The notes below the pieces were generated by a model. It searched no databases. It was given only the letters and a program-made list of their open reading frames with translations, and was not told where the DNA came from. Positions 1 to 29,376 of a stretch of 29,376 bases of DNA are shown here, piece after piece. The stretch comes from an uncultured virus (IMG/VR IMGVR_UViG_3300047157_000031) (taxonomy: Duplodnaviria; Heunggongvirae; Uroviricota; Caudoviricetes): the IMG/VR virus record IMGVR_UViG_3300047157_000031. One strand, written 5' to 3'. A program made the position numbers and the translations under genes. How positions within the stretch are numbered: position 1 is the first letter of the stretch; each line of letters starts with the position of its first letter.

Positions 1-1872
1 CTATGGACAGACTTAATTAGGGATAACGGGTCTAGTGTATTAGCTAAAAGCTTTACAGATAAAACAGTCTTTGGTTGGTATAACTTAAGAGAGTTTAACA
101 GGAGTGGTTCGGACAATAGCTTTGAAGTTATACTCTGGACCAATGACACATTTGAATTTAGATATGGTGGTTTAGATATTATTAATCATGATGTTTTGAT
201 AGGTGAATCAGGCTCAACATCACAAGTGTACCAGTACCTTTTTCATGATGAATGTAATACAGGTACAACTAACATTACAGGTACATGTGTAAATACAAAT
301 TGGAATGACACGTCTAGCAATACTTTGTTGGAAAATGGAGGTTCTTTATATGGAGTAGGGTCGGGAAATGCTACAGATTGTAGTGACCCATTAAATGATA
401 CGAGTTGTTCAGGCTATGCAGCAGCTTATCTTACACAACAATGTGGTTTAGATTCTTTGCATGATATGGCATGTCCTAATTATTGGGAAGCTTATGATGA
501 CCAACAATGTCAAGAAGACCCTCAGTATGCTCCGTTCTGTGCAGGGTATACACAAGAAGCCTCAGTAGCTTTCTTTGATGATAGTAATGTAGATTATGGA
601 TATGAAGAAGAACATCATCAGGATGGAGGAGGTTATGAAGAAGACCCTTATTTAGGGTTAGAACTCACAGATGAAGAGTGGTACGAAATAGACGTAGAAG
701 AATTTGGACAAGAACAAGTAGACGAATGGTTTGGTGACGATTTACAGTTTAACGAAGATGGAATGGTTGACTGGGATTCTACACCACACGAAGACTACAT
801 AGACATAGAACCTTTAATGGATGTGTGGGAGATAGAACAAGAGCATCATGAAGTTGTTACGTATGACGTGCTTCCGATTGATGAAGTTTTGTTTATAAAT
901 GAATTAATAATAATAGAGGAAATCGAAAATGAAATTGTACATGAAGAAATGGAAAGAGAAAGCTTTGAAACAATGGAAGAACTTGACGAGTGGTTTGAAG
1001 AAGAAGTGGGTGAAGTTGAAGAAAGACTTGAAGAAAGACTCGCAGAAACTAACGAAGAAACTACAGAAGAAATACAAGACAACTTTCGTGAAGAAGAAGC
1101 CCACGAAGAAAGGGAAGTAGTTGAAGAACTATTTGCAGAAGAAGACGAGAGTAAACCTGAAGATGAACGTAGAAGTTCTGTTCGTGTCTCTGCTTTGGAT
1201 GTTGTAGCAGGTACAATAAGGACAGCTTCTAACAGCGTTAGTAGTGCTACCTATACCAGTAGTAGTTCAAATAGCTTAAGTTCCTCTACAGGCACGTATG
1301 GAGCTTCTAGCGGTACTTCTAGTGGTGGGGTAAGTACCAGTAATTCTCCTAGTATATCAGACCAAATAGCCTCATCTAACGTACAGACGAATCAAGTCTT
1401 ATCAATGAGTGCAGGAGGAGAGTCTTCTGTTGGAGGTTCAACATCATTTAGTATTACACCGATGCCAACACTAGACGAGTCTCCACAAGTTATGATGGCT
1501 GATGTACAGGTACAAGACATGCAAGGTGAAATTGATACAGCAGTCTCAGGAGTTATGACAGCCTCTGAAGCTGACCAAGTAGCCGACCAAATAATAGCAA
1601 ACAACATTAAAGAACAACAAGACGAGGCTGAAGAACAACAAGAAGAGACAGGACAGTACGCAGATAGTACAACTCTTGTTGCTTACTTAGGATATGTTGC
1701 AGGCTTTGATAGTTACAAAGATGCACAGATACCACAACAAGATACATGGTACGAGCCTAGAGCAATCTATGCAGGTGCTATATTAGATGATAACACACAG
1801 GCTTTTTATGGATTAGCAGGTGCTAGTCTAGAAACATTAGGTGATATGATAAACATGCAACCTAACTTATAA
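1..1872 (+). CDS. Large acidic protein, 5'-truncated by the window: NIDO-like beta domain, three Cys repeats, Glu-rich and Ser-rich regions
   Basis: Frame 1 is open from base 1 (LWTDLIRD...FGWYNLREF...NSFEVILWTNDTFEFRYG), so the 196 start in the track is internal. Repeats: CSDPLNDTSCSGY, CGLDSLHDMACPNY, CQEDPQYAPFCAGY. Confidence 0.7.
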   Translation, partial: LWTDLIRDNGSSVLAKSFTDKTVFGWYNLREFNRSGSDNSFEVILWTNDTFEFRYGGLDIINHDVLIGESGSTSQVYQYLFHDECNTGTTNITGTCVNTNWNDTSSNTLLENGGSLYGVGSGNATDCSDPLNDTSCSGYAAAYLTQQCGLDSLHDMACPNYWEAYDDQQCQEDPQYAPFCAGYTQEASVAFFDDSNVDYGYEEEHHQDGGGYEEDPYLGLELTDEEWYEIDVEEFGQEQVDEWFGDDLQFNEDGMVDWDSTPHEDYIDIEPLMDVWEIEQEHHEVVTYDVLPIDEVLFINELIIIEEIENEIVHEEMERESFETMEELDEWFEEEVGEVEERLEERLAETNEETTEEIQDNFREEEAHEEREVVEELFAEEDESKPEDERRSSVRVSALDVVAGTIRTASNSVSSATYTSSSSNSLSSSTGTYGASSGTSSGGVSTSNSPSISDQIASSNVQTNQVLSMSAGGESSVGGSTSFSITPMPTLDESPQVMMADVQVQDMQGEIDTAVSGVMTASEADQVADQIIANNIKEQQDEAEEQQEETGQYADSTTLVAYLGYVAGFDSYKDAQIPQQDTWYEPRAIYAGAILDDNTQAFYGLAGASLETLGDMINMQPNL

Positions 1873-1883
1873 CGGAGAAAAAT

Positions 1884-2222
1884 ATGGAATGGTTTGAAAA
1901 TAAAACAACACAACTAATTGCTTTAGTAGGAATTGTAGGTACGCTTGCAGGTTTTGGATACACAGGTGCAGAGTATGTCAATAGGTTAGAGAATCTTGAA
2001 GCTGCAATAGGTGGGATAGATGATACCGAAGATGCTCAGAAAATTATTGAAGAAAGATTTGTAGCTATAGAAACTTCTGTAACTTATTTAGAAAAACAAA
2101 TAGATGGAATTGTTATACCTGATAACAGTTCTGATATTGTTTCTCTCAAAACAGACGTAGCCACTATCAAAGCTGATGTAGCTACGCTTAAAGATGAGAA
2201 TAAGAATCCTTTAGCTAACTAG
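1884..2222 (+). CDS. Membrane-anchored coiled-coil protein
   Basis: GGAG RBS; N-terminal hydrophobic helix LIALVGIVGTLAGFGY; heptad pattern; C-terminal NPLAN. Confidence 0.75.
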   Translation: MEWFENKTTQLIALVGIVGTLAGFGYTGAEYVNRLENLEAAIGGIDDTEDAQKIIEERFVAIETSVTYLEKQIDGIVIPDNSSDIVSLKTDVATIKADVATLKDENKNPLAN

Positions 2223-2431
2223 AAAACAGAATTTAGTTGAGTCTCTATTTTTTTATGTAGAGGCTCTAGAACTATTTTAGCTTCTTGTAAGGCATTAAGG
2301 ATAACTACTCTATCATCTTTTTGAAATCTATGTATTTCTTCTTCAGGGAAGCTAGATAATTCTGTAACTAATTTGTTATCAGAATCAATAACTAACTTCC
2401 AACTAATAAGATTAGCTTCCGATGCTTTCAT
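2219..2431 (-). CDS. Hypothetical protein (last gene of minus-strand arm)
   Basis: 70 aa ORF overlapping the nrdB end, GGAG upstream; its stop overlaps the convergent plus-strand stop. Confidence 0.65.
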   Translation of the reverse strand: MKASEANLISWKLVIDSDNKLVTELSSFPEEEIHRFQKDDRVVILNALQEAKIVLEPLHKKIETQLNSVF

Positions 2432-3401
2432 TATTTATCTCCGTAAAGTTTACAACGTCCTGTTTACCACGAAGTCCTGCTTTCATGTAGGATGTTGCTC
2501 GACCTTCAAAGAAATTTTGGTGTTCGACACCCATTACTTCATCAATCCAACCCAAAGGATTTTCTCGTTGGTCATAATTTGTTTTTAATCCTAGCTGAAG
2601 TAATCTTCTATCAGCTATATATCTATTGTATGCATACATGTCTTTCTTAGTAAGACCTTGTATATCTCCCATATCAAACACCAAGTCTAAAAATTTATCT
2701 TCGTGTTCAACCATTTCTCTACAGATTTGATAAATCTCTGCTTTAAAATCATCTGTCCATATCTCTATGTTTTCTTGTATAAATTCTCTAAATAGTTTTG
2801 TCATAGCTTCAACGTGCATTGACTCGTCACGTATAGAATAAGTAACTATCTGCCCCATGCCTTTCATACGTCCGAAGCGTGGAAAGTTTAACAAGATTGC
2901 AAAGCTTGAAAACAACTGTAGTCCTTCTGTAAAAGCTGAGTAAACTGCAAGGGTCTTAGCAATACTTCTTTTATCTTTTATAGTAGGTTTAAACTCTGTA
3001 ACATACTCATGTTTCTTAGACATTTCTTCATACTCTGCAAAAGCTTTGTATTCTATTTCAGGCATGCCGACAGTATCTAGTAAAAGACTGTAAGCATGCT
3101 GATGTATAGACTCCATATTAGCAAATGAACCCATCATCATTCTTGCTTCAGGCTTTCTAAACATACGCATATATTTATCTACATAACCTGCTCCAACATC
3201 TACGTCTGATTGTGTAAACAATCTAAAGATTTGTGTAAGTAAATTCTTTTCTATATCTGTAAGCTCTTGCCAATCCTTTACGTCTGTATGTAAAGGGATT
3301 GACTCAGGCATCCAATGCATTTGATTTTGTAATACATAATAATCAAACATCCATGGGTGGTCAAAAGGTTTGTAATAATTTCTAGTGCTTAATAGGCTCA
3401 T
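2412..3401 (-). CDS. nrdB: Ribonucleotide reductase class Ia beta subunit
   Basis: Di-iron ligands FTQSD, ESIH, EGLQLFSSF, DESMH; radical Tyr in HQHAY; C-terminal NFFEGRATSY. Confidence 0.96.
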   Translation of the reverse strand: MSLLSTRNYYKPFDHPWMFDYYVLQNQMHWMPESIPLHTDVKDWQELTDIEKNLLTQIFRLFTQSDVDVGAGYVDKYMRMFRKPEARMMMGSFANMESIHQHAYSLLLDTVGMPEIEYKAFAEYEEMSKKHEYVTEFKPTIKDKRSIAKTLAVYSAFTEGLQLFSSFAILLNFPRFGRMKGMGQIVTYSIRDESMHVEAMTKLFREFIQENIEIWTDDFKAEIYQICREMVEHEDKFLDLVFDMGDIQGLTKKDMYAYNRYIADRRLLQLGLKTNYDQRENPLGWIDEVMGVEHQNFFEGRATSYMKAGLRGKQDVVNFTEINNESIGS

Positions 3402-3556
3402 ATTTTTTCCTGTTCTTCGGCATACTTTTTAAGTAGCCATTTGTTAAATTGTTTTTTATATTCTTGTTCTGTATAAGTTGTAGAGTGAGGGGTTTTGTTC
3501 TCATCACAATGGTCTAACCACATTCGTCTACAAAACTCACTAAATGAAGTATGCAT
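3398..3556 (-). CDS. Small hypothetical protein (52 aa, not in ORF track)
   Basis: Hand translation MHTSFSEFCRRMWLDHCDENKTPHSTTYTEQEYKKQFNKWLLKKYAEEQEKI; AAGGAG RBS; start and stop overlap both neighbours. Confidence 0.75.
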   Translation of the reverse strand: MHTSFSEFCRRMWLDHCDENKTPHSTTYTEQEYKKQFNKWLLKKYAEEQEKI

Positions 3557-3777
3557 TAAAACTCCTTAAGAAGCAAGTCTAACTTCTCTTGAGCAGTAGC
3601 CATTTTTTCTAAAAGGATATCCATAGATTCTATTATGTGTGGATGTTCTGCTACTCCCACACTAAGTTCTAAATAAGTATCTAATTCAGTCTTTGCTATA
3701 GCTATTTCAGCCTCATACTTTTTTTGTAAAGCATTAAATCTACTCTCATACATTCTATCAAATTTATCTTCTTTCAT
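3556..3777 (-). CDS. Hypothetical helical protein between nrdA and nrdB
   Basis: 73 aa ORF tightly packed in the operon; SVGVAEHP motif. Confidence 0.75.
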   Translation of the reverse strand: MKEDKFDRMYESRFNALQKKYEAEIAIAKTELDTYLELSVGVAEHPHIIESMDILLEKMATAQEKLDLLLKEF

Positions 3778-3780
3778 ATT

Positions 3781-5673
3781 TTATCCTTCACAGGCTATAC
3801 ACTCTGTGTCTTCTAAGTTAATTCTTGGTATCTTAATGTTTACATTTTCTGCATCTCGTGCTGACTCTGACCTAAAGTAATACAAAGACTTTAGTTTATG
3901 CATAGCATACCAATGAACATCATTAAGATACTGTAAGTATTCATCGTGTACTTCTTGAGTCTCTGTAGCTTTAGGAGATACAAAGAAAAGATTTACACTT
4001 TGACTTTGACAAACGTACTGTTGTCTCATGTGGGCATGTTCAACTATCCATATTTGATTTAGTTCATCTGCAGTTTTAAATATTTCTTTTTCTTTATCTG
4101 TAAAGATATCCATGCTCTGAATAGAACCTTTGTTTGCAGTTATTTCTTTCCAAATATTTGTTTTGTTTCCTTTCTTTTTAGCAATAATTTTATCTAAATA
4201 TTTATTTTTAACTTGGTACGAACCTGATAAAGTTTTGTGTGTAAATATGTTTGCACGATATGGTTCAATGCTAGGGGAAGTGCCACCACATATAATAGAA
4301 CTACTGGCATTAGGAGCAATAGCCATAAGATGAGCGTTACGCATACCTGAACCAGTAATATCAGGAGCTTCACCACGAGTCTCCGCAAGAACTTTACTTG
4401 CATGTACGGACTTTCTTTTAATATAACTAAAAGCTTTGTTGTTAAAACCTGTGGCAAAAATTCCTTCAAACGGAATGTTGTTCTTTTGAAGATAGGCATG
4501 GAAGCCCATTGCTCCCAAACCAAGTGACCTCTCTCTATAAGCTGAGAAGCTAGACTTAGTAAAGCCTTCTTTACCTTCTCGTATATGGTTTTTAAATCTT
4601 TTAAAGTTAGCATTGTAATCTCCTAATTCTGTTGTATCTATTGCATTATCTATAAAGTGTTGAATAACATTATCCAACATTGTAATTAAGTCTGATATAA
4701 AATTTTCATTTGTTGACCATTCATCATAGTGTTCTAAATTTACACTTGATAAACAACAGACTGCGGTTCTTTCTTCGTTAGTTGGTAATGTTATTTCAGA
4801 ACACAGATTGCTTTGTTTAATATCTAAGCCTAATGTTTTTTGTTCTTTAGGTAAAGCTTCATTACAAGTATCTATATTAACCATGTAAGGCTCACCCGTT
4901 TCTGCTCTAGCATTTATTATTTGCCACCATAAATCTCTAGCACTAACAGTCTTAACTGCTTCCCCTGTTTTAGGGTCTATTAATCTCCAGTCATTATCTT
5001 CTTGAACTGCTTGTAAAAAAGCATTCGTAAGATTAACTCCGTTGTGTATGTTAAGACATTTTCTATTAATGTCTCCACCTGATTCTTTGCGTATGTTTAT
5101 AAACTCTTCTATCTCAGGGTGGTCTATATCCATATATGAAGCATAGCTTCCTCGTCTTGTAACTCCCTGATTAAATGCTAACATCTGAGAGTCAACTACT
5201 TTCATAAATGGTATTGAACCAGTAGAACGACTATTGTTAGCAGTAGCAATCCCATTACTTCTAATATCTCCCCAATATCCACCAATACCTCCACCTGAAC
5301 TTGCGAGCCATATGTTCTCATCATAGTGAGCAGATAACCCGTCACGGCTATCAGGTACGTAATTGAGAAAGCAGCTAATAGGTAAACCCCTATTGGTTCC
5401 CCCATTACTAAGAATAGGAGTGCTAAACATGAACCATAAGTCGGAACTGTACTGATAAAGTCTTTGAGCCAACTGAAAATCTGTGACCCCTTTGAAGGTT
5501 GCTCCAAAAACTGAGGCTCTTGCGAATGCTTCTTGTGCATGTGTTTCTCCTGATGCTTCGTAAAGATATCTATCCTTTAGAGTATCTAAACTAAATTTAT
5601 TTAATTTGTTTTCTTTGTTGTAGTCTATTTTAATACCTAAGTATTCCTTCTGACCAACTTTATCTTCGACCAT
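3781..5673 (-). CDS. nrdA: Ribonucleotide reductase class Ia alpha subunit (short, no evident ATP cone)
   Basis: PISCF, SNLCSEI, APNASSS, YY pair (LYYFRS), C-terminal CIAC. Confidence 0.96.
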   Translation of the reverse strand: MVEDKVGQKEYLGIKIDYNKENKLNKFSLDTLKDRYLYEASGETHAQEAFARASVFGATFKGVTDFQLAQRLYQYSSDLWFMFSTPILSNGGTNRGLPISCFLNYVPDSRDGLSAHYDENIWLASSGGGIGGYWGDIRSNGIATANNSRSTGSIPFMKVVDSQMLAFNQGVTRRGSYASYMDIDHPEIEEFINIRKESGGDINRKCLNIHNGVNLTNAFLQAVQEDNDWRLIDPKTGEAVKTVSARDLWWQIINARAETGEPYMVNIDTCNEALPKEQKTLGLDIKQSNLCSEITLPTNEERTAVCCLSSVNLEHYDEWSTNENFISDLITMLDNVIQHFIDNAIDTTELGDYNANFKRFKNHIREGKEGFTKSSFSAYRERSLGLGAMGFHAYLQKNNIPFEGIFATGFNNKAFSYIKRKSVHASKVLAETRGEAPDITGSGMRNAHLMAIAPNASSSIICGGTSPSIEPYRANIFTHKTLSGSYQVKNKYLDKIIAKKKGNKTNIWKEITANKGSIQSMDIFTDKEKEIFKTADELNQIWIVEHAHMRQQYVCQSQSVNLFFVSPKATETQEVHDEYLQYLNDVHWYAMHKLKSLYYFRSESARDAENVNIKIPRINLEDTECIACEG

Positions 5674-5939
5674 TACTCCTTCTCCTTGTCGTTTAAGTGT
5701 AGTGCAATCAATGCATAGTGTATAATTTTAAGTAGGTCTGCATCAGACTTACCATTCTTCTTACCATACCTCATAGCATACTTCATGATGTTACCTATAC
5801 AGAAACCTTCACCATGTCCTGCATCAATAATCATATCAGTTGCTTGATACTTAGAGTGAGCATAGTGTTGTGTATAGGTGCTATCAATATATTGTTTAAC
5901 ACCATTTAAGTTTATGTTCTCATCAAATTTATATTCCAT
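5673..5939 (-). CDS. DUF3310-like protein (T7 gp1.7-related family)
   Basis: HY...GFCIGNIMKYAMRYGKKNG...DLLKIIHY pattern. Confidence 0.75.
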   Translation of the reverse strand: MEYKFDENINLNGVKQYIDSTYTQHYAHSKYQATDMIIDAGHGEGFCIGNIMKYAMRYGKKNGKSDADLLKIIHYALIALHLNDKEKE

Positions 5940-5941
5940 AT

Positions 5942-6373
5942 TTATATCCAGTCTTTAGGTAGTGTGTGTTCACTATACCATTTAAAATTATTTTTTTCTG
6001 CCCACTCAGCATGACTTCGTTTAGTTCCGTCCTTTCTTCTTTTAGCTTGAGGCATAGGAGAACTAGGACTAGAAAACAAAAAGACTAACTCTTGATTAGG
6101 TTTAAGACACTTACGTATCCAAACATATTTATTGTATTCTTGATAATCCCAAAATCTACCTTTAGCTTCAAGTAAGTATTCTACACCATTTATAACTTTT
6201 GTAAAGTCAGGTTCGTATTTATGTTCTACAACATAAGAAACTTTATCTGAATGGTGAGACCACTTAGATAAAACATTAGTATGTAGTTTATACTCCCACC
6301 CTGAATCATATCCTTTAGGAATATCTTTTTCGATAGGTCTAATCTTGCGAGGCTTACGATATCCTTTTCTCAT
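5942..6373 (-). CDS. T7 endonuclease I-like Holliday junction resolvase
   Basis: YDSGWE, YEPDF and EAKGRF motifs, matching T7 gp3 (RSGLE / YTPDF / ETKG). Confidence 0.85.
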   Translation of the reverse strand: MRKGYRKPRKIRPIEKDIPKGYDSGWEYKLHTNVLSKWSHHSDKVSYVVEHKYEPDFTKVINGVEYLLEAKGRFWDYQEYNKYVWIRKCLKPNQELVFLFSSPSSPMPQAKRRKDGTKRSHAEWAEKNNFKWYSEHTLPKDWI

Positions 6374-6590
6374 AAAATTCCTTTTTTAATTTTTTATTAA
6401 ACCATTTATGAGAAAAAGAAGAAAGCATTATCTTATTATTTGCAAACACATGAGTCTGCTCAGGCATGTAATCTTTAAAGTTTTTTGTAGTTATTTTTTC
6501 TAATTCTGCTTCAGGTAACAAAGACTGTAACCACTCAACTGTTAATTCTTTAGCTTGTCTTCTTATTTTTTTAGCTTGTCTACCATTCAT
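6354..6590 (-). CDS. Hypothetical basic protein
   Basis: 78 aa ORF overlapping both neighbours. Confidence 0.7.
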   Translation of the reverse strand: MNGRQAKKIRRQAKELTVEWLQSLLPEAELEKITTKNFKDYMPEQTHVFANNKIMLSSFSHKWFNKKLKKEFYEKRIS

Positions 6591-7471
6591 AATATTTCTC
6601 TTACATTAGGTAGCTTTTCTACCTTACTTAAATATACATTTCCTTTTGCATATGCAAATGTTCGTAATCCTTGACCTTCATTAGAGTCTTCATAGCAAAC
6701 AAATTTATGGGGACAGTAGTTGCATCCCATAGGTAATTTCATATTACCTGATACACCTTCTGCTATAACATTATAGCACCTGTCAGGTGGACTGTCAAGA
6801 GAAATCGCTTTTTTAACTTCTTTTATTTTATGTACGATGTTAGGCTTCTCTAAATCATCAGGTATAAACGTGGTTAGCTCGCCTGTTTCTTTATTCATTA
6901 CTAAGAAACCACCCTTAGAAGTTTGCTCTGCCTCTTCATATCCTGCAAGTTGTGATAGATATCCAAAGCTATCATTCTGTGCCAACGTACCTTCCTTAAA
7001 CTTTTTAAAGGCATAGCCTGATGCAGTCTTAACATCAATAACTTCTCCGTCTATAATAGAATCCATATGTCCTTTAATTCCTTGTACTGATATTTCTTTT
7101 TGTTCTCCTGAAACAACATGTCCTGAAAGACGAACAAAGAATAAAAGTAAAACCTCAAGTAAATGTCCATATAAAAACTTAATAAAAGTAGGCGGGTCTA
7201 TCTTTTCTTGATGTGCATCTGAAAGATTTAAGTCATACCATAATCTACGTAGTGGTCTACCAATGTTAGACATTCTTAAACCACTCTTAGGTCTAGGTTG
7301 AGGAGTTGCCCAACCTTTTAAAGCATCAGCCATGTCTTGACCAAACTTTTCATATTCTTTATCTGATATTTTTATAGCTTTATCTTCTGATAAAACACTA
7401 ATAGTTTTATAGATATCCTCTACAAGCGTATCTAGTTTAGGCAACTTCTTTTTTGTCTGTTTCTTTGTCAT
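6587..7471 (-). CDS. PD-(D/E)XK / Cas4-like exonuclease
   Basis: LRMSNIG, YGHLLE, GHMD...DVKTAS, YLSQLAGY, C-terminal CNYC...C. Start placed at MTKKQ (7471) rather than 7501. Confidence 0.8.
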   Translation of the reverse strand: MTKKQTKKKLPKLDTLVEDIYKTISVLSEDKAIKISDKEYEKFGQDMADALKGWATPQPRPKSGLRMSNIGRPLRRLWYDLNLSDAHQEKIDPPTFIKFLYGHLLEVLLLFFVRLSGHVVSGEQKEISVQGIKGHMDSIIDGEVIDVKTASGYAFKKFKEGTLAQNDSFGYLSQLAGYEEAEQTSKGGFLVMNKETGELTTFIPDDLEKPNIVHKIKEVKKAISLDSPPDRCYNVIAEGVSGNMKLPMGCNYCPHKFVCYEDSNEGQGLRTFAYAKGNVYLSKVEKLPNVREIL

Positions 7472-7877
7472 CTTTAATTTCTTTAAAAGCTTTAATAACA
7501 TCTGACGAGAATAGTTTCTGTAAGTTTACTAGAAACATACGACTCGCATTGTTATCTCCACCCGATACAGTTTTAAAAGTATCTAGTTTATCTACTATCT
7601 TTCTAAGAGTATCTGTGTGGAACACAAGAGTACAGTACTCGTCTTTACCTATGCAAAGATTATGAAACCAGTAATCAGATTCAGTTGCTCTGATACCTGA
7701 GGGCTTGCCCCATGATTCATACTCTATACAAATGTTACCTGACTTCTGCCAAATATCTCTTTCTGATTTGACTTCTATCTTTTTATTGGTAAGCATTTCT
7801 GCTATCTTATCCTCACGGATACTACCATATTGTAAATCTAAATCAAACTTCTTCCTATCTTTTTTAGTGGGTTTCAT
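7437..7877 (-). CDS. Putative restriction-endonuclease-fold protein
   Basis: IEVKSE (ExK), GNICIEY, KPSGI..TESDYW. Confidence 0.6.
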   Translation of the reverse strand: MKPTKKDRKKFDLDLQYGSIREDKIAEMLTNKKIEVKSERDIWQKSGNICIEYESWGKPSGIRATESDYWFHNLCIGKDEYCTLVFHTDTLRKIVDKLDTFKTVSGGDNNASRMFLVNLQKLFSSDVIKAFKEIKDDKETDKKEVA

Positions 7878-9603
7878 ACCAACTGTCTCCTATATTAAAT
7901 TCGCCCGTCAATGGACATCTTAAGTTATATTCTGTAGATGCTTGTTCTATACATCTAACTGCTAATGCACCTACCCCATTTGCATGGGATTCAGGTACTT
8001 CTATCTGCCATTCGTCATGAATATTAGCAACTATTTTAGCAGGGATAGTTCCTAATTCTAACATATCCGATAAAATAACTAAAGCTTTTTTCATAACTAT
8101 TGCACCTGCTCCTTGTAATAATGTATTCAAAGAAGCGTGTCTGTGTCTGATAAATATCTTACGTCCGTCTAAACCTTTTAAGTATCCTCTTGAAGACGCT
8201 CGTTCAACCCTGTCTCTAAGAGTTTTAAATGCAGGATTACTATTGATAAAAGACTCTCTAAGTTGTTTACCATGCTTTCTACTTCCTTGCACGATTGTAC
8301 CAAGCTTTTCGTCTCCTGCCCCGTAAATGAGTGCATAGATGAATGTTTTAGCCTGATTTCTTGATTCAAGTCCTGCAGACTTTTGGTTAGTTGTGTGAAT
8401 GTCTCCGTTGATAATTTCATTTATGTAATCCTCGTCAGCCATATAGTGTGCTAACAATCTTAATTCTAAACCACTAGCATCTATACCTACTAGCTTGTTC
8501 CCTTTATCTACTATCCAACAGGCTCTACATTCCTTACCATAAGGACTACTAACACTAGGAACTTGTGCCATGTTAGGATTTCTATGTGCCATTCTACCTG
8601 TGATTGCACCTGTAGACAACACCGCACCATGTACTCTGTCATCATCTTCTACTGAATCTAACCATGAACTAATCTGTGCAATTCTTTTTTGATACAACAG
8701 AAAGTCTGCGATTAACTTAGCTTCTTTAATGTGAGTTATGTTCTTTAGTGTGCCTTCATCTACAATAGGTTGACCTGTTGGTGTAAATTTATTAGGCTTC
8801 CAACCAAAACTAATTAAGTATTCACCAATCTGTTTACGAGAGCCTAAGTTAAATTCTACTAACTCTTTACGCATAAAAGGTTTCATGTTGCCTGATGCCT
8901 GTATGTCTGCATACTCGTATTCAGTTAAGCCTGACTTAGACAAAGTTTTATCTTGCTTTAGTTTAGGAATTACTTCTTTTACATCAACCCATTTAGGTTT
9001 AAAAGTTCTATGTACTTCATCCTGAACTTGTTTAATTTTACAATTTAATTCTGATAATAAATTTGTAGCAAACTCTATATCTATTTTAAAGCCATTACTT
9101 TTTTGTTGTTCTAAAATATAAGTTACATGATGTTCAAGTTCTATACTTTCTTTTGAAAAACCTGCGGATTCTTTTTTAAGATAATCAAATAAAAGTTTAT
9201 TGAGAACAACATCTTTTATACAATACTTTAAAGTATCTTTAGTATAAATATGAAAGTCCTCAGGGGGTAAGTCTTTTGCTACACCTAACTTAGAACCCCA
9301 AACTTTTAATGAATGTCCTTTCTCTCGTACAGGATTTAAAAGTCTAGATAATACTAAAGTGTCTACAACTTTTTCTTTGTCCCACAAGTCAATACCATGT
9401 AGTTTTTTAATTACAGGAATATCAAATCCTATAATGTTGTGACCTATAAGTTTATCAGCTTCTGCTAAGAAGTCTAAACCTTTTAAAATATTATCATCTA
9501 TAATGTCAAAGGTATACTGTTTATTGTTTTCGTCTATTGCTACAATACAATGTATCTCTGTAGCATGTAAATCGTCTGTCTCTATATCAAATACTAATTC
9601 CAC
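7864..9603 (-). CDS. polA: Family A DNA polymerase, T7 gp5-like (3'-5' exo + polymerase, Tyr762 type)
   Basis: ExoI FDIETD, GHNIIGFDIP; motif A DASGLELR; motif B RNQAKTFIYALIYG; motif C IHDE. Confidence 0.96.
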   Translation of the reverse strand: MELVFDIETDDLHATEIHCIVAIDENNKQYTFDIIDDNILKGLDFLAEADKLIGHNIIGFDIPVIKKLHGIDLWDKEKVVDTLVLSRLLNPVREKGHSLKVWGSKLGVAKDLPPEDFHIYTKDTLKYCIKDVVLNKLLFDYLKKESAGFSKESIELEHHVTYILEQQKSNGFKIDIEFATNLLSELNCKIKQVQDEVHRTFKPKWVDVKEVIPKLKQDKTLSKSGLTEYEYADIQASGNMKPFMRKELVEFNLGSRKQIGEYLISFGWKPNKFTPTGQPIVDEGTLKNITHIKEAKLIADFLLYQKRIAQISSWLDSVEDDDRVHGAVLSTGAITGRMAHRNPNMAQVPSVSSPYGKECRACWIVDKGNKLVGIDASGLELRLLAHYMADEDYINEIINGDIHTTNQKSAGLESRNQAKTFIYALIYGAGDEKLGTIVQGSRKHGKQLRESFINSNPAFKTLRDRVERASSRGYLKGLDGRKIFIRHRHASLNTLLQGAGAIVMKKALVILSDMLELGTIPAKIVANIHDEWQIEVPESHANGVGALAVRCIEQASTEYNLRCPLTGEFNIGDSWYETH

Positions 9604-9615
9604 ATAACTTCTCCA

Positions 9616-11280
9616 CTAAAATGGTATTGTATCATCTGAACTAAAACTATTCAAGATTTCTTCATCTTCATATTCAGACAGTCTACCTGTATCTTTATTA
9701 TAAACTAATGCAGTAGCTAACCCTACATCCCCTGTATAACGTGACTTAAGTACACGTAATCTTGTCGTTCTAGATTCTAATTCATCCTCTGATTGTTGAT
9801 TCCTTTCTAAGGCTATAACACAATCACTTAGTTGAGCTATAGCATTGCTACCTCTTAGATGTGATAAGCTTACACTTACTCCGTTCTCATGCCCTTTATC
9901 ACCCTGAACTCTACGAAGGTGAGAGACAAGTATAATACCTGCACCTGTCTCTTCAACTAAACTTCTAAGACGAGTCATAATATTATCTATTGCTCTACGC
10001 TCATCACCTTCTGTCATAGAACTAACTAGCATATGAAGGTGGTCTACGACAACCCACTTACAATCACAACCAACAATAAGATAACGAAGTTTTGAAAAGA
10101 TATCTTCAATGTCATTCGTACCAAAGTGAGCATGAATAAATACTTTGTCTTGCTCAAAAGTTTTATCAAACATTTTGATTAAGTCTTGCTCTCTATACTT
10201 ATCTCTAATATCATCAATGTAAAGTCTATCGTTCGCTTCAATAGATAAGATTCCGTCTACTGTACGTCTCCAATCTTCTTCTAAAGCTATGACTCCTACA
10301 TTATCTTCTGTTTGATGTATGAGCCAATGCTCTAACTCTCTAGTTACACTAGACTTACCAAGACCTGTACCACCTGTAAGCGTGAGTAGTTCACCCTGTC
10401 GTAAGCCAATAAGTTTTTTGTTAAGACCATGCCAAGGGTAAGGTACACTACTTTTCTTTTCTCGTTCTAAGAAATCTTTTTGTTTCTCTGATACTCTAAT
10501 GATACCACTAGGTGTATAGACCTTTGCATCCCACCAAGCCTGAGTAAATTCTTTATGAAGATTCTTACGAAGCATGTCGTTAGCATCTTTGTAACCATTA
10601 GGTATTGACACTATCTTAGCCTTACGAGGCTTGATAATACTTGCTACTTTTTGTGCGGCTTCTATGCCTTGCTTGTCATTGTCAAAACAGATGACTACAT
10701 TATCAAAACTTTCTACATATTCTATGTTTTCTTTTATATCTCTGACTGCACTTTGTGCACCATTTTTTATTGATACGACTGCCCACTTACTACCTAGTAA
10801 TTCATAGCCTGCCATAGCATCACATTCTCCTTCAACTATAGTTAGGTATTTACCACCTTCTTTGAAGAGTTGTTGACCAAACAAACCTGTACCTGCGGTT
10901 GTACCTTCAAACTTAAAGTTTTTATCTTTAACAAATCTAATCTTCGTACCCGTTTGTTCGTTGTTTATATGGTAAGGATATCTGTGTTGAGCTAGTACCC
11001 CTTGAGAATCATACACAACCTTGACTCCATATTTTGTGGCAGTCTCTTTGGATATACTTCTATCTGTAAGGGGTGCGTATGTCCCACTATGGACTGTTTC
11101 TGTTGGTTGAGTTGGTGGTTTATAATTATTATTCATAGGTACAATATTTGGTTTAGGGGTAAACTTACCACAACTAAAACATTTAGTTGACCTGTCCTCA
11201 TTGATACATAAAGCATCACTACTATTACAGTCAGGACAAGGTTGATGAGTTTTATAAAAAGGACTTCTGTGATTGTTCAT
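9616..11280 (-). CDS. T7 gp4-like primase-helicase
   Basis: Zn finger CPDC..CFSC; TOPRIM EGECDA and FDND; Walker A GGTGLGKS; VVDHL; LRGS. Start placed at MNNHRS (11280), downstream of a hairpin. Confidence 0.95.
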   Translation of the reverse strand: MNNHRSPFYKTHQPCPDCNSSDALCINEDRSTKCFSCGKFTPKPNIVPMNNNYKPPTQPTETVHSGTYAPLTDRSISKETATKYGVKVVYDSQGVLAQHRYPYHINNEQTGTKIRFVKDKNFKFEGTTAGTGLFGQQLFKEGGKYLTIVEGECDAMAGYELLGSKWAVVSIKNGAQSAVRDIKENIEYVESFDNVVICFDNDKQGIEAAQKVASIIKPRKAKIVSIPNGYKDANDMLRKNLHKEFTQAWWDAKVYTPSGIIRVSEKQKDFLEREKKSSVPYPWHGLNKKLIGLRQGELLTLTGGTGLGKSSVTRELEHWLIHQTEDNVGVIALEEDWRRTVDGILSIEANDRLYIDDIRDKYREQDLIKMFDKTFEQDKVFIHAHFGTNDIEDIFSKLRYLIVGCDCKWVVVDHLHMLVSSMTEGDERRAIDNIMTRLRSLVEETGAGIILVSHLRRVQGDKGHENGVSVSLSHLRGSNAIAQLSDCVIALERNQQSEDELESRTTRLRVLKSRYTGDVGLATALVYNKDTGRLSEYEDEEILNSFSSDDTIPF

Positions 11281-11291
11281 ATTTGTTCCAT

Positions 11292-11328
11292 AAAAAAGGC
11301 TAGACATTATACACAGTAATGCCTAGCC
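11292..11328 (-). terminator. Intrinsic terminator-like hairpin between the SSB block and primase
   Basis: Minus strand GGCTAGGCATTA-ctgtgta-TAATGTCTAGCC followed by TTTTTT. Confidence 0.7.
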
Positions 11329-11343
11329 AACTTTTAAATAAAC

Positions 11344-11613
11344 TTAACTTTTGTCTGTGCTATCGTCAAGTTCAGTTTCTGAGGGAGTACCTTCATCATT
11401 GTAGATTGCTACAATTCTATTTGAAAAGAAATTAATACCTGCTTGTAACTCTTCCAAGTCAAGTGTGACATTAGCTTTCTTTTGATTGAGTCGTTGAAGT
11501 CTTCCAAAAATTTGCTGACCTTCCTCAGGCAAATCCTCTACAAAAACTTGTACATCATCAATAGTAATGAAAGGTTTATTAGGTTCTTCTAACATGATAT
11601 CTTCATCAGTCAT
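11344..11613 (-). CDS. DUF6447-like hypothetical protein
   Basis: ITIDDVQVFVEDLPEE followed by a coiled coil; GGAG RBS. Confidence 0.6.
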   Translation of the reverse strand: MTDEDIMLEEPNKPFITIDDVQVFVEDLPEEGQQIFGRLQRLNQKKANVTLDLEELQAGINFFSNRIVAIYNDEGTPSETELDDSTDKS

Positions 11614-12062
11614 TAAAACTCCTCCCCGTCACCAAATGGATTCAATTCGTCTCCGTCTTGTGACTTTACAGGTACTAAGTCTAACACTTGCATGGCTTGA
11701 AAGTCTAAGCTAACACCTGATTTGCCCGCATAATCCCAAGCAAACTCATTGTATTGTACCTTGACCGCAGAGCCATTACCTACTGTAGTATCCATTGGCT
11801 CTTTATTTAGATTGTAGAGCTTTGGAGCAGGTCTTCTGCCATTCTTAGCATTTACTTTTCTTTTGATAGTAACGGCTTTACCTATGTATTGAGGTTCACC
11901 GCTCTCATCTTTCAATGAAAAGTCTTTAACTTTAACTCCTCGTGAGATAAAGTCTTGAGCGTCTTCATCACTAATTACTAGGTCTACTGTGTAGACTGGT
12001 TCAAAAGTTTCGTTAGGTGCTAGGACGCTCGCCCAGTACGCTATTCCTGTTGCTACTGCCAT
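11613..12062 (-). CDS. ssb: Single-stranded DNA-binding protein (T7 gp2.5-like)
   Basis: G.AYWA, VGNGS.VKV, AMQVLDL; acidic tail ending in Phe (GDGEEF); position upstream of primase. Confidence 0.85.
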   Translation of the reverse strand: MAVATGIAYWASVLAPNETFEPVYTVDLVISDEDAQDFISRGVKVKDFSLKDESGEPQYIGKAVTIKRKVNAKNGRRPAPKLYNLNKEPMDTTVGNGSAVKVQYNEFAWDYAGKSGVSLDFQAMQVLDLVPVKSQDGDELNPFGDGEEF

Positions 12063-12104
12063 ATGTTTTACTCCTTATATATTAGTAGTTATTAATGTGG
12101 AGTT

Positions 12105-12134
12105 ATTATACTCCGATTTTCTAGAAAGTGTCAA
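12105..12134 (-). promoter_or_regulatory. sigma70 promoter for the SSB/replication genes
   Basis: TTGACA-N18-TATAAT on the minus strand. Confidence 0.8.
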
Positions 12135-12321
12135 GCACTTTTTCTAAAAACTTTTTGATTCCTGATTGTTCAGATGAAGGCACATGCACAATAAACATTT
12201 TACTATTTTCATTGTACTCGTTGATATAACAATCTTTGTTGTCATACATAAGCTGACCATTATCTAAACAAAAGTTATCCCAATCGTTAAATTGAGTTTG
12301 TGTTAAAATAAATGTTTCCAT
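12121..12321 (-). CDS. Hypothetical protein
   Basis: 66 aa ORF with AGGAG RBS. Confidence 0.65.
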   Translation of the reverse strand: METFILTQTQFNDWDNFCLDNGQLMYDNKDCYINEYNENSKMFIVHVPSSEQSGIKKFLEKVLDTF

Positions 12322-12322
12322 T

Positions 12323-13003
12323 CTAATCTCCTAATATTTTTATGGGTATGTAGCAATTCTTAACATTCCCTGTCAAGCTAAAAGAATCTAAATACTTTTG
12401 CATACCTCGTTTAAGTTTGTTAGGAATTGAAGGTCTATAGTTTACATTTATTATTTGATTGTCTTGGACATCATACGAAACTTTAAATGAGTAGTCTCTT
12501 CTTAAAGAGATGTCTTCTATATAGGGTAACAATCTGTTATGTGGGGTAGGGCAAGAAGCAGTAGTTGTTATCTTTACGACAGGCACTTCGACAGGTAATT
12601 CTACTACCTCTTGCTCTTTAGCTTTAGAAGGAATAGGTAAAGGTGTTGCAATCTTATCCTGATTACCTTTAATTTCTTCTTCTTCAACTAATTCTTTCTC
12701 AACTCTTTGTGGTTGAGTATCAAAAAACATTTGATAAAATGTTTCGGCAGAGTTTTGAGTCTCCTTTAATTGTCGTTGAACTTCTTCTAACTCCACCGAA
12801 TTATCTTCTATCTTCCTTTCTAAATATTCAAAATCTGTTATATTGCTTTGAACATATTGTGATATTTTTAATAAATCATTATTTAATTTATTAATTTTTT
12901 GAAATTGTTCGTCTTGATATGTCAGCTCTTCTACTAATGTTGTAATAAAAAAACCAAAAAACAATACATAAGCTCCGATATAAATATAATCTTTACGTTT
13001 CAT
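12323..13003 (-). CDS. Membrane-anchored protein with TonB/TolA-like architecture
   Basis: N-terminal TM (YIYIGAYVLFFGFFITTLV), coiled coil, Pro/Val-rich linker, ~75 aa C-terminal domain with two Cys. The TonB_C resemblance is by eye. Confidence 0.5.
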   Translation of the reverse strand: MKRKDYIYIGAYVLFFGFFITTLVEELTYQDEQFQKINKLNNDLLKISQYVQSNITDFEYLERKIEDNSVELEEVQRQLKETQNSAETFYQMFFDTQPQRVEKELVEEEEIKGNQDKIATPLPIPSKAKEQEVVELPVEVPVVKITTTASCPTPHNRLLPYIEDISLRRDYSFKVSYDVQDNQIINVNYRPSIPNKLKRGMQKYLDSFSLTGNVKNCYIPIKILGD

Positions 13004-13172
13004 ACTTTCTCCTTTTAATTCTTTTGAGTTTTCCTCGCCAATTTAATTTCCAAACTTCTATTGTATCATCTTTAAAGTGTACTGTCAATAACCCATTGTT
13101 AGCATGCAAGGCAGTTACAGTATCTTTTTCCTGTTGCTTTGCATACATTTCATGTACGTCATACTCTGTCAT
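12993..13172 (-). CDS. Small hypothetical protein (59 aa, not in ORF track)
   Basis: Hand translation MTEYDVHEMYAKQQEKDTVTALHANNGLLTVHFKDDTIEVWKLNWRGKLKRIKRRKYET; coupled to the upstream stop. Confidence 0.7.
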   Translation of the reverse strand: MTEYDVHEMYAKQQEKDTVTALHANNGLLTVHFKDDTIEVWKLNWRGKLKRIKRRKYET

Positions 13173-13519
13173 TAGTCTGCTACTGGTTTAAGTGTATACA
13201 TAATAGGTTCACGACTATCTAATAGTTCATGTAGTTTCTCTGCTACTTCTTTATCTGTAGGATAACCAACAACCTCTAGTTCTACAAAGACTTTATAGTT
13301 TAAAGGTGTGCCTTGCCACTCTGTGACTCTGTCAAAACTAAACTTCCTGTACCTATCTTTGTCATGAGCTTCTGTGCCTTCAAATCCATAGAAGTCTCCA
13401 TAAAAACCTGTTGGCTTTATTGTTCTGAGTCCGTCATAACTCCCATATTTAAACTGTACTACGTTTTGGTTTCGTATAGCTTCAATAATTTCTAGTGTTA
13501 CATTTGATACGTCAATCAT
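13172..13519 (-). CDS. Stand-alone WYL-domain protein
   Basis: IIEAIRNQNVVQFKY...RTIKP...RYRKFSFDRV matches the WYL pattern (AI....V.F.Y / R.V.P / R.FR.DRI); no HTH. Confidence 0.7.
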   Translation of the reverse strand: MIDVSNVTLEIIEAIRNQNVVQFKYGSYDGLRTIKPTGFYGDFYGFEGTEAHDKDRYRKFSFDRVTEWQGTPLNYKVFVELEVVGYPTDKEVAEKLHELLDSREPIMYTLKPVAD

Positions 13520-13665
13520 TTGCCTTGCCCTCTATAAGCTTTGTAAGTTTGTCGTTTTCTTTTAGGCATAGTAGAGTAACTTACATTACCTCTTCCTATG
13601 TGAGTTTTCTTACCTCTTGAACCTGTTAAAGATTCATGAGCTACTTGTCCTTTACTTGTTCTCAT
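13516..13665 (-). CDS. Small basic protein ending YRGQGK (49 aa, not in ORF track)
   Basis: Hand translation MRTSKGQVAHESLTGSRGKKTHIGRGNVSYSTMPKRKRQTYKAYRGQGK; ATGA overlaps at both ends. Confidence 0.75.
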   Translation of the reverse strand: MRTSKGQVAHESLTGSRGKKTHIGRGNVSYSTMPKRKRQTYKAYRGQGK

Positions 13666-14018
13666 TGCCATGTGTCAACTCCTCGTGGTTGGTGGAAGTC
13701 TACTGCGTCTTGAACTTCTTCTAAAGTTATTGTAGGAGCTATTACCTCTCCCTCATTATCTGTTCCTAAAATTAAACCATTACCTGCTAATGATTGAATC
13801 CTACCATGAGAACCATCGCGGTTAGTACCACGATAAATAAAAAATCTTCGGTCTTCAGCAAACAATCCTTCATCATCTACATAGATGCCATTTGTTTCAT
13901 CAATTCTAATTACATCAAACGTAGTACAGTCAACTAACTCATAAATATTTTTAAGAGTACTATTATGTTCAACCTCTCTTACTTCTTCGTTTTTTACATC
14001 AATTAATATTGCTTTCAT
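13662..14018 (-). CDS. DUF3846-like protein
   Basis: MKAILID, IYVDDEGL, LAGNGLILG; AAGGAG RBS. Confidence 0.75.
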   Translation of the reverse strand: MKAILIDVKNEEVREVEHNSTLKNIYELVDCTTFDVIRIDETNGIYVDDEGLFAEDRRFFIYRGTNRDGSHGRIQSLAGNGLILGTDNEGEVIAPTITLEEVQDAVDFHQPRGVDTWQ

Positions 14019-14026
14019 ATTTCTCC

Positions 14027-14302
14027 TTATGTCATTGTTAATAATCTTTCTTTCTCAGCTACTGCCATGTACTCAATATCTTGAGAGGATACTGCTTCAC
14101 GACAATGATTGGATAAAAACTGTATAATTAAACCTAATGTGTAAATTTCATCATAATCATAAACCGCTTCTATATCATCATAGTGAGTCCACTTTTCCCA
14201 AATATAATTTACACAGTCTTCTCTAAGGTCAGGTCTGCTTGGCAGTTGCCACTCTTCTTTTACAATTTGATTTATGTACTGCATTAATTCTTCTTGATTC
14301 AC
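14027..14302 (-). CDS. Hypothetical protein
   Basis: 91 aa ORF, GAGG upstream, overlaps the preceding stop. Confidence 0.65.
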   Translation of the reverse strand: MNQEELMQYINQIVKEEWQLPSRPDLREDCVNYIWEKWTHYDDIEAVYDYDEIYTLGLIIQFLSNHCREAVSSQDIEYMAVAEKERLLTMT

Positions 14303-14571
14303 TTTTGTAATTCCTCTATTATTTGTTTTAAATCATCTATATCATTTCTCAATGACTCAATATCGTTTTCTAAATCATCACGTACATTATTGCATTCATC
14401 ATTAATATGTTCCATAGCATACCTGTGATTATCATCTTCGATTTGTTTATTATCCATGATATCATTATGAATATCAAGTATTGTTTCTGAATACTCAATT
14501 ATTTCTTCGATATATCTTTTGTGATTATTTACTAAATTGTTTTCTATTGCTGATTTTTCTTCTGCACTCAT
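14299..14571 (-). CDS. Acidic coiled-coil hypothetical protein
   Basis: 90 aa ORF with ATGA coupling. Confidence 0.7.
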   Translation of the reverse strand: MSAEEKSAIENNLVNNHKRYIEEIIEYSETILDIHNDIMDNKQIEDDNHRYAMEHINDECNNVRDDLENDIESLRNDIDDLKQIIEELQK

Positions 14572-15302
14572 GCCACTAACCTCACTTCTATTTTCTCGTT
14601 ATCAATTACAAAACCTGAATAATCTTTCTTGGCTTTGCCTTTTGCTTTTAGTCCAACAACTACGTTGTCTTTATCTAAAAATCTCATGTCGTGTTCATCA
14701 CCATTAATAACCTCTAAACCTTTGAAGGTTTTAGGTATATCTTTTCTGAACACTACTGCTTTATTTTCTACTACTGTATTAAATAGTTTAGCATACTTTT
14801 TGTTTGCTTCTGAATAACTCCATGTCAAATAATAATTATCAATACCATTTATTTTTCTTGTAGGTATCTTAGTGTAATCATAAAACTGTATGTTAGGAAA
14901 CATATCAAACATATTCTTACCATTTACTTCTTGATACTCCCATTGAATATCTGATGTACCATTTAATCTAAGACTAGGTTGCTTACCTAACTTGTCGCAT
15001 TCTCTTTCAAACTTAGAAATGTCTGAGACTAACTGCCCCATAAAGTTATCATACTCGTTGAAATAAAGCAAGGTCTTTCGTATCCTAGCCTGTTGAATTG
15101 AAGTATAAACTCCTCCCAAGCCTGCAGTATTTAAGCATGGTTTATCACACATAGCAATCTTAGAATAAGGACAAGTAGTTTTCTCTCCGTCAGCTAAATC
15201 TGAGGGAGCAAGATACATAATTCTACTAAAGTATTTGTCTTGTATCTTGTTGCTCTTATCAATCTTAGGACTAGAGCTTGATAGTAATTTATATGTAGGC
15301 AT
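14568..15302 (-). CDS. GP88-like protein (Cys triad, putative Fe-S / radical-SAM-like)
   Basis: CPYSKIAMCDKPCL (Cx7Cx3C), RLNGTSD, QFYDYTK, GDEHDMRFLD, VVGLKAKG. Confidence 0.7.
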   Translation of the reverse strand: MPTYKLLSSSSPKIDKSNKIQDKYFSRIMYLAPSDLADGEKTTCPYSKIAMCDKPCLNTAGLGGVYTSIQQARIRKTLLYFNEYDNFMGQLVSDISKFERECDKLGKQPSLRLNGTSDIQWEYQEVNGKNMFDMFPNIQFYDYTKIPTRKINGIDNYYLTWSYSEANKKYAKLFNTVVENKAVVFRKDIPKTFKGLEVINGDEHDMRFLDKDNVVVGLKAKGKAKKDYSGFVIDNEKIEVRLVA

Positions 15303-15315
15303 AGTTTCTCCAGTT

Positions 15316-15456
15316 AAAAAAGTGTGTAGCTAGGGTAAGAAGTTCTCTGAGGTATATTCTTACATTTCTTAGGTGGAACACCTAACTACACGCTGAAGGT
15401 CTAGTAGTTTATAGTCACTTCTTGAGATAACCTTCTCGCACTCAATGGCTGACTTT
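15316..15456 (-). ncRNA. Candidate structured cis-regulatory leader with competing helices and a U-tract
   Basis: Helices found by hand: AGUCA/UGACU, UUGAG/CUCAA, GAAGGU/ACCUUC, AACUAC/GUAGUU, GUGUAGUUAGG/CCUAGCUACAC + U6. Confidence 0.5.
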
Positions 15457-15464
15457 GTATTTCT

Positions 15465-15731
15465 TTATTTAGTAATTGTAAAAATATATTTTCCCTCTAA
15501 TTCAGGGTGTTGATATAAAGAGTATCTACCTCTAGCATACGTACTTGTTCCTGCACCTACTTTATCTTTATCAGCTTCATCAAGTACAAACCAATCACCT
15601 GCCGACATACTACCTACTAAATCTCTCCAAAAAGATTTAGGTGTAGTTTTTCTAGGTGGTGCTTTTTTATTTGTTACAATTTCAAAAGTTGGCATTGTTC
15701 TTCTTTTAATAATTTTAGTTTTATATGGCAT
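15465..15731 (-). CDS. Small basic protein, possibly DNA-binding
   Basis: FEIVTNKKAPP...W...SMSAGDWF pattern; AAGGA RBS. Confidence 0.6.
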   Translation of the reverse strand: MPYKTKIIKRRTMPTFEIVTNKKAPPRKTTPKSFWRDLVGSMSAGDWFVLDEADKDKVGAGTSTYARGRYSLYQHPELEGKYIFTITK

Positions 15732-15761
15732 AATATTTCCTTAAATAATTGGTTAAAAATG

Positions 15762-15792
15762 TGATAGTTTTTGAAGAGAACTATCAAACTCT
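15762..15792 (-). ncRNA. H-type pseudoknot in 5' UTR
   Basis: AGAG-UU-UGAUAGUU-CUCU-UCAAA-AACUAUCA. Confidence 0.55.
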
Positions 15793-15797
15793 AAAGG

Positions 15798-15892
15798 GTG
15801 CTTACTTTAATTCTAAGTGTACATTAATTATTATTATTATAGCATCATGTAGCTATCGAGTATGTCCTTAATAAAAATTAAAGATGAAGCAC
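15798..15892 (-). other. Long imperfect intergenic hairpin (possible RNase III site)
   Basis: Nested pairs GUGCUU/AAGCAC, CUUUAAUU/AAUUAAAG, ACAU/AUGU, AUAGC/GCUAU. Confidence 0.5.
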
Positions 15893-16086
15893 TATCTTAA
15901 ACTTTGTATTTGATATTTAGTAGGCTCATAAGTTTGTCTGTAAGGTGTAACAGAAACTAACTTGAAACCTTTTTTATGAATCTCAAATATATCTTCTCTA
16001 TGAGAATAATTCTCTAAGTATCTGTATTTGTTATCTTTTAAATATCTTTTGGCACTTTCTAAAGTGTTGAATATTTTCATAATCAA
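15892..16086 (-). CDS. Hypothetical early protein
   Basis: ORF with AAGGA RBS downstream of its own promoter; the ATG at 16080 is an alternative start. Confidence 0.7.
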   Translation of the reverse strand: MIMKIFNTLESAKRYLKDNKYRYLENYSHREDIFEIHKKGFKLVSVTPYRQTYEPTKYQIQSLR

Positions 16087-16120
16087 TTCCTTAATTGGTT
16101 ATCGTTTGTCTTGTTGGAGT

Positions 16121-16167
16121 ATTATACGCTCAACCCCAAAGCGAGGTCAAGCGTAAGTAACAAGTAA
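16121..16167 (-). promoter_or_regulatory. Early sigma70 promoter with conserved upstream element
   Basis: TTACTTGTTACTTACGC-TTGACC-N18-TATAAT. Confidence 0.8.
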
Positions 16168-16169
16168 GA

Positions 16170-16625
16170 CTATATAACGCTATGTAAAAATCTTTTTAAA
16201 AGAGAGCTTTCACCAACTCTGTCAAGCTTTAAAGATTTAAAAGCACTATCAACATTTCTTTCAAACTCTGTAGGACTAGACATATAAGTGTCAGGTACTC
16301 TTAAGATAGTCATAGTAGGATTCTTTTCACCTACTTTAATTTTCTCATTGAATCTAACTTCGTCTTGAATGTATCCTGTCCTAAGATGTTTAGGTAAGAC
16401 TTCATTAAGACTAACTTTACCATAGTTATGTACTCTAAAAGATGTTCCGTCTTTTGTTTCGTATCTTTCTTTGTACTTCCTAACTTTAATCATAGAGATT
16501 CCTTCTTCATTACCTCTATTCCATAAGTCTTGTAACTCTTTTGGAGCGGTACTTATAGGTCTAGTAGTTTCAGAACCTCGTCTACTGTATTCTAGCACAG
16601 TATTAGCTAATTTTTTATTGGTCAT
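16170..16625 (-). CDS. Hypothetical early protein
   Basis: 151 aa ORF flanked by promoter repeats. Confidence 0.75.
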   Translation of the reverse strand: MTNKKLANTVLEYSRRGSETTRPISTAPKELQDLWNRGNEEGISMIKVRKYKERYETKDGTSFRVHNYGKVSLNEVLPKHLRTGYIQDEVRFNEKIKVGEKNPTMTILRVPDTYMSSPTEFERNVDSAFKSLKLDRVGESSLLKRFLHSVI

Positions 16626-16643
16626 ATCTTATATTCCAATTAG

Positions 16644-16677
16644 TGAGTTTAAATAAAAGTGGTAAACTCATTCCACT
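16644..16677 (-). ncRNA. H-type pseudoknot in 5' UTR
   Basis: AGUGG-AA-UGAGUUUA-CCACU-UUUAUU-UAAACUCA. Confidence 0.55.
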
Positions 16678-16695
16678 ATTCGTTTCTTGTTGAGC

Positions 16696-16741
16696 ATTTT
16701 ACACTTGACCATTTTCACAGTCAAGCGTAAGTAACAAGTAA
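16696..16741 (-). promoter_or_regulatory. Early sigma70 promoter with conserved upstream element
   Basis: TTACTTGTTACTTACGC-TTGACT-N17-TAAAAT; 16720-16741 is identical to 16146-16167 (22 bp). Confidence 0.8.
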
Positions 16742-16745
16742 TACT

Positions 16746-17099
16746 TTATCTCCAAATAAAATGTTTATGATTAAGATTAATATCTAAAGGATTGCTATCA
16801 AAACCATAACCATTCCACCAACCCTTAGGCTTAGTATTATTATTAAGTTTTAAAGTGTCGCTGATTGCTGACTCTTTCCATTCTTTAAAAGCTATAGTTT
16901 TATATTTATCTAAAGATATTCTTGCTCGGTGATTATTGGAACGCATAGTAACCCACTTGCGACCAATCTTAATAGTATAAAGTCTATAACCATATTTACC
17001 ACACATAAAAGTTTTAAAATGGTCAGACATTCTAGGATTTAATAATCGTTCTTGTCTCTCAGGACTAATAGGTTCTAATAAATTTTCAATGGGTTTCAT
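16746..17099 (-). CDS. Hypothetical early protein
   Basis: 117 aa; AAGGAG RBS; KIGRKWV motif. Confidence 0.75.
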   Translation of the reverse strand: MKPIENLLEPISPERQERLLNPRMSDHFKTFMCGKYGYRLYTIKIGRKWVTMRSNNHRARISLDKYKTIAFKEWKESAISDTLKLNNNTKPKGWWNGYGFDSNPLDINLNHKHFIWR

Positions 17100-17319
17100 C
17101 TGTAATCTCCTTAACTTTCCTTAAAACCTGCATGATTTCTTTGCGGTCACAGAATCCAATTGACCACACATCAGCTTGTTCATAAAGATTAAAATAAGCA
17201 TCAACATCAGGTGCAACATTTTCTTTATTAGTATCTGTATAAACATTAAAGTCATACAATCTTTTGTCTCGGTTGTACACCTCGACTACAACATCATTAT
17301 TAAAATATAATGCTCTCAT
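17086..17319 (-). CDS. Hypothetical early protein (first gene of minus arm)
   Basis: GGAGG RBS supports a start at 17319 (MRALYF) instead of 17355. Confidence 0.75.
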   Translation of the reverse strand: MRALYFNNDVVVEVYNRDKRLYDFNVYTDTNKENVAPDVDAYFNLYEQADVWSIGFCDRKEIMQVLRKVKEITDETH

Positions 17320-17373
17320 AATAAACCTCCGTAGGTTTGTTTTAACTCCGCACAATTGCGTTGTTTGTTGAGC

Positions 17374-17408
17374 ATTCTAGCGACTGAAGTTTTCGGTGTC
17401 AAGCGTAA
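17374..17408 (-). promoter_or_regulatory. Early sigma70 promoter
   Basis: TTACGC-TTGACA-N17-TAGAAT, then GCTCAACAA as at the 16696 promoter. Confidence 0.8.
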
Positions 17409-17455
17409 TCGCACGCGTGATTATAATTATAATAGAATTTGCTTGCTATCAATCC

Positions 17456-17484
17456 TTGCAATCCTTAAAAATAATTGTTATAAT
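17456..17484 (+). promoter_or_regulatory. Rightward sigma70-like promoter
   Basis: TTGCAA-N17-TATAAT; CCTTGCAATCCTTAA occurs at 17454 and again at 17486. Confidence 0.55.
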
Positions 17485-17764
17485 GCCTTGCAATCCTTAA
17501 TATTAAAGTAAAATAATGTTTATAATAGAGGTGTGTTAGTGTAGTAACACAGTAGGTTGGTGTATTAGAGCAGTAAAACACTAAAACAACAGAAGAAAAA
17601 AAATAATTCTTGACAGGTTGAATTTTTTCTGAGTGAGAAAATTTTGATATCTTGACAGGTAGAAATTTTTGTACGGGGTGTGGTTGTGTTTTTGTTGTTC
17701 GTGGTCTAAAGTTGGGGCAAGCGTTGGAAATGGTTTCAGCGTAATAACTTAAAAAGGAAATAAA

Positions 17765-18106
17765 ATGGTTAATAAAACTAAAAAAACTTTTAAAGACTGG
17801 GTTGCTTCAAGTAAAGAAAACTTAGAAGCGTTATTAAAACAATCGAAAGAAGAGCAAAACAAAAAAATCTCTTACGGAGAAGTTAAATCTCTCGCCACTC
17901 ATTTGAGCAGTAGCGATATAAAAAATAAACCTAAAGAAGCGGTTTATAAAAGGGTGAATGCTTTTCTTTTAAATGAAGTAAACAATGGAAAAGGATTTTC
18001 TAAATTGCAAGTGCTCAAGATTAAATCTTCGGAGACATTTCCTAAAGCTTTTGAAAAGAAATTTTTAGATAGTTTTAAAAGGTGGGAAAGTGAGAATTTG
18101 GGGTAG
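17765..18106 (+). CDS. Lys-rich hypothetical protein
   Basis: 113 aa; AAGGA RBS. Confidence 0.75.
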   Translation: MVNKTKKTFKDWVASSKENLEALLKQSKEEQNKKISYGEVKSLATHLSSSDIKNKPKEAVYKRVNAFLLNEVNNGKGFSKLQVLKIKSSETFPKAFEKKFLDSFKRWESENLG

Positions 18107-18110
18107 GCTT

Positions 18111-18365
18111 ATGGGAGCAGTTAAACAGTTAGCAAGTGAGTCTTATTACCTCGCTCAATATGATAGTCATCAACGTGCTTTTTTTTGGAAGAAATATAAT
18201 CAAATGAAAGCGGAGCGTTACTATAATGGAGAGCAAAACCCTTATGAATGTTTTCAAGATTATATTGACACGAACCGCTCATTTTTAATCTCTAAATATT
18301 GGGAAGATTATTTCAAAAATTTAAAAGAAGTTTTTAAAAATTTAAGGGAGGTTATGAACCACTAA
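18111..18365 (+). CDS. Hypothetical protein
   Basis: ATG at 18111, just after the previous stop with a G-rich RBS, preferred over the GTG at 18090. Confidence 0.7.
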   Translation: MGAVKQLASESYYLAQYDSHQRAFFWKKYNQMKAERYYNGEQNPYECFQDYIDTNRSFLISKYWEDYFKNLKEVFKNLREVMNH

Positions 18366-18416
18366 CAGAGAACAAAAAAAAGAGATTCAAGAACCCCAAC
18401 TTGAATTAAATTTTTT

Positions 18417-18469
18417 AAGGGAGGCAATGAGCCTCCTTTTTTTTATTTTAAAATTAATTTGTAACATTT
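18417..18469 (+). repeat. 53-bp direct repeat copy 1 (terminator + TGTAAC element)
   Basis: AAGGGAGGC-AATGA-GCCTCC-T8-ATTTTAAAATTAATTTGTAACATTT, identical to 18752-18804. Confidence 0.95.
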
Positions 18470-18485
18470 TTAATTTTGATACGTT
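18460..18485 (+). promoter_or_regulatory. ECF-sigma-like promoter
   Basis: TGTAAC-N16-CGTT, then 9 nt and the ATG at 18495. Confidence 0.6.
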
Positions 18486-18494
18486 ATAGAAAAT

Positions 18495-18734
18495 ATGAAT
18501 ACAAAAAATAACAGTCGAGAGACTTTAAACCCCGAGAACCCGAGTTTAACTTTTGATGAGCTTCAAGAACTTCAAAACTTATTCGGTGATATTAGAATGG
18601 CTAGAGATGATTTAGCTTCTAAAGGTTATGATATTGGAGGCTTTCAATTGAATAGCGTTACTGATGCCGAACGAATGCTTTTACCTTCAGAGGAAGACTG
18701 CATTGATTGGGAAGAGATAACACAAGATAATTAA
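18495..18734 (+). CDS. Acidic hypothetical protein (no SD, probably near-leaderless)
   Basis: 79 aa ORF between the repeat copies. Confidence 0.75.
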   Translation: MNTKNNSRETLNPENPSLTFDELQELQNLFGDIRMARDDLASKGYDIGGFQLNSVTDAERMLLPSEEDCIDWEEITQDN

Positions 18735-18751
18735 AGGGAGGAAAGAAAAGA

Positions 18752-18804
18752 AAGGGAGGCAATGAGCCTCCTTTTTTTTATTTTAAAATTAATTTGTAAC
18801 ATTT
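18752..18804 (+). repeat. 53-bp direct repeat copy 2 (terminator + TGTAAC element)
   Basis: Identical to 18417-18469. Confidence 0.95.
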
Positions 18805-18820
18805 CTAAAACCTGTTCGTT
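18795..18820 (+). promoter_or_regulatory. ECF-sigma-like promoter
   Basis: TGTAAC-N16-CGTT, then 9 nt and the ATG at 18830. Confidence 0.6.
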
Positions 18821-18829
18821 GTATAGGGT

Positions 18830-19042
18830 ATGAATGAAAAAATAGAAACTCTTAACGAGTATAAAATAAACGATAGCACTAACACACAGGTTAAAATCTA
18901 TCATGAACTAATAGAGAGCATTATCAAGGTAGCAGAGCATTCAAGTGCTGAGAATACTCAAGATGCGATTAATCTAGCGTGGGAACTCTTCAAAAGTGAC
19001 GATAGGCTTACTTTAGTCTTTGAAGATGATTACTTAAACTAG
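18830..19042 (+). CDS. Acidic hypothetical protein (probably near-leaderless)
   Basis: 70 aa ORF followed by a terminator. Confidence 0.75.
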   Translation: MNEKIETLNEYKINDSTNTQVKIYHELIESIIKVAEHSSAENTQDAINLAWELFKSDDRLTLVFEDDYLN

Positions 19043-19062
19043 GAGGACAACCAAAAGGAAAG

Positions 19063-19088
19063 AAGGGGCTTAATTGCCTCTTTTTTTT
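19063..19088 (+). terminator. Intrinsic terminator
   Basis: AAGGGGC-TTAATT-GCCTCTT followed by a T run; a variant of the repeat terminator. Confidence 0.8.
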
Positions 19089-19309
19089 GTGTTGGTAACT
19101 AGGAATGAATTTAAGACGTTCTAAGCTCTGAAAACTACCCTACCCCTTACGATACCCTTAGAAGACTTTAAAAGTCTCTCTAAGTGCCTGTATTTGCGTT
19201 AGAAGTGTGCTTAACTCTGTGAAGTGTAACCCCTATAACGTACATTGATTATTTCCCTATATTCTAAGTAAACTTCATAAACTACTAAAATCTCTGTAGG
19301 TTTTGGTCT

Positions 19310-19460
19310 GTTTCTCTGTAAAGCTTCTAAAGTTTTTAAAGTTTTATAGAGTCTTTAAAGTCTGTATGATTTTTAACCAGTTGATTTATTTATTTTAGAG
19401 ATTTTAAGAGTCTTAAAAGTACTGTATAAATTTATAGTATTTACAAAGTCTTTAAAGTGT
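19310..19460. repeat. Degenerate short-repeat tract (AAAGTYTTT-like units) in an ORF-free region
   Basis: aagcttcta aagttttta aagttttat agagtcttt aaagtctgt ... agagtctta aaagtactg ... aaagtcttt aaagtg. Confidence 0.55.
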
Positions 19461-19632
19461 GATAGGGAGGCAGGACACCCGTACCCACTACCCCCTATAT
19501 ATGCACAATCTCATACATTTCTAAGGATTTCAAGTGTTAAGTAGGGGTTTGGTCGGGGGTCTGTGGAACTTCTAAGTCTAAGAAGTCTTGTGAGGATATT
19601 GGGGATACTATGACCGGGCATAGCTAACTATT

Positions 19633-19661
19633 ATTATACAGTTAAAACCTGTTTCTGTCAA
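19633..19661 (-). promoter_or_regulatory. Perfect leftward sigma70 promoter facing non-coding DNA
   Basis: TTGACA-N17-TATAAT on the minus strand. Confidence 0.8.
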
Positions 19662-19689
19662 GCAATATTTAATTTATTTACATATAAAC

Positions 19690-19718
19690 TTGACAGAATC
19701 TAAATTCACCTCTATAAT
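19690..19718 (+). promoter_or_regulatory. Perfect rightward sigma70 promoter of the packaging/structural arm
   Basis: TTGACA-N17-TATAAT, 9 nt before the ATG at 19728. Confidence 0.85.
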
Positions 19719-19727
19719 AGATAACAT

Positions 19728-20144
19728 ATGAACTTGCCCAGTAATTCAAAAAGGAATCTTACAGATAAACAACAAGATTTCTTGAATAACTTAATCGAAA
19801 CAAAAGGAAATTTAAAGCTTTCAGCCGAACTTGCAGGCTATGCAGGAAATCACTACCAAGTAATAAATAGTCTTAGACAAGAAATAGTGGATTTAGCCTC
19901 AACAGTCCTCGCAAGGGAAGCACCTAAAGCAGCCTTTAAACTCGTAGAAGTTATGGAGAGCGATACAGCTATACCTCAAGCTAACACAAAGCTTCAGGCA
20001 GCTCAGACAATCCTTGATAGGGTTGGGGTGTCCAAGACAGAACGATTAGATATTAATCAGAATGTTAATGGAGGCATATTCATATTGCCTGAAAAGCAAT
20101 TAATAGATATTAAAGAAGAAGACTATGAAGATATTTCTGACTGA
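19728..20144 (+). CDS. terS: Putative terminase small subunit
   Basis: LTDKQQDFL...SAELAGY HTH, AAQTILDRVG, IFILPEK; first gene of the packaging arm. Confidence 0.7.
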   Translation: MNLPSNSKRNLTDKQQDFLNNLIETKGNLKLSAELAGYAGNHYQVINSLRQEIVDLASTVLAREAPKAAFKLVEVMESDTAIPQANTKLQAAQTILDRVGVSKTERLDINQNVNGGIFILPEKQLIDIKEEDYEDISD

Positions 20145-20337
20145 ATACCAATTAGATAATAAAATCTATGCAGGTGTAAACATTTTTGCTTTAGATGAAG
20201 TTGAAGCAGAGCTTATTGCAACAGAGAATGGTGTAACTATTGTAGGTGAAGTAACAGGAATAAAGTTTAAAGAAGAGTTTGATAATTACTTATCATTAGT
20301 AGAAGAAGTACATGTAGAAAAACGGATATTACATTAA
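20125..20337 (+). CDS. Hypothetical protein
   Basis: 70 aa ORF overlapping the TerS end. Confidence 0.7.
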   Translation: MKIFLTEYQLDNKIYAGVNIFALDEVEAELIATENGVTIVGEVTGIKFKEEFDNYLSLVEEVHVEKRILH

Positions 20338-20379
20338 TGGCAAAATCAAAACAACCTAAAGTAGAAAATAGAATAAGAA

Positions 20380-20562
20380 ATGGCAACGAAGAAAAAATCA
20401 ACAGTAAACAAAGCAGGGAACTACACAAAACCCACAATGAGAAAAAACCTCTTTAATAAAATTAAAGCAGGAACGAAAGGTGGTAAAGCAGGTCAATGGT
20501 CTGCACGTAAAGCTCAGATGCTTGCTAAAGAATACAAAGCTAAAGGTGGAGGCTATAAATAG
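20380..20562 (+). CDS. Very basic small protein (DUF5872-like)
   Basis: NYTKP...GGKAGQWSARKAQMLAKEYKAKGGGY. Confidence 0.75.
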   Translation: MATKKKSTVNKAGNYTKPTMRKNLFNKIKAGTKGGKAGQWSARKAQMLAKEYKAKGGGYK

Positions 20563-20564
20563 TT

Positions 20565-20807
20565 ATGGCACTTAAGAAGTCTCAGAAGTCTTTAAAGCGT
20601 TGGACAAAACAAAAGTGGAGAACTGCTAGTGGTAAAAAGTCCTCTGAAACAGGAGAGGTCTATGCACCTGCAAAGACTATTAAGAAACTTAAGTCGACTC
20701 CTAAAGGTCGTAGTAAGTTAGCAGCAGCCAATAAAAAGAAAAGAGAAGCAACTGCAAAAGGTAAACAACATGCCAAGCATGGACTACATAAAGGAAAGAA
20801 AAGATAA
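20565..20807 (+). CDS. Very basic small protein (DUF5872-like)
   Basis: QKSLKRWTKQKWRT.SGK.S..TGE.Y.P. Confidence 0.7.
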   Translation: MALKKSQKSLKRWTKQKWRTASGKKSSETGEVYAPAKTIKKLKSTPKGRSKLAAANKKKREATAKGKQHAKHGLHKGKKR

Positions 20808-21088
20808 TGGCTAAAGATACTAAACTAGTTAAAGCAGGAGTAAGTGGATATAATAAACCAAAACGTACTCCTAATCATCCAACTAAATCTCATGTGGTTG
20901 TTGCCAAGAAAGGTGATAAAACTAAAACAATTCGTTTTGGGCAGCAAGGAGTAAAAGGAGCAGGAAAGAATCCTAAGACTGCTAAAGATAAAGCACGTAA
21001 AAAAAGTTATTATGCTAGACACAACGCACAAGATTCAAGTCCTGATAAGTTTAGTGCTAGGTATTGGTCACATAAGGTTAAGTGGTAA
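20807..21088 (+). CDS. Very basic small protein (DUF5754-like)
   Basis: IRFGQQG...RKKSYYARH...SARYWS..W. Confidence 0.7.
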   Translation: MAKDTKLVKAGVSGYNKPKRTPNHPTKSHVVVAKKGDKTKTIRFGQQGVKGAGKNPKTAKDKARKKSYYARHNAQDSSPDKFSARYWSHKVKW

Positions 21089-21235
21089 ATGAGTAAACAG
21101 CTAGGAACAGACCGACAACCAGTAAAGTTTAAAGCCCTTGAAAAACAAAAAGGACGTTTATCTATGCGTGGTAAAGGTATTCGTGACCAAAAACAATTTG
21201 AAAAAAATTGGGATAAGATTTTTAATAAAAAGTAA
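21089..21235 (+). CDS. Small basic protein (48 aa, not in ORF track)
   Basis: Hand translation MSKQLGTDRQPVKFKALEKQKGRLSMRGKGIRDQKQFEKNWDKIFNKK; fills the gap exactly, TAATG coupling to iscU. Confidence 0.75.
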   Translation: MSKQLGTDRQPVKFKALEKQKGRLSMRGKGIRDQKQFEKNWDKIFNKK

Positions 21236-21660
21236 TGGCTTATTCTCAACAAGTCATTGATAGGTTCAATAGTGTTTTAGCTGAACCTGAAAAACATTCA
21301 GTAGGTCGATTCGACCCTCAAGACCCAAACGTAGCAACAGGAATGACAGGAGCACCTGCCTGTGGTGATGTTATGCGTTTACAGTTAAAACTCAATGGGG
21401 ACTTAATAGAAGACGTAAAGTTTAAAACCTATGGTTGTGGTTCTGCTATAGCATCCTCTACTATGTTTGTAGAAATGTTAAAGGGTAAAACAATTAAAGA
21501 AGCTAAGCAAATAAAAGATAAAGATATTGCAGAGGCTTTAAAGTTACCTCCAATTAAGCTACATTGTTCTGTTCTTGCAGAAGAAAGCATACACAAAGCT
21601 ATAGAAGACTGGGAAACTAAAGTCGCACATAGACAACAGGACCTCAAACAGATTTCTTAG
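21235..21660 (+). CDS. iscU: Fe-S cluster scaffold IscU (auxiliary metabolic gene); last ~7 codons uncertain
   Basis: GAPACGDVM, FKTYGCGSAIAS, LPPIKLHCSVLAE: three Cys plus the LPPVK-type chaperone motif. Confidence 0.95.
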   Translation: MAYSQQVIDRFNSVLAEPEKHSVGRFDPQDPNVATGMTGAPACGDVMRLQLKLNGDLIEDVKFKTYGCGSAIASSTMFVEMLKGKTIKEAKQIKDKDIAEALKLPPIKLHCSVLAEESIHKAIEDWETKVAHRQQDLKQIS

Positions 21661-22955
21661 CTGCTGGCAGAAAAAGATGTATTATACGGTGGAGCAGCAG
21701 GTGGTGGTAAAAGTTTTGCAATGTTAATAGACCCATTGCGTTACTTGTCACATAACAGAACACAGAGCTTTAATACTTAGAAGGTCTATGCCAGAACTAA
21801 GAGAACTTATAGATAAGTCTCGTGAACTTTATCCACAAGCATTTAAAGGTGCTAAGTTTAGAGAAGTAGAAAAGCTTTGGAACTTTCCAAGTGGAGCAAA
21901 ATAGAGTTTGGTTTCTTAGAAAGAGATGCAGATGTATATCGTTATCAAGGACAAGCGTACAGTTGGATAGGTTTTGATGAGATAACTCATTTACCTACAG
22001 AGTTTGGTTGGAACTACTTAGCATCTCGTTTAAGAACAACAGACCCAGAAATACAAACTTATTTACGATGTACAGCTAACCCCGGTGGTGTTGGTGCACA
22101 TTGGGTAAAGAAAAGATATGTAGAACCTTCAGAGCCTAATAAAACTTTTAAAGGTAAAGATGGACTTAACAAGAAAGTTTATTCCAGCAAGTTACAGGAT
22201 AATCCATATCTTGCTGAAGATGGTGAATACGAAAGGATGTTACAATCCTTACCAGCCTATACAACGTAAGACAACTACTAGAAGGTAACTGGGATGTAGC
22301 AGAAGGTGCAGCATTTGCAGAATTTACTCCTGAAGATGTACATGTTATACCTCCTTTTGAATTACCTGTACTTGGTGGGAAAGAGTTAAAGCAATTGACT
22401 ATGGTTATGCTGCAGAAAGTTGTTGTTTATGGGGTGCTATAGATATAGATGATAAGACATTATTATATATAGAGAATTATACAGAAAAGGTCTTGACAGG
22501 AGAAGCATTAGGTGACTATAATAACAGATATGGAAGAGAAGAAATAAAATCTCAGTTCCTGGTGTATTAGATACTGCAGCATGGGCTAGGACAGGTTATA
22601 CAGGTCCTACTATAGGTGAAACACTTAGTTAATAAAGGACATAAACTAAGAAGAGCTGATAAGAATAGAATAGCAAGGTAAAACTCAAATACACGAGTAT
22701 TTAAAAGCAAAGAGAAAACAGGAAGACCTAAGTTACAGATATTTAATACTGTGTCCAAACTTAATAAGAGAATTACAAGGTATTCCGTTATCTAAAACTA
22801 ATCCAGAAGATGTAGATACACATGCTTCAGACCACGCATATGATGCATTAAGATATATGATAATGAGTAGACCAAGAATGGACCATCCTCATTAGAAAGA
22901 ATGTTAAGGATTAAAAGAGATATGTATAACCTGCTGATTCACATTTGGATATTAA
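21639..22955 (+). CDS. terL: Terminase large subunit (start missing, multiple frameshifts as assembled)
   Basis: GPQTDFL, LYGGAAGGGKS (Walker A), IGFDE (Walker B), TANPGG, IDYGY, DHAYDALRY, C-terminal FGY-stop, spread over several frames. Confidence 0.9.
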
Positions 22956-22957
22956 TA

Positions 22958-25162
22958 ATGGCAGAAGAAAATACATTTTTAAATGCTGATAGCATCTACG
23001 AAGAAGTAGAAGGTGAAGTCTGGTAAAACATTACTCTTAGAAGAAGACCAACAAAGAAATCTTATTGGTATTATTAAAGATAGATATGCTCAAGCTGAAG
23101 ATGCTAGACAAACTGATGAAACTCGTTGGTTAAAAGCATATGAAAACTATAGAGGTTTTATGCTAAAGGTGTTAAGTTTAGAGATCTGAAAAGTCTAGAG
23201 TATTTGTAAAGATTACTAAGACTAAAGTACTAGCTGCTTTTGGACAGCTTAGTTGATGTTATATTTGGTACAGGTAAGTTTCCTATAGGTATTGCAGAAA
23301 CTAAAATACCAGAAGGTGAAACAGACTATGCTCATCTTGATACACTAATCCTACTCCTAATAGAAACATCAGAAGCTGAAAACCAGATGATATAGGTAAT
23401 AGAGAAGATGCATAATAAATCCTTATGATGTTGGTTATGAAGGAGATGGTAGAACTTTAAAACCCGGTGCAACTTTTTATAACGGAATATTTGAAGATAG
23501 TTTAGAAGACCAAGCTAGAAGATGCTGGTATGCTAACAGATGGAGCAAGTCCTGACCCACAAGCTATAGAATTAAATCCTGCACAAAGAGCTGCAAGAAG
23601 AATGGAAAAACTTATCCATGACCAAATAGAAGAATCTAATGGTTCTTCAGAAATAAGAAATGCTCTTTTAGAATCTGCTTTACTAGGTACAGGGATTGTA
23701 AAAGGACCATTTAATTTTAATAAAAAATTACATAAATGGGATACAGATGAAGAAGGAAAAGAAATTATAATCCATTAGAAGTTAGAGTACCAAGAATAGA
23801 GTTTGTTAGTTGTTGGGATTTTTATCCTGACCCTAACGCTACTAACATGGAAGAATGTGAATATGTATATTCATAGACACAAAATGAATCGTAGTCAACT
23901 TAAGACAACTACGAAATATGCCTTACTTTGACGAAGATGCAATACGTATTGTATTCAAATGGGTGCTAACTACGTAGAAAAAGATTTTGAAAGTCAATTA
24001 AAAGATGATGATAGAAGTGATGAAGAGTTATACAAGTAACTTTGAAGTTCTTAGAATACTGGGGTATTATGGATGCAGAGTATGCTAGAGAAGTAGGTAT
24101 TGAACTTACCGAAGAAATAGATGATTTAGATGAAGTACAAATTAATGCATGGGTATGTGGTATAAACTTATTAAGAGCAGTATTAATCCATTTACTCCTT
24201 ATAGAATACCATACAATGCTTTTCCATATGAAAGAAATCCATATAATTTTTTGGTATTGGTGTAGCAGAAAATATGGATGATGCTCAACAATTATGAATG
24301 GTCATGCAAGAATGGCTATTGATAACTTAGCAATAGCTGGTAATTTAGTATTTGATGTTGATGAGTCTGCTTTAGTTGGTGGACAATCAATGGAAGTATA
24401 TCCGGGTAAAATATTTAGAAGACAAGCTGGAATGCCGGGACAAGCTATACATGGATTAAAGTTTCCTAATACTGCACAAGAAAATATTAATGATGTTTGA
24501 TAAGTTTAGACAACTTGCAGATGAACAAACAGGAATACCTAGTTACTCACATGGACAAACAGGTGTTCAAAGTATGACAAGAACTGCTTCTGGTATGTCA
24601 ATGTTACTTAGGAGCATCAAGTTTAAATATTAAAACAGTTATAAAAATCTTGATGACTTTTTATTAAACCTTTAGGAGAAGCTTACTTCCAATGGAACAT
24701 GCAATTCTATGAAGGTGACTTGGATGTTAAAGGTGATTTAGAAGTTAAAGCTACAGGAACAAATAGCTTGATGCAAAAAGAAGTTAGAAGTCAAAGACTT
24801 ACTATGTTCTTACAAACTGCACAAATCCTGCTATTGCTCCATTTGTTAAAGATTTCTAAACTCGTTAAGTGAACTTGCCTATAGCTTAGATTTAGACCCT
24901 GATGAAATACTCAATGACCCTGAAGAAGCAGCTATCATGGCACAAATAATAGGAATGCAAAATGCTGGACAAACAAATGGCGAAGAAGCTCAACCCAATG
25001 GTCAACAGCCCACAATGGGAGGACGTTCAAGGAGTACCTCAACAACCTCAAGAACTTGGACCTACAGGCACTGGTGGTGGCAACATCGGAACAGGAAATG
25101 TACCGGCTGCAGGGGAAAGTGAGTTCTCTGGTACGCCTAGAGCAGTTGCCGGAGCAGGTTAA
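22958..25162 (+). CDS. Portal protein (multiple frameshifts as assembled)
   Basis: Follows TerL; fragments RWLKAYENYRG, KTKVLAAFGQL, GTGIVKGPF, LEYWG, NGHARMAIDN, RTASGMSML, QKEVRSQRL. Confidence 0.8.
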
Positions 25163-25193
25163 AGAAGCAATTAACAGAAAAAAGGAGATATAA
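24962..25193 (+). CDS. Small helical protein overprinted on the portal C-terminus (one extra base near 25023)
   Basis: Removing A25023 gives MLDKQMAKKLNPMVNSPQWEAFKEYLNNLKNLDLQALVVATSEQEMYRLQGKVSSLVRLEQLPEQVKEAINRKKEI, with the stop abutting the next ATG. Confidence 0.7.
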
Positions 25194-25395
25194 ATGTTAG
25201 ATTATTAGATACAATTTTAAAAATAGTAGGAGTAGTACCTTGGATAATTTCAATCTGTTCAATGATTGCTGCATTAACACCTACACCACACGATGATAAT
25301 TTAGTAAGTAAAGCTTATAAAGTTATTGATTGGTTTGCTATTAACATAGGTAAAGCAAAAGCTTCTATTGATAATAAAAAAGGATAAAAAAATGA
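25194..25395 (+). CDS. Small membrane protein, holin-like (frameshift near start)
   Basis: AAGGAG RBS; LDTILKIVGVVPWIISICSMIAALTPTPHDD...YKVIDWFAINIGKAK. Confidence 0.55.
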
Positions 25396-25972
25396 AAAAG
25401 AAAGGAATGTACTTAAACCAAGATAGATACTCAAATGAAAGAAGGTGGTCCGGGTATAGAAGCTCTTAGAAAAGAAGCACCTGAAGTTGTTGAACGTATG
25501 GGTTATGAAGAAGGTGGTCCTATGAAGATGGATGACCAAATGATTAATGGTTATGACATCCTCTGAAGAACCTATGGAATCTGATGATGATATGGAAGAT
25601 AACTATACAAGATTTATAATGGAAGAAGCATTAAGTGAAGAAGAAGAAGATATGCTTGTTTCAAAACTAGAACAAGATAAACTACAAATGTTATTTGATA
25701 AAGTAATAGATGTAGCACAAGAATTTGCTGGGTCTGGTCCTGTTGAAGGACCGGGTTCAGGAGTCTCTGACAGTATACCTGCAAGGTTATCTGATGGAGA
25801 ATTTGTCTTTACTGCAAAAGCTGTAGAAGAAATCGGAGAAGACAATTTAATGTCTATGATGAAAGAAGCTGAAGCTGCTGCAGATGAAAGACAACCAGCT
25901 GAAATGGGAGGTGTAATGGATGCAAAGATAATCAAGGTAATGTCCAAGGAATGCAAAAGGTTCTATTGTTGA
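25392..25972 (+). CDS. Acidic virion-module protein with GPG.G.SDSIPARLSDGEFV motif (boundaries uncertain)
   Basis: ORF-track fragment 25547-25972 plus upstream frameshifted pieces. Confidence 0.6.
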
Positions 25973-26035
25973 TGAATTGAGAAAAGAATCGCTATACTAA
26001 TCCATAAACAATACCTATTCAGTAAAGCAAATAAC

Positions 26036-26150
26036 GATAAAGCTACCCTATTAGCGTAGGCACTTTATCATTAATAACCGAAAGGCTACCTTTACAAACA
26101 AGCCCTCTAGTCGACATAGAGCTACCTTGTAAACAAGCCCTGAGTAGGAG
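26036..26150 (+). ncRNA. Structured leader of the scaffold gene with repeated GCUACC / ACAAGCCC motifs
   Basis: Stems GAUAAAG/CUUUAUC, CCUA/UAGG, CC-GAAA-GG, UUUACAA/UUGUAAA, CUCUA/UAGAG; GCUACC x3; AAACAAGCCCU x2. Confidence 0.6.
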
Positions 26151-26157
26151 AAAGAAA

Positions 26158-27041
26158 ATGACTAATACAAGTCCAAAAAGAAGAACAAGCGAATCCTTAT
26201 AACGCAAAAAAAACCTTGGCACAATGTAGAAGATAAACCTTTTATCATCAGATAATTATATTTTGAAGAGCCTTCTGAAAAGAATAAACTCTTCAGAAGT
26301 AGATGACATAACTGAAGTTAAGCTAAGGAAGTGTTAATACTGAAGAACAGGAAACTAAAAAGGATACTCCTTATAAGAAACCAGACTATAAAAAAAGATA
26401 TGATGATTTAAAAAAACATTATGATAGTAAACTTAACGAGTTTAAATCTAGAGAACAAGAGTTAATTAGAAGAAGCTACTAAAATAGAACTGAATATAAA
26501 GCTCCTAAATCTCCAGAAGAACTTAGAACAGTTTAAAAATGAATATCCTGATGTTTACGAAGTTGTAGAAACTGTTGCTCATTTACAAAGCGAATCTAAA
26601 GCAAAAGTTCTAGAAGAACGCCTTAGTAAACTCCAAGAACGTGAAAACAATTAGTACGACAAGATGCAGAAAAAAGGTTAAGGAAAGACATCCTGATTTT
26701 GAAGATATCAGAAACAGTGATGACTTTCATGGTTGGGCAAAAGAACAACCTGCATCTATCCAAGCTTGGATATATGAAATACTGACGATGCTGATTTAGC
26801 TTCACGTGCTTTAGATTTGTTTAAAAAAGATTTTGGTATGGACCTTCCAAAGACTAAGTCAATCTTCTAAACCGACCAGAACAATCTGCTGCTGATATGG
26901 TTTCAACTAAAACAACAAAGTTGAACCTACGACAGGAAAAGTATGGTCAGAAAAGGAGATTGCTGCATGAGTATGGCAGAATTTGATAAATACGAAAAGG
27001 AAATATCAGATGCTATGCAAGAAGGCAGAATCACAAAATAA
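26158..27041 (+). CDS. Putative capsid scaffolding protein (frameshifted as assembled)
   Basis: AGGAG RBS; ANPYN, DYKKRYDDLKKHYD, YPDVYEVVETVA, HPDFEDI, C-terminal AMQEGRI; directly upstream of the capsid gene. Confidence 0.7.
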
Positions 27042-27071
27042 ACTATAACTTAACTTAAAGGAGAAAGTATC

Positions 27072-28050
27072 ATGGCTCAATTTTTTGAACCCTCAACAGA
27101 TACCGATGCTAACTTTGCAAACTCCGTAAGTGGACAAACTAATAGTTTCTTTTTACCTTCGGTTTACTCTAAAAAGGTTTTAAACTTCTTTAGAAAAGCC
27201 TCGGTAATTGAAGCTATTACTAACACCGACTATGCCGGTGAGATATCCTCTTTCGGAGACTCTGTAAAGATTATCAAAGAACCAGTTATTTCTGTGTCAG
27301 ATTACACAAGAAATAGCGACACAACTGAAACTAGACTAACAGACCAAGAAATTACTTTGGTTGTTGATAGTGCTAAAGCTTTCAAATTCATCGTAGATGA
27401 TATTGAAACTAACATGTCACATGTCAACTTCAAAGAAGTTGCTTCTTCTCTGCTGCGTATGCATTGAAAGATTCATATGATGCTGCTGTCTTAGCAACTA
27501 TGTTTGCTGGTTGTTCAGCTTCATCACCTAATCACATTTTAGGTTCTGATAGTGCAACTGATTTAGCAGCAGGAGTCTTTGATGGCTCTGGTGCTGCTAG
27601 ATATTAGGTTTTGACGGTCTGGTGAAACTGACCCATTAGACCTTATGGCTAGAATGGCAAGACTATTAGACGAACAAAATGTACCTGAAGAAGGTAGATG
27701 GTTCGTTGCAAGTCCTGACTTCTATGAAGTTCTAGGTCAATCTCTTCTAAATTATTATCTGTAGACTTCAACGCAGGTCAAGGTTCTATTAGAAATGGTT
27801 TAGTTTCAAGTGGAAAATTACGTGGATTTGATATGTACAAATCTAACAACATTGCTGCAACATCTAATGCTGCTGGTAAATGTTTATGGCTGGTCACATG
27901 TCATCTACTGCAACTGCTAACACAATTCTTTCAACAGAAGTGTTGAGAGACCCAACATCGTTTGGTGACATTGTTAGAGGCTTACATGTCTATGGTGCGA
28001 AAGTACTTAGAGATGAAGCTTTAGTAAGTGCATTCTACGGAATTGACTAA
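27072..28050 (+). CDS. Major capsid protein (frameshifted as assembled)
   Basis: AAGGAG RBS; FLPSVYSKKVL, ITNTDYAGEISSFGDSVKIIKEP, LDEQNVPEEGRW, FGDIVRGLHVYGAKVLR; followed by a terminator. Confidence 0.88.
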
Positions 28051-28059
28051 TCATAAATT

Positions 28060-28090
28060 GGGGGAGTCTTCGGACTCCTCCTCTTTTTTT
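28060..28090 (+). terminator. Intrinsic terminator after the capsid gene
   Basis: GGGGAGTC-TTCG-GACTCCTC plus a T run (cUUCGg tetraloop). Confidence 0.85.
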
Positions 28091-28229
28091 ATAAGGAAAA
28101 AAATGTATAAAGAAAAAAGAATAGCATGGCTAGAAAAGAAAATGGATGGTAGCCATGGCTAAAGAAAAAAGAAAGGTCATGGTGGATGGTAAATTACATG
28201 AAACACACAGGTAAGTTTGTAGCTAAACA

Positions 28230-28824
28230 TAAAGGTGACCCTTTTTATGGTAATGTAACTGTTGCAACAGGTGCAGGACAAAGATGGTATACATTAAAGT
28301 CTGATAGTTCTAGTATAACTACAGACTATGCATCAATAGATTGGGATGATTTTTATGTTAACAACAATAAATGTAAGTGGAGAAACAACTCCTTATGTTT
28401 CTAAAGGTTTAAAGTTTTTAACATTAGAAGATTGGAAAAGATACTACAGAGATTCTGAAAATGCAGATGATGCAGATAGGTTCAGATGCAAGTCATGGAG
28501 AACCTAAATATGTTATTTAAAGTCTCCAGACCATAGAAAGTTTGGATTAAGTCCAATACCTGATAAAGTTTATAATGTACATTTTTATGCTTTTGTAAAA
28601 CCAACAAGCGTTATCAGCATATGACGACACTATTACTTTACCAGACCAGTACAGTAATGTAATAACAGCTAGAAGCTAGATATTATGTACATGGCAGTTT
28701 AAAGAAAGCCCACAACAAGCTGCTTTTGCATTGGACGATTATAAAAAAGGTATGAAGACTATGAAATCTAATTTAATTAATCCAGAACCTAAAGTATATG
28801 ACAGACGATAGGACTTATTTCTAA
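28230..28824 (+). CDS. Putative head-tail adaptor / tail tubular protein A-like (N-terminus missing, frameshifted)
   Basis: Fragments GQRWYTLK, GEPKYV, FGLSPIPDKVYNVHF, LPDQYSNVI; position after the capsid gene. Confidence 0.55.
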
Positions 28825-28826
28825 AT

Positions 28827-29376
28827 ATGGCAGCAGGACAACCTTTTACAGTAGCATGTTAAGTGGTGGATTAGTAACATCTCAGCTAACTCAATATCTT
28901 TACTTACGTACACCCGGAGTTGCTACTAAGTTTTAAGAAACTTTGAAGTATCTATTGAAGGTGGATACAGAAGTATAAATGGATATGAGCAAACAAGCCT
29001 TACATCTTTAGAATGGAAGGTACTAATGCTTTAGCTAGTAGAACTTTCTTTGCAGAAGAAATTACTGTAACAGGAACTAAGCATGCTAAATATGTTACGA
29101 CACATGATAAACATTTAATTGTTGCAGGTGTTGAAGATAATTTAAGTACAATATTTTATAGTTCGTTATTAGACCCTACAAGCTTTAGTGGAAGTGGTGC
29201 AGGTTCTATAGTCGTTGAAGACCAAATAGAAGGAGTTAGAGGTTTCCGTAATGAGTTATTTATATTCTGTACAAATAGCATATTTAAACTTATAAATATA
29301 AATTCAATAGTAACATTGCAATCGTACCAGTTACAAAGAACGTAGGTTGTTTAAGTGGATATAGCATTCAAGAAAT
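28827..29376 (+). CDS. Putative tail nozzle / tubular protein B-like (internally deleted, frameshifted, runs off window)
   Basis: MAAGQPFTVAC..GGL, NFEVSIEGGYR, then beta-propeller-like HLIVAG...IFYS...FRNELFIFC, VGCL. Confidence 0.55.

Follow-up and report, generated by a model that had tools for sequence, protein, structure and literature searches.

A portable cassette of two conserved, pseudoknotted RNA modules in phage DNA

The spacer upstream of the GP88-family gene

The window (the whole stretch of 29,376 nucleotides that was analyzed) is phage DNA, and the region of interest is a 162-nt spacer on its minus strand (15303-15464) that separates two genes. The upstream gene is an ORF of 88 amino acids (15465-15731, minus strand), for which Pfam and PHROG searches returned no family match and whose stop codon lies 9 nt before the first of the two RNA modules described below (module A). 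The downstream gene is an ORF of 244 amino acids of the GP88 family (14568-15302, minus strand; Pfam PF17338, E 1.4e-40; phrog_1617). Its Shine-Dalgarno (SD) sequence GGAG (15311-15308) and ATG (15302-15300) occupy positions 15300-15311 of the minus strand. Further downstream on the same strand are genes for a Gp2.5-like SSB, a primase-helicase, DNA polymerase A, a Cas4-like exonuclease, an endonuclease and a ribonucleotide reductase, and module A precedes in the window an operon that extends to the replication genes. The DNA polymerase is 50% identical to those of the Pelagibacter phages HTVC115P, HTVC103P, and HTVC104P, and when a 1.5-kb region was compared with GenBank phages the sole match was a 146-nt coding stretch of a pelagiphage. 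A consensus scan located sigma-70-like promoter matches at 17402, 16724, and 16150 (minus strand), all pointing at the spacer. The last of them, TTGACC-18-TATAAT (16121-16150, minus strand), reads toward the cassette and is predicted to be an early promoter of the sigma-70 type from its consensus match (11 of 12 positions). More promoter-like sites were found by the same scan downstream of the spacer, at 13088 and 12134. Stop-codon recoding in the right half of the window was discarded, as translating TAG as glutamine or using table 4 gave no meaningful lengthening of ORFs.

The first-pass annotation had read the spacer as a switch-like leader in which an aptamer-like domain is combined with a terminator and an antiterminator. 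By sequence reading, every pairing that it listed was found at its place on the minus strand: AGUCA (15454-15450) with UGACU (15417-15413), UUGAG (15445-15441) with CUCAA (15426-15422), the loop GAAGGU (15435-15430) with ACCUUC (15400-15395), AACUAC (15409-15404) with GUAGUU (15389-15384), UUAGGUG (15385-15379) with CACCUAA (15375-15369), and a long stem of 11 bp formed by GUGUAGUUAGG (15391-15381) and CCUAGCUACAC (15334-15324), which is followed by AC, U6 (15321-15316) and AA. The local hairpins AACUAC/GUAGUU and UUAGGUG/CACCUAA cannot coexist because they share bases. Folding energy alone was unremarkable: the spacer had an MFE of -34.4 kcal/mol (z = -1.17), 27 of 200 shuffled sequences folded equally well, and the opposite strand gave z = -0.70. 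Comparative evidence raised three of the pairings above chance, namely the helix UUGAG/CUCAA (P2), the loop-tail pseudoknot and the long stem; a non-significant folding z-score did not in this case exclude real structure.

The comparison set consisted of approximately 290 viral and metagenome loci. A protein search with GP88 produced 51 IMG/VR loci, and the comparison of their upstream regions showed that the long stem (GUGUAGCUAGG...CCUAGCUACAC, then ACUUUUU and the RBS) is present in many of them around very different interiors of 17-136 nt, and that the first 60 nt of the proposed element are identical between loci whose GP88 proteins are only approximately 68% identical. A pattern scan for the 3' arm of the stem matched 67 IMG/VR stretches, several of them chance matches inside genes, and an exact 24-mer from the interior of module B had no match in IMG/VR. 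With a pattern for module A we recovered first 17 and then 48 IMG/VR stretches, as well as 106 metagenome stretches when the pseudoknot loop was left unconstrained, which gives 154 matches in public collections (48 viral and 106 metagenomic). One match in the genome_contigs collection (L184) was rejected as chance: it lies in a coding-looking stretch from which the rest of the motif is absent. By comparison with its relatives, the 162-nt spacer resolved into two independent modules, A and B.

Structure and covariation of the RNA modules

Module A (15393-15455, minus strand) is a 63-nt H-type pseudoknot RNA consisting of two helices (P1 and P2), a pseudoknot and an invariant linker. Of this module 44 distinct 63-nt variants were found, 43 of which were taken into the alignment, and with the covariance model built on these the window copy scored 92.3 bits and the runner-up within the window 20 bits. 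P1 is formed by (A)GUCA (15450-15454) and UGAC(U) (15413-15417). The search patterns fixed columns 3-6, 8, 15-20, 27-29, and 38-42, and GUCA/UGAC was thereby preset, so that nothing follows from the invariance seen in P1 and in part of the loop. The outer P1 pair (columns 2-43), which the patterns left free, showed modest covariation (AU 32, UA 4, CG 1, unpaired 6; n = 43). In P2, where UUGAG (15441-15445) pairs with CUCAA (15422-15426), the pairs 12-33 (UA 21, AU 11, CG 11) and 14-31 (AU 24, GC 19) covary. The pseudoknot joins GAAGGUU in the P2 loop (15429-15435) with GACCUUC (15395-15401), a strand whose columns were unconstrained in every search pattern. Its 7 pairs are 100% paired in 43 of 43 distinct homologues and 4 of them show compensatory changes (21-61, 22-60, 23-59, and 24-58), with GGAAGU/ACUUCC, GAGAGU/ACUCUC, GAGGGU/ACCCUC, AAAGGU/ACCUUU and two G-U intermediates as variants. 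The pairing score of the module was reached by none of 500 shuffles, and slid controls were paired in 32%-54% of cells. The loop-tail contact between GAAGGU and ACCUUC, initially no more than suspected, is thus borne out by the homologues.

The tail of module A (columns 44-63) was never constrained by the patterns, yet it is almost invariant, and within it lies the single-stranded 9-nt linker AAACUACUA (15402-15410, minus strand), whose columns (46-54) show full invariance or an identity of 90% or more. A wobble pair between U27 and G55 is present in all 43 sequences. Module A is therefore a conserved, covarying, aptamer-like pseudoknot domain, and this part of the original proposal stands. 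We also considered TGACTATAAA in A as a promoter and rejected this, as the two bases after GUGAC vary freely (TA, GA, AA, TT, AT, TC, CT, and GT were seen) and the preceding hairpin covaries.

Approximately 18 invariant unpaired bases stand beside the covarying helices of A, a combination that would also suit a new small self-cleaving ribozyme composed of A and the following hairpin as its variable peripheral stem. The outline of hairpin, 6-7 bp pseudoknot between loop and downstream strand, and variable hairpin recalls that of pistol, in which a hairpin loop is likewise pseudoknotted (approximately 6 bp) to a downstream strand ahead of a variable hairpin and which also occurs in phages and metagenomes. 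The sporadic, accessory, phage-borne distribution of A and the conserved AC dinucleotide after the variable hairpin would fit too. However, no Rfam ribozyme family scored even at E 10, A is also found without a comparable following hairpin (L127 and L225), and it differs from pistol by its extra outer helix P1 and by having no helix between the linker and the strand that follows the variable hairpin. We give catalysis by this arrangement a very slim chance, and cleavage of A is at most a candidate activity. Pistol is described as having three stems and a pseudoknot (PMC4604425).

Module B (15324-15391, minus strand) is a 68-nt rod that is closed by the long stem and contains an internal pseudoknot. 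It was analyzed in 13 distinct homologues of the window's type, which were collected with a regular expression that fixed the base classes of the arms and left their pairing unforced and helices a and b free. Altogether, 98.7% of cells were paired, 8 of 23 pairs showed compensatory changes, which occurred in all three helices, and none of 500 shuffles reached the score. The closing stem, between the 5' arm GUGUAGUUAGG (15381-15391) and the 3' arm CCUAGCUACAC (15324-15334), has 11 pairs that are 100% paired, 3 of them compensatory, and includes G-U pairs; the long stem, followed in many loci by a U-tract before the RBS, is a conserved feature, which supports that part of the first-pass annotation. 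Because G-U pairs are A-C mismatches on the other strand, modules A and B act on the sense strand. Helix a is formed by GUUC(C) (15375-15379) and (A)GAAC (15342-15346), and its pairs 16-48 (CG 8, GC 5) and 17-47 (CG 6, GC 6, and one unpaired case, which is this window) alternate between CG and GC. Its strands read GUUC/GAAC in the window and GUUCG/CGAAC, GUUGC/GCAAC or GUUCC/GGAAC in homologues. Helix b, which is present in the MFE fold as well, is formed by GUAAGAA (15357-15363) and UUCUUAC (15335-15341) in the window and by GUUAGAA/UUCUAAC, GUAAGGA/UCUUUAC or GUAAAGA/UCUUUAC in homologues, and 3 of its 7 pairs are compensatory. Since helices a and b cross, B holds a pseudoknot in which the whole 3' half (23 nt) is paired without a break. 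Module B alone folds with -19.1 kcal/mol. Simple stabilizer or terminator hairpins need no conserved internal pseudoknot of the kind seen in B, a point that counts against the explanation of the cassette preferred below.

The closing stem is followed by the tail AC-U6-AA (15314-15323, minus strand), as seen by sequence reading. An 11-bp stem, a 2-nt AC spacer and U6 are as expected of a terminator, but the stem encloses 46 nt instead of a short loop of 3-8 nt and the consensus scan made no terminator call. Among the 77 stems found after module A, a number that includes chance picks (the shuffled rate being 31%), 34 had TTTT at most 7 nt from the stem, 10 had ACCTATTT and others had no run, which makes the U-tract absent or degenerate in 43. 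Module B is probably read through to a large extent, because tRNA genes or further modules lie directly behind it with linkers of 2-10 nt that leave no room for a promoter. It did not register as tRNA-like: ARAGORN detected none in the window, and on the spacer the Rfam model for tRNA had no match at E values up to 10, while the same tools detected genuine tRNAs in neighboring loci. A MITE with target-site duplication was also considered for B and rejected, its flanks having no consistent duplication. A possible resemblance of the A/B junction to a type III antitoxin RNA repeat, for which Rfam had no match, was given no weight.

A simpler element, module C, has one copy in the window (15753-15787, minus strand): a hairpin UUGAUAG/CUAUCA with a pyrimidine...AAAAA loop, followed by C-A-U5-AA. 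Upstream of it is a putative extended -10-like sequence, TGCTATAAT (15836-15844, minus strand), recognized by reading the sequence. In its general form, UUG-N-UAG/CUA-N'-CA with the same type of loop and a U-tract behind it, module C was found 31 times in distinct versions among the loci, and the central pair, which the regular expression did not require, is complementary in 31 of 31 (AT 11, GC 10, CG 7, TA 3). Module C is a multi-copy element, 7 copies of which lie directly before a B, and it has a grammar in common with B: a stem ending in CAC, 1-3 nt, a U-run, AA and the RBS.

The alternative hairpins required for switching fared differently from these helices. For UUAGGUG/CACCUAA, 72.5% of cells were paired, and 217 of 500 shuffles did as well; 5 of 13 homologues were unpaired at three of its seven pairs. 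The hairpin AACUAC/GUAGUU depends on an arm GUAGUU that occurs in only 5 of the 77 stems after A, most of which have GUAGCU or GUGGCU. The conserved nested fold in the window has -28.7 kcal/mol, and states with only one local hairpin have -16.6 and -14.2 kcal/mol. In addition, the stems after A vary widely (GUGUAGCU, GUGUGGCU, GUGAUGAG, GUGGUGAU, or the plain 12-bp hairpin of L227/L228), and no common antiterminator pairing is possible because the B stems differ while the tail of A never changes. The terminator/antiterminator switch thus rests on alternatives that are unconserved and 12-14 kcal/mol weaker. A model in which A serves as an aptamer or protein-binding domain and governs termination at B and U6 through mutually exclusive hairpins could still draw on the classical order of conserved pseudoknot, stem, U-tract, and RBS, on a promoter that sets +1 at the first base of A in some loci (L119), on the plain hairpin with U5 that follows A in L227/L228, and on the local hairpins that do exist in the window. 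Set against this are the unconserved alternative hairpin, the degenerate U-tracts, the functionally unrelated downstream genes, the close relatives that have B without A, and the tRNAs behind B that need read-through, and we find the model scarcely probable.

The comparison with riboswitches leads in the same direction. Module A resembles H-type pseudoknot riboswitch aptamers (SAM-II/SAM-V, preQ1-II, and fluoride) in size (approximately 60 nt) and in the pairing of a loop to the 3' tail, as well as in having an invariant core, covarying stems and a leader position before a stem, a U-tract and an RBS. It differs from them in having no Rfam match and no conserved alternative pairing, in preceding unrelated genes, in leaving the SD outside the pseudoknot and in being optional among close relatives. 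Among the loci examined, functionally coherent downstream genes were not found, nor was a conserved, mutually exclusive expression platform. The case cautions that a single sequence is not sufficient for annotating such leaders as gene-specific switches.

Two of the checks that the first-pass annotation had set, a covariance search against Rfam and a test of homologues for covariation, came out as follows: no Rfam family reached the gathering threshold, and covariation was present in A (P2 and the pseudoknot) and in B. In gathering mode Rfam 15 gave no match in the window, and tRNA was the only family found in the 20 related loci scanned, which agrees with the earlier remark that the element was not recognized as a named family. 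In E-value mode (E up to 10), the spacer and the A-B stretches of other loci had only chance-level matches, namely Corona_pk3 with 12.6 bits on the opposite strand; L028 had none. A blastn search of GenBank phages with module A found no match. The core sequences of A and B matched nothing in paper text, and they may be listed without a name among the 8,495 unnamed IMG/VR candidate RNAs of a survey (PMC10690425).

Distribution of the modules among phages

To judge by its distribution, the cassette is optional. Of the GP88 homologues, 43 had 300 nt or more of sequence upstream; A was found within 450 nt in 6 of these and B, called with a strict 9-bp criterion, in 19, and a B adjoined the start codon in 9. 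In the close relatives L004/L005 (92% GP88 identity), the upstream stop codon leads straight to the RBS with neither module. The same site is hence empty in these two relatives, holds B only in L006 and L009, A and B in the window, L028 and L032, and A, B and a tRNA in L033. The genes downstream of the modules are GP88-like genes, primase-helicase-like genes with zinc-finger N-termini, several unrelated ORFs, and tRNA-Tyr or tRNA-Trp genes. The proposal that the structure is a leader of the GP88 gene does not survive these counts and the close relatives without both modules: A and B do not belong to the GP88 gene. Because the modules recur, are swapped and are sometimes missing, the spacer looks like a movable RNA cassette and not like a dedicated switch.

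Module A is single-copy in each of 5 viral records, two of which are complete (66-68 kb). It is absent from 5 closer relatives (4 complete) according to a pattern search and the covariance model, with a best score of 19.6 bits that equals background, and also from the record nearest to the window, a 7-kb fragment (G001). The canonical tail pattern of B occurs 0-1 times per relative checked, and A and B occur once each in the window. The two complete records (G002/G003) have a DNA polymerase only 26%-27% identical to that of the window phage and a near-identical module A, and they have in common with the window a 68%-71% identical segment of the ORF at 196-1872. Module A behaves like an accessory gene, being optional, single-copy and common to phages that otherwise share little, which suggests an exchange of RNA modules among marine phages similar to that of anti-defence proteins. 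In assembled contigs, which give no ends, strand or levels and in which missing coverage carries no meaning, we found module A flanked by another phage's sequence in one metatranscriptome contig and the empty-site form in one RNA-library contig. A further contig of 525 nt spans 15001-15525 and comes from a library whose RNA nature is a guess and which may be DNA.

The modules also occur in arrays with linkers of 2-10 nt, such as B-B-B-B-tRNA (L012, L014, L017, and L043) and B-A-B (L143, L146, and L147), and in 9 of 114 distinct A loci a tRNA-Tyr or tRNA-Trp gene lies directly behind A-B (within approximately 480 nt). These arrangements raise the question of whether the two modules are genes for small RNAs on a phage 'RNA island', which would be cut from the early transcript at AU-rich linkers and would target a host factor in trans, for instance as decoy or anti-defence RNAs. 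The accessory, single-copy, portable pattern, independent of the neighboring gene, would be consistent with this, as would the near-identical A in unrelated phages that have only the 68%-71% identical ORF segment in common, the short-linker arrays with tRNA-Tyr/Trp behind them, the ends of B, which pair as in stable RNAs, and the A-C-U-rich trailers behind B, which are like those of phage tRNAs. Nevertheless, no discrete small RNA was seen in the assembled RNA-library contigs, neither ARAGORN nor the Rfam tRNA model recognizes a tRNA-like form in B, and most copies lack a dedicated promoter and are followed by an RBS within 10-25 nt, so that they are at least also part of mRNA leaders. We consider small RNA genes rather unlikely. 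The T4 stable RNAs 'species 1 and 2', GOLLD and ROOL are structured RNAs beside phage tRNA genes. They resemble the modules as accessory structured RNAs that are clustered and co-transcribed with phage tRNA genes, and differ in that the two modules are much smaller (63-136 nt), have no sequence relationship to them, and lie near a tRNA in only 9 of 114 A loci.

A stem is found within 6 nt after A in 77 of 96 contexts, compared with 602 of 1,920 shuffled ones. This immediate position upstream of terminator-like hairpins would suit antitermination in cis, with A as an RNA that contacts RNA polymerase and enables it to pass B- and C-type hairpins in the manner of HK022 put or a nut site. Likewise, A is present once per genome in the early region, where it precedes the operon to the replication genes, and its near-invariance in unrelated phages, which presumably have a host in common, is in keeping with its being recognized by a host machine. 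Like put and lambda nut, A would be a single cis RNA in an early operon upstream of terminators, with a sequence constrained by the host machinery. Its fold is nonetheless different, with no structural likeness to the two-stem-loop put RNAs, close relatives with the same hairpins do without it, it may sit between or after B modules, and promoter-like sites exist further downstream at 13088 and 12134. Antitermination by A appears highly unlikely to us.

A role in translation was considered on the basis of the pyrimidine tail of A (CUACUAG...ACCUUCA), which could act as an anti-SD and pair either with the SD-like GAAGGU of its own loop, leaving the RBS free, or with the SD behind B, masking the RBS, while the folded B brings the sites together. 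In the window, CUUCAG/CUGGAG has -7.6 kcal/mol, equal to the pseudoknot duplex, and the MFE fold pairs CU-CUAG with CUGGAG. Over 72 distinct pairs, the tail of A paired with its own downstream SD regions with a mean of -5.8 kcal/mol; shuffled tails gave -4.76 ± 0.23 kcal/mol, and none of 200 went that low. This is suggestive but weak, since any pyrimidine word pairs with purine-rich SDs and an excess of 1 kcal/mol then means little. Loci without A often have a hairpin with an xCCUUy loop just before B. On the other hand, the strands of the pseudoknot covary with each other and not demonstrably with the SD, the relative L009 keeps the same B and RBS without A, and A also precedes tRNAs and RNA modules that have no RBS. 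We regard such a translational switch as quite unlikely. The complementarity of the tail to the SD above that of shuffled tails does favor some role of A in cis in translation, contrary to the autonomous role that we prefer for it.

Interpretation of the cassette

The spacer contains two conserved, pseudoknotted RNA modules that are encoded on the sense strand and arranged as a portable cassette. Tentatively, and with somewhat less than even confidence, we interpret it as a shuffled, optional cassette of two self-contained RNA modules that fold constitutively and do not form one switch, in which B would be a punctuation element and A an autonomous pseudoknot. Both modules would be co-transcribed with the early operon from promoters of the sigma-70 type. 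Module B may be an elaborated relative of the simple hairpin and U-tract elements (module C) that punctuate early regions and, from its position directly before the RBS, would probably serve as a leaky terminator, as a processing-and-stability hairpin, or as both. Module A would not toggle B; its near-invariant unpaired bases may be read by a host or phage factor, or may be catalytic.

The conserved arms of B may double as recombination anchors, which would explain the mosaic interiors. A comparable role is described for the promoter-early stem-loop (PeSL) cassettes of T4-type phages, composite promoter/terminator elements that mediate gene shuffling (PMC4122927). PeSLs resemble the modules analyzed here in being small, conserved intergenic motifs of the promoter/terminator type in hyperplastic regions of small early genes (PMC4122927), and in marking points at which unrelated sequence is exchanged between related phages, the counterpart here being B arms that flank mosaic interiors. 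In our loci, too, insertion and deletion variants of the whole cassette exist, and because a conserved intergenic motif borders insertion, deletion and replacement events between related phages, the spacer shows shuffling of the PeSL kind. There are also differences. PeSLs are plain stem-loops with many copies per genome, whereas B is at most single-copy in the records checked and has a covarying pseudoknot, and A is a separate pseudoknot; and the phages studied here are pelagiphage-like and not T4-like (DNA polymerase 50% identical to that of HTVC115P).

Module A might, moreover, represent a class of horizontally mobile phage RNA that has not been described before: a single-copy pseudoknot of approximately 60 nt, kept near letter-for-letter in marine phages that are unrelated and probably have a host in common. 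The module may serve as a catalyst, decoy or effector on a host machine (RNA polymerase, ribosome, RNase, or a defence system) and, together with B-type RNAs and tRNAs, may form an accessory 'RNA island' in pelagiphage-like genomes; we put this forward as possible, with low confidence. Small RNAs in which covarying helices accompany an invariant core and which have no protein partner have time and again proved to be riboswitches, ribozymes or factor-binding regulators. With its compensated pseudoknot, its 154 matches and no match in Rfam or the literature, A is a ready candidate for bench work. The stem within 6 nt of A in 77 of 96 contexts could mean that A and the stem behind it work jointly, an observation that runs counter to two self-contained modules.

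Module B relatives in tandem arrays and larger RNAs

Relatives of module B, the 68-nt RNA in which a long closing stem and an internal pseudoknot are followed by a U-tract, were found in two other settings among the viral and metagenome loci fetched for comparison (L-numbers). B-type hairpins occur in tandem, three or four per array, at L012:2012-2382, L014:106-356, L017:185-434 and L043:1913-2142, and each array ends at a tRNA gene. Within these arrays, abutting units are joined by 9-nt linkers (ACUUUUUAA), while the interiors of the units differ and their closing stems differ in part (GUGUGGCUAG.../GCAUGGCUAG...). The second setting is a larger RNA of 90-136 nt that has the same closing stem as module B. 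Six copies lie at L024:2373-2476, L028:2342-2476, L033:2278-2388, L057:485-609, L065:478-609 and L115:607-740 (minus strand), and there are about 14 others. Conserved blocks (GAGYYUUURUAAAAUCC ... GGUYARRGNUGAA ... AAUAAG) enclose a swappable central hairpin, and one helix covaries as judged by eye (AGCUUU/AAAGUU, CCUU/AAGG, ACUCU/AGAGU, AGUCUU/AAGGCU, AGCCU/AGGCU). A scan of this larger RNA against Rfam gave zero matches.

Module C, predicted promoters and transcript starts

Module C (window 15753-15787, minus strand) consists of a short hairpin, whose stem is UUGNUAG/CUAN'CA and whose loop is pyrimidine...AAAAA, and a U-tract. Besides the copy in the window, 30 further distinct copies were detected across the fetched loci, several per locus, and a TGnTATAAT-like promoter often precedes them. 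All 31 copies have a complementary central pair. A promoter conserved in L119, L064, L076 and L081, TTGCTT-17-TAGAAT, follows a terminator and a hairpin that is long and perfectly paired. Its predicted +1 is the first base of either a B hairpin or module A (a 63-nt H-type pseudoknot RNA), so either module can start a transcript. In the window, two early promoter matches on the minus strand have -35 regions that overlap a 30-nt repeat (16146-16175 and 16720-16749; 93% identity), which looks like an upstream promoter element common to both.

Other repeats and reading frames in the window

A 91-nt direct repeat on the plus strand (18417-18507 and 18752-18842, 84% identical) consists of a strong terminator-like hairpin (AAGGGAGGCAATGAGCCTCCTTTTTTTT) and an AT-rich promoter-like stretch, and two small plus-strand ORFs stand downstream of its copies. 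Over the nearly 12 kb from 17600 to 29376, no ORF exceeds 141 aa, and reading TAG or TGA as sense did not join the small ORFs, among which there are partial PHROG matches to terminase, major head protein, tape measure and amidase. The region may hold many small genes in a row, or it may be degraded or mosaic. At the other end of the window, a 558-aa plus-strand ORF (196-1872) has no PHROG match. G002 and G003, two otherwise distant phages that also carry module A, have segments in common with it, at 68-71% and 42% identity, and the ORF may be a host-recognition part that these phages share.
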